From assembly GCA_918797485.1 (NCBI GenBank), contig CAKKNE010000003.1, positions 1,116,001-1,180,000 of the forward strand: a DNA stretch of 64,000 nucleotides, given 5' to 3'. The position numbers and the translations under genes are program-made. The notes beneath the pieces are model-generated. The model searched no databases. It saw nothing but the letters and a program-made list of their open reading frames with translations, and had not been told where the DNA came from. Positions 1-64,000 of the stretch are shown here, in pieces. Source of the stretch: Pelagomonas calceolata. Lineage: Eukaryota. Positions within the stretch are counted from its first letter, which is position 1. Every line of letters starts with the position of its first letter.

Positions 1-434
1 GCTCGCAGGCCGCCCGCCCATCGTTTCAGGCGCTCGGCGTACGGTCGCGCGTCGTTCATGTGGTCAATCACAATAACACAGTACATCGGCGGCGCCGTGG
101 GCTCGCTGACGACAGAGGCGGACTCGGTGGCCGCCGCGTAGCAGGGCCCCGCTTCCTGCAGCACCGCGAGAACGCACTCCTCATTGTCGCAAAAGGAGCT
201 CAGCCGGCTCGCGACGTCCTCGCGCACCGATCGCGGCAATTGTGCCGCGTCGACGTCCACGATCGGCGCTGCGCGGCCCGGGTAGCCGTCGGGCAGAACA
301 ACATTCACAACAAGGCCGTCGACGCGCACGGAGATGCTGTTCTCGGAACGCGAGCACACGTCATCCCCGTAGATCGCTGCGATGGCGTCCAGCTCGGCTG
401 CTCGGCGCTCCTGCGCTTCAGCGTGCTCTGCCAT
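1..434 (-). CDS. RWD-domain protein (RWDD2/3-like), 3' end runs off the window
   Basis: Manual translation from ATG 434: MAEHAEAQERRAAELDAIAAIYGDD...VVLPDGYPGRAAP (RWD 'E..AL.AIY' and 'LP..YP' motifs), then VVVIDHMND. Frame is open to the window edge. Confidence 0.7.
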   Translation of the reverse strand, partial: MAEHAEAQERRAAELDAIAAIYGDDVCSRSENSISVRVDGLVVNVVLPDGYPGRAAPIVDVDAAQLPRSVREDVASRLSSFCDNEECVLAVLQEAGPCYAAATESASVVSEPTAPPMYCVIVIDHMNDARPYAERLKRWAGGLR

Positions 435-754
435 CCGTAGTGTTGCGTGGATTCGCTGCGATGGCAATAATGCTAGGCCATAATGCGCCGGGCTGACAAG
501 CCCTGCGACGGCGAGGTCAGCATTTTGGCCAGCTAGACATACTCAGCAAAACCCCCTCTCAGCCTGATCACATGAGACGTCGACACGCTCCGGCTATAGT
601 CATCATCTGCGCAGTGCAAGCGCGCTCTCCAGCACGCCATCGACCCTGCTCATAGATCCCAAGCGGATTCTCAATCGCTTCGGGCGATCGGCGCGGTATT
701 GCTGCAGTGCACTCTCTGTGCAGCACCAAGACGACTGCAATTCGCGCCGCACAG

Positions 755-1168
755 ATGCTCGCCAGGACACGACGCATCCTCAGGCCACAGCCCATGCGGC
801 GGGCGCCGCAAAACCGACGCTTCGGCGCACCACGGAAGCCGCCGGAGGAGCCGCCACGGTCGGCGGACCCGTTCGCGTTCTTGTTCGGGCGCGACATGTG
901 GCTCGGCGGCGGCGTCGCGGCGTTGGGGGCTGTTTGTGTTGCGAACTACTACGCCGACCAGACCGACGCAAGAAATGCCGACGAGGAGGCGCGCGAGGCC
1001 GAACGGCGTGACGCGATTCGTAAGCAGCGCGAGGAGAGACGTCGCGCGCTCGACGCGCCGACGCGCCTCGCGTTCAAGCGGCGGCAGCTGGCGCAGTCTC
1101 AGCAGGCCGGCGACGCCGCGCGCGTCGCGGAGTTGCGGCGCGAGATCGCGGCGCTCGAGAAGAGCTAG
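755..1168 (+). CDS. Small hypothetical protein, probable mitochondrial presequence plus one TM helix and coiled coil
   Basis: Arg-rich N-terminus MLARTRRILRPQPMRR, hydrophobic WLGGGVAALGAVCVA, charged helical C-terminus. Confidence 0.55.
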   Translation: MLARTRRILRPQPMRRAPQNRRFGAPRKPPEEPPRSADPFAFLFGRDMWLGGGVAALGAVCVANYYADQTDARNADEEAREAERRDAIRKQREERRRALDAPTRLAFKRRQLAQSQQAGDAARVAELRREIAALEKS

Positions 1169-1272
1169 TTTAAGTTTTCTGTTGTCATTCACAAACATAC
1201 TTAGTCCTGGTGCGCCGTCGCGGCGATGGCGTGGAAGACTCTGCGCGAAGGAACACGCACGACGAAAGCCCA

Positions 1273-2307
1273 TCAGAACGTGTCGAACTGGTGGAACTTC
1301 TCCTGGCCCTTCCCATCGAGAGGCTCCTCGATGCCCGGCTCCGAGTCGGGATACCGGTCGAAGTGGCGCGTGTCGTTCGGCGCGCCGATCTCCGGCACGT
1401 ACGGCGCCTTGACCTGCTCGTAGTACAAGGCGTCCCAGTTGACCTTGGCGAACCACGAGTGCGCCTTCAGTTCATCGGCCCCTCTATCTCGGCAGCCTAG
1501 CCTCTTCGTCCGGTCCCGCACAATCAACTTCTTCAAGATAGAAGAAGCCTTGTCATCGACGTGCGGCGGGACCTGGAACTTGCCCGCGAGGATCTTTTCG
1601 TAAACCCCAAAGGGCGACTGGTCGAAGAAGGGCGGGTGCCCGGCCGTCATTTCGAAAATCAGAATCCCGAGGCCCCACCAGTCCACGGATCTACCATGTC
1701 CTAACCCGTTGATGACTTCTGGTGCCGTGTATTCCGGAGTTCCGCAGTTCGTGAAAGTTCTTTCCTCGACGACCTTGGCAAATCCAAAATCGCACAGCTT
1801 AATGTTGCCGTTGATGTCGATGAGGATGTTCTCCGGCTTCAAGCCTCGATAGGCAATGTACATGCCATGTAAATATTGAAACGCTAAGACAACTTCGGCG
1901 GCGTAGAACTTGGCCCTATCGTTCGACAGTTTGCCGGAATTGCGCAACAATGCGTAGAGCTCGCCCCCTATAACTAATTCCATCAGCAAGTACAACCTTA
2001 ATTCATCCTGGAAGTGCGCTCGCAAGTCGACGATGAAGGGATGCTGCAGGATCCTTAACAACCTTACTTCATTACACATATGATCTAACTGGTCCATCTT
2101 GAGGATATATTCCTTTTTTACCATTTTCAGGGCGTAGTACGAGTCCTCTTCCATACATCTAACTAATCGTACCCTACCGAAAGTACCGGTGCCCAGGGTC
2201 TCGAAGATCTCGAACTGCGACAGCGCGTAGTTGTACTTTTCTTTCCTTACGGGTTCGGTCCGCGGGCAGCCCCCATACCGCTTCCAGCCGGTGCCGAAGA
2301 GGCCCAT
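1273..2307 (-). CDS. PKA catalytic subunit/PRKX-like AGC kinase with catalytic-loop Asp replaced by Gly
   Basis: GTGTFGRV, YALK, YRGLKPEN, DFG, CGTPEY, DWWGLG, AGC C-tail ending in FDTF (FxxF). Confidence 0.9.
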   Translation of the reverse strand: MGLFGTGWKRYGGCPRTEPVRKEKYNYALSQFEIFETLGTGTFGRVRLVRCMEEDSYYALKMVKKEYILKMDQLDHMCNEVRLLRILQHPFIVDLRAHFQDELRLYLLMELVIGGELYALLRNSGKLSNDRAKFYAAEVVLAFQYLHGMYIAYRGLKPENILIDINGNIKLCDFGFAKVVEERTFTNCGTPEYTAPEVINGLGHGRSVDWWGLGILIFEMTAGHPPFFDQSPFGVYEKILAGKFQVPPHVDDKASSILKKLIVRDRTKRLGCRDRGADELKAHSWFAKVNWDALYYEQVKAPYVPEIGAPNDTRHFDRYPDSEPGIEEPLDGKGQEKFHQFDTF

Positions 2308-2794
2308 CACTCAAGCGGCTCGTCTGTGGTGAGGGGGCTGTGGTGGCGCCGAGAATCGAACGACTGCACTTCGCGGCGGTGGCTTTTATTGGTCGCGTTC
2401 GTCGAGCTGTGCGACACACAGGCGGGCGTGTGGGGCAGCCCTTTTGGGAGCGTCTAGCGCGGCCAAAATCTGGCATCGGCCGCGCCTTGGCGGCGCGCGC
2501 ATGCGTCCATGGTCTCCAAGAGGGCTAGGAGACGTCTCCGGGATTCGTACAATGAGGCCGCGGCGGCGTCGACCGCGGTTCGGGTTGGGGTAAACACTGG
2601 CTATAGCGCCAGCTGCCCTGCCCGGCGCCCCGCGGCCCGCGCTGTTACGCGAGGCACGAAGCCAGCAGACGCGTTACGTCGTACGCGACGCCTCGCAGCA
2701 CACCGTGTGAGCAGTACGTAACGTCGTCGTCGCGCAGCGCTACATACCTAGTTGGGGCAGCCTCTCTGCGGCGTCGTGAGGCTGAAACGACACC

Positions 2795-3362
2795 ATGAAG
2801 GACACGGTCCACCCCGTGGACGAGGTCATCAACAAGATGAAGGAGGTCGAGGGCTTTGGGGGGTTTGTCATCTGCAATAATGATGGCGTCGTGTTGCGGC
2901 ACGAGAACCTGGGAGCGGCGGACAAGCTAGGTATTCATCTGTGTGGAAATCAACCAGTGAGTCGGGTGCACCCGACAAATCTTCACTAAGTCATTTCTCG
3001 GCGACGACGTGGCCGCGCTGGCTCCGGCGAGCGGCGAGGAATCGGCATCGCCACGCCATCGAGCAGGCGTCGCGTCGACGGCGTGGAGGACGACGCGGCG
3101 ATTCAGCACGAACGCGCCGTCAAATTTTGATTTCCGCACAGGTATTCATCATGCATATCACGCCCTCGACCTGATGAACAAGGCGCGGGACCACATCCGG
3201 ACGTTGTTTGAAGCGCCGGAGAATGAATTGGAGAGCGTGCGATTGAAGACGGACAACTACGAGATGATCATCTCGCAGGTCGGCAACTACACGCTCTGCG
3301 TCATGCAGAAGCCACCGGTCGAGGAGGTCGCGGAGGAGGGCGAAGCGGCGGCGGCGGAGTAG
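2795..3362 (+). CDS. Roadblock/LC7 dynein light chain, 118 aa; exons 2795-2930 and 3142-3362
   Basis: Removing GT..AG 2931-3141 joins two ORFs in frame: ...EGFGGFVICNNDGVVLRHEN...GIHHAYHALDLMNKARDHIRTLF...ELESVRLKTDNYEMIISQVGNYTLCVMQ, a Roadblock pattern. Confidence 0.85.
2931..3149 (+). mobile_element. Introner copy 1: element 2939-3141 plus 8-bp TSD; intron 2931-3141 (211 nt, GT-AG)
   Basis: TSD GTATTCAT at 2931-2938 and 3142-3149. TIRs CTGTGTGGAAATCAA / TTGATTTCCGCACAG (14 of 15 paired). Confidence 0.92.
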
Positions 3363-3412
3363 TGTTGGGCTCGGACTAAGTTGTGCTCTCTTTTACGGCG
3401 GCGACGGGTAAC

Positions 3413-3436
3413 GCTAGCGGCCGGTAAGACACTAGC
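3413..3436 (+). promoter_or_regulatory. Recurrent intergenic motif GCTAGCG-N4-GTAAGACACTAGC
   Basis: Near-identical copies at 8 or more intergenic sites; this one is 200 bp upstream of ATG 3636. Confidence 0.55.
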
Positions 3437-3635
3437 AAGCAGCAAGGCTCGGCTGCCATTCGCTTTGTAGCCAGGCGGGCACGTCTGAGCTTCGTTGCAA
3501 GGTCAAATTATCTTCTTCTTATACGGCGACAAGCTTGCGCGCCGAATCATCAGTGATCGTGAGGCGCACGGAGAGCACAGGGGCCACATTTACAAGGCAC
3601 AGCTGCAGCGTGCCAGCACTCGCCAGCCGAGCATC

Positions 3636-4616
3636 ATGCGCAGCCTCGTCGGCCTGCTCGCTCTCACGCTCGTCGGCGCGCAAAGTCCGGACGCCGCCGG
3701 CGCGCAAAGCTCGGACGCGTTCCCCGCCCGGCTCTCAGGCCTGGCGCCGTCGCCGACGACGCCGATGGTCGTCTTCCTGGCCGGGTTTCCGGACGACACG
3801 CGTTCCTTTGACAGCGTCGCGCCGGCGTTCGAAGGCACGCACGCTGTCCTCAAGCTGGCGCTGCCCGGCTACGAGGGCGCGCCGGTCTCCGAGAAGTGGG
3901 GCCTGTCGTTCAAGGTGCTCATTGAGAAAATGCACGACGCAGTGGAAGCCCAGCCGCACGGCGACCTGTTTCTCGTGGCACACGATTGGGGCGCATATTT
4001 AGGTCTGCTCTACGCGGACAAACACCCGACCGAGGTCGCGAAACTGGCCTTACTGGACATCGGCCATCAGAAGATGAGTGATAAACAGTCGCTCGCGGAG
4101 TACGTGGTAGGACCGACCTACCAGCTCTTCTTGGCCTGGTGCTTTGTGATGGACGCGATTGGTCTCCGGCCCGTCGCCTGGCTCGCGAACGCGCTGTTTC
4201 CCTGGCAGACCATCGGGCCATGCAATCACGAAACGGTTTTGCCCACCGGCGTTATGGAGTGGATGGCCAAGCCGGACTTCCGCACTTGCTACCCTTATTT
4301 CGTACTCTGGACGGACCTTTTGTTGGGCCGGGCCTGGCTGCCGGCGATGCCAAGCATGCCGACGCTGTTCATCTACGGCACGCGGAAGAGGATGATGTTC
4401 CACACGGACCGCTTCCTCGCCGAGCTCCGCGAGCGGACCGACGGGTCGCGGAGCGTGGCGCTCGACTGTGGCCATTTCCTCCAGGCGCAGAAGCCTGACG
4501 AGGTCGCCGCGGAACTGACGTCATTCTTCGAGGGCCGCCGCACACGCTCCTTCCATATTCCCCACGAGGCCGAGGAGGCGTCGCCCAAGCCCACCGCGGC
4601 CCGGGGCGAGCTCTGA
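3636..4616 (+). CDS. Alpha/beta hydrolase, epoxide hydrolase-like, with signal peptide
   Basis: Signal-like MRSLVGLLALTLVGA; LAGFPD (HGFP-like), AHDWGA nucleophile elbow, CGHFLQ catalytic His. Confidence 0.85.
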   Translation: MRSLVGLLALTLVGAQSPDAAGAQSSDAFPARLSGLAPSPTTPMVVFLAGFPDDTRSFDSVAPAFEGTHAVLKLALPGYEGAPVSEKWGLSFKVLIEKMHDAVEAQPHGDLFLVAHDWGAYLGLLYADKHPTEVAKLALLDIGHQKMSDKQSLAEYVVGPTYQLFLAWCFVMDAIGLRPVAWLANALFPWQTIGPCNHETVLPTGVMEWMAKPDFRTCYPYFVLWTDLLLGRAWLPAMPSMPTLFIYGTRKRMMFHTDRFLAELRERTDGSRSVALDCGHFLQAQKPDEVAAELTSFFEGRRTRSFHIPHEAEEASPKPTAARGEL

Positions 4617-4712
4617 TTCGCAAGTGGTGTCAACCAGAATGCCCCCCGCAAGAGCTCTGAAGGCGACATGTATGCTTGTTGACCTGTGTATGAACTAAGT
4701 ATAACGTATCTA

Positions 4713-5528
4713 TTAGGTGTCGGAAGAAGCCGCGTTCCCAACAACAACATCCACGCGCCGCTCCGGCGCGTAGCGCGCGCCCCGCCGCAGCGGCACGCGC
4801 CCCGTCAACAGGTCGGCCGGCACGGACGCGCAGCCGTCGACGTAGTCCGTTCGGACGACGTCGCAGGCCGCAAGCGCTTCCAGCGCGAGCGTCGCGCCCG
4901 GCGAGACGGCGTCGCGGAGGCGCGCGTCGAGCGGCGCCGCGCGCGGGAGCCGGGGCCAGCTCGCGCGCGGGAGCAATAGCGGCGCGACGCGTGCGTCGCG
5001 CAGCGCGGCCCAGGGCGCAAAGCGCGGCGCGCCGCCGCTCCCGCACCGCAGCAGCGCCTCGGCGAAGAAGCGGCGCGCCGGCGTCGCGATCGCCTCGCGG
5101 TCGTCTTCGTTCCAGACGAGCGGCACGAGCGCGACCTCCGCGAACGCGGCGTGGTCGCGCAGGAGGCTCGCGAGCGGCGTCGCCGTGACCGTGCCGTTGA
5201 GGTCCGCGCGCAGGACGCGGCTCACGCCGTCGCGCTCGACGACGACGACGCCGACTCCGTCGTAGGGGTAGGCCTCGTCGACGCGGGCGGCGGCGTCGGC
5301 GAGGGCCGCCGCCGGGCCGCGGTCGAGCGCCTTGTGCCGCACGCAGACGAGGTCCAGCGTCCGCGCGTCGCGCTCGATGAGCCACGCCGTCGAGCCCTCG
5401 ACGAGGGGCTTCGGCCGTGTCTTCTTGGCGTCGTCGAACTTCTGCCTCTGCTTGCCGTAGGCAAAGAGCTCCCAGCCGACGAGCGAGCCCGGCACGAGAC
5501 CCGCGGCGGCGAAGCGGCGCCAGGCCAT
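4713..5528 (-). CDS. Hypothetical protein, 271 aa
   Basis: ATG-started ORF with protein-like composition filling the gap between recognised genes. Confidence 0.55.
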   Translation of the reverse strand: MAWRRFAAAGLVPGSLVGWELFAYGKQRQKFDDAKKTRPKPLVEGSTAWLIERDARTLDLVCVRHKALDRGPAAALADAAARVDEAYPYDGVGVVVVERDGVSRVLRADLNGTVTATPLASLLRDHAAFAEVALVPLVWNEDDREAIATPARRFFAEALLRCGSGGAPRFAPWAALRDARVAPLLLPRASWPRLPRAAPLDARLRDAVSPGATLALEALAACDVVRTDYVDGCASVPADLLTGRVPLRRGARYAPERRVDVVVGNAASSDT

Positions 5529-5773
5529 CTTACAGCTGTTGATTTCTGATGCGTGTGCGCGTCTTTGGCTGCGCTGCGTGAGCCGAGAGGCAGCCGTGCG
5601 GCAGCTGTGCTGGAGGGCTCAATGAGGTGGCTTTTGAGATCAACCACTGCTGTGAGTGTTCAGGGCCACAGTCGCTACAGCGTGGATGAGCAAGTGATTT
5701 CTCTACGTTTGCGATCGATGGGCTCTTCTCGTTGCTTTTAGCGCCTCTCAAAACCGGTTTTGGGTGTGGGCTA

Positions 5774-5796
5774 GCTAGCGTCTGTAAGACACTAGC
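5774..5796 (+). promoter_or_regulatory. Recurrent intergenic motif GCTAGCG-N3-GTAAGACACTAGC
   Basis: Between divergent genes, about 85 bp upstream of ATG 5882. Confidence 0.55.
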
Positions 5797-5881
5797 AAGC
5801 CGAGCAGCAGCAGCAGCACTTTGCGAGGATTACAAGCGGCTGCGCGCGGCGCATCGCTGCGTCCCTTGCCACTCTGCACAG

Positions 5882-7525
5882 ATGCGCCTCACCCTCGCAC
5901 TCCTCGCATGCAGCGCGGCCGCGGCGGCGGAGCGCGCCTGCGAGGCGCTGCCGCCTTTAACAACCACGCGAACGAAGCCCTCCGTCGACGGCGGCTCGAA
6001 CCTGTTCATTGGTGGAGCGAGAAAGCCCTGGGACGGCCGCGTCGCCGAGGTGACGAGCCCGGTGTTTGACGAGGCGACCGGCGCGAAGGCGGTCCTGGGC
6101 CGCCTCGCGCAGATGGACGCGACGGCGGCGAGCTGGGCCGCCGACGCGGCGAGCGAGGCCTGGGACCGGGGCCAGGGGCCCTGGCCCCAGGCGTCGCTCA
6201 AGGAACGAGCGGCAGCGATCCGCGCGTTCCTCGACGAGCTCGAAAAAACGAAGCGCGACGAAATCATCGAGGTCCTCATGTGGGAGATCGCCAAGACCAA
6301 GCAGGACGCGACAAAAGAATTTGATAGGACCGTGGCCTTCGCGCGGACCGTCGTAGATCAAGCTTTACAAACCGACGCGACGGAGCAATTTGGAAGATGG
6401 ACCGGCGTCTCGGGCGTAAGGGCACGAGTCCGACGGGGCCCGGTAGGCGTGACGTTGATGCTGGCGCCCTACAATTACCCCTTAAATGAAATGTACGCGA
6501 TGATGATGCCCGCGTTACTGATGGGAAACCCCGTGATTTTGAAATTGCCGGCGATCGGGGCGTTAGCGCACGTTTTGACGATTGACGCCCTGCAGAAATG
6601 TTTACCGAAAGGTGTGGTGAACTTTGTCAGTGGTTCGGGGCGGGAAACGCTACCGAGCGTGATGCAGGGCGGGCTGGTGGACTGCCTCGGGTTCATCGGC
6701 GGGTCGAAGGGCGCCGACGCGCTCATCAAGCAGCACCCGCACCCGCATCGATTGAAGGTGTTTTCCCAGTTGGAGGGGAAGAACCTGGGGATTGTCTTCG
6801 CGGACGCGGACCTGGACGAGGCGGTGCGCCAGATTTTGTTGGGCGCGCTGTCGTACAACGGCCAGCGGTGCACGGCCATCAAGTTGGTGATTGCCGAGAA
6901 AAGTATCGCGCCGGTCTTGGTCGACAAGTTGTCCAAGGCCATCGAAGAGTTACCAAGGGGCCTGCCGTGGGACGCCGGCGTCGAGATCACCCCCCTCCCG
7001 GAGCCGAACAAGCCCCAGTACCTCGCCGAGCTGGTGGAGGACGCGACGAGCCAGGGCGCTCTTATAAAAAACGCGCGGGGCGGCGCGACGAACGGCCAGC
7101 TCTACCACCCCGCTCTGGTGTATCCGGTGACCCCGTCGATGCGCCTCTTCCACGAGGAGCAGTTCGGACCCGTCGTGCCCGTCGCCGAGTTCGAGCAGGT
7201 GAGTGAAGTCATTGACGTCGTCAAGGCGTCGTGGAACGGCCAGCAGGCCGCGGTGTTCACGTCGGACGCGGCCAAGGCGGCGCCGCTCGTCGACGCGCTG
7301 TCTACCATCGTCGGCCGGGTCAACGTGAACATGCAGTGCGCGCGGGGGCCCGACGTCTTCCCCTTCTCGGGGCGACGGTCGTCGGCCATGGGCACGATGT
7401 CGACCACCGAGTCGCTGCGGGCCTTCTCCGTCGAGACGCTCGTCGCCGTGCGCGACGACGACGCGGGGCGGGCGTTCGGCGACGCGCTCTCGACGCGGGC
7501 GAAGTTCCTGCTGCCGACGGCGTAG
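5882..7525 (+). CDS. Aldehyde dehydrogenase family, probably non-phosphorylating NADP-GAPDH (GapN-like), with signal peptide
   Basis: APYNYPLNE, FIGGS, SYNGQRCTAIK (catalytic Cys), EEQFGPV, RGPDVFPFSG; N-terminus MRLTLALLACSAAAA. Confidence 0.85.
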   Translation: MRLTLALLACSAAAAAERACEALPPLTTTRTKPSVDGGSNLFIGGARKPWDGRVAEVTSPVFDEATGAKAVLGRLAQMDATAASWAADAASEAWDRGQGPWPQASLKERAAAIRAFLDELEKTKRDEIIEVLMWEIAKTKQDATKEFDRTVAFARTVVDQALQTDATEQFGRWTGVSGVRARVRRGPVGVTLMLAPYNYPLNEMYAMMMPALLMGNPVILKLPAIGALAHVLTIDALQKCLPKGVVNFVSGSGRETLPSVMQGGLVDCLGFIGGSKGADALIKQHPHPHRLKVFSQLEGKNLGIVFADADLDEAVRQILLGALSYNGQRCTAIKLVIAEKSIAPVLVDKLSKAIEELPRGLPWDAGVEITPLPEPNKPQYLAELVEDATSQGALIKNARGGATNGQLYHPALVYPVTPSMRLFHEEQFGPVVPVAEFEQVSEVIDVVKASWNGQQAAVFTSDAAKAAPLVDALSTIVGRVNVNMQCARGPDVFPFSGRRSSAMGTMSTTESLRAFSVETLVAVRDDDAGRAFGDALSTRAKFLLPTA

Positions 7526-7559
7526 TAGGAGTGGTAACTTCACACAGTTATTAGTTTCC

Positions 7560-7709
7560 CCCTCGACGACGCGCCACAAGGTCTTCGAGTGCGCTCTCAG
7601 CGTCCGCAGCTCTGCGAGCTTCGACAGGTCTATTTTCTCGGCTTCGCGCCGTCGCTTCTCCTCCTCGGCCTTGGCGGCGGCGGCACGGCGTCTTCGCTCC
7701 GCCTCGGCG
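7560..7709 (-). pseudogene. Orphan linker plus WD40-like stub downstream of the kinase-receptor gene (relic or alternative 3' exon)
   Basis: Reads AEAERRRRAAAAKAEEEKRRREAEKIDLSKLAELRTLRAHSKTLW; 7652-7684 is identical to 9480-9512. Confidence 0.5.
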
Positions 7710-10700
7710 CTATTGAATACTACAAGCGCAGCTGTCCGGCGGCGATTCCCATACCTCTCCACCGGTCCCCTGCGGTACGGCCTCCACGCGCGTAAAGTAC
7801 TCATTTGGTTCAGGCCAATGGCACGTATTATCATCAAGCGTAAGGCGCTTGATCTGACTTCCCGCATAATCACCAGGTCCAAGTGTCACCAAGTAGGCTC
7901 CCTTCTCGCCCGCAATGGGCTCAGCCTTCGCAAACGTACCAGACCAGCCTTGGGTCTGCCATGTGCCAGTGCCGTCCGCAAACCACGTCTCATGCGTGCG
8001 CGAGTCACGGCCCCCCGGATGACCCCAATGTTCCACCCAGATTGGTTTCCATTTACCTTGGAAAACATGCGCGGCGCCCCGGCCGCGGGCTGGGCTGCCG
8101 GACAACGTGATCTTGTACACGGCATTGGTCAACCCGCCACCCTGCGCTTCGATTACACCCACCACGCCTGGCACACGCACACGGGTGCTCCGGCCGGCCG
8201 AGCCCCCCGCACCCACCCGACGGAAATGCTCAGCAGGACCCACCGACTCAAAGACAGCGACGCCTTCACCACATGGATACTGCAGGGCAAGATAGCCGAC
8301 GGTGTGGCCCTCGCGCGCGATGCGATCGACGAGCTGCTGTACTGACGCCGCAACGTCGCGAGACCAGTAGAACTTGCCACCTTCCTGGGGCTTGCAGCCT
8401 GGCAGCGGGCTCGGCATCGGTGGAAAGGTGCGTCCCCAATCGTCGCGCCACAGGCCCATGTACTCGAGCGTCGCATTCGCCGTGGGTACGCCGCCGCCGA
8501 CCGCGTCCAACCCGCGGTCCGCCTCGCGCTGCGCCTCGTGGGCCGCCTCATTGGCCTGCCCACGCACGTCCTGGACGGTGCGAAGCGGCGGCACCGGGCG
8601 CAGCTCGAAGCGCTCCCACTGCCACTGGTGCTGCCAATGCCCCATCGCAGGGCTGTCCACGCCGCCCTGGTCGGTGACGCGCAGCCAGCGGTTGGTCGCC
8701 GGATTGTGCAAGCCCACGGTGCCGTCGCGATTATGCCTCACGACGAAGCGCTCCCACTGCCAGCCCTGATTAAACGCTTGGCCCTTGGCCGGTGAGTCGG
8801 CGCCGCCATGGTCGTTGACACGCAGCCAGCGGTCAGTCTTGTAGTTGTAGAGCCCGATCTGCCCGTGACCGACGTTATGCATCTCGAAGCGCTCCCACAT
8901 CCAGCCCTGATTAAACCCGCCAATCGCCGGGCTGTCGGCACCGCCGTGGTCGGTGACGCGCACCCAACGGCCGGTGGCGCGGTTGAAAAGCCCGACGGTC
9001 TGGACCGTCTGCATGTGATGGGCGAACTGGTCCAGCTTTTGCGCGTCTTCCAGCTTCTTCGCGGCCCTGCTGTAGTGCTCCTTGCCGCCGTGGCACGCCT
9101 GCCCGGAGCCGCCGAGCGTGACCTTGTGTATCTGGAGCTCACCGTCTCCACCGATGTGGTTAATTGCGCCTGAGAAACCGGGAATTCTAATGTTCTGGTG
9201 GTTGCGCCCGGTGTGGTGATAACCGTGATCGCCTTTCCTGTGACGACCACCCTCCGAGAGTCGATGACGGTCCTTCTCAAAGCACCAGAATATTTCGCCT
9301 CCGCACTCAATGCCGAAGTACCCCACGCCGCCGTTGCGTTGGAGCTCCGGTAAGAAGCGATCTTGGAAGCAGCGAGCGATCTCATCGTTTGAATGATACT
9401 TCCACCCCAGTGCGGCACTGCCGTGGTTGAGACGTGGTCCACCGGTAAAGCACCCGAGATCCTCTATCGTGCCGCGCTTTCGCTTCTCCTCCTCGGCCTT
9501 GGCGGCGGCGGCGGCTTCGCGCCGCTTTTTCTCCTCGGCGGCCGCTTCAGCGGCGCGAAGCTTCCGCTCTGCCTCGGCGGCCTGTGCTTCGGCGGCGAGA
9601 CGCTGCCGCCTCTCCTCAGCGGCCTTCGCCTCTGCTTCGGCGGCGAGGCGTTGCCGCCTTTCCCTGGCGGCCTCGGCTTCGGCTGCGCGGCGCCGCTGCT
9701 CGGCCTCGGCCTCGTCCTCCTCGTCCTCCTCCTCCTCCTCGACGATCGTGGCGCCACCCGCGAATACCGATGCGCCGGTTGCGAGTGCCCACTCGACGCC
9801 CTGCGCCGCGGGTCGCTTCATCGGATTATGCTCGAGCATCGCGGCGACAAGGCAGCCGAACCTGGCCGACGCGGCGTTGGTCTCGTCGATCAGCGCCTTC
9901 ACGGCCTTGGGGTCGAGCGCGAAAACACCCGTGCTGCGAGCCTCTACAAGCTTTCCCGTGACCGCGCCGCCGAGCATGCACCCCAGGGCCCAGACGTCGT
10001 CCTTGCCGTCGTAGGCCCTGCCCATCGCCTTCTCCGGGGATCGGTACATGTCAGCGCCGACCTTGTTGGCGCCGCCCGCCGAAGAGACCTTGCTCTTGGC
10101 GAGGACGACTTCGGCGAGCCCCAGGTCGATGATTCGCGCGTTTTGGTGCTCGTCGAAGAGCACGTTGTCCGGTTTCAGATCGCGATGTTGCATCCGCAGG
10201 CCATGCATGTACGCGAGCGCCGAAGCGACCTGCCGCGCCCACTGCGAGGTCTGCTCCTCGCGCTCTCGCTGACCGCACGTGAGAGGCCCGCGCTCCCGCT
10301 CGATGCGGGCGAGTAGCGAGCCCCCGGCCAGAAACTCCATGGCAATCGCATAAAACTTGTCCTTCTTGAAGCGAAAGGCTGTGAAGTAGCGGACGATGTT
10401 CGGATGGTTCAGCATCGAGAGCCGTGCCGCCTCTTCCCGTAGCTTTTTGACGCCGACGCCCGTCTTTTTGATCTTCATGAGCTTGACGGCGTACAGGCGA
10501 CCGTCGTCCTTGTTCTTCATCCTGTGCGTCGTGCCGAAGGAGCCCTCGCCCAGGAGCGACGCCTCCTGGTCCGAGTCGTCCGAGTCGTACGGATCGTACA
10601 TGAAGCGCTCCTGCGCCGCGGCTTCGTTCGCGAGCAGTTGCTGGACCCCGGCCTTGAGCTCGTCGAGCGAATCCTGCTGGCGCGCGTTCTGGTCGATGAC

Positions 10701-11435
10701 TGTGCTCACGTCCTCGGCGATCCGGTCCAGCTTGAGCCCGAGCGCCGAGAGCTCCTCGCGCTCGACGGCGCTGCCCTTCGGGATGCCGCACATGATCGCT
10801 GCCCGCTGCGCCGCCGCCTGGTTGTTCGCGTCGACCGTCTGCTGGCCCAGAAGCTGGATCAAGCCCTCGATCTTCTCGAAGCGCTGCGCCTGCAGCGCGA
10901 GCTGTTGGAGGTCCAACGCCGAGCCGAGCTCGTTGCTGAGCTCACAGAGCCGCTTGTCGAGGAGGCCGAAGCGCCGCGCGTCGAGCGAGCCGGAGCAGAG
11001 CTTCGCGAACGCGCCCTTCTTCGAGAATTGTTGAATAAATTTCGCCGCCTCGTCGAGCGCCTGGCCGATGGCCGTCACCGTCCGAGCGACGGCCTCGACC
11101 TGTCCCGTCGGCAGGCCCTGCGTCGCTTTGACGACGTCCTGGAGCTTCTGGGCGATCTCAACTCCGCGGCGCTGCAGCAGCGCCGCGGCCTCCTTGTTGA
11201 AGCGCACCTGGCGCACCGCGAGGCCGAGTTCGGCTAATCCATGCGCAAACGGCATCAGACACATGTTGAGCGGCGGCGGCGCGACCGCTGGGAGTGCCGC
11301 CAGAATTCCAGAGAGCGGTCCGAGGACGTCGGTCTGCGACGCCGTGAGTGTGGCGCCGGCGCCGGCCGCTGCGCCGACGGCCACCGCGGCCTTAGTGGAT
11401 GACGATGCCTTCGTTGCGGGCGCGACCCTCGCCAT
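7710..11435 (-). CDS. 1241-aa multidomain protein: MLKL-like N-terminal helical domain, Ser/Thr kinase, charged linker, WSC-like, beta-trefoil, WSC-like, CaaX
   Basis: VRQVRFNKEAAALLQRR...ALDEAAKFIQQFSKKG..AKL...DARRFGLLDKRL; GEGSFG/AVK/HRDLKPDN/DLG; three repeats of GLxN..T.RWxRVxD.GGxDSPA...WxWERF; ends CACSIQ. Confidence 0.85.
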   Translation of the reverse strand: MARVAPATKASSSTKAAVAVGAAAGAGATLTASQTDVLGPLSGILAALPAVAPPPLNMCLMPFAHGLAELGLAVRQVRFNKEAAALLQRRGVEIAQKLQDVVKATQGLPTGQVEAVARTVTAIGQALDEAAKFIQQFSKKGAFAKLCSGSLDARRFGLLDKRLCELSNELGSALDLQQLALQAQRFEKIEGLIQLLGQQTVDANNQAAAQRAAIMCGIPKGSAVEREELSALGLKLDRIAEDVSTVIDQNARQQDSLDELKAGVQQLLANEAAAQERFMYDPYDSDDSDQEASLLGEGSFGTTHRMKNKDDGRLYAVKLMKIKKTGVGVKKLREEAARLSMLNHPNIVRYFTAFRFKKDKFYAIAMEFLAGGSLLARIERERGPLTCGQREREEQTSQWARQVASALAYMHGLRMQHRDLKPDNVLFDEHQNARIIDLGLAEVVLAKSKVSSAGGANKVGADMYRSPEKAMGRAYDGKDDVWALGCMLGGAVTGKLVEARSTGVFALDPKAVKALIDETNAASARFGCLVAAMLEHNPMKRPAAQGVEWALATGASVFAGGATIVEEEEEDEEDEAEAEQRRRAAEAEAARERRQRLAAEAEAKAAEERRQRLAAEAQAAEAERKLRAAEAAAEEKKRREAAAAAKAEEEKRKRGTIEDLGCFTGGPRLNHGSAALGWKYHSNDEIARCFQDRFLPELQRNGGVGYFGIECGGEIFWCFEKDRHRLSEGGRHRKGDHGYHHTGRNHQNIRIPGFSGAINHIGGDGELQIHKVTLGGSGQACHGGKEHYSRAAKKLEDAQKLDQFAHHMQTVQTVGLFNRATGRWVRVTDHGGADSPAIGGFNQGWMWERFEMHNVGHGQIGLYNYKTDRWLRVNDHGGADSPAKGQAFNQGWQWERFVVRHNRDGTVGLHNPATNRWLRVTDQGGVDSPAMGHWQHQWQWERFELRPVPPLRTVQDVRGQANEAAHEAQREADRGLDAVGGGVPTANATLEYMGLWRDDWGRTFPPMPSPLPGCKPQEGGKFYWSRDVAASVQQLVDRIAREGHTVGYLALQYPCGEGVAVFESVGPAEHFRRVGAGGSAGRSTRVRVPGVVGVIEAQGGGLTNAVYKITLSGSPARGRGAAHVFQGKWKPIWVEHWGHPGGRDSRTHETWFADGTGTWQTQGWSGTFAKAEPIAGEKGAYLVTLGPGDYAGSQIKRLTLDDNTCHWPEPNEYFTRVEAVPQGTGGEVWESPPDSCACSIQ

Positions 11436-11931
11436 GTTGCGGAAAGGGCAGCCCTTAATCTGGTGGGGCACCGCCTGTTGTGCCCAAAATCGCAGCTTAG
11501 GCTGCCGTGATCTCGCAGCGATATTGCAATATGCAGCTACGCTTTGTGCATGCGCTGCATTGGATCTCAGCGCGCTAGTTTTAGTCGCGCTTCAAGGGAA
11601 TCCTGCGGGTGCAAATTGAGGAGGTGTCGGTCCGAGATATGGCTCCGCTTCCCTGAGAAAAAAACCCGAACCCAAGCCCTCACACTCGAGTATCGAGACT
11701 CGAGATCAGCTAGCATTGCAGCTTTCAGCTTGTGTGCAGCCCGGCAAGCAAGCTCAGACCCAGTTGCATCAGCTGCATCCGCACAGCGACGCGCCGCGCA
11801 TCCCTACGACGCCTTTGCTCATTGCTGTGCACGCTGTGCATCGCTGAGAGCAGAGAGCAGAGAGTGAGAGCTGAGAGCTGCATTGCACATCATCATTTTT
11901 GCCGTGGCAGTCCTCTGCGCAAGAGCTAAAG

Positions 11932-12375
11932 ATGCAATTAAAAGCTCTCTCCCACTTCGCGTCGGTCGCCGCCGCGGCAATCGTCGGCGTCGTTCTGGAG
12001 CGCATACGTGCCCGACGGTCGTATGCACTCATCGAGCGCGCACCGGGCTTCAAGGCGTGGCGCATGAGCAAATGGGTCAAGCACGCCGGCCGCATCGAGA
12101 CGCAAGGGCTCGTGGGCACGGACGCCGCGTCGTCGATCGCCGAGCAAACTGCGCAAGCACTCGCCAAGCTCGACGCCATTCTGACGGAGGCGGGCTCGTC
12201 GCGCGACAAGCTGCTGTCGGTGACCATATATCTGCGAGACATCGAGCGGGACTTTGAGGGCATGAATGGGGTATATGACGCATGGCTTGGAACAGACAAG
12301 CCGACGCGCGCCTGCGTGCAGGCCAAGCTCGGCCACTCCTGGCTCGTCGAGATCCGCGCCCAGGCGGCCGCATAG
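11932..12375 (+). CDS. RidA/YjgF/UK114 family protein with N-terminal hydrophobic extension
   Basis: IAEQTAQALAKLDAILTEAGSSRDKLLSVTIYLRDIERDFEGMNGVYDAW...PTRACVQAKL...LVEI. Confidence 0.88.
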   Translation: MQLKALSHFASVAAAAIVGVVLERIRARRSYALIERAPGFKAWRMSKWVKHAGRIETQGLVGTDAASSIAEQTAQALAKLDAILTEAGSSRDKLLSVTIYLRDIERDFEGMNGVYDAWLGTDKPTRACVQAKLGHSWLVEIRAQAAA

Positions 12376-12391
12376 GTAAGTAGTACACAAT

Positions 12392-13717
12392 TTAGATGTC
12401 TATCTCGTCGAGGTCGTCTCCCTTCCGCTCGCCCGAGAACTCGCGCAGCTCCTCGCTCGGCCCGTCGTCGTCGGCGCGCCGCCGCCGCCGCTCGCGCTCG
12501 CGCGCCCAGCCGTCGTCCTTCGGCGGCGCCGGCGCGTCGGCCCAGGCGTCCGCGGGCCGCTCGTCCTCGGCGGCGAGGCGCCGCGCGAGCGCCTCGTCGG
12601 CGGCGACCTGGGAAGGGCAGTCGACGCGCGGCGCGAAAGGGTCGTCGGAGGCGTCGCCGTACTCGTCGCGCGTCGCCGCCGCTTCGGCCAGCCACTCGCC
12701 GCGGCCCTCGCCGTGCTCGCCGAAGGGCCGCTCGCCGGCCAGGACCTCGTCGAGCGCGTCGTAGAGCGGCTGCGCCGCGCGCGGCCGCTCGACGGCGCCG
12801 GACAAGATCGCGTCGACGGCGTGGTCCGCACCATAAAAACTCTCGTTGCAGTCCGGTCGCGCGAGCACGACACAAGCGTGGAGCGCGACGCCCGCGAACA
12901 GGCCCTTGGAGTGGGCGTAGGAGAAGACCGCCGACGCGCCGCCGTCGCCAGCCGTCACCGCAGTCTCGGCAGACCGCCCGAACGGGCCCACTGCCATGCC
13001 GATCTCGGTGCCCAGCGACATCTGCGCCGTCGACGCGAAGGCGTCGACGGCGTCCTGCGAGTTCAGGACAACGAGCATGTCCGTCACCTCGCCGCCGATC
13101 TGCAGGCCCCAGCCCGCGCCGGCCGTGCAGACGGCCGACGGCGCGCTCCAGCCGCCGTCCCGCGTCCGCGCTATCACCAGACCGCTCCCGACGCGCGCCG
13201 AGAAGAAGAAGCCCGCCTGCATCGTCGTGAGGAAGGCGAGGCCCCAGGCCGACGCGATGAGGTCGGCCGGGACTTGGTCGGATGCGCCCTCGAGCGCGTT
13301 GTCGGCGCAGAAGTTTAGGAGCGTGTGCGTCGCCTTCTGGATCTCGGACCGCATGTCGAACTGGAGCGGCACGTTGAGGTACCGTGCCACGTCCGCGCGG
13401 TCGACCTCGGTGGTCTGCGACGCGTTCGAGCACGTCTTCCTCAAGTCGTCCTGGTACGGCAGCAGGGCCTCGCGGCACGCGGCGCAGGTCCTTAATGGTT
13501 CCCGGGGATCAAAAGTAGACAGCAGCGAGTCCCAGTCCGGCGGGTAGACGACGTCCGCCGGATGAATCAAGCACTTGTAGGGCGAGCACGCATCACAAAA
13601 AATGCCGCCGCACTTCCGGCAGTGGTGCCGCCAGTTCCAGCCGTCGAAGGGCGCGTGGCAGCCGAGGCAGACCGCCGTCTCGTCGTCACCCAACCAGCGC
13701 GGGGCGACGTCCTGCAT
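12392..13717 (-). CDS. FYVE zinc finger plus SYLF/Ysc84 domain protein
   Basis: WLGDDE..C..C...RHHCRKCGGIFCDAC; AGFFFSARVGSGLVIAR...WSAPSA...GLQIGGEVTD...YAHSKGLFAG. First ATG used; start uncertain. Confidence 0.9.
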   Translation of the reverse strand: MQDVAPRWLGDDETAVCLGCHAPFDGWNWRHHCRKCGGIFCDACSPYKCLIHPADVVYPPDWDSLLSTFDPREPLRTCAACREALLPYQDDLRKTCSNASQTTEVDRADVARYLNVPLQFDMRSEIQKATHTLLNFCADNALEGASDQVPADLIASAWGLAFLTTMQAGFFFSARVGSGLVIARTRDGGWSAPSAVCTAGAGWGLQIGGEVTDMLVVLNSQDAVDAFASTAQMSLGTEIGMAVGPFGRSAETAVTAGDGGASAVFSYAHSKGLFAGVALHACVVLARPDCNESFYGADHAVDAILSGAVERPRAAQPLYDALDEVLAGERPFGEHGEGRGEWLAEAAATRDEYGDASDDPFAPRVDCPSQVAADEALARRLAAEDERPADAWADAPAPPKDDGWARERERRRRRADDDGPSEELREFSGERKGDDLDEIDI

Positions 13718-14095
13718 GATATGCTCTGCCAAGAGAGGCTTTTTGCTCCTGGTGGAGCTGTTGCTCGACGGCGTGTGCGTGGAGCTTCAGCGGCGACTAG
13801 TGCTGCATTCCTTTTGCATTTGCTGCCCCGTGGCGCTTGGGGGGCTGCCTCTGCAAGCTCTGCGAAAATCGTCTTTCACTTCCTAGTGTGTCTTTGCCCC
13901 TGGGACTAGCAAAACCGATTTCGGCCGGCATCGCGGTACGGGGTATTCTCACGGTCACAGAGACGAAGCGTTACAGTTACGGAGCTCTGCTTCTCTCGCG
14001 CGACGTCTGTGGGCCAAACGACCTCTTCTAATTATCGATCAAACTTTAACCTGTTTGACCCGACGCTCGCTCGGCGTGACGCGTCGTCGTATATC

Positions 14096-15076
14096 ATGCC
14101 GCGCGCCGCCTTCCTGCTCCTCGCCGCCGCGTGCATCGGCGGAGACGCGCAAATACCACCGTGCCCCGCCGGCGTGAAAGACGACCTGAACTGGTACACG
14201 ACGACGTCGAGCGGGAAGGTCCACGACTGCGCGTGGCTGCGCCTCGACCCCGACACGCGCTGTAATAACGATGGGCGCTTCCTCAATTGCCCGGCGGCCT
14301 GCGGGAAATGCTTGGGCGTCTGCCAGAACGACGAGCGCGACGACGACACTTGGCTACGGAAGCACGAGGCCGCGGACGGGCCCCACGGCTGCGCCTGGGC
14401 GGCGGAGGAGCCGCGGAACCGGTGCTTCGAGATGGGCGCCGACGGCCGCCGATCCGGTGAGGCTTGTGAAGCGGCCTGCGGCTTTTGCGTGGGAGCGCCG
14501 TCGTGGCCGCATTCCGAGGGACCCGACGGTCCCATCATGGACGACGTCGACCCCTTCCCGGCGGAGGGCGCCGCGGGCGACGACGGCCCGACCGCGTTCA
14601 ACAACGACGACGAGGTCGACGACAACGGCGTGGAAAATGACGACGACGACGACGAAGCCGACGCGGCGTCGTGCGCCGACGACCCGCAGTGGCAGAAACT
14701 TGGGAGCAAGACGAAAGCGTGCGCGTGGGTCGCCGAGAAGTTCTCGCGGTGCGACACCGAAGGCGCCGACGGCAGAAACGCCATCGAGGCCTGCAAGGCG
14801 GCGTGCGGCATGTGCGCGACGCCGACGCCGGCTCCTGTTGCGTCAGAGCGCAAGGCGCGCGAGGACCCGTCGGCGCGCATGCTGCCGACGGGGTACGTGT
14901 TCTTCCTTTTGGGAGCGTCGCTCGCGATGCTCGTGTTGTGCGGCATACAGTGCAAGAGTACGTTTTGCAGGACTCCGGTGCGTTATGGCGGCGTGGGGAG
15001 CGACACGATCATCTCGGTCAGCGACGACCCGGACGACGAGGGCTTCGAGATGTCGGGCTCGTCGAGTATGGTGTGA
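14096..15076 (+). CDS. Type-I membrane protein with three Cys-rich (ShKT-like) repeats
   Basis: Signal peptide; three copies of DD..W.......CxW.....RC.......C..ACG.C; acidic spacer; TM YVFFLLGASLAMLVLCGI. Confidence 0.75.
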   Translation: MPRAAFLLLAAACIGGDAQIPPCPAGVKDDLNWYTTTSSGKVHDCAWLRLDPDTRCNNDGRFLNCPAACGKCLGVCQNDERDDDTWLRKHEAADGPHGCAWAAEEPRNRCFEMGADGRRSGEACEAACGFCVGAPSWPHSEGPDGPIMDDVDPFPAEGAAGDDGPTAFNNDDEVDDNGVENDDDDDEADAASCADDPQWQKLGSKTKACAWVAEKFSRCDTEGADGRNAIEACKAACGMCATPTPAPVASERKAREDPSARMLPTGYVFFLLGASLAMLVLCGIQCKSTFCRTPVRYGGVGSDTIISVSDDPDDEGFEMSGSSSMV

Positions 15077-15086
15077 GTAAGACACA

Positions 15087-15636
15087 TTACTTATCCTTCG
15101 CGAGGGTTCCCTCCCGGACGAGTCGACGGCGCGTCTCCGCCCACTCACGCGCCTCCCGTGCCCGCAGGAGCAGCAGCACCCCGCATACGATTTCGATGCC
15201 GCCGGCGCACGCGACCGGCTCGCGAACAACGTCCGACGCAAAGGCTACGACGAGCGCCACCCCGACGTAGAGCTTCGCCGCCGCCGCGGCTTCGTCGGAT
15301 ATTTTATTTTGCACGATCGCCGCGGCGACCTGCGCGGGAATAGAGTCGAGTGGTGAGAGACGCGTCGATAGCGTGAGGTCGACGCAATGATTTGGATTGT
15401 GCACGGGCTACCACGAGCGTCTGCAGGCCCCAGAACAAGCACGCCCACATGCGCGCGATCTTGCAATCCGCCTGGCACGTCTCCGCCGGCGGCACGACGA
15501 CGAATTTCGCGGCGGGGCTTGGCTTATTCACGTAGCTTACCTTGAAAATGTTGGCGGGACCCAGCAGCACCCAGTGGTAATTGAGCAGCTTGATGAGTGT
15601 TGAGCGTGCAGTGCGACGCGATCCACCGGGCGCCAT
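15087..15636 (-). CDS. Hypothetical membrane protein, 155 aa; exons 15636-15412 and 15329-15087
   Basis: Phase-0 GT-AG intron joins ...WACLFWGLQTLV to VAAAIVQNKIS..., giving a continuous hydrophobic helix. Confidence 0.7.
15330..15411 (-). mobile_element. Degenerate introner-derived intron, 82 nt
   Basis: Acceptor TTCCCGCGCAG; internal CGCGTCGATAGCGTGAGGTCGACGCAATGATT resembles the copy 1/2 core; TSD decayed (GTAGCC vs GTCGCC). Confidence 0.7.
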
Positions 15637-16670
15637 GATAGCGTTGCTTTGCACTCTTGAAGCGCTAATGCGATCTTGAAGCACCAACGCGATCGCTATT
15701 GAATCTTGCGAGCAGCTGTTCGCGCGCGATATGCGCGCAGATGCTACTGTCTGCTCTCCCTTGTTTTTGAAGGCTTCCTAGCGCGAACGCGTGGATCCGA
15801 TGCGTGCAAGCCAAATATTCTGCAGAAATATCGCCCTGCCAGCCTTCAAACCTATACCGCCGCGTGGCGTGTCTGCAAAAGCTGCTGCAGCGCTCGGTGA
15901 AAGACATACTAGCCACTTGCACCCGCCGCCCCAGCCACTTGCAGGCAACTTCGACCCGAGGGCTCGAAAATCGGCAGGGACGCGGCTGTTTGCGTGCGGA
16001 AACGAGAGGACGTACTCACACGTGCTGCCTGGCGGCCCCGGGCTGCCTGAGAGGATCCAGAATTCAAATGGCAAGCCATTTCTGGGTACTCTCCCAAGCG
16101 GGTGCGATGGAGCCCGCGGGCCTTGGACGGCCCGGTGGCCGCGCGCCCCATCTCTGCAACAGCACCCGCCCCCGCCCTAGGGGGGAAGGGCCGACCTGCA
16201 CGCGCCGCCGCGCCGCGCAGTCGCCGGCGCCTGGGGGGCCGCACCATTCAAATGTACCGGGGCGCTGTCTACCACGAGAAGATCGGTCCGACGCTCGACA
16301 AAGTCGAATTCTCGTTTAGAGGGTTTAGATGACCACGCCCGGGACTTTGGCCGCCATGGGCAAACGCACGAGATGCTGCTTTGGGTGGCGCAGACGCCAG
16401 CGGAATTGTTAGCAGAGCGAGAGATGTCCCGTCCTGCTCTCCGATGGCAAAGCATCATCAGTGGCAATGGGGTGCTACGGCGCGGACGTAGACAGGCTCC
16501 TCGACGTCCACGGGAGGCCCGAAGTAGCCACGGCAACAGAGCCACAAGAATGGCTCCGGTACATTATGGAGCGCGGGTTCTTTCGCTACATGTTGTATCA
16601 ACCGGATAGTCATGCAGCGGGCGCGTGGGCGTCCGGATGCCGCCAGCAGCTGTTCTACTATTGCTCCTGT

Positions 16671-16780
16671 GCGCGTCGCATCGCACCACGACTCCTCCGC
16701 CCGAGTAAAAACGTCTATCCGAACATACCGCTCCTCGGGCCTGTCGGCGGTTGAGTTGCGGAATCGGCTGCGGCCGCCGA
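16671..16780 (+). repeat. About 100-bp dispersed direct repeat A, copy 1 (copy 2 at about 18996-19100)
   Basis: TCGCACCACGACTC(C/A)TCCGCCCGAGTAAAA..CGTCTATCCGAACATACCGCT shared by both copies. Confidence 0.85.
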
Positions 16781-17697
16781 ACCAACCGTTTTGTTGCTTT
16801 TTGGCTTCGACATGTGTGCAGTCGTTTAAGTACCGTTCGGTTCGCTAATGGTCCAAAGAGATCAATGGTGCACTTACTGGGCGGCGAAAAAAATATTTTT
16901 TTTAATTCGCGATATTGACGGTCCCGCCATGACGGCCGCGTCGATGGAATCCTGTCGATTCGCGGTCCCGAGGTCTCCCTGGGGTCGCTTAGGGTCGGTC
17001 TATAGATGGTTAGTCGCCCACACCGCATGCGCCGCCGCTTCGAGGGATTATCGGCCAATTCTCTCAACACTCCAAGCCACTCAAGCATGAATTACTTGGC
17101 AATGGCTTCCAGGGCTCTCCGAGACCACTAGGCGGCTGCATCGATGGCGTATGCGGTACAGGCGACTACCCACTACCAGACCTACCCCGAGAGGCCTCCA
17201 GGAGCCGATCTGCCCCCGAAAAAAGTGTGTAATTTGGACCCGATGGCGCCCCGTTCCCGTCAAATACGGCAATTACCCGAGGGCCCCCAGTAGTCGCCGT
17301 AGCGGTCTCGTTGGACCCCATACTACCCCAGCGATAGTCAATTACAAGTATATGACATCTACACCACGAGAAGGGTACTTTGGACTGCACACGCTCGGGA
17401 CGTGAACATCTTGATCTGGACCTCGCGCAAGTCGGTCGTTCATGGAACAAATGGTCGCGTCATGGTCCATGGTGATGGTACACGGGCTGATGGTCGCAGG
17501 TCCAAGTAATTCGCCCACCTTCGCTAGATCTTGGTCGCGCAAGTCAGACGAGGCGCGGGAGCATTTGGCAATAGGAAATCTAATGTAGTAGGTGTTCAGG
17601 CCGGTTATCTGGCCCGTCCCATACCCAAAGCGCCTCAAACGCGAATTTATTTTATAAACCACCGGTCTGGGGCCAATTCAGTGCCCCGCGTACGCAC

Positions 17698-17786
17698 CGT
17701 CGTCCGCGGAGAACTGGCAAGTCGGTCGATTGTGAATAGAACAACGGCGTTATGGTCCATCTGGATGGTGTCGTCGCTGATACTCG
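17698..17786 (+). repeat. About 90-bp dispersed direct repeat B, copy 1 (copy 2 at about 18288-18384)
   Basis: CGTCGTCCGCGGAGAAC.GGCAAGTCGGTCGAT.GTGAATAGAACAACGGCGTTATG shared by both copies. Confidence 0.85.
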
Positions 17787-18139
17787 CGGGTGCAGGATCT
17801 AGGTCGATCTTCATGAAAACGTGGGGGGCGCGAAGTCGCTTCGCGGCGAGGCTATAACGGAGTACATGATCATTCTAGTGGGGTGTTCTAGCGGTCTGGA
17901 TGGACTCTACCGATAACAAACGGAAGGAAACGAACATAAACGCGAGAGTTGTCTAGTAGAATTCTTCTCCCGCCCTCCGAGCGCGGGCCGTCGGCTCCGG
18001 TTCCGTCGATTATGTATGAAAACTGGACTCGAGTTGATATGATGTACCATTTGGACGGTAGAAGGCACCGTCAATCGCTGGTGTATTTTGGCGAGCCGTA
18101 AGACCTGGTGATCTAGCGTATCGACATACTAGGAATCCG

Positions 18140-18193
18140 TATATATATAATATATATATATTTATATATACATACATATAATATACATGTATA
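18140..18193. repeat. Imperfect (TA)n microsatellite
   Basis: TATATATATAATATATATATATTTATATATACATACATATAATATACATGTATA. Confidence 0.95.
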
Positions 18194-18823
18194 GGCCTAG
18201 GCGGATGGCTTTTGAAAAAATACCTCTCCGACTGACCCCGAATAGTGAAGTTCGGTCCGTCTACGCGTGTCGTCTCCGTCTACGCGGCGTCGTCCGCGGA
18301 GAACGGGCAAGTCGGTCGATCGTGAATAGAACAACGGCGTTATGTCGTTATGGTCCATCTGGGTGGAGTCGTCGCTGATACTCGTACTTCTAGGTATTGT
18401 GCTCGTTTTCGCATAAACGCGGGGGGCCCAGACTCGTCTGGCGACTCGGCGACGGCGGCGACGGCGGGGCGACCTCGGGCTCGCGGCGCGGCGACGGCGG
18501 CGACGCCGGGGCGACGGCGGCCTGGACATCCTCGCGGCGGCGGCGCGGTGGCGGCGGCGACGGCGACCGCGGCAGAGCGTCCTCGCGGCGCCGGCGCGGC
18601 GGCGTCGACGAGCTCGCACGCGACGGTCTCTGAACAGATCCGGTCCTGGCGGCAACCGCGCCCACTGCGTTGGGTCCGACGCCGAAGGGACCCGGTCTTC
18701 ACGACCTAACTGATTTTGCCACTGGTTGTGCTTACCGGTGGCCGCGGCCATGGCTCGTTGGAATAGGGTAGATAGCCCGTAGACAGCCGATTCCGGCTAA
18801 AGTCACTAAACTGGTTCACAAAA

Positions 18824-18863
18824 AACTTACGTTTTCGGAGCCTAACTTACGTTTTCGGAGCCT
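18824..18863 (+). repeat. Perfect 2 x 20-bp tandem repeat
   Basis: AACTTACGTTTTCGGAGCCT occurs twice in tandem. Confidence 0.9.
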
Positions 18864-19455
18864 AAAGCGCTTCGACGGTCGACCTCGGCCACGACACACC
18901 CGTCGGTCACGCGGACAGCGGCGGCTATGTCGGACAGCCGGTGGACACGTTTTCGACATGGTCGCGTCGACGGCGTCGTCGGCGAAGGGATCTGAGCGCG
19001 TCGCACCACGACTCATCCGCCCGAGTAAAACGTCTATCCGAACATACCGCTTCTCGGGCTGTCGGTGGAGGATGGTTGCTGAATCGGTTGCGGCAACCGA
19101 TTCCGACGGCGTCGTCGGCGAAGGGATAAAGTCCCGATGTACTTCCTCAAACGCTTGGCAGGGCGTCGGTAGGGACCCGTGGTGGCTGGGCGCGAGCGAG
19201 CGGCCGCCGTGGTACGCGTAAGCTACGGTGTCGAGTGCCCATATTTGAATCAAACAAGTCCAGGTCCTTGCTCGCAAAAAAAAACAAGCAGCAGGGTTCG
19301 ACGGCGGTCGGCAGCCCCCCGCGCGAGCCTCGTTAGGCCCCGATGGTGCCCATGGGCAGCGTTTTTGTCGCCGCTGGTCAATGTTTCCTGCAAGTGGCTG
19401 GGGCGGCCTAGTGCGAGTGGCTGCTAGGGGGTAGACCGCTGAGCAGCGCTTGCTT

Positions 19456-19479
19456 GCTAGTGTCTTACCGTTCGCTAGC
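19456..19479 (-). promoter_or_regulatory. Recurrent intergenic motif, reverse orientation
   Basis: GCTAGTGTCTTAC-CGTT-CGCTAGC. Confidence 0.5.
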
Positions 19480-20289
19480 AGCGATTTCCTAAACGCGCGG
19501 GAGCCCTGGAGGCGCTGGCGGGCCTAGCGCGCGGTTTTTTACCGGCTCGCTCCGCTAGACACACAGTCGAAAGAACCAAACTACTCAGAGCTCCCCAACC
19601 AGCACCGCCGGCGCGAGCCGGTGCATCTGCGAGTCGCCGGGCTGCTGGCGGAGGGCCGACAAGGATAAAACAAGGAGGGGCGAGACGCAGGCCCAGAAGT
19701 ACGCGCGCAAGGACCCGAACGCGGTGGATCCCACGAAGGGCCGCGACCCTTTACCTTCGGAACGGAGGCAGCCGGTCCGGGATGGGAGATGCGACCGGCG
19801 CGTCGGCCCGGACCGGGCCAAGACCGGCGCGAAGGGCGCGGTCCGCGCGTCGATCGGGGGAAGATGCTTCCAGAACCGCCACTCCGCCGTGGGCCGGCAG
19901 CTCTGGCTTTTGGATCGGTACGCCGAGGCGCACCCCGAGGCGTCTTCGGACTTGGAGCTCGTCCAGTCGCTCTGGATCCAGGAGGTGCCGAAGAAGTAGG
20001 TTGTCTAATCTGTGTCTCTACGTCGCGCCGCGTCCTCCGTGGGGGTCCGCGACGTGCCGAAAGGATTTTTCCCCTAGCGCTATGGCCCCTCTAGCCCGTC
20101 TGAGAGCCAACAACGCCGCGCCGCGAGAGCCGCACAAACGACACCAAATTGCGTGATCCGCATTCGGACGCCGCCCCAGCGTCGTCTGGTTACTGCCAAG
20201 CCACCGAGGCAACGCACACGCGATCAAGGGGCTGCTGTGCCAAGGCAGGCAGTGGGGGGCAGCACAAAAACTGCCCTTTGTGTAGCACA

Positions 20290-22135
20290 ATGGTGCAGCG
20301 GAGGCGGACCGAGCACGAGTTCCCGCCGCGCCCCTGCCCCGTGGACTTGTTAGAATCTCAGGCCTTCAGCAGAGCATGCGAGCACGCGCGGAAGGTGCTG
20401 CCGCCGGCCCCGAAGTTCCTGCCCGGCCTGCCGCCGCTCATGCCGCCGCCGGCCGTGCGGCTGCAGACGCAGGACGTCGCCGCGGGCCCGGCGCCGGCCC
20501 GCGTCCACGAGGGCGCGGCGCTGTCCGACGACGATGACGACGACGGCCTCCTGCCCGGCCAGGCGGCGCCAGGCGACGGGTTTGTGGTGGTCCACGACCC
20601 GTCGCTGACGGGCATGCCCCTCTACTGCTGCTGCATGGCGTTGCAACGGTTGCCGGCGAAGGACGCGCTGGCGCTGCGGGCGACGAGCCGCGCCTTCCGC
20701 GAGCGTATTACTTTTCTGTCCTTGGCGCTACGGCCGCCGCTCGGCGTTGTTGGTAGAAAGCGTGATGCCTTGAAAAAGGCGACGCGGACATTACCGACCG
20801 CCGCAGCCATCGCAAACCTAGAGCGGCGGCCCGGAGGGAAACAGGGCCCAGTGCCGCGGGCGCTCCGCGCTTTACTCAAACCCTTCGACACGACGAAGGG
20901 CGCGAGCTGGCACCGGCTTCGTAAAGCGGCCGATGCCTGCGCCAATAACTCGCGCACAATGTTGGATGTTATGCTTTGTGTAGATAGGGGCAACGTCGCC
21001 GCCCGGAACAACGACTTCGAGGCAGCTAGAAATGCTCTGGGCGAGGAGCTCGTCAACGAGAAGGGGCTCTCGACGAACAAGGCGTCTTTAACAAGCCTGT
21101 ACCGCATGGACCTGTGTGGAAATCAACCAGTGCGTCGGGTGCTCGTCGAGCGGTGAGGAACCGGCACCTCCACGCCATCGAGCAGGCGTCGCGTCGATGG
21201 CGTGGAGGACGACGCGATGATTCAGCACGAACGCGCCGTAAAATTTTGATTTTCACACAGGCATGGACAAGTCCTTTGCGGCCGCTGCGTGCCGGGTCTG
21301 GTGCGCGGCGGTGCTCGAGCTGCGGGACGCGATGGTCCGCGACCCGCACGTCTGCTCCCTCGCGCGGGACCGCGCGACGCTCTTCGCACTTGGCGGTCTC
21401 GCGAAACAGCCCATGACCGTCGTTCCGGCAACCATCGACGACCTCGCATCACAAGCCACGGCGCCGTCGCACGTCCTCGATTCAGAATCGCTGCTCTCGC
21501 AACCGTCCGTGCTGTCGTCGATGGCCGTCCGGGCTCCTTCTCCTTCGAGGTTCATCAAGCTGCCCGGGCCCGCGCGGACGCCGCCTCGCACGCCGGCGGA
21601 CGAATATAAGATGTTCGACGAGTTCGTGCGGGCGCCGTACGTTATGTACAAGCCGCCCGGGACGCCGGCTTCTCGCTTCGAACTCGCGCACCAGCCGCTC
21701 GACTCGCCCTGGGGCTCGGCGTTGGAAGAGGCCGGCTCAGTGGACTCGATCGAGTCGCAAGGGTCGTGGGTGGGCACGGCGTTCAAGCGGTGCACGACCG
21801 ACCGGCCGGCGACGCGCGAGCGCCTGAGCGCGTTGAGCCGCGGCGACACGCCCTACGACCCGCCGCTCTTCGACTCCCAGGATCAAAAAGATAGGCTGAC
21901 GCAACAGGCGAAGTTTGACCGGGGACGGGCCCTGGAGATGGCCTACACGCAGAAGCTGGCCTTCGCCGGCCGCGAGTCCCGCGGGTTGGGGTTCGACGTT
22001 CGCGCGACCGCGCGGGCGAGCCGCCGGCGGTCGCGGCGGACCCGCGAGGTCGATGCTCTGGAATTGCAGTTGTCTGGCGCGCCGGCACCGGCACCGGCAC
22101 CGGCACCGGCTGCCGCTAGGACTAAATATCGATGA
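20290..22135 (+). CDS. Hypothetical protein with F-box-like motif; exons 20290-21103 and 21261-22135
   Basis: GC-AG intron removal gives ...SLYR-MDKSFAAAACRVW in frame; LTGMPLYCCCMALQRLPAKDALALRATSRAFR resembles an F-box. Confidence 0.7.
21104..21268 (+). mobile_element. Introner copy 2: element 21112-21260 plus 8-bp TSD; intron 21104-21260 (157 nt, GC-AG)
   Basis: TSD GCATGGAC at 21104-21111 and 21261-21268; TIRs CTGTGTGGAAATCAA / TTGATTTTCACACAG; interior highly similar to copy 1 with an internal deletion. Confidence 0.92.
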
Positions 22136-22367
22136 TTTATAGTGTTGCCTCGAAAACCCGTTTTGCAAAAGCGGGTGCAGCCACTGCAACCGCGACAGCG
22201 CGGCGCCTGAGGCTGCTGAGCGTCAAATTCGGCATTTCTGTGGACGCCACGGGTGCTGCCGACAAGCCATCCATCGCTGGGCAGCAATGAGCGCCTGTAG
22301 GGCAAAAGCGCTGCCTGGCACTCTGTGCTCTCTGTAGCTTGTAGACGCTGTGCAGCGTGTTGCATCG

Positions 22368-23801
22368 ATGGCGTTCCACTTCGTGCTGGTAGGATTGCAA
22401 ATTGTTGCTGCACTGCAACCGCCGAACGCCGCCACGCGACGCTCGTCACGACTCACAGCACATAGACACTTCGTCGTCGCCGCATCAAACGCGTCGTCGG
22501 CCGTCGCGAACGGTCGGTTCTCCGTCAACAATCTTCTGCAGGGCCGCGTTGACGTGCTGTGCCGCTGCGCGACGTCGGCACTGTGGTACAGCAACTGGAT
22601 CCGTACGGACGCGTCGCTGCACTTATCCCTCAACGACACGACCGCGAGCGTCGCGGGAGCTGAGGTCCGAGGCCTGGCCCCCGATGAAAAGACCTTCGCA
22701 CTGCAGCTGCAAAGAGCGCTGGAGGACGACTGCAAGGCGGAGGCGGCGCAAGAGGGCTTCGAGCGGCGGGAGGCGCGGCGGCAACTCTTTGCGCAGAAGT
22801 CCCCGCGGAACCTCGCCCGCCGCGTCGCGCGCGCCGCCGCCAAGCGGCCGCCATTCCCGGCCGGCTTCGCGGTCCGGCGCGGCGAGTCGCTCCCGGAGCT
22901 CGTGCGACGCCTCTCTAACAACACGAATGTCGTCGTGCTCGACGAGGGCGGCGCGCCGTTCGAGCCGCCGAGCGGCGATGTGGTCGTTGTCGTCGCCGAC
23001 CAATTGGGCTGGGCGCCGGGCGCCCTGGAAGGCTTGGTCGCCGCGGGCGCGCGCACGTGCAGCCTCGGGGACCGGCCGCTCCTGGCGTCGCAGTGCCTCA
23101 CGCTCGTCAACCACCGCCTCGACGCTCGGGGTGAGGCCAAACGGCGGACGCGGCGCTTCAAGGCGCAGAAGCGGGCGGAACGGACCTTCTCCAGCGACGG
23201 CGACTTGCGCGCGCGGCTGCTCGCCAAGGGCGACCCCTGGGACGCGACGGACTTTAGTGGGGCGCACCGGGCCTTCAAGGCGAGCCACAACGACGTGCTG
23301 GCGCGGTTCGCGCGACGGTACGGCGCGGCGGCGTTTGCTCTCGACGGCGCCGACGCGGCGTCGACGCGCGCGCTGGCGGACGCCGGTGTCGACGTCTACG
23401 TCGCGAACCCGTTCCCCGCGACGGCGGCAGCTCTACGCCAACGCGGCGCGACCGTCGTCGAGGCGAGAGCGGAGGACTACATGCCGACGGCCGACGTACC
23501 CTTTGGCGCGATCTACCTGGACGGCTGTTCAGGCGCGCCGGAGCCCCTCGTTGAATGCGCTGCATATCTTGATAGTGGCGTCGAGCTGCCGCCGGCATTT
23601 GCGGTTGGGTTCACGCTGACGCTCGCCGAGCCCCAGGGCCGCGACATCGCCGACCGCGAACAAACTGTGGTGAGAGCATGGTCCGCGGCCGGCCACCGGC
23701 GGGGCTACGCGTGCCGACGACCTTTCGATGACGCGGAGCCCGACCCGCCGCCGCGCAGCAGCGACGGCGTCCTGACGACGTGGCTAGTGTTCGAAAGGTA
23801 A
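22368..23801 (+). CDS. TrmY-like (DUF358) SPOUT methyltransferase fused to a C-terminal Rossmann-like domain, with signal-like N-terminus
   Basis: GRVDVLCRCATSALWYSNWIRTD...GAEVRGLAPDEKT...VVLDEGG...ADQLG...SLGDRPLLASQCLTLVNHRLD follows the TrmY motif order. Confidence 0.72.
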   Translation: MAFHFVLVGLQIVAALQPPNAATRRSSRLTAHRHFVVAASNASSAVANGRFSVNNLLQGRVDVLCRCATSALWYSNWIRTDASLHLSLNDTTASVAGAEVRGLAPDEKTFALQLQRALEDDCKAEAAQEGFERREARRQLFAQKSPRNLARRVARAAAKRPPFPAGFAVRRGESLPELVRRLSNNTNVVVLDEGGAPFEPPSGDVVVVVADQLGWAPGALEGLVAAGARTCSLGDRPLLASQCLTLVNHRLDARGEAKRRTRRFKAQKRAERTFSSDGDLRARLLAKGDPWDATDFSGAHRAFKASHNDVLARFARRYGAAAFALDGADAASTRALADAGVDVYVANPFPATAAALRQRGATVVEARAEDYMPTADVPFGAIYLDGCSGAPEPLVECAAYLDSGVELPPAFAVGFTLTLAEPQGRDIADREQTVVRAWSAAGHRRGYACRRPFDDAEPDPPPRSSDGVLTTWLVFER

Positions 23802-23803
23802 GC

Positions 23804-24451
23804 TTATTGCCTGCACCCCGCCGAGGCTCTCGTGGGGGCCCCGGTCTTGGCGTTCTCCCCAGACAGCGTCGGGTTCTTGCAGATGTTGCGCAGCTCGAAG
23901 TCGCCGATGAACGCCTCGCTGAAGTCCGCGCCCTCCAAGTTCGCGTTCGTGAACGACGTGCCCGTGAGCACCGCGTTCGCGAAGATGGCGCCTCGTAAAT
24001 CACTTCCGTCGAACGACACGCGGTCGACGACGCCGTTGCTGAAGTCCGCGTTCGTGAACTTCGAGTCGCGCGCGTACGCTTTGCTCATGACCGTCTCCCG
24101 GAATGAAGCAGAGGTGAAGTCGGCCTCGGACATGATCGCGCCGGCGAGGTCGAAGCCGTCGGCGGACTTGCCGTTCATGGAGCACTGCCTAAAATCAGCT
24201 AAAGTGTCTCTCGCACCATTCGCCTGGCCCATGGCGCTCGACTTGAAGACGCAGCGCGTCGTGTCCTTGAAGTTTATCGGCGGCAGCTTGAACTTGTCCG
24301 TCTGGCCGTCGGCCAGGCAAGCGAGGGGCGCCGCGGTAATCGCGGCGCCGAGGCAGGCGGCGCCAGCTCTCCTCAGGAGTTTAGCCGGCGTCACGGGTGT
24401 TTGGCGCAGCGCGGCTGCGGTGGCCAAGAGGCAGCAGAGGGAGAGCCGCAT
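23804..24451 (-). CDS. Pentapeptide-repeat thylakoid lumen protein
   Basis: Signal peptide, lumen-transfer-like AGAACLGAAITAAPLACLA, ADFTS/ASFRE/ADFSN/SDLRG/AIFAN repeats, terminal Cys pairs. Confidence 0.88.
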   Translation of the reverse strand: MRLSLCCLLATAAALRQTPVTPAKLLRRAGAACLGAAITAAPLACLADGQTDKFKLPPINFKDTTRCVFKSSAMGQANGARDTLADFRQCSMNGKSADGFDLAGAIMSEADFTSASFRETVMSKAYARDSKFTNADFSNGVVDRVSFDGSDLRGAIFANAVLTGTSFTNANLEGADFSEAFIGDFELRNICKNPTLSGENAKTGAPTRASAGCRQ

Positions 24452-24780
24452 GGCTGATTGCAGTCTTTGTCACGCCTGGTCGCCCGGGGAACTGACTGAC
24501 GGCTCTTGGCTGTGCAAAATGACAACCCGGATACCTCTGCACGCGCGATGTCGCAGCGGGGGATGCCCTACGCTGGCTTGACGACTGAGGTTGCGAGTTA
24601 TGCGAACTGACATAGCGTAGATACACACTAGCCTTACGAGTTTTCTACGTCTTCGCGCGTGTCTCCCCCCCCAGGGGCTGTCCACTAGTCCGAGCACCAT
24701 AACAGAACCGAGGCCGTACCAGGGGGGATAGCTACAAGAGAAAGAGAGAACACAGCTATAGACCGGAGCGGGAAGGGCAC

Positions 24781-26352
24781 TCAGCTCGGCGGAAGCGCGT
24801 TTCCCGCGGCGCAGGGCGACGGCATCGGCGACCGCAGGTGCCGCGGCGCGTCGTCGGGCGTGACCTCGTTCGCACTGACCCCCGCGTCGATGGCTCTAGT
24901 TGCGAGCAACCGCACGACGTGGCCGTGGCCGTTCCGCCGCGCGATGTCTATTGGTGTGAGCCCGCGCCAGGTCGCATCGGCGGGCGCCCCAGCCCTCAAC
25001 AACGCCGCGACGGACGACGTCCGCCCGCGCGCCGCCGCCACGTGCAGCGGCGCCGCACCGTTTTGATCCACCGTTTGGGCGCCCCGCGGATCGACCCTCA
25101 ATAGAACCTGGAGCACGTCCGCGTGACCTAGTGCCGCCGCGACGGCCACAGAGGTCGCACCATAGGCGTTCGTCCGTCGCACGTCCGCGCCTCGAGCCGC
25201 CAGCGCCCGCGCGGCGTCGGCAGCATCATTATGCGCGGACATAATGAAGGGCGTCGACTGGTGCCCCGTCAAGTAAGGTGCATCTAAATCCGCGCCCCGA
25301 GCAGCAAGAGCATCCAAGCACCCGGCGTGGTTTTGTTGGGCAGCAATCAAAGCAGGAGTGCAGCCGTCGGGCGCCGCTCGCGCATTGGGATCCGCCCTCG
25401 CGCTCAACAAAGCGTTCAGAGCGGCGACGTGGCCGCCCTGGCACGCCGCGTGGCCGGCGGTCCAGCCCGTCGCGTCCGCGGCATTCGGGTTCGCTCCCGC
25501 CGTGAGTAGCGTTCGTACGGAAGCTACATGTCCGCGTTCGGCCGCGACGATCAATGGCGTACTGCGGCAGGGCCCGCCCGGCGCCGACGGGTCGGCTCTG
25601 CCTCTCTCAAGAAGTAGTTCGACGACGGGCACGTGGTTCGCCTGAGCAGCTAAATAGAGTGCTGTGGCGCCGTCAATCTGTCTAACTCTAGAAGCATCAG
25701 CACCGACGTCCAACAAAGCTCTGACAACCGCCGCGTCGCCGTGCCACGAGGCCACCATCAATGCCGACGTGCCGTCGGAGGCGCATTTATTAGGGTCGGC
25801 GCCGGCTTGGAGGAGTGCTCGTGCGACACGAGCTCGGCCGTTGAACGCCGCCGCGAGTAGAGGTGTCGCTGCCTTGCCTGGTAATGCTCTATCTATATCA
25901 CAACCGGCCTCCAAGAGTAAATCTAAAGCTTCGCCGTGGCCGGCGCCCGCGGCGGCGTAGGCCGGGGTCTGCCCATCGTTCCTCGCCTTGTCGACGTCGC
26001 AAGCGGCCGACACCAAAGCCTTTAAAGCGTCGGCATGTCCGAAGGAGGAGGCCGCAAACGCCGCCGACGTACCGTCGGGCGCCGTCGCGTCGATCTCCGC
26101 GCCGGCTTCTATCAATGCTGTAACGACGGCATCCACACCATGCGTCGCCGCGACGACCAACGCGGGCCGCCCTCGCGCGTCCTTGACGTTCACATCGATG
26201 CCCTCGATGGCTAATAACCGCGTCACGTGGACCATCCGGCTCGTCGCGCACTCCCGCAGCAACCGCTGCGACGCCTCGGGCGCCGTCAGGCTGATGGACA
26301 CGTAGCCCTCGGCGGGCGGCGCCGGGCGGTCGCCGCCGAAGGCGCGGTGCAT
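24781..26352 (-). CDS. Ankyrin repeat protein (about 13 repeats)
   Basis: Repeated G.TPL..AA..GH...V..LL.AGAD.N. Confidence 0.92.
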   Translation of the reverse strand: MHRAFGGDRPAPPAEGYVSISLTAPEASQRLLRECATSRMVHVTRLLAIEGIDVNVKDARGRPALVVAATHGVDAVVTALIEAGAEIDATAPDGTSAAFAASSFGHADALKALVSAACDVDKARNDGQTPAYAAAGAGHGEALDLLLEAGCDIDRALPGKAATPLLAAAFNGRARVARALLQAGADPNKCASDGTSALMVASWHGDAAVVRALLDVGADASRVRQIDGATALYLAAQANHVPVVELLLERGRADPSAPGGPCRSTPLIVAAERGHVASVRTLLTAGANPNAADATGWTAGHAACQGGHVAALNALLSARADPNARAAPDGCTPALIAAQQNHAGCLDALAARGADLDAPYLTGHQSTPFIMSAHNDAADAARALAARGADVRRTNAYGATSVAVAAALGHADVLQVLLRVDPRGAQTVDQNGAAPLHVAAARGRTSSVAALLRAGAPADATWRGLTPIDIARRNGHGHVVRLLATRAIDAGVSANEVTPDDAPRHLRSPMPSPCAAGNALPPS

Positions 26353-26768
26353 CGTGCCTTTGGCAGGGCTTCTTCGGTATCTTGGTTACTGCTTATGCGT
26401 AGGCTAGATCCACAGCATGGATGATTTGGCTGGGCTGCGGTTGGCTTTTGCAGATGTTTTTAGCCCCTCGCGGTCAATAGCATCGACGTTTAAGGCCTTT
26501 AATTCGGCCAAGGCAGAGCTCAATATTAGCTAGCTCAAGTGCCCACTAGTTTTGAGATTATCGGACCCCTTCGCGTCTCGTACAACGCCGAAGCCTCCGG
26601 CGGCACCCATACAACCAGCCGGAAGACGCCTCCCTAACGTGCGGGGCGAGCTGGAAACAGAGCACCAAACAGAGATCGCTGTTGCGCGCCTGTACAAGCA
26701 GACGCGAGCACCCGCCGCACGGGAGGGCAGCCTGAACCCATCCTAGGAGCCAGGGGCAGCCAAGAACC

Positions 26769-29429
26769 ATGCCCGCCACGTCCCCCGTAAACAATACCCA
26801 AACACCTGGTGGCGGCTGGCACCGCGGCACCACCAATGCGGCGTCCGAGTTACTAGGCGCCGTCGACGGCATCGCGGCGGGCCACAAGGACAACAAGACG
26901 GCCCAGAAGAAGATTGGGAAATTACAGAAGAAACCGAAAAAGAAGTCGGCCGACAAAATCCTCGACTCGTACACTCTTGGTCTGAGACGGGCTAATAAAA
27001 CAAGGGAGGTCGACCTGGGGCCGTCGGAGCGGTTCCATGTCATCTCGTACGAAGAGGGCGACGACGAGAAGCTCGGGAAGAGGCTTGGCTGTTTGAGATG
27101 TGAAGTGCTCCAAGCGGGCGGCTGGAGTAGCGCCGGGATTGGCGACGTTTTGAGTGCGGAGGATGTTTATGTACTCCTGACGGTGGATGGGTTGGTGGCT
27201 CGCACGAACACGCGGAATGATGCTAGAGCTCCTACGTGGCACGCCAAGGAAAGACGCGCCTTCGAATTGGAAGTCAGAGACGCGCGCGCGACGCTGTTCG
27301 TCGCCGTAGCTGATGAAGATGATGCCCCGATGGAGATGGACGCCTACATCGGCCGATGCGCTCTACCGTTACGAGCGCTGCGACCGTCGACGACGTACGA
27401 CGCTTGGTTGCCACTACGCTTGGAAGGGACGCGAGACGAGGAAAACGCCATCGACGCGAGACATTTAGTGAAAGGTCGAAGACTGAAAGATGCGGCAGCT
27501 CTCGACCCGACGCAGAAGATGTCCCGCGGGTCTGTGAGATTGCGACTCCGGATGGACTGGGAAGACGGAGGTGTGGCCGCCGCGCGATCGGTCTTGATGG
27601 GCGGGCCCGTGCTCACGAAGCACGTCGTCTTGCCGGAGACGATTTCCGGACGCAAGCAACGAGATGTTGCGAGATTCGCGTTGTGGGGAGAGGCCGGCGA
27701 CCACGGCGACCCCTGTGTCGAGCCCGTCGCGACGCATCGCGTCATGGACCACCTGTCGGATTTACTGGATGCGTGGGCGTCGCTCAAGGGTGCCTTACCG
27801 GCTTACATCGGTAGGTTATCTAGGTACGAGCGACCTCTACGATCACTACTGGCCTTCGCGGCGTGGTGGACGACGTGCCAGAACCCTCAAAGGGCGTGGG
27901 CGTGGTTGTGGGTCCTCACGGCGTTAGCTTTCAGAGATTCGCTGTACGGCGGCGGCGACAGCCAGCTCCAGCAAGCGCAGTTCACGTTTCTCGACTGGGT
28001 CAAGCTGGCTGTTTTTGGTAAACAATTAACTCCATTGAAACCGACGACGAAGGAGGACGCCTGGCTCGCGGAGAAGAAGGCCATCGTGCGCGCCGCCATC
28101 GTCTCAGAAGAACTAAAAATGGAGGACTGGCGTAGAAAACACTTAAAACCCCCTCCCAAGGAACCGGAACCCACCACAGAGGTGTACAAGACCTGGTCCC
28201 TGAATCCCTTGGCGCCTCTCTTGCGACCCATCCAGAAGGCGTTGCTGAAGAACGTGCGGAAGATCCGGCCGCTGCAGAACGCGCTTACGGGACGCGACGA
28301 TCCGGTGTTTGTCTCGACGTGTGCCGGGGTCTGCTTTCTCATTGCTGGACTACTGTTTGTCTGGTCTGAGCTTATTCATCATCATGTGGCTCATTATCTA
28401 GCTGCGTTGAAATATGCATTGGTACGAGCGATCGGCATCGCTCTCTTCGGGCCCCAGAACTTTCTGCTGGTACGCTCGAAGAAAGCCAAGAAACGGGCCG
28501 CGCAAGCCAGGGAAGCTCTCATACTCATCGATGGCAGGAACCGCTTCGCTTATCTCATACAAAAGACGTGGCGCGCGCACCACAAACGAGTCAAGGACGC
28601 CGAGAAGGCGCGCGAAGCCAAGGAAGCCGCTCTCGAGAAAGCGAGGAAGCTTCAGATCCGGAGAGATAAGTTGACGGCGAAGATGCACGCCAAGGGCCTG
28701 CAGACGGCCGAGGAGATCATCAAGAGTAGGACGGAGGCAGAGATCGCGCAGCACGACGCGGCCGCCCTCATGAAGCTCGACGCGACGCTCGCAAAACAGT
28801 TAACACCGAGAAAGCCGCACAAACTAGCCAACGAGTTGGGTATAGGCGAGTACGTCGGCGAGGCCACTAGATTGCTAGAAAAGACGCCCAATGGCTTCAA
28901 GATGTCCAAGCCGAACGCGACGCCCACGGAGTTCGACCCCAAGGGCATCAAGACGACGTCGCACGTGCGCGAGACGTCGTTCGCGGACATCGTGAGCGTG
29001 GCCCCGAACGACCCGGCCAGGCCCAAGACCGTCACGTTCTCGCACCGCGAGGAGGGCTCCGCGAAGGCCCACCGGCTCAAGCAGCACACGCTGACCTTCG
29101 AGAACGAGCGGGAGGCCGAGGACTTCGCGGATGGGCTTAGGGCTGTGGTTAGATTGCACAACCGGGGCGAGCTCGGAGGCCACTCGGCCGATCCGCTCGA
29201 TGAAAAAGAAGCGTTGTTGGCGAAGCTCGAGGACGAGACGGACTTCGAGCATACCGTGGTCACGGTCCCGGAGCCCGTCGTCGGGGGTCTGCTGCCCGCG
29301 GCGCTGGTGGAACGAGGCGCGTGGTTGTGTCCGGCGCGGTCGCGCGTCGTCGACGATAAGGGCACGAGCGAAGCGCCGATGTCGCCGCGGCTCACCGAGG
29401 AGGAGGAAGACTTGCAGGAGGACTTCTGA
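26769..29429 (+). CDS. C2-domain membrane protein (MCTP-like) with coiled coil and possible C-terminal PH-like domain
   Basis: LRCEVLQA...DVYVLLTVDG..ARTN......PTW...LFVAVADED...DAYIGR...YDAWLPL; several hydrophobic segments; TLTFENEREAEDFADGLRAVV. Confidence 0.75.
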   Translation: MPATSPVNNTQTPGGGWHRGTTNAASELLGAVDGIAAGHKDNKTAQKKIGKLQKKPKKKSADKILDSYTLGLRRANKTREVDLGPSERFHVISYEEGDDEKLGKRLGCLRCEVLQAGGWSSAGIGDVLSAEDVYVLLTVDGLVARTNTRNDARAPTWHAKERRAFELEVRDARATLFVAVADEDDAPMEMDAYIGRCALPLRALRPSTTYDAWLPLRLEGTRDEENAIDARHLVKGRRLKDAAALDPTQKMSRGSVRLRLRMDWEDGGVAAARSVLMGGPVLTKHVVLPETISGRKQRDVARFALWGEAGDHGDPCVEPVATHRVMDHLSDLLDAWASLKGALPAYIGRLSRYERPLRSLLAFAAWWTTCQNPQRAWAWLWVLTALAFRDSLYGGGDSQLQQAQFTFLDWVKLAVFGKQLTPLKPTTKEDAWLAEKKAIVRAAIVSEELKMEDWRRKHLKPPPKEPEPTTEVYKTWSLNPLAPLLRPIQKALLKNVRKIRPLQNALTGRDDPVFVSTCAGVCFLIAGLLFVWSELIHHHVAHYLAALKYALVRAIGIALFGPQNFLLVRSKKAKKRAAQAREALILIDGRNRFAYLIQKTWRAHHKRVKDAEKAREAKEAALEKARKLQIRRDKLTAKMHAKGLQTAEEIIKSRTEAEIAQHDAAALMKLDATLAKQLTPRKPHKLANELGIGEYVGEATRLLEKTPNGFKMSKPNATPTEFDPKGIKTTSHVRETSFADIVSVAPNDPARPKTVTFSHREEGSAKAHRLKQHTLTFENEREAEDFADGLRAVVRLHNRGELGGHSADPLDEKEALLAKLEDETDFEHTVVTVPEPVVGGLLPAALVERGAWLCPARSRVVDDKGTSEAPMSPRLTEEEEDLQEDF

Positions 29430-29637
29430 AAAGTAGATGGGTGCGGTTCCCTTTCCCCCCTTTCCCTCCCTCCCGCGCCCGTAAATTGACAGAGCTTACT
29501 AGTACTACATTCCGGCGTTGCGACGCCCCCCGGCGCTCCGTGCCTGCTCGGGCGTCATCCACCTCGCCGCCAAAAAATTGACAGAGCTTATTAATACATT
29601 TGGACGCGCGTTCATGGCGTCATTCCCGACGCCGCGT

Positions 29638-29997
29638 TCACCCGCCTCGCCGCCAGCCGGACTCTTCCAAGATCTCCGCGAGGGCGCTCGACTCCCCACT
29701 TTCGCGCAAGATGCGCCGCAGCGCGAGGGCGTCGCGGGCGTCCAAGGCCTGGGCCGCCGGCTGCGGCGCGGTTGCTTCCGGCGCAGCTTTTTTCGCCGAG
29801 CCGTTTTTGTTCCCGAAGATGCGATCGTAATTCGAAGCATATTGCGGGTTGCCTCCGCCCCAGCCGTCGTTGTTCGGCTTGAAGGCGATGTCCGACGAGT
29901 GAATGCTATCCGTCGGTGCCGGCGCCGGTGTCGACGCGGTCTTGGACGAGTGCCGCACCGGCACGCGAGTAGCGCGGCGGAGAGCAATGCGTAACAT
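29638..29997 (-). CDS. Small hypothetical protein, probable mitochondrial presequence
   Basis: MLRIALRRATRVPVRHSS...GWGGGNPQYASNYDRIFG. Confidence 0.6.
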   Translation of the reverse strand: MLRIALRRATRVPVRHSSKTASTPAPAPTDSIHSSDIAFKPNNDGWGGGNPQYASNYDRIFGNKNGSAKKAAPEATAPQPAAQALDARDALALRRILRESGESSALAEILEESGWRRGG

Positions 29998-30410
29998 GGC
30001 TGTACGCTTCGATTGTTCTACTGACGCGCGCGTCTATATAGCAGTGCAAAGTGGTGGCCAACGTCAGGTGTGGCTGCCCGTGCCGTCCTCGCGTCGAGGC
30101 TGGAATCTGCGGCCTTAAGTGATCAATTAGGGCTGTGTGAGTGGCCTGGAACGCCTCGTTCCAGTTCTGTGGCCTCACGCGTGCTGTGTGACACTGCTCT
30201 CAATGGAGTGGGCGACAGCTGAGAGTGGCGCCACCTAAAATCAGCGCGAACGAGCGGAGTTTGAAATATATCGCCGTCGGTGGCTTGTGCGGATAGTTTA
30301 TAGATCCGAGTCGCTCTTACAAGTCACTGCGCGCCGCCGCAGCGCTTATCCAGCGCCTGCCGCCAACACACACTGCTGGCGCTGTCTCGTGCGACAGACG
30401 CGCAGCCGTC

Positions 30411-32447
30411 ATGGCCGACGAGCTGTGGAAATGGTGCCGCGCGCAGCGCTTCTCCGAGCCGATGACGTGTCGTTTTGTTGCGGCCTATGGGGAAATGTCC
30501 TCGCTCCTCGCGTGCGCGCAGGACGAGGACGTCGTCAAGGAGACGCTCGTCGAGGTCGGCGTGCCCGCGGGCCAGCGGAACCAGATGCTGAAGGCCGTGC
30601 GCGCCCTGGCGGCGACGTTGTCCGTTGATGACGAGGCAGCGGTCGCGCCCGCCGCGCCGGTCCCCGCCGAGCCGCGGCGGAAGCAGCGCGGCGGCAAGAA
30701 GCACCAGCGCAAGCCCGCCGCCGCGCCTGTGGCCGCGCCGGTGCCCGCGCCCGCGCCGGTGCCTGCGCCCGCGCCGGTGCCCGCGCCCGCGCCGGCAGCG
30801 GTGGCGGCGGAGTCCTCGAGCTCGTCGTCGGGCTCGGGCTCGGAATCGAACTCCGATTCCGACGAGGCTGCGGCGCCGGCGCCGGCAGCGGTGGCCGCGG
30901 AGAGCTCCTCTGCGGGCAGCTCTAGCTCAGATTCCGGTTCTAGCTCTGGTTCGGACTCCGACTCGGACTCCGACGACGAGGCCGCGGCGCCGGCGCCAGC
31001 TGCGGCCGCCGCGCCAGCAGCGGCGGCCGCCGAGAGCTCCTCCGCCGAGAGCTCCTCTGCGAGTGGGTCCTCGGCGAGCAGCGGCTCCGACGACGACGCC
31101 TCGAGCTCGGACGATGGCGACGCGCCGCCTCCGGACACGCTGCCGCCGCTGCCGCCCCCTGCGGAGTCGGACTCGTCCGAGGATGAGGACGAGGACGAGG
31201 ACGGCGCGGCTGTCGCGGCGCCGGCCGCCGCCGCCGCCGCCGCCGAGTCATCCTCGGGCGAATCTTCCTCCTCAGGCGAGTCCTCCTCGGGCAGTTCCGA
31301 CGACGAATCGAGCTCGGACGACGAGGCCGCTGCGCCGGCGCCGGCAGCGACGCCGGCCGCCGCCGCGGAGTCGTCATCGTCCTCGTCGTCCGGCTCGGAC
31401 TCGGACTCGGGCTCGGGCTCAGACGAGTCGGACTCGGATTCGAGCTCGGACGAGGAAGAGTCGGCCGCGCCGGCGCCGGCCGCGCCCGCCACGCCTGCTG
31501 CCAAACGCCACGCCCGCGCCGCGGACTCGTCGTCTAGCTCCGAGTCTTCCTCCTCCGAGGACGAGGACACGGCGCCGTCGCCGCCAACCCAGGGCCGCGG
31601 CCGCGGCACGCCCTGTGCGCCGCCGCCGCCGCCCGCGAACCGACCGCCACCAGCCGTGCCGGAGGAAGACGGGCCGTCTTTCCGCCACGGCGGGCACGCC
31701 TACGAGCCGCAGCTCGCGCCGTCGCCGGCGCCCGCGCCTCCCTCAACAGATACGGTCGCGGTCGCGGAGGGCGAGGCCCTGAAGCGCGGCGAGGTCGTCG
31801 AGTTCAAGCTGGCGACGTGGGGCGAGAACTGGACGCCCGCGCTCAGCCCGCCGAAGCGCGCGCGCGTGTCCCGGTCGCAGGGCGGCGAGCTCACGCTCGA
31901 GATGAACGAAGGCTCGCCGCTCGAGATCCCCCAGCGCGAGCTGCGCGAGCTGCGGCGCGTCGTCGCCGATTCGCAAGACTCGGCCGCCCTCGCGGAGCCG
32001 GAGGCCCTCGAGGAAGCCCAAGCGCCGCCGGCGAGCTCGGTCGCCGGGCGCACGCGGAGCCGCAGCGCGAGCGACGCGGCGCTGCCGGCGCCCAAGCGGC
32101 GGGCGCCGGCGCCGCCGCTGAGTCCCATTTCGTCGCCCTCCGTGAGCGAGGTGCGCAAGGGGTCGAAGAGCAGCCGCAAGCGCCCCCGGAAGGCGGCCGG
32201 CGGTGCCGCGGCGGCGCCGGCACCGGTTCGACGCCGCACAAAAACGACGCCGGCCGTGAAGGGCGGCCCGAACGACACCGCCGCACCGGCGCCCGCGCCC
32301 GCCGTCGAGGAAAAGAAGTCCCCGAAGCGGCGCCGCGCGCGGAAGAAGAACGGGCCGAAGAGTCCGGTGCCCTTCTCGCCGACCCTGCCTCCCGTCGACG
32401 CGGCGCTCGAAGCGAAGAAGGCGAAGCTGCTCGAGTTGGCTAAGTAG
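30411..32447 (+). CDS. Coilin-like protein: SAM-like N-terminus, Ser/Asp low-complexity region, coilin Tudor-like domain, basic tail
   Basis: LVEVGVPAGQRNQMLKAVRAL (SAM helix 5); LKRGEVVEFKLATWGENWTPALSPPKRARV resembles the coilin C-terminal Tudor. Confidence 0.65.
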   Translation: MADELWKWCRAQRFSEPMTCRFVAAYGEMSSLLACAQDEDVVKETLVEVGVPAGQRNQMLKAVRALAATLSVDDEAAVAPAAPVPAEPRRKQRGGKKHQRKPAAAPVAAPVPAPAPVPAPAPVPAPAPAAVAAESSSSSSGSGSESNSDSDEAAAPAPAAVAAESSSAGSSSSDSGSSSGSDSDSDSDDEAAAPAPAAAAAPAAAAAESSSAESSSASGSSASSGSDDDASSSDDGDAPPPDTLPPLPPPAESDSSEDEDEDEDGAAVAAPAAAAAAAESSSGESSSSGESSSGSSDDESSSDDEAAAPAPAATPAAAAESSSSSSSGSDSDSGSGSDESDSDSSSDEEESAAPAPAAPATPAAKRHARAADSSSSSESSSSEDEDTAPSPPTQGRGRGTPCAPPPPPANRPPPAVPEEDGPSFRHGGHAYEPQLAPSPAPAPPSTDTVAVAEGEALKRGEVVEFKLATWGENWTPALSPPKRARVSRSQGGELTLEMNEGSPLEIPQRELRELRRVVADSQDSAALAEPEALEEAQAPPASSVAGRTRSRSASDAALPAPKRRAPAPPLSPISSPSVSEVRKGSKSSRKRPRKAAGGAAAAPAPVRRRTKTTPAVKGGPNDTAAPAPAPAVEEKKSPKRRRARKKNGPKSPVPFSPTLPPVDAALEAKKAKLLELAK

Positions 32448-32760
32448 TGAGTGCGGATACATACACGTATTCGGGTTTCTTAGTAAGTCGCGCGCCCCCC
32501 TCAGCGCTCCCGCTCCTCTGGACGTATTAGGGCACGGGTTTCCCAGCAATTTTGCTTTCGCTCTATCTTAGCCGCGCGCACCCCGACCGTGCCTGAGCGA
32601 ACAGATACGACACCTCGCTCCCACCAACGGCGAGACCCTCAAAAAGACCCAGGTTTCGCGGCGAATTAGGTCACTTTGAAAGCCATATATTTTGTTGGTC
32701 CAATTTTTGGACGCTCTAGACCGAGACACAGATCGAAACCGACCCCATATAATTGCAACA

Positions 32761-33366
32761 ATGAGTTCCAAACGCAGCGCGGTCGCGCTGGGCCTAGGAG
32801 CCGCCGCCGGCGCGGTGGCGTTCTACGTCCTCTCGCGCGACGGCGACAACAAGGAAGCGTTGTTGGATGGTATCGAGGCGCTACGCGAGGGCGTCGCCGA
32901 CGTAACCGCGCGCGTGCGACGGGCGGCTGAAGCCGCTGTGGAGCGCGTGACCGCCAAAGAGTCAGATCCACCGCCGCCCGCGCCCTCGCCGCCCAAGGCC
33001 TCGCCGCTGGCCGACCACGAGGCCTTCGACGAGGAGGGCGACGACGAAGAACCGCCCGAGGAACAGGACGAGGACGACGCTTTGGCGGACGCGCGCGAGG
33101 CCATGGGCGACGCGACGCCGACCACCCGGGATTCGTCGCCGGCAGTGTCGCCGCCCCGCATCACGTACCCGATCGGCGGTACTACGCCGACGAAGCCATC
33201 TGAGGAGGAGATCGATGCTGCGGTTGACGAATTGCTCCGTGGCGAGGGCTTTATTGGCTCCCGGGAGCTCACGTCACAACTCCTCCAGGCGGCGGACGCG
33301 TCCCGGGCGCCGTGCCGTTCGCCGTTCGCGGAGCTGGGTGATGGCGAGGGGCTCCCCCAGCAGTGA
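32761..33366 (+). CDS. Hypothetical N-terminally anchored acidic protein
   Basis: MSSKRSAVALGLGAAAGAVAFYVL followed by an acidic/Pro-rich region. Confidence 0.6.
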   Translation: MSSKRSAVALGLGAAAGAVAFYVLSRDGDNKEALLDGIEALREGVADVTARVRRAAEAAVERVTAKESDPPPPAPSPPKASPLADHEAFDEEGDDEEPPEEQDEDDALADAREAMGDATPTTRDSSPAVSPPRITYPIGGTTPTKPSEEEIDAAVDELLRGEGFIGSRELTSQLLQAADASRAPCRSPFAELGDGEGLPQQ

Positions 33367-33488
33367 GTATAAAGTACGTTGTTTACACCAGTCTGGCGAG
33401 GGAGGGGGGAGGGTCGACGCGGTCGCAGCGGCTCGTGGCCGCGCAAGACGCAACGCCGACCGGGGAGGGAGAGGACACAACGATCGGA

Positions 33489-35059
33489 TCAGACGCTGAA
33501 CGCCGATAGCCCAGGGCTGACGTTCATCGCCGGCACGCACCGCAACGCCGCGCCCGGCGTCGGCGGCGCCATCGGCTCGGCCTCGGGCTCGTCGCACGTC
33601 ACGGCCACGACGAGCACGTCATTATCACCTAAGAACTCCCGGTCTAACGTGGCCCGATCGACCAAATCCGCCACGCCCACGGCCGTGCCGCTCTTTCCAA
33701 ACGACAGCAGCGAGCCGTACGTCGACCTGTGTGCAAATAAACAAGTGAGTCGGGTGCAGCAGACGCCGCGTCGATGGCGTGGAGGCCGCCGCCGCGAAAC
33801 TTTGATTTTCGCACCGGCGTCGACTCGGCCGACGCGCGCGCGGCGAGCTCCTCGCGCGTCACGACGAACTCGCGGTCCCGCGTCTTGGTCTGGTTCACGA
33901 GCGTCACCGTCACGTCCGCCTCGGGCGCCCAGGGCGCGAGCACCTGACGAAATCCTCCTCGAGGATTGGACACGAAGTAGCAGCCGAGGCGGTCCCGATC
34001 CAACACGAGCCGCAACGCGAAGGGCTGACCGTTGCGCAGCGTCGCCTCGTGGACCTGGCGCGCGCCTCTCCTCGAGAAGTCGCGAATTCTCAGAACCGTC
34101 GTGCCCTTCGGCGGGTTCAGCACCAGGCTCAGCACGAAGCGCTGCTGCTCGGCCAGACGCCACGCTCTGGCGAACTTGCCGGCCTGTGCGCGGATCGAGC
34201 GGTCGCGTCGATGGCGTGGGCGACGATTCGGGACGCCGGGGCGGACGTCGTCGCCGACGCGCGCCTTGTGCCGCGCGTAGACGCGCTGGATCGCCGAGGC
34301 GGCGGCCACTTGCCGCGCCTTCTGGCGCCGCGCCAAGGCACCGCGCGCCCGCGTCGCCGCGACCAGTGACGCGGCCTTGAGCTCCGTGAACGCCTTGTGC
34401 GCCCGCCGGGCCCGCGCCGCCGTCTGGAGTGTAATGGAAGCGCCCAGCGCCGTCTGGAAGGCCGTGCGCGCTTGAACCCCGCGCGCGCAGCGGTTCTGCA
34501 CCACGATCGTCGCGGCCCGCAGCTCGAGGAACGCGCGCCGGGGCACGGCGCCGCGCCGCCGCGTCTGTGCCGTAGCTAAAGCTCGCCAGAGCGCGGCCGC
34601 GCGGTTCCGCGCCAACCGCCCGCGCGCCGCGCGCTGGACGCTCGTCGCGTAGGGCCCGGCGCCGTTCGCGATGAGCGCTTCTTTTTCGTGGCGCTGCCTT
34701 CTCACGAGCGCCCGCAGCGCCTCGATCTCCGCCGTCTGCGCCGCGATCCAGGCCGCCGTCAAAGCTTCTTCCGCGGCCGCGTTCGTCAATAAACGCTCGT
34801 CGGGTGTGGCCAAAATAGGCGTCGTCGACACGCGCGGCGCGTGCGGCGTGCAGGCGAACTCCTTCACTTCGGTCTGCGTCACGCGCGGCGTCTCGGCGGC
34901 GTCGAAGAAGAGCTCGACGCTGTCGTTGCCGCCCAGCGACACCTTGGGCGCGGGCGTCCGGCTCGGCTTCGCCTGCTGCGGCGCGGCGTTCTTCTCGATG
35001 TTCGTCACGTCCGTGAGGGCGCGGAGGCGGCTCGCGCTGGGGGTGGCGGTCGTCGCCAT
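33489..35059 (-). CDS. IQ-like repeat protein with C-terminal MATH/TRAF-like domain; introns 34184-34264 (probable) and 33727-33824
   Basis: IQ-like repeats (ATSVQRAARGRLAR, SITLQTAARARRAHKAF); spliced C-terminus TTVLRIRDFS...LGCYF...VTVTLVNQ...AESTYGSLLSFG...GVADLVDRATLDREFLGDNDVLVVAVTC. Confidence 0.7.
33719..33824 (-). mobile_element. Introner copy 3, antisense to host gene: element 33727-33816; intron 33727-33824 (98 nt, GT-AG on minus)
   Basis: TSD ACGTCGAC (33719-33726) / GCGTCGAC (33817-33824); TIRs CTGTGTGCAAATAAA / TTGATTTTCGCACCG; core GTGAGTCGGGTGCA and CGCGTCGATGGCGTGGAGG. Confidence 0.88.
34184..34264 (-). mobile_element. Probable in-frame, stop-free introner-derived intron (81 nt, GC-AG)
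   Basis: AAG|GC donor, core CCACGCCATCGACGCGAC, acceptor TCGATCCGCGCACAG resembling the family TIR. Confidence 0.6.
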
Positions 35060-35664
35060 GGTTTCTTCTCTGCGTTTTTGTCGCCGGCGGCCTGCGCGGG
35101 CGGCGGGGCGGTTAGGGCGCGGTTTCGGGCGTCGGCGCGTTGTGGCGTAGCGCGGCGTTGCTGCGGCGGTCTCGTGCTGCGCGCTGAGGGCGCGGCGCGC
35201 GGCTTTCTCGCTCGTTTTTTGGCTGCGACGTCGTCCGGCGTGAAACGGCTATCTCGGCGTACACACGGCCGTTTTGCGCGGCGTGAAGTGCTCCGCGGCC
35301 CGCGACGCTGGCGCTGTGCTTGTGAAGGCGCTGTCTAGTCACAGCAACGCAGAGGCGCGCCGTATGCGACCTTCGCGTGAAAACGAACTGTATAGACCCG
35401 AACGAAAATCACTTGCCAAGAATTTCTCCGAGGGCTCGGAACAGAGTCCTACAGTCCCTCCGCAACTCCTTCCCACACATTTTGAGCAGATTTGCGACTA
35501 GAGCGCATGCGAGTGGGCAGGGATTCGACCAAGCTTTGCTGGCTGCCCGCAACCGCATAAATGGCTGTGCGTTCCTATCTCGGTTCGCAAAATGACACGA
35601 TCAACTCATAACACCAGGAGGGCAGCGGAATAGCACGTCTGTGAACCCCATCTGCATTGGAGCA

Positions 35665-37603
35665 ATGCTGCCTCGGGCAGCCCTCCTCCTCTGCACCACA
35701 CACGCGAGCTCCTGGTTCACCACAAAAAAACAACAACCGAAGCAAAGAACAAAACCAAATATCCTCGTGCTCCTCGCCGACGACCACTCCGCCGAGGCCC
35801 TCGGCTACCGCGGCAAAGCTAGATTAAGCCCGCTCATCAAGCAGCTCAACGTGACGCCGCATTTAGATCGATTATCAAAAGAAGGCATTACAACGGACAA
35901 CGCCTACACGATCAACGCCTTATGTACGCCGAGCCGCGCATCATTGCTGACAGGTTTCTACCCTAACAAGCACGGCGCCACACACTTAAAACCGGTGAGC
36001 AAGGGCAACGCCTCGGGCGTCCATGACTACATCGAAACCTACCCCGAGGTATTACAAAGGCACGGCTATGCCACTGCCCTGTACGGCAAGTACCACCTCA
36101 TGTCGCGGCCGCGGGGCTTCGACACGTACGAGGTCCTCCTCCACCAGGGCTCCTACGAGGACCCTCTATTACTGAACCACACCCTCTCTGCAAAGAGGTG
36201 GAAGGCGCGCATGAAGCTCTGGACGCGGAAGCGCTCCGACAACGGAGGCGCGCGCGCGGCGGGCCACACCTCGGACGTTATCAGTGCGAAAGCGGCGGAA
36301 GCCGTCGCTTCGTTAGCAAAGCCGTGGTTAATTGAAGCACACTTCAAGGAGCCCCACGAGCCCTTCCACTATCCTCCACGCTACGAGGCGCTCACGGGGG
36401 CACCTGTTTTTGATGCGTCGCGGGGCGTCTGGACGCTGCGGGGCTTCGACGTCGCCGAGCCGCCGACGCTAATGCAACGCCCGACGCGCTGCCGCGGCAT
36501 CGACGTCTTCGCGAACCGGAGCCTCGCCAACGCGACGCGGCGCCGGACCTACGCCCAGCTCGTCGCGGACTATTTGAGGACCCTGAAGGCGCTGGACGAC
36601 GGCGTCGGCCGCGTGCTGCGACGCGTCGACGACGAGAAAACGCTCGTCCTCTACACTAGCGACCACGGCTACTTCCTCGGCGAGCAACAGCGCACAATCA
36701 AATAGCGGCGGTTCTCACATAGTTGATTTGCGCACAGGCGAGCACGGCTGCTATGATAAACGCTTGATGCTCGACGAGGCGATCCGTGTGCCTTGGATCA
36801 TTCGGTACCCGGCCGTCCTCAAACCTCGTCATACGAACTTCCTGGCGCGCTCCGTCGACGTCGCACCGACCCTCCTCGACTTCGCCGGCCTGCTAGGGAA
36901 GCGCTCCCTCGACGGCGTGTCACTAAGGGCCGCGCTCGCGGACAAGAAGGCGACGACGGGGACCACTTTGTACTACCGCTACTACGACGAGGCCATGAAA
37001 GCAAGGGCGACGCCGCCGGCGCCGCCGTCGCACGTCGGCATTCGAACAACACGATGGAAGCTTATTCTTTTTGACGGCCTGCGGTGTAGCCCCGGATTCC
37101 GGAGGAGCGGCGCGGCCGCCCAAATTTTTGCACTTTACGACTTAGAACGCGACCCGCGCGAAGCGACGGACGTCTACGCGTCCACTTCCACAAAAGTCGT
37201 CTCGAAATTAAAGCGGGAGCTGCGGGCGGCGATGGCCTTGTATGGAGGCGAAAGTCACGTCAAGGCCGGCGCGCACCTGCCGCCGGACTGCCTCACGCTC
37301 GACTTCGGCACGCCGGACTTCGTCGACTGCCTCCGAACGACGCCGTGCGAGACGCCGGTCATGATTGCCGCGGACTCGGCGAAGGCGCGCCGGGAAAGGA
37401 TCGCGGCCGCCCGTCAGAAGTCGCTGGCGCGGGTCAAGAACAGGCCGTCGCCAGGGGTGCACACATTCGCCGGCGGCGCCAAGCACCCCGCAGCCGCCTA
37501 CCTCCCCCGGGGAGAGGCTCTCGCGCACATCCGCGCGGCGGCCGAGGCCGTCGCACGAAAACACGCCGGCCGGGGCGGTGGCTGGCGGCCTAGTAATTCA
37601 TAA
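35665..37603 (+). CDS. Secreted formylglycine-dependent sulfatase (S1 family); exons 35665-36679 and 36738-37603
   Basis: PNILVLLADD, CTPSRASLLTG, GKYHL; splicing restores YTSDHGYFLGEHGCYDKR. Confidence 0.92.
36680..36745 (+). mobile_element. Shrunken introner; intron 36680-36737 (58 nt, GC-AG)
   Basis: TSD GCGAGCAA (36680-36687) / GCGAGCAC (36738-36745); right TIR TTGATTTGCGCACAG intact, left TIR decayed to CAGCGCACAATCAA. Confidence 0.85.
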
Positions 37604-37634
37604 AAACATAAGTATTATTAACACACACACACAA

Positions 37635-38930
37635 TCAGACGCGCTCCCAGCGCGGGTACGTGATCTTGGAAGAGAACGCGCCCCGCAGCACATCATACCA
37701 AGGCGGACTCGCGGGGTAGAACTCGGCGCCCGCTCGTCGTTTGAGCTCCGGCAGGTTCCAGAGAGGCACCTTCGGGAAGTCGTGGTGCTCGCAGTGGTAG
37801 TTCGCGGCGACGCACAGAACATCGAACCAGGGCCCCCCATACACGCTGTGCGTCGGCCGGTCCGGAGCCGCGCCGCCGACGCCGTAGCCTTCATCATCCA
37901 CACCATGGTTCGACACGAAGAGGGCCGCTGTCGGGAGCGGCGGCACCTGCCAAATGGTCTCCGCGACTAGCAAAAATAGTAGAGACCTCCCATCGAAGCC
38001 GGACAGCGCGAAAACGGCCAATTGACAGAGAGCGGAAAAGCGCGCGTAGTCGGCGCACAGGTCGTGGAAGGCTTGGGGCTTGTTCGGGAAGAAGAACGCG
38101 TTCGATCCCGACAAAGCCACATATTTGTCATTGCAGCAAAGGGCGAAGCGCTCGAACGCCATGGACCAGGCGTAGGCCAGGGCGTTCCGGGACAGGCCGA
38201 TGTCGTCGTCCTGGTCGAAGCGCCACAGATACCGGTAGGCGAAGCGCGAGATCGATATTGTCATGTCTCCTATTATTCCACCGCCGTCGTCCGCGGCGCC
38301 GTTCGTGGATTCTTGTCTGTGTGACGCGAAGAAGAGGTCGCCGTCCTCGAAGGCCAATTGGTCGCTCGCAAACAATTCTTTTGCGGAATAGTCGCCCGTG
38401 GCGGCGTGGTGGTTGAGATGGCCCAGCGCCAGATACAGCCAGTACCCGAACACGGACGGCTGCGAGCCGCATTTCAGAATCTGTTCCCGTCGTTCTCGCC
38501 TTTCACCGATCGGCTGGCTCAGGTCGTCGGCGCCCCCGTGCACGACGTCGTGCAGCAGCGCGAACTGCGCGAGCGAGCAGTAGGCGCCCAGAGTTGAGGC
38601 GAATCCAAGCCACCACAAGCCATCCAAATGTGGGGTGTATGTAGCTAGACCAATAAGGAGCGCGTCGGCGGCGACGAGACAGCCGAGGGTCCGCCCGGGC
38701 GTCGGGGCCTCGAGCTTTGCGATGACCTCGGCGCCGAGCTTCTTCGTGATCGCATTCTTTCGTTCCGCGTGCCAGGCGGCGACGGCGCCGCCCCGGCTGT
38801 CTGTTGTCGGGCGGTCGGGTGGTGCGATCCTGATCGCTTTTGGCTGCGGCTGGCGTGGCCTTGCTATTTCCAGCACCGCGTCGGTCTTTGCGTGTAGTAG
38901 TGCGAGGATGAAAAGCAGCCTGGACACCAT
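37635..38930 (-). CDS. Membrane fatty-acid desaturase, sphingolipid delta-4 (DEGS)-like
   Basis: His boxes HDVVH, HLNHH, NYHCEHHDFPKVP; signal-like N-terminus. Confidence 0.85.
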   Translation of the reverse strand: MVSRLLFILALLHAKTDAVLEIARPRQPQPKAIRIAPPDRPTTDSRGGAVAAWHAERKNAITKKLGAEVIAKLEAPTPGRTLGCLVAADALLIGLATYTPHLDGLWWLGFASTLGAYCSLAQFALLHDVVHGGADDLSQPIGERRERREQILKCGSQPSVFGYWLYLALGHLNHHAATGDYSAKELFASDQLAFEDGDLFFASHRQESTNGAADDGGGIIGDMTISISRFAYRYLWRFDQDDDIGLSRNALAYAWSMAFERFALCCNDKYVALSGSNAFFFPNKPQAFHDLCADYARFSALCQLAVFALSGFDGRSLLFLLVAETIWQVPPLPTAALFVSNHGVDDEGYGVGGAAPDRPTHSVYGGPWFDVLCVAANYHCEHHDFPKVPLWNLPELKRRAGAEFYPASPPWYDVLRGAFSSKITYPRWERV

Positions 38931-39080
38931 GGTGGCTTATCCTACTTGGAGCAGTCGTGGAGCCGCTTTTTTTTTTGTCTGCACCTCTTCCTTGACGTAT
39001 ATAGTGGTCGCAGCGAGTACCTAACAGCTCACCACGTTCGTATGAGCCGCGCTTTGGCCGCTGACCTCAGATTGAGATTA

Positions 39081-39105
39081 GCTAGCGCGGTATAAAGACA
39101 CTAGC
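39081..39105 (+). promoter_or_regulatory. Recurrent intergenic motif (variant)
   Basis: GCTAGCG-CGGTA-TAAAGACACTAGC between divergent genes. Confidence 0.5.
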
Positions 39106-39261
39106 AAACGGGGCTGCTCGTCAATTTCAGCGTTGCACGGGCGCTAGACGCTGCCTGTGCGGCCGCAAACGTTGTTCATACTCATCTCGCAGCCTCCCGC
39201 CAGCTCTCGGCATCCCTGCGCTGCTGCACAAAATCAGCTGCCACCTGCAGCCATCACAGCC

Positions 39262-39963
39262 ATGTCCGACGACTCATCAGACGACGAGATACCGCTCTGT
39301 AGTGTGCCAGCAGAGCCGCCCGCGAAGCGCCAGCGCGCGGTCGACGCCGTCGCGGCGTCATGGGTCGGTAGCCGTCCACTCGAAGAATCGACGCGCCGGC
39401 CACGCGCTAGGCCGAAGGAGAAGCCACCGGCGCCACCAGCGGCAGTACCGCAGCCCTCGGCGCCAGACGACGGCGTCGACACCTTACACGTCGCGAACCT
39501 GCCGACGCGCGCCACGGCGGGGCTCCTGCGCCAGCACTGTGTCGAGACGCTCGGCGACGACGAGGCCAATGTGACGGACTGCCGCGTCGTGGAAAAGGCA
39601 CGGCGCTTCGCCTTCGTCGAGTGCAAGGATGCGGGGACGGCGCGGCGGCTGCTGGATAAGTTAGATGGCGACACGTGGTTCGGCGAACGCCTGGTCGTGA
39701 ACGCGGCGCGGCCGCGGACGTCGCGCGCCGAGGACCGGCGCGAGGCCTACGAGAAGCTTGCCGAGCACGTCGAGAAGCGGGAGCAAGCGAAAATCGAGGC
39801 GCGCGCGAAGAAACGCCAGGCCGAGCGTGACGCGTGGGAGAAGGAACATGGGCCGCGTGTTCGCGCCGAGAAGGCGGCGGCTCGATCCCAGGGCCACTTC
39901 GGCCATGGATTTGGGAGCGACGGGCGACCACTCCTGCACTCGGGGTACAAAGACATGTTGTGA
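39262..39963 (+). CDS. RRM RNA-binding protein
   Basis: TLHVANLP (RNP2), RRFAFVEC (RNP1), LDGDTWFGERLVVNAAR. Confidence 0.85.
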   Translation: MSDDSSDDEIPLCSVPAEPPAKRQRAVDAVAASWVGSRPLEESTRRPRARPKEKPPAPPAAVPQPSAPDDGVDTLHVANLPTRATAGLLRQHCVETLGDDEANVTDCRVVEKARRFAFVECKDAGTARRLLDKLDGDTWFGERLVVNAARPRTSRAEDRREAYEKLAEHVEKREQAKIEARAKKRQAERDAWEKEHGPRVRAEKAAARSQGHFGHGFGSDGRPLLHSGYKDML

Positions 39964-40042
39964 ACTTCTGGCGGCGCCGCTGACGACGACGACGAGCGGC
40001 CGTCTAGGGGGGAGTACTTGTTGTGATTTTAGACATTCAAAC

Positions 40043-41002
40043 TTACTGGGAGTAGGGCGCCGGGCTGTACATCATGATATTTTCGACAGTCTTCCAAAAA
40101 GGCTCGAACAAGAAGGCACTGTTCTGCACGACGGGATTTTTCGTGATGGCCTCCTCTAACGCATATATGGTAATGGCCAACATAGCCAACCTCCCGTTCT
40201 TGATCTCCGCCGTCTCCATGAGCATCTTCCCCGACTCCGATTTGCCGAAGATCGTGTAGAGCCCAAGCGGGTCGAAGCCGAGGTCGCCCGGCACGTAGCT
40301 ACCGGTGAGCATCCACTGGCTGTCGGCCGCCTTGGCCTGGCCCTTCTTGTACTCGCTCAGCGCCTCGACCGCGCCAGCGAATAAGACGACAGACACCCAA
40401 TAAACCGGCGAGATCATGCCCATGCCGCCGTTGAGCACGGAGACGGCGCGGCCGCCGTTCTCCTCGATGATGGGCTCGAGGCCGAAGGTCTTGGCGATGC
40501 CCGTGTCCCAGAGCTCCGCGAGCGGCCAGCCCGCCGCCGCAAGCATTGCGAGGCGCGCGTGCTTGAGCTCCGCCTCGCGGTAGACGTAGAGCTGCACCTT
40601 CGAGTCGGCGAGCGAGAGCGGGTCGAAGCCCGAGTCCGCGGCGAGCGCGCGGTCGAGGATCGCCGGGCGGCCCGAGAACGGTAATGCTAAATCGGACCAG
40701 TTCTCCGTGCGCTTCTGGGCGACGCGGCCCTTCGGCGTGGGCGGCGGCGCGGCGGGTGCGACCGGCGGGGCGGCCACCGGCGCCGGCGCGACGGCGGCCG
40801 GCTCCGTGCCAGTGGCCTCCAGGACGGCAGCCTCGAGAGTCGTCATCGGCGCCGCCGGCGCGGCAGCCGATTCAGCGGTTTCCGGTGTGTCGACCGGCGT
40901 CGATGCCATGCTGATCGTCTTGAGCGCGCGCTGCTGCGGCGCAACGAGCGCGTTCGCGCCGGAGAGCAATGCTAAGGCGATGAGGGGCTTAGAGGCAATC
41001 AT
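40043..41002 (-). CDS. Light-harvesting complex (fucoxanthin-chlorophyll a/c binding) protein
   Basis: GFDPL, REAELKHARLAMLA, PGDLGFDPLG, AEIKNGRLAMLA; bipartite plastid-targeting N-terminus. Confidence 0.93.
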   Translation of the reverse strand: MIASKPLIALALLSGANALVAPQQRALKTISMASTPVDTPETAESAAAPAAPMTTLEAAVLEATGTEPAAVAPAPVAAPPVAPAAPPPTPKGRVAQKRTENWSDLALPFSGRPAILDRALAADSGFDPLSLADSKVQLYVYREAELKHARLAMLAAAGWPLAELWDTGIAKTFGLEPIIEENGGRAVSVLNGGMGMISPVYWVSVVLFAGAVEALSEYKKGQAKAADSQWMLTGSYVPGDLGFDPLGLYTIFGKSESGKMLMETAEIKNGRLAMLAITIYALEEAITKNPVVQNSAFLFEPFWKTVENIMMYSPAPYSQ

Positions 41003-41482
41003 TGTTGCTGTGAGTGTGCTGAAAAGCAGAGATGCGTTGCGGATGAAGAAAGTGGGTAGAGAGCTGCTGTCTCGCAAGGTGTGCGTGACGTGCAGTGCGG
41101 TTTTGCGAATTTGCAGGCTGTGTCAATCCCAGCCAAGCGCATCGAGTCATCGGAAATCGGGCCGTACTAGAAACGCCTTTTTGGAGGCGTTGCAGGCCCC
41201 GCGGACCCTTGCCCGCTACTGTGTACTGCTAGAATGGGCCTTCGGAGGGACGCGCCGCCTCCACAGCCAGAGGCTCGAGCGCATGAGGTGGATGCGTGCA
41301 GCGTGCCCAGCGCAATCCGACAGCCATCGGCACATTTGCTAAGCTAGAAATAGTGGTCGAACAACCACTGTGCAAGGGCATTCGAATTTGCTGCGCTCGA
41401 GAGGCCAGACGAGCTGCAGCAACACAAAGCCCTGGGACTGCTCACAGCAGCACGCCATCGACGCGACACGCTAGGAATCAAA

Positions 41483-44026
41483 ATGCTGCGCGGCGTCACG
41501 CTCCTGTTCTGCGCCGCGGCCACGCGCGGGCTCATCGCGCCGCGCCACGGCTTCCCCACGGCGCGACGGCCACAGCGCGCACAAACATGCCGCATGCTCT
41601 TCGACAAGTTCGACGCCGAAGCGGTCAACGTGCTCATGTACGCCCAGCAGGAAACGAGATCCGCGAAGCTCGGCGAGGTCGGCACCGAGCAAGTGTTGCT
41701 AGGCGTCTTGCAGTGCCCCGAGAACGCGAAGAAAGCTTTAGACAGGTTCGGCGTCACGTTAGATGCGATGCGCGATACCATCGGAGTGAAAAAGTCTTTG
41801 GGAGATAAGGCCGCGGAGCTGTTTCGGAGGGAAAAGGAACCGTTGCCTTTTACGGCGCGGTCGAAGGCCTGCTTCAAGCGCGCCGTCTCGGAAAGCGAGG
41901 CCATGGCCTGCGAGGAGGTGCGGCCCGAGCACCTGTTCTTGGCCGTGGCGAGAGACGACCAGTCGGAGGCTAGATCCGCTCTAGAGAAGTTGGGCGTCGA
42001 GGTCGACGCCCTGTGTGACGCCGTGGCCAAGGACGCGCGGAAGGCCAAGGGTTCGCTCGTGGGCGTGGGCGGCGACGGCGACGAGCGGGAGACGACGTTA
42101 GCTTCGGTCGGTGTTGATCTCACGGCGTTAGCTCTAGACGGGGAACTGGATCCATGTGTAGGGAGGAGTGAGGAAATCGCCAGAGCAGTCCAGATCTTAT
42201 TAAGAAGACGGAAGTCGAACCCGTGTCTCGTCGGCGACGCGGGCGTCGGGAAGACGGCCATCGCCGAAGGTCTGGCCCAGAAGATCGCGGAGGGCGACGT
42301 GCCCAAGAAGTTGAAGGGTGCTCGAGTGCATACGCTCGAGATGGCCTTGTTAGTTGCCGGTACGAAGTATCGGGGAGAGTTCGAGGAGAGGTTAAGGGAC
42401 GTCGTCGCCGAGGCTTCTAGTGATACGAATACCATCCTGTTTATTGATGAACTCCACACGTTGGTCGGTGCGGGTGCGGCCGACGGCGCCATCGACGCGG
42501 GGAACATCCTGAAACCGGCTCTGGCTAGGGGCGGGTTGCGGTGCATCGGCGCTACTACTGTTGCGGAGTACAGAAAATACGTCGAGAAGGATCCCGCGCT
42601 CGAGCGACGGTTCCAACCTGTAAGTGTGGATGAGCCGTCCGTCGAGGAGACCGTCGAGATCTTGACGGGATTGCAGAAGGATTATGAAGAGCACCACGAG
42701 GTCACTTATTCTACGGAGGCCGTTGCCGCCGCCGCAGCATATGGTGATAGGTACGTAAACGATCGATTCTTACCTGATAAAGCTATCGACTTACTAGATG
42801 AGGCCGGCGCCGCGGCGCAAGTGAGGGTCGAGAACAACCAGGGCGAATCTCATGTAACGGAAGACGACGTCGCGTCCGTCGTGTCCACGTGGACGGGTAT
42901 TCCGGTCCAGCGGTTGTCGAGGCCCGAACAGTTGCGACTGATGGACCTCGAGAAGGAGCTCCATGAGGATTTGATAGGACAAGACTCCGCGGTGACGGCA
43001 GTAGCCAGAGCCATCAGGCGCGCGAGAGTCGGCATGCGCTCACCACAGAAACCTGTTGCGAGTTTCATCTTCGCCGGCCCGACGGGCGTCGGCAAGACCT
43101 TCGTCGCCAAGACGCTGGCCAAAACCTACTTCGGCGACGAGAAGACGATGGTCCGATTCGACATGTCCGAGTACATGGAGAGGCATACTGTTTCAAGGTT
43201 GGTGGGCTCACCACCGGGCTACGTCGGTTTTGATGATGGCGGGCAACTCACGAACGCCGTGCGACGGACGCCGCACTGCGTCTTGCTTTTCGACGAGATC
43301 GAAAAGGCTCATGGGGATGTCTACAACCTGATGCTGCAGATCCTGGACGACGGGCGGTTGACCGACGCGCAAGGTAGAACTGTGGACTTTTCGAATGCTG
43401 TGGTCGTGTTCACGTCCAATGTGGGTAGTCAGGACATCCTGGAGGCGTTCGATCAAGGTGGGAGTGCGGATTTGATCCGAGGTAAAGTTACTGGTGCTTT
43501 GTCCGAGAATTTTAGACCGGAGTTCCTGAACCGATTGGACGAGATCGTCGTGTTCGACCCGCTCGATAAGGAGCAACTGAGTGATGTGCTCGAGACGATG
43601 CTGCGGGAGGTTTACGAGCGAGCCGAGAAGGAAGATCTGAGGATAGCTTTGACTGATGGATTGAAGGCGGAGATCATCCAGGCCGGGGCTGCGGACGCTA
43701 GATTCGGCGCGCGACCACTGAGGAGAGCGGTCCAGCGCTTCGTCGAAGACGTCATCGCAGAAGGTGTTTTGGGGGGAGGCGTCGACCGAACGAAGCCCAT
43801 CACGCTGGATTACGGCGCGGGTCAGGTATTAGTCACCCAAAACGGCAAGCAGTGTTGTGCTGTACCAGTCGACGCTGCGCAATTCGGGGGGGTCGAGGCG
43901 GCCAAGGATGCTGAATTGAGAAGTGCGATGCCGAACCTGCCCTTCGACGTCGTCGACGACGTGGCACCGCTGGAAGCGGCCGTGCCGTCGGGCGGGGGCG
44001 GCGGGAAATCTAGGAGAACGGACTAA
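41483..44026 (+). CDS. ClpC/ClpA-type Hsp100 AAA+ chaperone, probably plastid-targeted
   Basis: Two Clp-N repeats; GDAGVGKT, GTKYRGEFEERL, DPALERRFQ, GPTGVGKT, GSPPGYVG, FRPEFLNRLDE, GARPLRR. Confidence 0.93.
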   Translation: MLRGVTLLFCAAATRGLIAPRHGFPTARRPQRAQTCRMLFDKFDAEAVNVLMYAQQETRSAKLGEVGTEQVLLGVLQCPENAKKALDRFGVTLDAMRDTIGVKKSLGDKAAELFRREKEPLPFTARSKACFKRAVSESEAMACEEVRPEHLFLAVARDDQSEARSALEKLGVEVDALCDAVAKDARKAKGSLVGVGGDGDERETTLASVGVDLTALALDGELDPCVGRSEEIARAVQILLRRRKSNPCLVGDAGVGKTAIAEGLAQKIAEGDVPKKLKGARVHTLEMALLVAGTKYRGEFEERLRDVVAEASSDTNTILFIDELHTLVGAGAADGAIDAGNILKPALARGGLRCIGATTVAEYRKYVEKDPALERRFQPVSVDEPSVEETVEILTGLQKDYEEHHEVTYSTEAVAAAAAYGDRYVNDRFLPDKAIDLLDEAGAAAQVRVENNQGESHVTEDDVASVVSTWTGIPVQRLSRPEQLRLMDLEKELHEDLIGQDSAVTAVARAIRRARVGMRSPQKPVASFIFAGPTGVGKTFVAKTLAKTYFGDEKTMVRFDMSEYMERHTVSRLVGSPPGYVGFDDGGQLTNAVRRTPHCVLLFDEIEKAHGDVYNLMLQILDDGRLTDAQGRTVDFSNAVVVFTSNVGSQDILEAFDQGGSADLIRGKVTGALSENFRPEFLNRLDEIVVFDPLDKEQLSDVLETMLREVYERAEKEDLRIALTDGLKAEIIQAGAADARFGARPLRRAVQRFVEDVIAEGVLGGGVDRTKPITLDYGAGQVLVTQNGKQCCAVPVDAAQFGGVEAAKDAELRSAMPNLPFDVVDDVAPLEAAVPSGGGGGKSRRTD

Positions 44027-44667
44027 TTTAGGATGTCTTCGACGCGCTTCTTCATGACCGGATAGATCACGTCCGACTCCGTCCCGGCGAAGGTCGCGAC
44101 CTTCTCCCCATAGTGTGCTATGAGCGGCTTCGCGAGGTCGTGGTACTGCTGCAGGCGTTTTTTGATGGCCTCCTCCGTGTCGTCGGGCCTTATTACCAGA
44201 GGTTCTCCGGTCTCATCATCGATACCTTCTCGCTTCGGCGGGTTCCACTCGACATGATACGAACGACCGGACGCGACGTGCACGCGGCGGCCGCCCAGCC
44301 GGCTCAGGATCTCGGCCTCGGGGATGTCTAGATCTAACACAAGGTCCACGTCGTGCTTCGCATCCAAAGCTACGGCCTGCGCGGCATGCCTAGGGAACCC
44401 ATCCAAGAGCCACCGCGGCTCATTCTTCAGATTCTCGAGCTGTCCCAGCACGAGATCCGTCACCAATTCGTCGGGCACGAGCGCGCCGCGGCCGATGTAG
44501 TCCTTCGCTTTGTTTCCGATGGCCGAGCCCGCTGCTATCTCGGCCCGCAACGCGTCGCCCGCCGAAAAGTGGCAAAATCCAAAGTCCCGCACGAGCCGCT
44601 TGGATAGCGTGCCCTTGCCGCCGCCGGGCGGGCCGAGGATCAGGGCCTTGAAGGCCTTGGCGGCCAT
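44023..44667 (-). CDS. Adenylate kinase (AK3/GTP:AMP phosphotransferase-like, long LID)
   Basis: GPPGGGKGT, WLLDGFPR, RRVHVASGRSYH, RPDD, FAGTESDVIYP. Confidence 0.93.
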   Translation of the reverse strand: MAAKAFKALILGPPGGGKGTLSKRLVRDFGFCHFSAGDALRAEIAAGSAIGNKAKDYIGRGALVPDELVTDLVLGQLENLKNEPRWLLDGFPRHAAQAVALDAKHDVDLVLDLDIPEAEILSRLGGRRVHVASGRSYHVEWNPPKREGIDDETGEPLVIRPDDTEEAIKKRLQQYHDLAKPLIAHYGEKVATFAGTESDVIYPVMKKRVEDILN

Positions 44668-45016
44668 CGGTCGGATTTTTCGTCCCTCTCCAGCAGTAGC
44701 GACGGTTCGCAGCAATACAAATCACTGCGAAAAGTTGCTGACAATTGTTTGCTGCCGTCGTATAGAGAGCTGCAAGCTGGAGATCGGCTGGAACTAGTAT
44801 GCTACTGACGCTAGCTAACTTGCAGGCCCTCGAAAAAACACGCCTGAACGCCACGGAAACGGTACCAGTCACTCACTGCATATCAGTATACCGCCGCAGT
44901 ACCACAGGCAGCCATCTGCGAAGAGCTGGTGGCTTCGCGTTGCGAAACAATTGCAAAACCGCTACTTTGCTACTTTCGGGTGCTCTGGACAAAGCGGTCC
45001 CGCGCGCACGGATATA

Positions 45017-46186
45017 ATGCTCTCGAGCACCTGCGCAGCGTGCGGCGCGTCGGGCGCCAAGAAAGACTGCGGGCGCTGTAAGACGACGTACTGCAGCGTC
45101 GCGTGCCAGACGCAGCACTGGAAGGAAGGCGGGCACAAGGACCTCTGTAAACGCATCAAGCGCGGTGGTGGCGCCGAACAGTATCACGCGGACAAGAAAT
45201 ACAAGGAGGCCGTCGATGAGGCGATTGAGGAATGCGCGGAGGCAACAAAAGGCCAGACGTGCTACATCTGCCGAGATGAACGGTCCACCGAGGGATTAGT
45301 CCGCGGCTGCGCGTGCCATACGACCGAGGGCTTCGCGCACTTGTCGTGCCTGGTTCGCGAGGCGCAGGTTGTGGGCGAGGACGAGTTGCAGCAGCACAAC
45401 CGCAATAAGCTTTGGACCAAGTGGGCAGAGTGTAGTCTATGTCGCCAAAGATATCATGGCCCCGTAGCGCGTGCCATGGCGTGGGGTGGCTGGAAGACAT
45501 ACTTGAGTCGACCTGAGGGGGATGCGATTCGGGGGTATGCGCTGAATATCATGGGAATCACGAAGGGCATGAATAATGAAGAAGCGCTACGCGCCGCCAT
45601 GGCCTACCGCGAGTGGTGTTGTCGGTTCGACCCGGCCAATATCATGACTGCCGATGAAAATCTCGCACTCGTGTACAAGGGCTTGAGATGTTACGATGAA
45701 GCTATTTCTGTGTTGCAGCGGGTGCGGGCGGAAAAGTTGAAGCGGTTGCGTGGCTCGGAAAACGAGGATAGCGTGATGACACTCCTCAATATTTCGGCAA
45801 GCCATTCTTGTGCGGGGCGCTACGCGGAGGCGATCGCGCTGCTCAGCAGGGAACGACCAGCCGCGTGCCGAGCGTTGGGGGAGGACCACCATCTTTGCAT
45901 CTCGCTGGCTGGCCTTCTCGGGTCGGCGCACCTGCGGCGTGGGGCAGACCTAGGGGATTTCCTTGCCGCCGGCGCCATTCTTCGTGATGTAATTCTGCGG
46001 TTCCGAAAAGTCCTCGGCCCAGATCACCCGCACACGCATTCGAGCGAACATTCTTTCGTGGAAGCCCTGGCGGCCCTGGAGAAGGCCGGCTGCGAAGCTG
46101 ACATCCTGGAAAAGCTCAGCAGTGGCATTTTGAAAGACGAGCCCGTCTACGAGCCGCGCTCTCGGCCCGGCCCTTGGAAGAAGTAA
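45017..46186 (+). CDS. zf-MYND + RING-variant + TPR-like repeat protein
   Basis: CAACG...CGRCKTTYCSVACQTQHWKEGGHK..C; CYIC...GCAC...AHLSCL...W..C..C; RALGEDH, KVLGPDHPHT. Confidence 0.88.
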   Translation: MLSSTCAACGASGAKKDCGRCKTTYCSVACQTQHWKEGGHKDLCKRIKRGGGAEQYHADKKYKEAVDEAIEECAEATKGQTCYICRDERSTEGLVRGCACHTTEGFAHLSCLVREAQVVGEDELQQHNRNKLWTKWAECSLCRQRYHGPVARAMAWGGWKTYLSRPEGDAIRGYALNIMGITKGMNNEEALRAAMAYREWCCRFDPANIMTADENLALVYKGLRCYDEAISVLQRVRAEKLKRLRGSENEDSVMTLLNISASHSCAGRYAEAIALLSRERPAACRALGEDHHLCISLAGLLGSAHLRRGADLGDFLAAGAILRDVILRFRKVLGPDHPHTHSSEHSFVEALAALEKAGCEADILEKLSSGILKDEPVYEPRSRPGPWKK

Positions 46187-46208
46187 GAACCACTTTTGTT
46201 ACAAACGA

Positions 46209-47405
46209 CTAGTCCCCGACCTCCTCCTTCCGCCCGGCACGGTCGAGCACCGCGTGCACGGCGGCGATGTCCTCCTCGTCAGCATCGCACTTCCTCAGCG
46301 CCGTCTCGAGCGCGTCGAAGTCCGTCTCGCCGAGCTCCTCGTAGACCTCTGCGAGCGTCGCCGAGCCGGCCGTCGCGTCGTCCGTCTGGTTGAGCGTTGC
46401 CGAGCCGTCGTCTCCGGACACCGTCGTGTCAGGTGGCGCCGGCGCAGGCGCAGGCGCAGGCGCCGCGACAGGAGCGGAAGCAGGAGCGGTCACCGGCGAC
46501 GCGGGCGGCGCAGTACGCCGCGGCCGCCGCCGAACCGCCGCCAGTTTCGCCGCCAGCGCGCGTGGGTCGCCGTCCCGGACGACGTCGCGGAGCTGGCGCA
46601 CGGCCGCGATCGCCTCCCGGGCCTTCGCGTCGCTCTGCGCCGTCGCCATGGCGCCGATCTTTTCTCGCACGTCGGCCGCCTCCGTGGCGGCGGCTAGACG
46701 CGCCTCGGCCTTCTCGACGGCGAAGCGCAGCCGGTCGTGCTCCTCGGCCAGGACCCGCGCGTCGGCCAAAGCGCGGGCGCGCTGCTTTTGGACGGTCGCG
46801 TCCGGTGGTACTGGCGGCGGTGGTGCCGGCACCGCCTCCGGCTTTGCGGCGGCGGCGGCGACGCGCTCCTCGAGGCGCGCCGTTTGTACTTTGGCGTCGG
46901 CGCTCGCCGCCGCCGCCTCGGCGGCCTCGAGGCGCGCGGCCTGCGCCGCCTCGCGCGCGTCGGCGGCGCGTGCCTGCGCGAGGTCGCGCCGCGCTTCGTT
47001 CGCCGCGAGGTGCTCCATCGCCGCCTGCTTGCGCTCGTTCGCGGCGCGCGCGTCCTTCCAGCGCCGCGTCGCCCGGGCCTCGAGGAGCTGGATCGTCGCC
47101 TCCTGGGCCGCCCAGGACTCGTCGAGCGCCGCGAGGCGCGCGTCCGACTTCGCCTCGGCGTCGGCGGCGTCTCTAGCGTTTATCTCGGCGCGCGCGAGGT
47201 CCTCGTCGCGCGGGCTCGTCGGCGCGGACGACGGCTCCGACGGCGCCAGCGGCGTCGTCGGTTCTTCCTCTTCCTCCTCCGAGAGTGAGCGCTCCGACGA
47301 CGACGTCGTCGCGTCCGAGGCGTCGCCGTCGGATTGGAAGAGGCCGCGGCGCGCGGTGGTTCGTTTTTTTACTGTGATTGGTGATGTTGGGACGGGCGTA
47401 GCCAT
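46209..47405 (-). CDS. Hypothetical coiled-coil protein
   Basis: 398-aa ATG ORF, Ala/Glu/Arg-rich helical composition. Confidence 0.6.
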   Translation of the reverse strand: MATPVPTSPITVKKRTTARRGLFQSDGDASDATTSSSERSLSEEEEEEPTTPLAPSEPSSAPTSPRDEDLARAEINARDAADAEAKSDARLAALDESWAAQEATIQLLEARATRRWKDARAANERKQAAMEHLAANEARRDLAQARAADAREAAQAARLEAAEAAAASADAKVQTARLEERVAAAAAKPEAVPAPPPPVPPDATVQKQRARALADARVLAEEHDRLRFAVEKAEARLAAATEAADVREKIGAMATAQSDAKAREAIAAVRQLRDVVRDGDPRALAAKLAAVRRRPRRTAPPASPVTAPASAPVAAPAPAPAPAPPDTTVSGDDGSATLNQTDDATAGSATLAEVYEELGETDFDALETALRKCDADEEDIAAVHAVLDRAGRKEEVGD

Positions 47406-47867
47406 CTTTACGTGCAGCGCTCTCCGAGACTGTTTCGCTCTCCGGGGCCTCCTGGTGAGTTATGGCTCAGTCTTGCAACGCGACCGAGCTGTTGGGACTC
47501 AAAGCCCTCTTCTGAGTCGCTGTGCTGGCTCGCGATCGCTGCTCGCGCTCGGCGCGCCGCACAGCGCAGCTGCGCCCGGGCCCGAGCTCATGAGCACTCG
47601 GGTTTTGCGGCGCGAAGCATGAGCGCCCCCAAGTACGTCTATTCACCCTTCCAGATCGACCAAGAGGCCTCCGCTTTCGCGGCTTTCGCCGGCGCTAGGC
47701 AAAGCAACATCAAAACTCGACGTTCATGGGCAGCCTGCACGGCGCCATTTACAACCGGCCAGCGCCCAGCTGGGGCGCGCAGGAGTCGAACGGCTCGACA
47801 CATGATCACTAGAAGCGCGTGAGACCGGTGCTGCGCGTGGGAGGCTGCCAAATCACACAGAGCCATC

Positions 47868-50159
47868 ATGCCAGGGCCCTCCCCGACCGAGAAGTTCCTG
47901 GCCGCGGCCATGGCCGTCGCCGAAGACGCGCCGCCGCCGCGCCAGGACGCCGAGGGCCACGCCTTCGAATACGTGGACGCTATTATAACACGGCCCGCGA
48001 CCGGTATGGAAATGGCCGTCGAGCTGCAAGACAACAAGACGGCGGTGCTGACCGTGGCCACGGTCTGGCCCGTGTCCGAGGGCCATGGTATTGTCAAGGC
48101 CACCGATGTGCTCGCTAGGATCAACGGCGTCCCGCTCACGGATTTGCTGCGGGAGGTCGGTTTGGAGCTGCCCGTGGACTTTCCGCTCGTCAAGCGCTAC
48201 GTGCGAGCTCGGCCTAGGCCCGTCACACTCACGTTCCGGACGAGAGCGGGCCGCGACTTCGTCCAGAGTTACCAGGACTCCATCCATGACAGAATAAAGC
48301 GCGTCGTGCGCAAGTGGCGACTGAGGGTCGCCGCGCGGAAGGCGGACGACGTGCCGCCCCTCGTCGACAGCACTGCTCACGACGACGACGCGCGCTCGGC
48401 GGCGTCCGACGAGTCCTGGGCCACCGAGGCGAGCGAGGCGGTGGCACAGCCGCGGCGGAAGAAGCGGGGTTCGAAGCGCCATGTCTGCCCGACGACGATG
48501 CCGCCGCCGCGGACGTCGCCGCATCGCAAGCGACCGAGCGTCAAAGCAGCTGCCACAGCCAAGGCCGAACGCGAGGCCGCCGAAGCGAAGACCACTGAGG
48601 AGAAGCGCCAGCGTGAGGCCGCCGCCGAAGCGGAGCGGAGACGCGCCGCCGCCGTCGCCGCCGCTGAGGAGAAGCGGCAACGCGAGGCTGCCGCCAACGC
48701 CGAACGCGAGGCGGCCGAAGCGAAGGCCGCCGAGGAGAGGCAACAACGCGAGGCCGCAGAGACCGAGCGGAGGCGCGCGGCCGCCGCCGCCGAGGAGAAG
48801 CGGCAACGGGAGGCCACCGCTGAGGCGGAGCGCCGCGCAGCCGCCGAAGCTGAGGGGAAGCGCCAGCGCGCCGCCGCCGCAGCTGAGAGGAAGCGCCAGC
48901 GCGAGGCGGCGATCGCGGACGAGAAACGGCGCGCCGCGGCCGCACAGGCCGGCGCAGAGAAAAGCCCCAAGAAGAAGTCCGCCGCGGCTGCCCTCTTCCC
49001 CGCCGCCACTGTAGATGATGATGACGCGTCCCCGGCCCGGGGAACGACGCCGCTCGACGCCGCGGAGCCCGCGAGCCCGCCCGACGTGGCGGCGTCGCCG
49101 TTCCTGGCGACGCTCGAGCAGTTCCACGCCTCGGCCACGGCGCCGGCGCCGCGCTCGCCGCCCGTCGCGCGCCGGCAGGCGCCACCGCCGCCGCCGCCCG
49201 TCGCACTGCAGCCTGCCGTTGTCGTCGCGCCGCCGCCACCGCCAGCACAATCGCAATCGCCGCCCGACGCCGTCGTCGACGCGGCGCCGCCTCCGCCGCC
49301 ACCGCCTGCACGACCGCAACCGCCGCCCGACGCCGTCGTCGACGCGGCGCCGCCTCCGCCACCGCCCATCGAGCCGCCAACGCCGCCGCTGGCGGCCTAC
49401 GACGTGGGTAAAGCGCAGCCGCCGCTGTCCGTCTACCCGCGGTCGCCGCCGCCCGCGCGCGCGCCGCCCGTCGCGCTGCCGCCGCGGTCGCCGCCACGGA
49501 GCGCGCCGACGACGCCGCGGCGCCGCCAAAGCAGCACATTGCGGTCGCCGCCCAGGAGCCCGACGACACCGCGCCGCCAAAGCGGCACCGCAATGTTCCG
49601 CGCCAAGCCGGCGCCGCCGTCGCCGACCGCGATGGGCGGGCGCCGAAGCTCCGTGCCCGCGGCGCCGCGCGCTTCTTTCTCAGCGAAGCCCGCGCCGACG
49701 TCGCCGCGAGACGCGTCGCGTTCAGCGCGCCGCGAGTCGCGGGAGTCCGCCAAACTGGCGCGGCGGGCCGCCGCGGAGGAAGCCGCGGCGCGGAGGCGTG
49801 GTTGTGTGCACAAGTCGGCCGCGAGGCGCCGCGCGTCGGCGCGCCGCCTGTCCGCTACTGCGACGCCACCTGCGCGTCGGCCGTCCCAAGTCCGGGACCT
49901 CGAGGAACGCGTCGCGCGCGAAAGGGCCGCCGTCGAGCGCCTCCGCGCAAAGGTCGCGGCGCCGTCGGCGCTCGACGAGCAACGTGCGGATCTCGACGCA
50001 GCCCGTCGCGGCGTTGCGGCACTGCGGGACGCGGTACGCGTTCGGCCTGTCGCAGCGGTCACTCTCGCCGCCCCGGACTCGGACGACGACCTATATCCCG
50101 CCGGGCTCGACTGGGTAGAGCCCTTGCTGGTGCGGGGGGAGGTGGTTGGTAATTCGTAG
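47868..50159 (+). CDS. Hypothetical protein: PDZ-like N-terminus, charged repeat coil, Pro-rich region
   Basis: VKATDVLARINGVPL...RPVTLTFR (PDZ-like); EEKRQREAAAEAERR repeats; duplicated PPDAVVDAAPPPPPP. Confidence 0.65.
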   Translation: MPGPSPTEKFLAAAMAVAEDAPPPRQDAEGHAFEYVDAIITRPATGMEMAVELQDNKTAVLTVATVWPVSEGHGIVKATDVLARINGVPLTDLLREVGLELPVDFPLVKRYVRARPRPVTLTFRTRAGRDFVQSYQDSIHDRIKRVVRKWRLRVAARKADDVPPLVDSTAHDDDARSAASDESWATEASEAVAQPRRKKRGSKRHVCPTTMPPPRTSPHRKRPSVKAAATAKAEREAAEAKTTEEKRQREAAAEAERRRAAAVAAAEEKRQREAAANAEREAAEAKAAEERQQREAAETERRRAAAAAEEKRQREATAEAERRAAAEAEGKRQRAAAAAERKRQREAAIADEKRRAAAAQAGAEKSPKKKSAAAALFPAATVDDDDASPARGTTPLDAAEPASPPDVAASPFLATLEQFHASATAPAPRSPPVARRQAPPPPPPVALQPAVVVAPPPPPAQSQSPPDAVVDAAPPPPPPPARPQPPPDAVVDAAPPPPPPIEPPTPPLAAYDVGKAQPPLSVYPRSPPPARAPPVALPPRSPPRSAPTTPRRRQSSTLRSPPRSPTTPRRQSGTAMFRAKPAPPSPTAMGGRRSSVPAAPRASFSAKPAPTSPRDASRSARRESRESAKLARRAAAEEAAARRRGCVHKSAARRRASARRLSATATPPARRPSQVRDLEERVARERAAVERLRAKVAAPSALDEQRADLDAARRGVAALRDAVRVRPVAAVTLAAPDSDDDLYPAGLDWVEPLLVRGEVVGNS

Positions 50160-50494
50160 AACTATGTCCTGCGTCTTTTTTTCTGTTAATGAACACTATC
50201 TATCAGCTTGCATCATATTAGCCCGCGAAACCCGTTTAGTAGATTAAAACAGAATCGACAAAAAAAGTTTGCCAGAGACGCAAGGAAGCACAACCACAGT
50301 GTCTCATCTCGCCGGTTCATCGCATGAGACCGACATACTCGGCCAGTCGCAGAAACGCGCGAGTCGAGACCGAAAAACCGCCCTGAATCAATCATTTACA
50401 ATGTTAACAAATCCACAGGTCATTAACGCCTACGCCTGTCGTCGCGAACGTATCGTCGTCGACAATCGATCACCTTAGCGTAGCAATCAGGAGG

Positions 50495-50879
50495 ATGGCG
50501 GAGAACGATATCGAACACTTCATCGAGACGATCCGCCACGACGAGACGCTCACGCGCCTCCAGAACGGCCAGCACACCGGACCCGTGACGTCGCAGATGT
50601 GCAAGGACCTCGCCGCGCGCATCGATGCGACGGGCCTCAACGTTGATCTGTCCAAGCTCCCGGTCGCGTGCTCGGGCAAACACGCCGAAGCCGTCTCCGA
50701 GGCCATCAAGATGCGCCGCCGCAACACGATCCAGCGCGACGCGATGCACGCCCAGGTACGAAACCGGCGTCCTCGCTATCAAGGAATGCCGCGTCGAACC
50801 CCCGGGAAGATATCGCACCAAATCCACGCCATCGACGCAGGTCAAAGACGAGCACATCGAGCACCACGTCCACGCGTGA
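50495..50879 (+). CDS. Small hypothetical protein, 99 aa; exons 50495-50755 and 50841-50879
   Basis: CAG|GTACGA donor and GCAG|GTC acceptor (85-nt intron, phase 0) give ...DAMHAQVKDEHIEHHVHA*; the intron carries the introner core CCACGCCATCGACGC. Confidence 0.62.
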
Positions 50880-50931
50880 GCGTGAGCGACGAAGAACCCC
50901 CTGACTCCCTTGTAAAACAACACAACATTAA

Positions 50932-51804
50932 TCAAAGCACCGCGTCACGGAGCTGCTTCTGCCGCGCCGCGTCCACGCCGCACGTCTCAAGGTAGGCCGC
51001 GGGCGAGCCGTGGTTTTTATCGATCCAGTCCAGGGCGGCCTCGATGGCAGCCGCGGGACTCCCGCGGAAGCGGCCCCAGTCCACTCCGCCGCTCGAAGGA
51101 GGCCGCGGCTCGTCGGCGACCCCCGGCGCGTCGTCGCCGCCGAGCAAGGCGCCCGACGCCGCGTAGCCGTTGACAATCTCCGCACGCGGGACCTCGCAAA
51201 TAGACTCGACGAGCGCCGCGACGAGCCCCGTCCGGTCCTTCCCCTTGGCGCAATGGAAGACGACAGCTTCGTCCCTGAGCGCGCACGCGATGACGTCGTC
51301 GACGGCGCGGCCCACCTCTTCAGGAGCACTCGCCAAGATGCACGTGTAGAGCATCGCCAGTCCCCCGTCCTCGAGGGCCCGCGAGAGCGCCTCGTCGAGC
51401 GGCCTCGAGGACCACAGCATCGCTATTTGCGGAAGAATGGGCAGGGGCGGTGCCTGATCGGCGACCGCACCCCAGAATCCAGTGATATCACCCAGGAGCG
51501 GCCGGTTGATCAGGAGCTCCTCGGCCGCTATCGATCGGTAGAAGTCCGTCGCTGCGGCTGTCCGGTTCGCACGGCCCTTTCCTATCTCGTCGTCATTGCG
51601 CAAATCAATAACACGACCGAGGCGTTTGCCTTCGATCGATGCCAGCGCGATCACGTCGGCTGGCGTCGCGCCGTCGAGGGCCGCACACCGGTACACTGGT
51701 AAGGATGACGCCGCGCCGCGCAGTCTTCGGAAATTCTTGATGCCTTGCAGGCTGATTGATGCCGCTGTCGCGACGACGGCGACGAGGCGACGTGCAATCA
51801 TCAT
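50932..51804 (-). CDS. Tyrosine/lipid phosphatase (Y_phosphatase3, PtpB/IphP-like)
   Basis: IKNFRRL, VIDLRNDDE, VVFHCAKGKDRTG P-loop. Confidence 0.88.
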   Translation of the reverse strand: MMIARRLVAVVATAASISLQGIKNFRRLRGAASSLPVYRCAALDGATPADVIALASIEGKRLGRVIDLRNDDEIGKGRANRTAAATDFYRSIAAEELLINRPLLGDITGFWGAVADQAPPLPILPQIAMLWSSRPLDEALSRALEDGGLAMLYTCILASAPEEVGRAVDDVIACALRDEAVVFHCAKGKDRTGLVAALVESICEVPRAEIVNGYAASGALLGGDDAPGVADEPRPPSSGGVDWGRFRGSPAAAIEAALDWIDKNHGSPAAYLETCGVDAARQKQLRDAVL

Positions 51805-52016
51805 TGATAGAGCTGGTGCTCGCGAGCCTTGCAGGCTGCACCACAGGCTGCTGCACGCAGTGCTGGCACACAACTGCAGCTTCTCGGAGACAATTTGATT
51901 TACAAAAGCGATCCCGCGCGATCGATTCTGTATACGTGCGACTTGAATGCAGCGGTAGCGTGACCGATTGCAGCCGCACACGCTGCGCTGGCCACACTGT
52001 GGCTTGCTCCTAGTCG

Positions 52017-52039
52017 CCTAGTGTCTTACGACCGCTAGG
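52017..52039 (-). promoter_or_regulatory. Recurrent intergenic motif, reverse orientation
   Basis: CCTAGTGTCTTAC-GAC-CGCTAGG, upstream of the minus-strand phosphatase. Confidence 0.5.
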
Positions 52040-52166
52040 TGACTCGCGGCACAGCATCGCCGAGCTCATGAACAGGAGGCCCGAGTTGGCGCCTCGGAGA
52101 AGATGAATTGGCAGAAGTGGTTTAACTATTAAGGTGAGGGGTCCAGGAGGAGGGGGAGCGACGGCG

Positions 52167-52637
52167 TCAAAACGCCCGGAGGAGCCAGAGGAGCCAGTCG
52201 TCGCGGCGGGGGTGGTGGTACTTCCGCGCGGGCGTCGGGCAGTCGGCGGCGTCCGCAACTTGCACGACGCCGCACAACGTCGACGCGCACTTGGTCTCGT
52301 CGAACGCGCCGGGCAGCTCCACCACGTCGTCGTCCAGGTCCACGTCGTCGTCCACGCACCAGCCGAGGTCCTGGTCGAAGGCCTTGGCGCCGGAGAACAT
52401 CCGGTCCATACGCGTGACCTTGTCGACCCGCCAGTCGTTTAGCGGCTGGTTGAATTTCTTGGCGCCGCGGAACATGTATCTCATGTTCGTGACGCTGTGG
52501 ACCGCCCAATTACCGATGTCCTGGTCAAAAGACGAAGCTTCGTAGAACATGTACTGCATGTACTCGACGCTGTCGACCGCCCAATCACCGATGTCTTGGT
52601 TAAACGACGAGGCGCTTTGGAACATGAAGTTCATCAT
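52167..52637 (-). CDS. DUF285/BspA-like surface repeat protein, short and possibly a fragment
   Basis: Three to four repeats of M..MF..A.SFNQDIG.W.VD.V, then FDQDLGWCV. Confidence 0.65.
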   Translation of the reverse strand: MMNFMFQSASSFNQDIGDWAVDSVEYMQYMFYEASSFDQDIGNWAVHSVTNMRYMFRGAKKFNQPLNDWRVDKVTRMDRMFSGAKAFDQDLGWCVDDDVDLDDDVVELPGAFDETKCASTLCGVVQVADAADCPTPARKYHHPRRDDWLLWLLRAF

Positions 52638-52808
52638 TGTCAGGGCGCAACATTGAAGGAGCAGTAAGCCATTGTTTGGGCGGGGGGCCACCGGGGCGCG
52701 CCGTGATTGATCACACAGCGCCGAACAGTCGAGATGTTTTTGTCTTGTGGCGAGTCAATAGCGAGGGCCCGGTTTGTGCCGGGTGCTCACCGGGAAAGCA
52801 TCATGCTT

Positions 52809-52832
52809 GCTAGTGTCTTACAGGCCGCTAGC
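52809..52832 (-). promoter_or_regulatory. Recurrent intergenic motif, reverse orientation
   Basis: GCTAGTGTCTTAC-AGGC-CGCTAGC, upstream of the DUF285 ORF. Confidence 0.55.
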
Positions 52833-52960
52833 CCTCGATTACCGGAAGCGCTCGGGCAGAAGCGCTCGGGGTCATACCTGGGGTGGGCACAATAAGTGAC
52901 TTTCTCACGCGGGATTACCTAAGCGCGGGAGCCCTGGAAGTTGCACCTGAATGAACATCA

Positions 52961-53716
52961 CTACTTAGGCTCTCGAAGCACGAACGACAAGTCCGTGATC
53001 GTCCGCCCGCGGTCAAGGCCGCGGCGCTCGTACATGGTCTCCGGCCTCCACGAGGGCCGCGCGTCGACGTCGACGGAGCACATCCATCGCGCGTCGGAAG
53101 CGACTACATTTCGGACGTGCTCCGCGTACTCGTCGACATCAGTGGCGACATGCAAGAACCCGCCGGGTCGCAGGCGCGCGCTGAGCAAGTCCAGCGTGTG
53201 CGGCCGTATTATGCGGCGATGCTCGTCCTTACCGGAGCCACCCGTCGCGGGCGCGTCTTTGTTCGAGCCGCTCTTCGTCCACGGGTCCGGGAAGAAGACG
53301 CAGACCTCGTCGAAACACGGTTCTGGTTCTACATGCGCCTCCAGGAGGGCGACGGCGTCCATGCGGCAGATCTTGACGTTTTTGGCGTCGGCCTCGGCCA
53401 GACGCAGCAACGTTGCCGCCACTCCCGGCCTGTGCACTTCTACCCCGATGAATCGCGTGTCTGGTCGCGCCGCGGCCATGCTGGCGAGACTCTCGCCGTG
53501 GCCAAACCCAACATCAAGGACACAAGGCCCGGCACCTTCGAAGGTCAATGTCTCGTTCCAGGCCACGTCGACGCCGTAGCGCGGCCACAAATCGCGGAGC
53601 GCGGCCTTCTGGCGCCGCGTGCACTGCCCCTGCCTTCTTAAAAAGGTCCGCGGCGCCGTCGGCCGGCCGAGTCGAATAGCTGCCGCCGTCGCGGCTACAA
53701 CGAGGACGCGCCTCAT
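52961..53716 (-). CDS. trmB: tRNA (guanine-N7)-methyltransferase, bacterial TrmB type, probably organelle-targeted
   Basis: LDVGFGHGES, FIGVEVH, FFPDPW, HRRII, GGFLHVATD..YAEH, RPETMYERRG. Confidence 0.9.
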   Translation of the reverse strand: MRRVLVVAATAAAIRLGRPTAPRTFLRRQGQCTRRQKAALRDLWPRYGVDVAWNETLTFEGAGPCVLDVGFGHGESLASMAAARPDTRFIGVEVHRPGVAATLLRLAEADAKNVKICRMDAVALLEAHVEPEPCFDEVCVFFPDPWTKSGSNKDAPATGGSGKDEHRRIIRPHTLDLLSARLRPGGFLHVATDVDEYAEHVRNVVASDARWMCSVDVDARPSWRPETMYERRGLDRGRTITDLSFVLREPK

Positions 53717-53835
53717 TGCTCCTTCTCGACTGTTGCGACCACTATCTCTTCGATGGACCGGCCGTAGCGCACCACGACCGTGATCCAGATGGCGACGACG
53801 GGAATGAGCAGCGCGACGAGCGTCGCGGCCTGCAT
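53713..53835 (-). CDS. 40-aa single-TM micro-ORF whose stop overlaps the trmB start (ATGA)
   Basis: MQAATLVALLIPVVAIWITVVVRYGRSIEEIVVATVEKEQ*; A-rich start context AACAAACAATG. Confidence 0.5.
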   Translation of the reverse strand: MQAATLVALLIPVVAIWITVVVRYGRSIEEIVVATVEKEQ

Positions 53836-54128
53836 TGTTTGTTGTTATTTCTGCGGCGGCGTGATGACCGCTGCGGCGGCGTGTTTTGGAGCAGCGCAGC
53901 GCTATCGGCTGTAGGGTCGCTTAGAGCTCTTCGGCGCCTGGCGCGCGGTCCGGGCAAGTTTGAAAAAGTAATATGCTACCACTTGAGTGTCTAACGAGCA
54001 CCGATGGCGCGCGTTTGTGCGTTTTGGCTCGGCGCAAAATCGCAGCTAGCGTTCAGAAACATACTAGGCATCCACGAGAAATTCGCCTCGCGAGGGCATT
54101 GCATGGACCAAGGGCAGCCTCTGCGGCA

Positions 54129-56552
54129 ATGAGGCTGCTATGGCTGCTCCTCGCGAGCAGCTATCACGCGTGCGCCGACCCCGAGCTAGTAGAAGCAGCC
54201 ATCAGGCGCATGGAGGAGAGAGGCCAGCACGATTTGGTAGAGGACGTGCGACGGCGCCTCGCGGAGCAGGAGGGGAAGGAGGATGAATTTGAGCAGCACT
54301 ACGCCGCCGCCGTCCATTTACAAAGACGGGCCGAGGCCGCCGAGGCCGCTCCACAGCAGACGGGATCTGCGGACCCGCAAACGGCAGCCCTCATGGCGCA
54401 GATCCGCGCGCAGGAGGCGACGAAGCAGCAACAGCTGCCGGACGCCGGCGACGTCCTCGCCAAGATCCGGGCCTTCGAGGCCCGAAACAGCAAGCCTCAA
54501 AATGACCTCGCGGCGCTCGCCGCGTCTTTTGGAGCGGAGAAGGCCCGCGGCCCGTCGCAGGGCGTGGAAGTTGGTCATGATGCGGCGGCGCTCATGGCCC
54601 AGATCCGACGGCAGGAGGCCCAGAAGGGCGGTGCGGGCGTCGCCGGCGCCGACGACGCGGCTCAGCTCATGGCCAAGATCCGCGCGGACGAGGCGAAGAA
54701 GGGTGCCGCAGTGATGCCGGGTGGCGACGACGCCGCCGCGCTGATGGCAGCGATTCGCCAACAAGAGGCTCAATCACGAGTCACGGGCGCCGCGCCCGAC
54801 GCAGCCGCTCTTATGAAGGAGATGCAGGCATCAAGCGAAGCGGCGACGCCCGCGGCGGCGCAGCTCGTTCAGGAGCTCCAAAAGCCTCAGGAGGAGGAGG
54901 AATCGGCGACCGAGAAGGCCGCGAAGAGCGGCGACGTCGAGCTGCTCAAACAAGCGATCCGCGGCGAGGAGGCCAAGGCCAAGAAGCAGGCGAGGAGGCG
55001 CAAGGAGGGCACTGTGCCAAAAGGAGCGCGTGCGAGCGTGAGCTTTTCGTTAGAAAGACGAGCCGACTCTGTCGAGGAGGCCGGCGCGCCGATTGTTATT
55101 ACCTGGGTGTCCACCCGAGAAGACAAGAAGGAAGGCCAAGTAGCTCTATTAAACGAGGAGGCGCCCGCGGTCCAATTCAAGGCGTTAGTTGGGAGTCGTT
55201 TCAGAGCTAGGAAACAGTCGACGGGAGAACCTATCATTGATTTTGTCGTTGAATTCCGCGACGAGAACTTCACGGTGCCGGCGCCGCCGGGCACGAAACT
55301 CTATAAAGATACGCCTCCCTTACCGCCAAATGTCGAGAAATCACAAGCTTCCATCAAAGCCGGGAAGGCCCTGGCAGCCTTCGAAAAAAAATCAAGGGTG
55401 TCTCCCCCGCCGATGGTCAATCTCACGAAAACACCGAAAGCCTGCGACACCGCCGGCCTGTCGGCGGCCTTCATGGGGACGACGCAAGCTAGAGGTGGCC
55501 GCATCTTGCTTGTGTTGCGGGGCGAGGCCTTTCGGGGCCTGCACCACGGCGTCGAGGTCCTGGACGAGGGCGTATCCGTCAGAACGGCGGAGCTGAGGCG
55601 GGGTCTGGTGTGCACGCCACACTCATATAAACTACAAGAGGCCGTCTCGAAAGCGCAGATGGAGCGCATTGTGAAACCGCTTGAAAAACGCGACATGGCC
55701 GTCGACATCATTGTGGCGTCTCCCGGTTGTTCAAATGCGCCGGTCTCCGACAAAATGAAAAAAAGATGGTGGGCCGATTTGCAAAGGTGGTACGGCTCGA
55801 ATCTGAAGGAGGCGGTTCTGTTGGACGGCGTCGGTCACCGGAACCATTTGATAGAGGCGGTCGACGCCGCGTTGCGCGTATCCCAAACAGAAATCTACCG
55901 CTCCATCCTCATTTGGCGCATCGACGTCGCGCCGCTCGCTCCATTATCAGCGCCTCCAAAAAAATTTGGAGATGCGCCGACGGACTACCTCGACGCCGAT
56001 AATGATGAAATCGCGGGCGTCGGCCACGGCTACGCCTGGGCCTTTCCTGCCGCGATCTTGTCGTGCTTCCGCGCGGTGTTAGACAATTGCTGGGTCGCGG
56101 GCTCGACGGGCGACTGGGCCCACAGTTGCGCGGCACACGCGGCCGCGGCGTCGGGCCTGGCTCTGCGGCGGGGGCCCTGGTGCTACCTGAAGCCGAAGGA
56201 AACGAGGCCGTGGTTCAGTTCGGCGACCGTCGAGCAGGCCGCGGGCGCGTCCCAGCTCGCGGGCTGGCAAAGGGACCGCGGCTACAACGTGAGCGTGGGG
56301 ATGGAGGAGGTGCGGACGTGGCCCTGGCTCTGCCCGCGGCCCGCGGCGCCCGTGTCGCTAAAGGACGACGTCGACCGCGCTTTCTGTGATCATCTGGAGG
56401 CCGTCGACGAGGACCTGGATTGCGACGCCGACGAGGCCGACGCGGAGTTCTGCGCGCGGCTGCTGACGCCGGCGCTGCGCCCGGCGCTTGATGACGATAA
56501 TGTTAGGGCGCAGTTCCGGTGCGGCGGCGCGGCGCGGCGGGGGGAATTGTAA
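54129..56552 (+). CDS. Secreted hypothetical protein with internal helical repeats
   Basis: Signal peptide MRLLWLLLASSYHACA; about 6 copies of DAAALMAQIR.QEA; C-terminal RGEL resembles an ER-retention signal. Confidence 0.72.
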   Translation: MRLLWLLLASSYHACADPELVEAAIRRMEERGQHDLVEDVRRRLAEQEGKEDEFEQHYAAAVHLQRRAEAAEAAPQQTGSADPQTAALMAQIRAQEATKQQQLPDAGDVLAKIRAFEARNSKPQNDLAALAASFGAEKARGPSQGVEVGHDAAALMAQIRRQEAQKGGAGVAGADDAAQLMAKIRADEAKKGAAVMPGGDDAAALMAAIRQQEAQSRVTGAAPDAAALMKEMQASSEAATPAAAQLVQELQKPQEEEESATEKAAKSGDVELLKQAIRGEEAKAKKQARRRKEGTVPKGARASVSFSLERRADSVEEAGAPIVITWVSTREDKKEGQVALLNEEAPAVQFKALVGSRFRARKQSTGEPIIDFVVEFRDENFTVPAPPGTKLYKDTPPLPPNVEKSQASIKAGKALAAFEKKSRVSPPPMVNLTKTPKACDTAGLSAAFMGTTQARGGRILLVLRGEAFRGLHHGVEVLDEGVSVRTAELRRGLVCTPHSYKLQEAVSKAQMERIVKPLEKRDMAVDIIVASPGCSNAPVSDKMKKRWWADLQRWYGSNLKEAVLLDGVGHRNHLIEAVDAALRVSQTEIYRSILIWRIDVAPLAPLSAPPKKFGDAPTDYLDADNDEIAGVGHGYAWAFPAAILSCFRAVLDNCWVAGSTGDWAHSCAAHAAAASGLALRRGPWCYLKPKETRPWFSSATVEQAAGASQLAGWQRDRGYNVSVGMEEVRTWPWLCPRPAAPVSLKDDVDRAFCDHLEAVDEDLDCDADEADAEFCARLLTPALRPALDDDNVRAQFRCGGAARRGEL

Positions 56553-56769
56553 TGTTGTTCTTATGCGGATTCTACGAATTGGTTTGCGTGCGCGGGGCAG
56601 GTGCAGTAGATGATGATATAAGTTGAGTGACTTTTTACACCACTTTTTTGATTTTAGATCATCATCGGCGTCGCACGGGACAAAGTGTCTTAGAGGCCGC
56701 TAGTCTTGGCGTCGCGCGATGATTCTGCGCGATGATTATACGTTCTCGATCGATTATACTCAAGCATCG

Positions 56770-57201
56770 TCAGCGGCGCCAGCGTTCTCGACGGCGTCCG
56801 GGGGAGCAGCCGCGTCGCCGACCGTGCCCGGGACCGGGTCCTCTGTAATCGCCCGCCGGGCTCTGCAGGCGCAATTCCATGGCGAGCGGAATCTCGCCAT
56901 CGAGGGAATCATAGTTTACCTCGATGGCGGCGTACGGCGAGAGATCGACGTCGTCCAGTGTCCGTTCCAGACCGACGACTCCATAGGATGCGCCGACGGC
57001 GGCATCAAGCTGTCCTTTGACAAAGAGCTCTCTATTGGCGCCCGTGACGTAAAATGATTCAACGTTGATGTGAGCTTGGTCGTTCGACCACGCGCGCCAG
57101 GGCAGAGCGTCATACGACCAGTCGTCTAGGTTGAGGGCGGGACCGCCGTGGGCGACGACGGCCAGCGCGAACACGAGTAGGCGCAGCGAGGGGCGGAGCA
57201 T
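56770..57201 (-). CDS. Signal-peptide protein with CIA30/CBM-like start, possibly truncated
   Basis: MLRPSLRLLVFALAVVAHG...WRAWSND...VDLSPYAAIEV; composition becomes non-protein-like near 56840. Confidence 0.45.
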   Translation of the reverse strand: MLRPSLRLLVFALAVVAHGGPALNLDDWSYDALPWRAWSNDQAHINVESFYVTGANRELFVKGQLDAAVGASYGVVGLERTLDDVDLSPYAAIEVNYDSLDGEIPLAMELRLQSPAGDYRGPGPGHGRRRGCSPGRRRERWRR

Positions 57202-57436
57202 GGCTCAGGGTTCAGACGCGAGGTTTCCACACGTCGCGTCGTCGTAGCGTTTGGCCAGTTAGGACCGCGCGAGCCGCTGAATGAAACTCTCTACTCAGTC
57301 CAGAGGCAAACTTGTTCATTTGCAGTTCTGAGGTATGCGGCTCAGGACTCAGGACTCGAAGACCGACGTAACTCCACAATGAGCCGCTGGGGAGTTACTG
57401 CCCGCTGTGTTGTTTCGCTTGTCTTGCTAGGCAATC

Positions 57437-57460
57437 CCTAGTGTCTTACTGGCCGCTAGC
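57437..57460 (-). promoter_or_regulatory. Recurrent intergenic motif, reverse orientation
   Basis: CCTAGTGTCTTAC-TGGC-CGCTAGC. Confidence 0.55.
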
Positions 57461-57548
57461 GATTCCTCGCCCGGAGCCCTCAAGCCACCGGTCCTGGGCC
57501 ATCTTTAGCATTCCCCCCCGTCTAAGTTATGTCCCTCACACACGCGGT

Positions 57549-57872
57549 CTAATTCGCGGGGGTAGCGGCTTCGACGGCGCCCGTTTGTACCACGGCATCG
57601 TCTGTGTATGGGATCGTCTTCCGCCGCCTGCGGAATAAGCGGCAAACTTCGACGAAGCCGTAGGCGCAGAGGCACCTGTGTGGAAATGAAGAGTGGCCGA
57701 CGTGTCACGGGTTGATGACGCAGGGAGCACACGTACACCAAGCACTACACACAATCAGATAACACACGACGACCGTCGTGACGCAACGCGACGAGGCCTC
57801 TTCGCATCTCGACCTGCGGAAGCCTTGCGTGCCGACGACCAAGGCGGAAAATAGCCACGTCGGATGGTGCAT
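57549..57872 (-). CDS. Putative small single-TM protein (about 86 aa) with introner-type intron 57676-57738 (donor uncertain)
   Basis: Acceptor ATTTCCACACAG matches the family TIR; splicing gives ...VVVCYLIVCSAWCLCAYGFVEVCRLFRRRRK (TM plus basic stop-transfer). Confidence 0.45.
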
Positions 57873-58058
57873 GGCTCAGATTTTAATGATGATGTTTTGA
57901 TGATAGAAGGCAAAAAGTTGATTCAATTTGCAGGAAACAGATTAGTCTTGCACGTTCAGGCGCCCCGCAGTGCACCAATGTGACCGAATCAATCCCCTGA
58001 ACGCGCAGACCACTCACTATCGGCGTTAGCATGTCGTGCGGAGTTGCTTGAGTCTAGA

Positions 58059-58081
58059 GCTAGTGTCTTACTGACGCTAGC
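58059..58081 (-). promoter_or_regulatory. Recurrent intergenic motif, reverse orientation
   Basis: GCTAGTGTCTTAC-TGA-CGCTAGC between divergent starts. Confidence 0.55.
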
Positions 58082-58240
58082 TCGGTTGGGCTTGCAAGCT
58101 TGCCACTCAGAGCGCGCGCTGTAAACAATAATAAAACGCGCGCGGTTAGAGCTGAGAGCTCTGCCAGAGCAGTACAAACCAGCGCTGCGAGGCCGAGAGG
58201 AGCCTCCGCGCGATAGCGGCCTGAGCGGCCGGAGAGCAGC

Positions 58241-61200
58241 ATGGATGCCCCATCATCCCCCGAGGAGCGGAGAGCTGAAGCAATGCGGAAAAAGAGCCAT
58301 CCCGGCTCGCCACCGATCGAGCTGAAAGGCAGGGAGATAGAGAGCACATTGACTCCGAAAGCGCAACCGATGCCGGCGCCGCCGCCGCGGCCCCAGAAGC
58401 CGCCTATCGTAAAAGAAGACGACGACGCCGTCACAGCCATCAGATTCGACGATGAGGACGCCGCGGCCGGCGCGCGACGCGTCAAAAGAGCGCTCACGGT
58501 GCTCGCCGACGCCAAACGACCGAGTAAAACGCGAGCCGCCGTGGCCGAGGCGCTCGCAACAATGTTGAGTGGAGACTCCGAGGCGTCCCGAGGCTGCCTC
58601 CGACTGCGAGGCTCTCAAGCTGGTGTTGATTTATTACCAGGAGGGGCATCATTAGCGTTTTTAAGAAGGGCCCAGCGCGCCCGGGGCTACACGGTCCTCT
58701 GCTGGGTGCGCGAGGCGCGGAGCTGTACGGAATTCACGGCCGCGAAGATCGGCCGCTGCCACGTTGTTGTTACGCCTGTCCGGGAATCAGGCTCATTGGA
58801 ATGGCGCGCGGAAGTGAATCTGGGCGATGGAAGAAGAAAGACGGCCGGCGGCCGCAGTGTAGACGATGGAGGAGCTAATGATAGAGATGACGGCGGCGCT
58901 GGTCATTCAAACGAGAAAGAAGATCTCGCGCCGCGCTGGCGGTTGTTAGCCGTGTCTCATGCGCAAAAGTATCTAAGTCCGGCCGAGGTCCAAGTAAGTG
59001 TCGACGGGCTGGCCGTGGGCGGCCCCGTCGCGGCGCAACTTCCCATTGCGGATTCATCAATACGCATTTCCGTGTTGGATGGTTTTGATGGGGTTGCCGC
59101 CTCTATAGCTTTGTTAGAGGGCGCCGCGTCATTAAAAGCCTTACGGGGCGCGTTCTGGCGCGGGCCGCGCGGCGGGCCGGGCGCCGCGGCGGGCGCCTTT
59201 AGAAGGGGCGAGCAACATGGGGAGAGTGACGACGAGGACGAGACCCAGGCGTCCCTGGCCAAACTGCGAGTTGCTTGTGCCTTGGAGCCCGGTCCTTGTG
59301 CGGCGTCGAATTTCATGCGATGGCGTCGGGGCGAGAGTGAGCGCGTGGGGGAAACAACAACAAAAATAAAAAAACGCAGGCCGCGCCGGCCAGGGAGCTT
59401 GGACGCCGCGCGGCGGCGGCGAGACGTCCGGTAGAGGAGTAGATGTGGCCCTAGGCGGCGCGAAGCCCACGCGCATCATCCTGCGGAACGCGTCTAGTGA
59501 AAGAGGCGCCGCGGCGCGATGTCGAGACGCCGTCGTCGCGAACGGCGGCTGCGCGGCCGTCGTGTCAAGTTGTGCGCCGGGCTGCGAGTCGGCCCTGCTG
59601 TTGATAGTTGCCGCATCACTAAGAAGGTGCGGCGCCGCGCACGCGGAGCGCGCCCTGGAAGAGAACGTCTTCGCGTTGCTGGCCACGAAAGTTACAAAAG
59701 GTGAAAGTGCAAGGAGCGCCTGGGCCGCGTTGGATGCCGCTGCCTACGCGCTCGGAGCCGGCTCGCAGCTCCACGCGCGGTCGTTGGGTGATTTATGGGC
59801 GTCCTCGACCTGGGCACGAGACAGGTCAGATGATCGTAGAGTAGCTTGGCTCGAGCAGGCGGCTTTACGGTGTTCGGCTGCCGCTCGAGCGCCGCCGCGG
59901 CGACGGAGGTCCGCACGGCTATTCGCGTCGGCATTGAGACGAGGTGTCGGCGTCGAGAAGCTGTTTAGGGTAGCGCGATCACTACTGAGGGACGTGGACG
60001 ATCCTAGTAAAAAAGCGAGAGGCGCCGCCGCAGCTCGACATTTAGCCACGGCCGCGTTGGTCGACGAGATGCGACGGCCGGGCAAAGAGTCGGACGGCCT
60101 TGACGGTGCTCGAGCGTGCTGCCGGTGCGTCCACGATACAAATGGAGACGCCGACGGGTCTGTGAGAGGGGCCTTCGTGGCGGCGCTGGGCCGCGCGTTG
60201 TCTGGAGCCGACGATATGTGTCGGAGGAGGTGCGCCGAGGGGTTGCGTTCAGTACGTTTCGCGGAGACGACGGCCCTAGCAATATTAGCGGACGAAGCGA
60301 AGACGAAGCCGTTACTGAAAAGGGCGGTATTAGGACTAGCCCTGTGGCAGCACGCCTGGGTTGATAGACATTTAGCCAAACTCGTGGAAGCTACGCGACA
60401 AGAAAGTGCCAATGACCATTCAGACGACGAGGACCCTCTCGGAAGTGCGCGTAGATTATCTGAAGTATTAAGAGCGCAACGGGACGCGCGTCGAAGCGCG
60501 CTACGAAGTGCCGCGACGCTAGCCTTGGCCGTGAGTGACGCCCTCGAGTCGAAGGCGTGGCAAGCATCACAAAATGAAATCGAGGAAATCATCAGGACGC
60601 TCGGCGTTTTGGACGACGAGTCCTGGTTGGCTCCGCCTTTGTGGTTAGCTTTACCTTTATTAGCGGCTGTTATTAGCGAGGCGTCGTCTGATATCTCTGC
60701 CCGAGCCGTCGGCGCGGCGTGCGCTAGGGCCAAGTCCACGGATCTCAAAGAGGTCTGTTCTTTGGAGGCGTGGTATTCTGTTGGTGCTTTTGTGAAATTA
60801 GCTTCCTCCGGAAATACTACCGTGCGGTTATTATCCTTAGATGCTCTAGGACACATCTGTGTCAGAGCCAAAGCCTTGAACCCCGACGCGTCGCATGCCG
60901 AAGAAGGCATGGAGCTAGCACCAAGCGTGTGGCGCTCGTTATGTAGGTGTTTGAACGCTAGATCAGGACCGGCGCACGCACCTGCATTAATAGATGTCCG
61001 AGCGCGCGCGGCGTTTGCCTCAATAGCGTCGCAGTGCTGCCGGCGACTGGCCGCGGAGTGTTCAAAAAGTCCGCGGGACGCCTGCGTCGCCCTATCACAA
61101 TTGCTTGCATATGTTGTAGAATCCTTGTGGCCGGGACCGTACATCCGGGGCGAAGCTAGACAGCGGAATGGGGAAGTCTTGCTGTTCACGGACGGCATCG

Positions 61201-64000
61201 TCGAACCCGTGAAGATCGACCAGGACGCCAGAGACGCGGCGAACGACCAAGCCAAGTCTATTGAAGATGCGCAGGACGTCCTCCAGTTAGCTTCTGCTAT
61301 TGTTGATGCTTCTAGATCCGTGCGCATGGTCTCCCAGTCACTCACGGCGCCGCCCTCGAAAGACGATGCGAAGGGCTGGTACGGCGCGGCGCGTACAATG
61401 GCGAAGAAGATGGTCTCCGATCAGGGCCGAGAGCGGGACCGGAAGCGAGACGCCGACGCCTGTTTACTGGCCTGTCGGCGCTGCGCTCGCACGCTGGGTC
61501 ATGCTCTGTTCTGGGCGAACGATGCTTCTATTGCTGATGAATTGCGATTGTCTGTGCTGACGTCGATCGCACTGGCGGACACGAACGAGTCCGAGACGTC
61601 GCTCGGCTTGGCCGTGGCCGCCCGGGACGACGCGCTGCACGCCTTGGTCTGTCTGCGCGAGTTTTCTCGTAGAGATGGAGACGCTTCCCCTTGTACCTTA
61701 CAGCTCGTCAAGAACCTCTACGCGCACGGCAATTTCTTAACACCAGGCTCGCCCCAGCGGCGCCAGTCGGTGCACGGTGGCATAGCAGCAAAAAAGGCCG
61801 CCGATGCGATCGCGCCCTGTATAAATGGGAAGGACGCGACGCAGTGCTTCGCTTTATTAGCTGAAAGGTTAGATGAAGCGTCCCGAAGAGACCGCGACGA
61901 TGTTGAATTACAAATAGCGTCGTTCGCGGGCGACGACGCCTTCGAGGAGATTGATAGTTCGAGATGGCTACGGCCGGACGACACCGACTTGTCGAGACGA
62001 GCGGCATCCGCGTTTGCCCATTGTGCACTCGCTCGTGCCACAGCTTCCAAGAGGAGGGAGGCGGCGGATAATCGGGATGCGAGAAGGCGGCTGATGGATG
62101 CTACCGAAGGCAAGCGCAAGACGCGGGATGTACGGGCGGTGCTCGGCTGTTCTGTACAGGTCGAAGGACAGACGAACTGGTCATTAGCGTCGTCTTTCGG
62201 CGACGGTCTCAGGAACGCTTCTGTGGTAGCACCTAGGGAAGACGCTGCGGTCGAGCTGAAGGCGCACGACGACCCGCGCGAGGTCGAGGCGCAGATTAGG
62301 AGAGCCCAGGCCGCCCACGACGCCGTCATCCGCAAGCGTGAAGAGGTGGCACAGGCGCTGAACGCGAAGCAGTCGCGGTCGCAGGAGGTTTCCGATGATG
62401 ATGAAGAAGAGGAGGTGAAGCCGTCGCCCCAGAAACAGCAACAGCCAGTTCAGGATGATGATGAGGAAGAGCACGACGATGTTGTTCTCGAATTAGATGA
62501 CGTGGCCCGCGTGACGCGGAAAGGTTTAGTACGGGGTCGCTTCGTGCTCACGGAGCAGTCCTTCAAGTGGAGAGGGGGCGAGTCGTACGACGGTAGACTG
62601 AACGACGTCTCCGCCGTGCTTCTGAGACGATATAGGTTGAGAGATGCCGGCGTCGAGATCTACGCTTCAAGTGGTGAGTCCTTGTTCCTAGATTGCACGG
62701 CGGAACGGTTAGTACCCAGAGACATCACGGAGACGTTTTCCGACGACGATGCTTCAGACAACGACGAGCCGGGTTCACCAACGCCGTTCGGGGACCGACG
62801 GTCGAGCCTGGAGCCGCCTTCTCTCGACCAAGCCGTGAAAGATGGTAAAAGAAGGGACGAATTGGTGCGGAAGCTCATCTCCAGTGTAAGAACGGCTCGA
62901 GCTCGAGGTGGCGGGAACGGCGATCGCGGCCCGCCGGGCTTGTTTCCCCTGTTGCAGGCGCCTAAAACACATCCTAGGCGACTATTGAGGAGAGCCACGC
63001 GGTGCTGGCAGGAGCGGCAGTTGTCGAACTTCGACTATTTACTGATAGTAAATGCTTTAGCTGGCCGGTCCTTCGAAGATCCCTGTCAATACCCGGTCAT
63101 GCCCTGGGTCATCTGCGACTTCAAGAGTCATACTCTATATTTAGATCGACCCCAGACCTACCGAGACCTCCGGAAGCCGATGGGGGCCATCAACGAAGAT
63201 AGGTTAAGGGAGACGGTCAAGCGCCACGACGCCTTTGATGATACGCACATGCCGAAATTCCACTACGGGTCGCATTATTCTACCGCTGCCGGTGTCGTGG
63301 TGCACTACTTAGTAAGATGCCGGCCCTGGAGTGAATTACATTGCGATTTGCAGGGTGGCCGGTTTGACGTCGCCGATAGGTTATTTGCTTCGGTCTCAGA
63401 TGCCTGGGACGCGAACAGCGGTGCCCGCGGCGAGAAGGCCGGCAACGAGGTGAAGGAGCTGACGCCGGAGTGGTACTCGTCGTCGGCGTTTCTGGTCAAT
63501 AGAGGCAGGCTCCCGCTCGGTGCCGCGCAGGACGGGCGCGAGGTCAAGGACGTGGCCTTGCCGCCCTGGGCTGAAAACTCACCTTCGAAGTTCGTGGCCG
63601 GCATGCGTTCAGCTTTAGAACATTCCTACACGTCCTTGCATTTACACGACTGGTTAGATTTGATCTTTGGGCGGAAGCAGCGGGGACCGCTTGCGGTAGA
63701 GTCGGCCAACGTGTTCTTCTACCTGTGCTACGGGGATCAAGTTGATCTAGATGCGATCGAGAACCCGAAACTACGAGCGGCCACTGTACTCCAAGCGTCG
63801 CACTTCGGCCAGTGCCCGCTCCAGCTCCACTCGACGCGGCCGTGGCCCTGCCGCGGGCCGCCGCCGCGCTGGCGGCCCCGCGTGTTAACCTCACAAGTGC
63901 AGGACGACCCGCGGTTGCAGTGCTTCGTGCCAAGGGAACCGGCCAACGAGTCGCTGGCCGTCGCGCGCGCGGCGGGGCTCTTCCACGGCTTTCGAAGTAG
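58241..64000 (+). CDS. BEACH-domain protein (neurobeachin-like; ConA-like, PH, BEACH); exons 58241-59336 and 59380->64000, runs off the window
   Basis: Manual translation: WQERQLSNFDYLLIVNALAGRSFEDPCQYPVMPWV...YRDLRKPMGA...FHYGSHYS...QGGRFDVADRLF...VKELTPEWY...WLDLIFGRKQRG...FGQCPLQL; frame change at about 59.35 kb explained by GTGAGC..GCAG intron 59337-59379. Confidence 0.88.

Follow-up and report, generated by a model that had tools for sequence, protein, structure and literature searches.

A stranded WD40-entry stub behind a modular MLKL_N-like kinase gene: probable scar of a past tail replacement

The kinase gene and its four-module tail

The locus described here lies within a 64,000-nucleotide stretch of Pelagomonas calceolata DNA (referred to as the window) and comprises a kinase gene on the minus strand, a short stub behind its stop codon and a convergent aldehyde dehydrogenase (ALDH) gene on the plus strand. 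The following features were delineated:

7710..11435, minus strand: single open frame of 1241 aa with MLKL_N-like domain, kinase, charged linker and four-module tail
10887..11213, minus strand: MLKL_N-like helical domain (aa 75-183; Pfam PF22215), followed by a predicted helical brace
9801..10562, minus strand: Ser/Thr kinase (aa 292-545; Pfam Pkinase, E 2e-44) with intact AVK, HRD, DLG and SPE motifs
9480..9746, minus strand: Glu/Ala/Arg-rich linker, common to the family, whose tails differ from here on
9480..9512, minus strand: first copy of a 33-mer, directly before the tail
9111..9473, minus strand: tail module 1 (aa 655-775), no Pfam family
8592..9002, minus strand: tail module 2 (aa 812-948), a beta-trefoil of three repeats (RicinB_lectin_2, E 0.0037)
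8088..8474, minus strand: tail module 3 (aa 988-1116), no Pfam family
7710..8072, minus strand: tail module 4 (aa 1122-1241), ending in a stop codon of its own
7580..7709, minus strand: out-of-frame stub in the 3' UTR, consisting of the last linker unit and a WD40-entry peptide
7652..7684, minus strand: second copy of the 33-mer, within the stub
7562..7579, minus strand: first WD40 intron of the family, likely its start in decayed form, with TT in place of the GT donor
5882..7525, plus strand: convergent ALDH gene (Pfam Aldedh, E 1e-87) with RNA on the opposite strand to the kinase gene

Minus-strand RNA depth spans the entire 1241-aa frame, for which no intron joints were listed in three RNA runs. 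The named homologues of the protein are all Aureococcus proteins, in keeping with a pelagophyte alga as the likely host. The ALDH gene bounds the stub and is no part of the kinase system.

The N-terminal domain scored 22.8 bits against PF22215 in the whole protein and 27.4 bits when scanned alone, which is borderline relative to the curated cut-off of 27. Its model consists of four predicted helices and a long brace at moderate confidence (mean pLDDT 56.5). A Foldseek comparison with the solved MLKL structure 6ux8 yielded a weak match (probability 0.93, TM 0.51, E 0.5), and against 6zvo a Z score of 7.0 was obtained in a re-ranking of Foldseek's matches (rmsd 3.6, 119 aligned residues, rank 33), with several unrelated helical bundles scoring above it. 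A sequence search of the domain against solved structures gave no match. The resemblance of the modelled fold to MLKL is weak and not distinct from that to other helical bundles.

With NEK1 as its best solved relative (E 2e-29), the kinase is NEK-like as judged from its sequence, and its intact catalytic motifs set it apart from pseudokinases. Because these motifs are intact and the best solved relative is NEK1, the protein is not an animal-type MLKL. It resembles animal MLKL in an N-terminal domain that reaches the Pfam MLKL_N cut-off when scanned alone and may do so in its predicted helical bundle with brace, but differs from it in the intact kinase motifs and in a long, variable C-terminal extension. 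Third-position GC amounts to 0.59-0.70 in modules 1, 3 and 4 as compared with 0.84-0.88 in the front half of the gene, in line with a different origin of the tail.

The tail spans 589 aa, and each of its four modules is 77-95% identical to parts of other proteins. A search of 1.84 billion representatives returned 268 matches at E up to 0.001, of which the best 150 were listed; all of the 16 matched proteins that were read, except for the gene's own transcript, correspond to single or neighboring parts of the tail only. A pattern search, which detects close relatives only, revealed none in viral or prokaryote contigs. Module 1 is 91-96% identical in P0085, where it has a different neighbor, and module 3 is found in P0084 (95%) and P0086 (91%), each of which sets it among other neighbors. 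The two modules are likely related to each other by sequence; their profile match reached a probability of 99%, a value inflated by one sequence common to both alignments. Neither matched a solved structure. An AlphaFold model of the tail computed without an alignment (pLDDT 37) was set aside.

The initial annotation had placed a WSC/trefoil module after the first 33-mer. The trefoil is borne out by module 2, which matches RicinB_lectin_2 as well as the designed trefoil 4qks (E 2.6e-6), has a 77-86% identical counterpart in P0083 and a homologue, P0089, that passes the Pfam cut-off. The Atlas lead for the trefoil (0.86) lies below the Atlas trust line, and all leads from the Atlas searches were under 0.9. 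The WSC label, in contrast, is unsupported, as Pfam identified no family in modules 1 and 3 at E up to 10 and no WSC domain among nine homologues; the modules might nevertheless be remote kin of WSC domains. Another gene of this organism, seen through a joint from 9016 to 8599 in RNA as well as DNA, carries tandem trefoils about 90% like module 2 and out-reads the kinase gene at window positions 8599-9016. In the wild run X17, a single contig joins module 1 to other sequence at 9475 and at 9103, and its loose letters at 9103 resemble 8480-8496, as if the trefoil were skipped.

The last part of P0087 matches module 4 at 80% identity and terminates with it at the same point (CACSIQ); the stop codon therefore belongs to module 4. 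We take this end to be CaaX-like. Ends of this kind, consisting of Cys-x-Cys and three further residues, occur on two unrelated tails of this kinase, at 7713-7730 and in P0074, hinting by their sequence at membrane anchoring.

An exact repeat and the stub behind the stop codon

The sequences at 9480-9512 and 7652-7684 are identical, as had been reported in the initial annotation, with 33 nt being the maximal exact match; both copies lie on the minus strand in the same codon phase and encode AAAAKAEEEKR. A search allowing up to three mismatches recovered only these two places in the window, and none of 100 shuffles contained two matches. In the two collections scanned, one of prokaryote genomes and one viral, the exact 33-mer was absent (0 matches each), so that neither there nor in the window is it common in unrelated charged-linker genes, a possibility that had been raised against its significance. 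It is the second-longest exact direct repeat of the window, the longest being a 40-mer at 63 nt spacing. The pair is real, exact and beyond chance. The second copy does lie behind the stop codon, although not immediately as previously described, since 25 nt of further linker (7709-7685) separate the two.

Several other repetitive elements were observed in the window. An unrelated frame of 763 aa at 47868-50159, which has no Pfam match, contains a charged linker of units much like those of the family. A dispersed intergenic repeat of about 29 nt occurs in both orientations upstream of genes (3413-3441, 5775-5805 and 19451-19479), and at 16677-19127 direct repeats of 24-69 nt, apparently non-coding and 91-100% identical, form a cluster that perhaps represents a decayed mobile element.

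The stub, which lies in a frame open from 7885, agrees with the C-terminal end of P0017 in 29 of 42 aa, and its order of units recurs in P0024, P0068 and P0072. Its WD40-entry peptide was present in 18 of the 39 fetched homologues reaching the kinase-end motif, a set picked by pattern among the proteins fetched from many samples and including near-duplicates. At locus L005, a 56-nt GT-AG gap comes after the same peptide, and a 126-nt WD40 exon (Pfam E 1.6e-9) after the gap. Consequently, the objection that the stub might lack WD40 homologues was not borne out, although a WD40 profile found no match on the stub itself.

Further towards the ALDH gene, positions 7579-7562 agree in 12 of 18 nt with one of the L005 introns (shuffle p about 6e-4) and in 9 of 18 with the other. 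This likeness ends after approximately 18 nt, with only 2-3 of 18 matching in the next 18 nt. In run X18, the intron start of a paralogue begins at the same place (loose end at 7580). The stub had been read as entering a WD40 repeat, and it does hold the family's WD40-entry peptide; the letters that were taken for the VW of the repeat, however, read TLW and likely belong to the decayed intron.

On its other side, the paralogue match to the stub ends exactly at 7709 (side 29), and the linker of P0024 equals the window linker plus the unit that opens the stub. The right breakpoint is therefore placed directly after the stop codon. Paralogue RNA reads match 7586-7628 and diverge on both sides. 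Stranded RNA runs through the stop codon into the stub, with depths near 7700 of 76, 20 and 42 in X21, X24 and X22, respectively, and six molecules of X21 begin at 7560. As coding sequence, the stub is dead: it lies in the 3' UTR, its donor reads TT, no WD40 exon comes after it, with the ALDH stop following about 40 nt further on, and no RNA joint into it was listed for X21, X24 and X22. Use of the stub as an alternative C-terminus, as suggested earlier, is not supported.

Apparent exchange of tails and front ends in the kinase family

The census of paralogues was drawn from homologue searches and read mapping and consists mostly of metagenome predictions, in which mis-joins at repeats are possible. 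The organism's own DNA contains multiple copies of the family, as summed depth in run X3 rises to about 1900 where single-copy parts have about 170. Three other X3 contigs leave the linker at 9501, and a near-identical linker is present in P0024, P0074 and P0054/L005.

Paralogues had been predicted to carry differing C-termini, including WD40, behind the kinase and linker, and this was found. Over 284 residues, the kinase of P0024 is 97.9% identical to that of P0077, 94.7% to that of P0025 and 93.0% to that of P0074. These four proteins (92-98% identical kinases) end in WD40-entry, ankyrin, ubiquitin and second ankyrin tails, although metagenome chimeras are possible among them; the opposite outcome, one C-terminus shared by all paralogues, was not observed. 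In total, the tails found right after the kinase end of relatives include WD40 entry, ankyrin, ubiquitin, Tudor, RanBP-like zinc finger, armadillo, DUF285, PARP and hydrophobic sequences. In a tree of 29 kinases, from which rows with fewer than 200 aligned residues were left out and from which P0074 and P0077 are absent, the supported clade with this protein (96/89) consists of four rows with four tails. The armadillo tails come from Aureococcus genome records, and the P0003 tail is documented in three sources. P0043, a fusion of EPSP synthase to this kinase, looks like a metagenome assembly chimera.

A second stranded old tail was identified at locus L002, where kinase, Tudor domain, Cys-rich tail and stop codon are followed about 140 nt later by an ankyrin remnant (L002:2095-2343; Pfam Ank, E 1.6e-6). 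In L001, Tudor domain, linker and ankyrin are in frame.

Swapping also appears to affect the front end. In P0004 and P0005, an MLKL_N-like domain of 91-92% identity stands before a TKL-like kinase, and the kinase of this locus elsewhere follows other helical domains, suggesting at the sequence level that the MLKL_N-like domain is itself a swappable module. In P0005, the domain is located behind an N-terminal WD40 array. It was also found (window 10686-11345) in the receptor-like proteins P0006-P0016, which combine it with DUF285 or Fea1, a predicted membrane segment and a TKL-like kinase.

Origin of the arrangement and comparison with known systems

We consider it likely that the repeat and the stub are the scar of a past, DNA-level replacement of the tail in a modular MLKL_N-like kinase gene. 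What this reading draws together has been observed, namely the repeat, the open frames, the stub's homology, the mosaic composition of the tail, the read-through RNA and the varied tails on near-identical kinases; the order of events and the repair mechanism are what we infer. The ancestral gene would have consisted of kinase, linker and WD40 exons, as in many relatives. A four-module gene end including its own stop codon would then have been copied into the repetitive linker, with the left joint passing through shared linker sequence (the 33-mer) and the right joint falling exactly after the donor's stop codon (7710/7709). As a result, the rest of the old linker and the end of the first exon would have been displaced into the 3' UTR, where the splice donor would subsequently have decayed, with loss of the WD40 exons. 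In X14, a single DNA contig of low depth (3.3) in which the 9501 side adjoins the 7709 side speaks for this reading, but it is from another organism and possibly from a paralogue, and no cassette-free allele was seen at this locus in the read runs. A simple target-site duplication does not account for the repeats, as there are 25 extra nt on the right; these might stem from later slippage between GCC runs or from linker sequence that the donor itself carried. The possibility that a frameshift had severed the stub from an internal cassette was rejected, since the stop codon is native to module 4, at whose last residue P0087 ends too. For the kinase-plus-stub piece, an origin by retroposition from spliced mRNA is unlikely, as the stub keeps an intron start. 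The proposal that modules are exchanged at the linker by recombination or insertion is supported by the 33-mer, the varied tails and the WD40-linked homologues of the stub.

The main rival to tail replacement holds that the stub is the remnant of a second, tandem family member, with a deletion having removed the 3' UTR of the first gene and nearly all of the second, whose linker end was left behind the stop codon. This scenario is improbable, but several observations speak for it: the family is multi-copy, its linker units are near-identical among paralogues, so that 33 shared nt need not represent a duplication, and a single contig of the wild run X18 leaves the ALDH 3' UTR at 7566 without a stub. 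It would, however, require two deletions leaving about 145 nt, the stub starts exactly at the unit that this linker lacks relative to P0024, and L002 exhibits the same layout of a stop codon followed by an old tail. The notion that low-complexity linkers are alike merely by chance, or that the repeat was mis-assembled, is already largely refuted and can be given hardly any weight. The linker of the unrelated 763-aa frame is 78% alike over 69 nt, and short-read contigs break at both 33-mers with none bridging them; the wild contigs of X15 and X17 across the stop codon were not counted as bridging, as they hold 20 and 27 stub-side letters where at least 31 are needed. Yet the linker of the unrelated frame contains no copy of the 33-mer within three mismatches, the homology continues past the low-complexity part through the WD40 entry into the intron start, the protein is recorded on a contig of 5.39 Mb, and RNA depth is continuous across the stop codon into the stub.

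Two further scenarios would keep the stub in use. In the first, which is very unlikely, recombination between the 33-mers excises the tail as a circle and restores another C-terminus in some cells. Both copies share their codon phase, and the transcript-assembly protein P0073 runs from the tail end through the first unit of the stub and the 33-mer back to the tail start, as an excision circle or a tandem copy would. A 33-nt repeat produces such loops in short-word assemblers, and P0073 is probably an assembly loop, because the raw reads contain no such joint: none removing or looping the tail was listed in X21, X24 or X22 at thresholds of 3 reads and 2-3%. The RNA examined represents 6-12% of each run, the three runs come from one sample and linker depth is about 5-11, so that a minor form is possible. 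Excision would leave a product with neither splice donor nor WD40 exons, and the tail in DNA run X3 forms one contig, broken at both 33-mers, of single-copy depth (171.7, with flanks at 163-184). Each of the 14 culture-type runs contains 0.69 or more of the words, above the 0.57 possible without the tail. The least probable scenario, to be regarded as barely credible, is that the AG at the stop codon serves as acceptor, so that the linker is alternatively spliced to the stub. The CAATAG at the stop had been noted as a possible acceptor, and an AG does directly precede 7709, a TTGTAG lies 14 nt upstream and the region is transcribed on the right strand. No joint into 7709 or nearby was seen, however, at depths of 20-76 in X21, X24 and X22, and there is no WD40 exon into which the stub could lead. 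The sole joint touching the stub, 9626 to 7681, is assigned to the linker of a paralogue, because 5 foreign letters lie between its ends and because it is also present in DNA (depth 103). Consequently, there is no support for alternative splicing as a route of tail exchange.

Returning to tail replacement in a modular kinase gene, the closest known architecture is the wheat Pm13 MLKL-K, in which, according to the accessible part of the study, an MLKL N-terminal domain and brace are combined with a functional Ser/Thr kinase as a recent fusion of two domains (PMC11297308). When architecture only is compared, the protein of this locus appears similar in its MLKL_NTD-like domain, brace and kinase with intact motifs, whereas it differs from the plant MLKL-K, as far as described there, in its NEK-like kinase, in the variable tail after the kinase and in its host, likely a unicellular alga (PMC11297308). 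The part of a further article at hand names plant and fungal MLKL homologues, with no mention of algae or stramenopiles (PMC11476962).

The closest modes of evolution, within the portions of both sources considered, are the assortment of fungal NLRs (PMC4986451) and the shuffling of repeat exons in brown algae (PMC3341825). Fungal NLRs are described in these portions as recurrent architectures in which 80-99% identical cores are joined to unrelated end domains, with WD40 or ankyrin C-termini (PMC4986451). Similarly, near-identical kinase cores (92-98%) carry unrelated tails here, with metagenome chimeras being possible. In contrast to the fungal genes, the core is a kinase, and no NACHT or NB-ARC domain was among the eight Pfam families found in the protein at E up to 1; the swaps described for fungal NLRs are N-terminal, while those observed here are C-terminal at the charged linker and, in addition, N-terminal (PMC4986451, in part). 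The protein is not an NLR, and kinship with the NLR-like receptors drawn on for comparison in the initial annotation is not supported; the likeness is one in the mode of assortment. The brown-algal genes, as reported in the sections available, are candidate receptors of a stramenopile with one repeat per exon and inactivated pieces near the gene; no shuffled exons were reported there at the kinase loci of that study (PMC3341825). One WD40 repeat per predicted exon also occurs in L005, where 126 nt lie between GT-AG gaps of 56 and 50 nt (one locus). Unlike the brown-algal shuffling described there, it is an intronless four-module gene end, rather than single exons within introns, that would have entered the middle of an exon here, with both joints in the linker exon. 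In the open literature searched, which excluded subscription journals and supplements, no description of this modular kinase family was found, and it is apparently undescribed.

The tail may bind a ligand, with the trefoil perhaps recognizing a glycan, and would be a putative "sensor". The architecture suggests that the kinase and the helical domain might act in stress or cell-death signalling, for instance in defence against viruses. A far-reaching extension, which we regard as doubtful, is that pelagophyte picoalgae maintain a population-wide repertoire of MLKL-like death kinases by ongoing linker-guided recombination, in which gene ends are captured as sensor tails, front domains are swapped and excision circles (P0073) occur as intermediates, yielding combinatorial antiviral receptors.

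To our knowledge, little is known of the defence genes of abundant marine picoalgae. The locus exhibits domain shuffling with both the new and the old tail still readable and with the linker as its likely route, and the family represents an apparent kinase-centred counterpart of fungal NLR assortment and plant MLKL-kinase fusions. If the reading of the varied tails is true, it would constitute a mix-and-match receptor family, and the question of whether candidate immune receptors are diversified by recombination in wild algae is now testable.

What the first reader, a model, noticed from the sequence alone, without database searches (positions are those of the whole stretch)
7710..11435. Candidate algal cell-death/immune receptor: MLKL-like domain + intact kinase + glycan-sensor-like domains + CaaX
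Seen: the N-terminal helical domain (about 11280-10900) has the 'V..NK....L..R...L..A..F...FS....F.KL......RF..L...L' pattern. The kinase (about 10560-9780) keeps AVK, HRDLKPDN and DLG. Then come an E/A/R linker, two related domains starting LGCFTGGPRL and YMGLWRDDWGRTF (with GYFGIECGGE / GYLALQYPCGE and GG...IHKV / GGGLTNAVYKI), three ~45-aa Trp-rich repeats between them, and a C-terminal CACSIQ. No clear signal peptide. Known: MLKL/HeLo-like four-helix bundles permeabilise membranes in animal, plant and fungal regulated cell death; animal MLKL has a pseudokinase; WSC and beta-trefoil folds often bind glycans; CaaX ending in Q directs farnesylation. Inferred: a self-contained sensor-kinase-executioner on the cytosolic face of a membrane. 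Loss of most WSC cysteines fits a cytosolic location. I do not recognise this architecture as described in algae.
Basis: partly seen in the sequence, partly recalled or inferred. Interest (0 to 1): 0.88.

Follow-up and report, generated by a model that had tools for sequence, protein, structure and literature searches.

The report
Algal MLKL-like kinase from shuffled cassettes
An expressed gene of a marine pelagophyte alga joins a helical bundle related to the animal cell-death protein MLKL, a kinase with its catalytic motifs, and likely sugar-binding modules that recur almost unchanged in other proteins, so it is likely one member of a mix-and-match immune-receptor family, although cell killing is untested.

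Summary
Residues 56-180 are an MLKL-type four-helix bundle: Pfam E 1e-5 but below cut-off, MLKL the only high-probability fold match, and 9 of 43 relatives above cut-off. A predicted oligomerising helix and a NEK1/GCN2-like kinase with catalytic motifs follow. The repeats form a beta-trefoil with three CBM92-type WExF motifs; the second 'WSC' domain is a cysteine-less WSC relative, the first only indirectly. The bundle sits behind a transmembrane helix in 9 of 14 close relatives, mostly before a TKL kinase. The window's N-terminus is such a receptor's leftover juxtamembrane segment. Its C-terminal modules recur at 86-96% identity in other proteins, two trefoil carriers being TIR fusions. Against killing: 55 residues precede the bundle, and N-terminal tags impair MLKL. 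Bundle plus intact kinase is known (wheat Pm13), and this scan noted similar fusions in other protists. I found no paper on algal or receptor-tethered forms. New variant of a known kind; interest 0.62.

The parts
7710..11435 (-). Whole gene, single ORF, 1241 aa
   Evidence: RNA reads without intron joints
11432..11674 (-). 5' UTR/promoter stretch shared with the non-transmembrane relatives L005, L010 and (62 bp) L009
   Evidence: blastn 80-89%
11331..11435 (-). aa1-35, Ala-rich leader; homologous to the juxtamembrane segment of the transmembrane receptor forms
   Evidence: 89% DNA identity to L001 starts at codon 2, just behind L001's transmembrane helix
11271..11330 (-). aa36-55, extra hydrophobic helix ahead of the bundle, conserved in the family
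   Evidence: alignment; model; hydrophobicity
10896..11270 (-). aa56-180, MLKL-type four-helix bundle
   Evidence: Pfam MLKL_N E 1.1e-5, 25.4 bits against cut-off 27; Foldseek probability 1.00, TM 0.60 to 6zz1; Z 9.8, rmsd 3.0, 119 aligned; dN/dS 0.12-0.27
10611..10895 (-). aa181-275, brace-like helices and coiled coil; part of the predicted self-association surface (aa153-218)
9771..10568 (-). aa290-555, Ser/Thr-type kinase closest to NEK1/GCN2; K318, E335, D419, N424, D437 (DLG), E468, D480, R541 present
   Evidence: 26-30% identical to the TKL kinases of most relatives
9480..9749 (-). aa563-652, acidic run and E/A/R helical linker, ending in copy 1 of the 33-bp repeat (9480-9512)
9108..9473 (-). 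aa655-776, module A1, distant paralogue of A2; WSC-like only indirectly
   Evidence: 96% identical copy in P0021
8496..9104 (-). aa778-980, cassette of helix + beta-trefoil (core 8598-9002, three WERF motifs at aa847, 894, 940) + helix
   Evidence: 80-90% identical cassette in P0017, P0018, P0065
8100..8474 (-). aa988-1112, module A2, cysteine-less WSC-derived domain
   Evidence: hhalign 92%, E 6e-7, 91 columns against 47 viral WSC-type domains; 94% identical copies in P0019, P0020, P0022, P0023, P0024
7761..8078 (-). aa1120-1225, orphan domain X, beta-rich in a low-confidence model
   Evidence: no Pfam, NCBIfam or homologue hit; pLDDT under 50
7713..7730 (-). CACSIQ: CaaX box (CSIQ) with an upstream Cys
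   Evidence: sequence; prenylation inferred
7553..7708 (-). Untranslated remnant behind the stop: second copy of the linker end, with copy 2 of the 33-bp repeat (7652-7684)
   Evidence: no Pfam hit of note

Best explanation
This expressed gene is a recent mosaic from a pelagophyte receptor-kinase family that carries an MLKL-type bundle, and it likely works as a lipid-anchored cytosolic danger or pathogen sensor whose likely glucan-binding modules would cluster the protein and switch on its kinase and bundle. Shown: the domain order, the family, and the reuse of each module in other proteins. Inferred history: a type-I receptor (ectodomain - transmembrane helix - bundle - brace - TKL kinase) lost its ectodomain and helix by gaining a start codon in the juxtamembrane segment, exchanged its kinase for a NEK-like one, and took up a 1.8-kb string of cassettes flanked by a 33-bp repeat. 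Inferred mechanism: (1) the CaaX box is farnesylated and replaces the lost transmembrane anchor; (2) the WExF trefoil and the cysteine-less WSC module bind a glucan that should not be in the cytosol, either a parasite's wall glucan or the cell's own vacuolar storage glucan after membrane damage; (3) multivalent binding brings the brace helices together into a parallel oligomer; (4) the kinases phosphorylate each other; (5) the bundle engages the membrane and causes ion influx or death. Step 3 has model support only; steps 1, 2, 4 and 5 are untested, and step 5 is the weakest.
For: Bundle: Pfam MLKL_N E 1.1e-5; the L005 copy passes the cut-off at 28.2 bits. ESM Atlas top three hits score 0.94-0.92, two of them MLKL_N clusters, and 10 of the ten best hits with a family share family or clan. 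The six best PDB sequence hits of the family profile are MLKL, E 0.06-0.34. The only listed Foldseek rows with probability 0.95 or more are MLKL. 9 of 43 profile hits scanned pass the MLKL_N cut-off and at least 22 of 43 hit it at E 1e-3. Purifying selection: bundle dN/dS 0.12-0.27 in 6 pairs, kinase 0.34 in 1 pair. Oligomer: four copies of aa31-239 score 0.61 against a best control of 0.02, runs agree in at least 59% of contacts, pLDDT at least 71, interface aa153-218. The mark was reached by 21 of 30 solved homodimers and 0 of 23 monomers (eukaryotes 17 of 29, only 1 of 7 without an older solved relative, 0 of 30 monomers); four copies lie outside that calibration and the pass may come from memory. 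Family: 9 of 14 close homologues have a transmembrane helix ahead of the bundle, 10 of 14 a TKL kinase, 7 of 14 DUF285 repeats. Cassettes: A1 96%, trefoil 86-90%, A2 94% identical in otherwise different proteins; the trefoil is fused to TIR domains in two architectures (P0027, P0065). Anchors recur: 7 of 10 representatives with a full A1 or A2 start with MGC, and P0027 ends in CVIS. Three WExF motifs are the glucose-binding signature of CBM92 (PMC11039641, passages). Transcribed over its whole length.
Against: The position matching MLKL residue 1 is aa57, so 55 residues precede the bundle; close relatives have 57 to over 1100 residues ahead of the module and 38 of 44 profile hits have more than about 40. 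N-terminal tags compromise MLKL killing (PMC7305131, PMC4716306, passages), and the extreme N-terminal helix matters for HeLo domains (PMC12881547, passages). The syntenic orthologue L005 has a further 65-aa domain in front. The fold match is not discriminating on its own: Foldseek E 0.19, and five other helical proteins have equal or higher Z (up to 11.3) than MLKL at 9.8; model pLDDT is 60. The window's own Pfam score is below the cut-off. The trefoil did not fold well (pLDDT under 50), CBM92 is not among phmmer hits to E 10, no Arg lies in the 12 residues before each Trp, and the fascin-like actin-binding reading stays open. A2 has no Pfam WSC hit; without the motif used to collect the viral set the match shrinks to 17 columns, probability 4.5% (still 0 of 60 shuffles); A1 does not match directly (13 of 60 shuffles reach its score). 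The kinase has DLG for DFG and Ala for the P+1 Thr. No protein with the same whole architecture was found apart from its own transcript, and the same cassettes also occur in a P-type ATPase fragment, an EF-hand and a DUF3645 protein. The neighbours are housekeeping genes. No infection expression data were examined.
Confidence: 0.45

Rival explanations
1. The bundle and brace are a non-lethal oligomerisation or lipid-docking module that couples receptor clustering to kinase activation. The family signals environmental cues (nutrients, metals, surfaces) and the window's gene is a cytosolic, prenylated offshoot.
For: The bundle is internal in every close relative and in 38 of 44 profile hits. The predicted interface is a coiled coil that suffices for kinase clustering. 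Ectodomains include the iron-related Fea1 domain in 2 of 14. Plant MLKL immunity can be separated from cell death (10.1101/681015, passages).
Against: Rapid module exchange, TIR partners for the same trefoil and DUF285 ectodomains, a repeat reported to move between Aureococcus and its virus (10.1101/2024.10.30.620910, passages), fit conflict biology better than housekeeping signalling. The conserved hydrophobic helices at aa36-76 resemble a membrane-inserting segment. Met58 sits at the MLKL start position in a CAACATG context like the first ATG, so a shorter form is possible, though Met is not kept there in the Aureococcus copies.
Confidence: 0.35
2. The particular combination is a recent, nearly neutral product of ectopic recombination among GC-rich repeats; the parts have functions elsewhere but this fusion has no integrated role.
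For: No second copy of the full architecture was found. Junctions are Gly/Ala-rich, a linker remnant lies behind the stop, and a relative with the same kinase type, P0088, loses its frame after the SP motif. Some metagenome loci have broken frames (L003, L004, L006), which may be assembly errors.
Against: A 3.7-kb frame stays open across at least five junctions, ends in a CaaX box and is expressed. Bundle and kinase show purifying selection. The bundle + NEK-like kinase fusion recurs in P0004/L008 and P0088.
Confidence: 0.15
3. The fusion is an assembly artefact that joins two genes through the 33-bp repeat.
For: Transcript contigs break at the repeat (7655-9512 is one contig in both X1 and X4) and the MMETSP protein P0016 reads from the 3' remnant into the C-terminal half. 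Reads bridging the repeat were not individually shown.
Against: The protein lies on a 5.4-Mb contig. Raw reads give continuous single-strand depth through 9414-9564 (6.6 and 6.5) with no loose ends there. Contig depth is alike in both halves (15.5 against 12-14 in X1; 63 against 62 in X4) and raw-read depth falls towards the 5' end, as expected from one polyA transcript. P0016 is what a circular mis-join through the repeat would give.
Confidence: 0.04

Closest known systems
Wheat/Aegilops Pm13 (MLKL_NTD-brace-kinase fusion protein; PMC10951266, passages read)
   Same: MLKL-type bundle, brace and a kinase with all catalytic residues; immune role shown for Pm13.
   Different: Pm13's kinase is of the plant LRR_8B/DLSV receptor-kinase group and it has no appended sensor modules or CaaX. 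Here the kinase is NEK1/GCN2-like (TKL in relatives), the bundle is not at the N-terminus, and relatives are transmembrane receptors.
Animal MLKL (PDB 6zz1, 6zvo, 4btf, 2msv) and Arabidopsis MLKL1-3 (10.1101/681015, passages read)
   Same: Bundle fold over MLKL residues 0-122, brace helices, kinase fold behind; predicted brace-centred oligomer as in AtMLKL3.
   Different: Those have pseudokinases and an N-terminal bundle, and animal MLKL needs RIPK3. Here the catalytic motifs are kept, 55 residues precede the bundle, and about 690 residues follow the kinase.
Fungal HeLo/HELL proteins, including HELL-kinase forms and all-in-one NLRs (PMC12881547, PMC10197012, passages read)
   Same: Related bundle with a hydrophobic N-terminal helix, combined with variable sensors in one chain.
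   Different: No NACHT/NB-ARC or amyloid motif seen here; sensors are trefoil and WSC-derived cassettes or ectodomains.
Ectocarpus ROCO-LRR and NB-ARC-TPR genes (PMC3341825, abstract and outline read)
   Same: Stramenopile candidate immune receptors diversified by shuffling.
   Different: There each repeat is an exon; here whole domains are exchanged inside an intron-free gene, and the effector is bundle plus kinase.
CBM92 beta-glucan-binding trefoils (PMC11039641, passages read)
   Same: Three repeats, each ending in WExF; CBM92 entries appear among the weak Foldseek trefoil hits.
   Different: CBM92 are secreted, mostly bacterial enzyme appendages; no significant sequence match here and the adjacent Arg was not found.

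Membership tests
MLKL (animal necroptosis executioner) | Four-helix bundle homologous to MLKL_N | tested here: met
   Pfam E 1.1e-5 but 25.4 bits under cut-off 27; L005 copy 28.2; 9 of 43 profile hits above cut-off; fold Z 9.8, rmsd 3.0, 119 aligned
MLKL (animal necroptosis executioner) | Bundle at the free N-terminus | tested here: not met
   MLKL residue 1 aligns with aa57; longer extensions in relatives
MLKL (animal necroptosis executioner) | Brace helices that drive oligomerisation | tested here: inconclusive
   Helices predicted at pLDDT 38-57; tetramer model 0.61 against control 0.02, outside the calibration and possibly from memory
MLKL (animal necroptosis executioner) | C-terminal pseudokinase | tested here: not met
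   VAIK Lys, alphaC Glu, HRD Asp, Asn and DFG Asp all present
MLKL (animal necroptosis executioner) | Membrane permeabilisation and cell death on activation | not testable with these tools
   needs experiment
Pm13-type MLKL_NTD-kinase fusion proteins | Bundle + brace + kinase with catalytic residues | tested here: met
Pm13-type MLKL_NTD-kinase fusion proteins | Kinase of the plant LRR_8B/DLSV receptor-kinase group | tested here: not met
   best PDB hits are NEK1 (E 2e-29), GCN2, CDPK; relatives' kinase hits CTR1 and RIPK1
WSC domain (PF01822) | Pfam WSC match | tested here: not met
   no hit for A1 or A2 at E up to 10
WSC domain (PF01822) | Homology to WSC by profile comparison | tested here: met
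   A2 only: 92%, E 6e-7, 91 columns against 47 viral domains, 0 of 60 shuffles; 10 of 10 viral domains tested hit Pfam WSC, 7 above cut-off. A1 inconclusive (13 of 60 shuffles)
WSC domain (PF01822) | Conserved disulphide cysteines | tested here: not met
   none of the four Cys of the viral reference row aligns with a Cys in A2
CBM92 / fascin-like beta-trefoil | Three repeats each ending in WExF, beta-trefoil fold | tested here: met
   WERF at aa847, 894, 940; Symfoil E 8.7e-8; RicinB_lectin_2 above cut-off in homologue P0025
CBM92 / fascin-like beta-trefoil | Binding-cleft Arg and sequence kinship with CBM92 | tested here: inconclusive
   no Arg in the 12 residues before each Trp; CBM92 only among weak Foldseek rows on a poor model, E 0.015
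CBM92 / fascin-like beta-trefoil | Binding to beta-1,6-glucan | not testable with these tools
   needs glycan array
CaaX-prenylated proteins | C-terminal Cys-a-a-X | tested here: met
   CSIQ then stop; Cys frequency in the protein is 1.4%; no homologue of this tail was found to test conservation

The most novel reading that the evidence does not exclude
Pelagophyte algae carry a combinatorial immune repertoire built by intron-free cassette exchange, in which an MLKL-type membrane-attack bundle is wired directly behind surface receptors (ectodomain - transmembrane helix - bundle - kinase) or, as here, into lipid-anchored cytosolic glucan sensors: single-chain receptor-to-pore devices that compress the necroptosis pathway into one protein in a unicellular alga.
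Probability: 0.3. Interest if true: 0.88.

Novelty: new variant of a known kind. Interest (0 to 1): 0.62.

Why it matters
How abundant marine picoalgae sense viruses and parasites, and whether they run a regulated lytic death programme, is largely open. This family gives a small, directly testable effector (a 125-residue bundle), a set of natural variants that differ only in their sensor, and a receptor layout (bundle directly behind a transmembrane helix) that I did not find described. If the bundle kills or conducts ions, it extends necroptosis-like execution to a unicellular alga. If it does not, it shows that MLKL-type bundles often serve as internal scaffolds, which cautions against reading every MLKL_N hit as a death domain.

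Tried and rejected
No whole genome was available, so paralogues in this genome were not counted; within the window there is no second copy of any module. The AlphaFold model of the C-terminal half was poor (mean pLDDT 48). Foldseek gave no match at E 0.001 in PDB or the viral library and the wide VIA search was filled by the two helices that flank the trefoil, so A1, A2 and X were not tested by fold. ESM Atlas gave no usable hit for A1. A weak PDB profile hit of A2 to hapalindole cyclases (E 0.004) was set aside as partial and unsupported. Viral contigs held no direct relative of the C-terminal half or A2. An HMM of the viral WSC set found A2 homologues mainly through the selecting motif, hence the control without it. 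NCBIfam gave nothing for the window's domains. The idea that the stop codon is a splice acceptor leading into the downstream remnant was rejected: no such joint in the reads. The remnant is not a recognisable LRR (one search had scanned another frame). The tree of the module has weak inner support and a midpoint root, so it does not by itself prove the order of events. Searches of earlier scan notes by sequence, place and shuffling words gave nothing.


Full report
Observation. The window is eukaryotic, about 63% GC; the closest named relatives of the protein are from Aureococcus anophagefferens, so I infer a pelagophyte alga. In two raw polyA runs of one sample, 760 and 417 reads were laid on 7300-11800. 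They cover the gene on one strand, opposite to both neighbours, with no intron joint, and depth falls from about 70 at the 3' end to about 5 over the kinase. Depth rises again over the N-terminal domain with many alternative letters, which shows several close paralogues in the same organism. An exact 33-bp repeat (9480-9512 = 7652-7684) brackets the C-terminal half. Transcript contigs break there and an MMETSP protein is a circular mis-join through it. Single reads bridging the repeat were not shown; continuity rests on unbroken depth, no loose ends in the raw runs, similar contig depth in both halves, and a 5.4-Mb source contig.

N-terminal bundle. Pfam MLKL_N matches aa75-184 at E 1.1e-5, 25.4 bits, below the cut-off of 27; the L005 copy passes at 28.2. 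The ESM Atlas returns basidiomycete, oomycete, mucoromycete and plant clusters at 0.94-0.88, most carrying MLKL_N. A family profile ranks six MLKL chains first in the PDB, weakly (E 0.06-0.34). An AlphaFold model from 22 sequences (mean pLDDT 60, core about 70) has MLKL as its only listed Foldseek matches with probability 0.95 or more (TM 0.60, rmsd 3.5, E 0.19). It aligns end to end with MLKL 0-122 at Z 9.8, rmsd 3.0, 119 residues, 18% identity, but other helical proteins reach Z 11.3. A full HMMER search of 1.84 billion representatives gave 114 hits. Of the 43 longer ones that I scanned, at least 22 hit MLKL_N and 9 pass the cut-off. Together this establishes homology. The bundle is under purifying selection (dN/dS 0.12-0.27 in 6 pairs). 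Four copies of aa31-239 were modelled as an oligomer through aa153-218: score 0.61, best of three controls 0.02, at least 59% contact agreement, pLDDT at least 71. The mark was reached by 21 of 30 solved homodimers and 0 of 23 monomers (eukaryotes 17 of 29, but 1 of 7 without an older relative). Four copies are outside that calibration and the pass may be from memory.

Kinase. Pkinase E 2e-44; best solved relatives NEK1 and GCN2. Lys318, Glu335, Asp419, Asn424, Asp437, Glu468, Asp480 and Arg541 are present. It has DLG for DFG and Ala for the P+1 Thr, so activity is likely but untested. dN/dS against L008 is 0.34.

C-terminal half. The three repeats match designed beta-trefoils (E 8.7e-8), and homologue P0025 passes the RicinB_lectin_2 cut-off. 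Each repeat ends in WERF. WExF is the conserved motif of CBM92 trefoils, whose Trp stacks on glucose and whose Glu binds O3 and O4, with specificity for beta-1,6-glucans and laminarin (PMC11039641, passages). CBM92 is only a weak fold hit on a poor model and the adjacent Arg was not found, so glucan binding is a hypothesis and an actin-binding fascin-like role remains possible. A1 and A2 are paralogues (0 of 1000 shuffles) with the same predicted strand-helix-strands pattern at pLDDT 60-80 in their cores; neither hits Pfam WSC. To test the WSC idea I collected 78 viral loci by one short motif, of which 47 had a WSC-type start about 90 residues upstream; 10 of 10 checked hit Pfam WSC, 7 above cut-off. 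A2 aligns with this set at 92%, E 6e-7, over 91 columns and without the four cysteines. With the selecting motif removed the score drops to 18.7 over 17 columns, still above 60 of 60 shuffles. A1 does not match directly (13 of 60 shuffles). Domain X has no relative or family. The protein ends in CACSIQ.

The family, which changes the reading. A search with aa35-285 found 14 proteins of 56-93% identity among 7994 candidates of 682-2172 aa. In 9 of 14 a transmembrane helix precedes the bundle, 10 of 14 continue into a TKL kinase only 26-30% identical to the window's, 7 of 14 have DUF285 repeats and 2 have Fea1; one is MGC-WD40-bundle-TKL, and only P0004 shares the window's kinase, with a different tail. 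Three Aureococcus models without a called helix may be mis-predicted. Metagenome locus L001 holds an intact 1086-codon frame of DUF285 - transmembrane helix - bundle - TKL, whose kinase resembles CTR1 and RIPK1. Its DNA is 89% identical to the window from codon 2 onward, so the window's first 35 residues are the receptor's juxtamembrane segment. L005 is the syntenic orthologue (89% over 1.5 kb, same SYLF and RidA neighbours) and has a 65-residue insert ahead of the bundle; P0088 has that same N-terminus and the NEK-like kinase at 81%. On a tree of 19 module sequences, transmembrane TKL forms lie on both sides of the midpoint, and the window's bundle is nearest a transmembrane form (94%) rather than the protein that shares its kinase; inner support is weak. 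The C-terminal modules behave as cassettes with sharp ends: A1 96% identical in P0021, the trefoil with its helices 80-90% in P0017, P0018 and P0065, A2 94% in five proteins, all otherwise different. The trefoil is joined to TIR domains in P0027 and P0065. Of 10 representatives with a full A1 or A2, 7 begin with MGC and P0027 ends in CVIS, so membrane anchors recur in three forms. Some cassettes also sit in proteins with no immune flavour. Among 44 profile hits whose module start could be placed, chosen from the 114, none has an upstream transmembrane helix by my threshold and 38 have the module more than about 40 residues from the N-terminus. Their partners include WWE, C2, UEV, SAM, EF-hand and collagen, only 4 of 43 have a kinase, and one is from the chrysophyte Mallomonas. 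The receptor-tethered form therefore looks confined to the close family in what I searched.

Mechanism. Best reading (0.45): a farnesyl-anchored cytosolic sensor in which glucan binding clusters the protein, the brace oligomerises, the kinases activate each other and the bundle acts on the membrane. That ochrophytes store beta-1,3/1,6-glucan in vacuoles, and that CaaX with Q is farnesylated, is recalled knowledge, not from a call. The main objection is the blocked N-terminus: N-terminal tags compromise MLKL killing (PMC7305131 and PMC4716306, passages). Met58, at the MLKL start position, or proteolysis could free it, but neither is shown. Rivals: non-lethal oligomerisation module in a signalling family (0.35), near-neutral chimera (0.15), mis-assembly (0.04).

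Comparison and novelty. Bundle + brace + intact kinase is known from wheat Pm13, within a set of 815 related plant proteins (PMC10951266, passages), and HELL-kinase forms exist in fungi (PMC12881547, passages). Plant MLKLs have pseudokinases (10.1101/681015, passages). Shuffled candidate immune receptors are known in Ectocarpus, by exon shuffling (PMC3341825, abstract and outline). Eight literature searches (listings seen) showed no paper on MLKL-type domains in pelagophytes or behind a transmembrane helix. Term look-ups found no MLKL in a protist transmembrane-kinase survey (PMC10463195) or a protist immunity preprint (10.64898/2026.10.11.758280). In a pelagophyte pangenome preprint the kinase, DUF285 and recombination passages did not mention this family (10.1101/2024.10.30.620910). 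Passages were also read in PMC11218826, PMC10197012 and 10.1101/2021.10.25.465678. The library lacks most subscription papers and I read no supplements, where such domain annotations could be listed. This scan has noted bundle-kinase-sensor fusions in other protists, diatom-like algae and mosses (unchecked notes), so the general theme recurs; the type-I receptor ancestry and the near-identical cassette exchange are what this locus adds. Verdict: observation confirmed, interpretation partly supported, new variant of a known kind, interest 0.62.

Noticed in passing
window:8599-9016: Six RNA reads join the end of trefoil repeat 3 back to the start of repeat 1 through 14 other letters, which read like the junction in P0025; this points to an expressed paralogue with tandem trefoils in the same organism.
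   Followed up: partly
window:52167-52754 (-): A short DUF285-repeat frame (Pfam E 2e-35) with 67-81% DNA identity to the ectodomains of the receptor loci L001, L003 and L006; no bundle or kinase nearby.
   Followed up: partly
L005:1520-1714: A 65-residue insert, SH3/Tudor-like by eye with no Pfam hit, between the start codon and the bundle at the syntenic locus; also in L009 and P0088.
   Followed up: partly
window:11264: In-frame Met58 has the same CAACATG context as the first ATG and falls at the position of MLKL residue 2; several database entries of relatives start there, probably as fragments.
   Followed up: no
P0027, P0065: Trefoil-TIR-CaaX and TIR-coiled-coil-trefoil proteins from marine metagenomes share the window's trefoil cassette.
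   Followed up: no
P0165, P0176, P0181, P0186, P0128: Kinase-free proteins with an internal MLKL_N domain fused to WWE repeats, C2, UEV or SAM domains.
   Followed up: no
L011-L088: 47 of 78 viral loci picked by one short motif encode a four-cysteine WSC subtype, many from giant-virus MAGs.
   Followed up: partly
window:1273-13786: Neighbours are ordinary: a PKA-like kinase, an alpha/beta hydrolase, an aldehyde dehydrogenase (tail to tail, transcripts overlapping near 7451-7752), a RidA-family gene and a FYVE-SYLF gene.
   Followed up: yes
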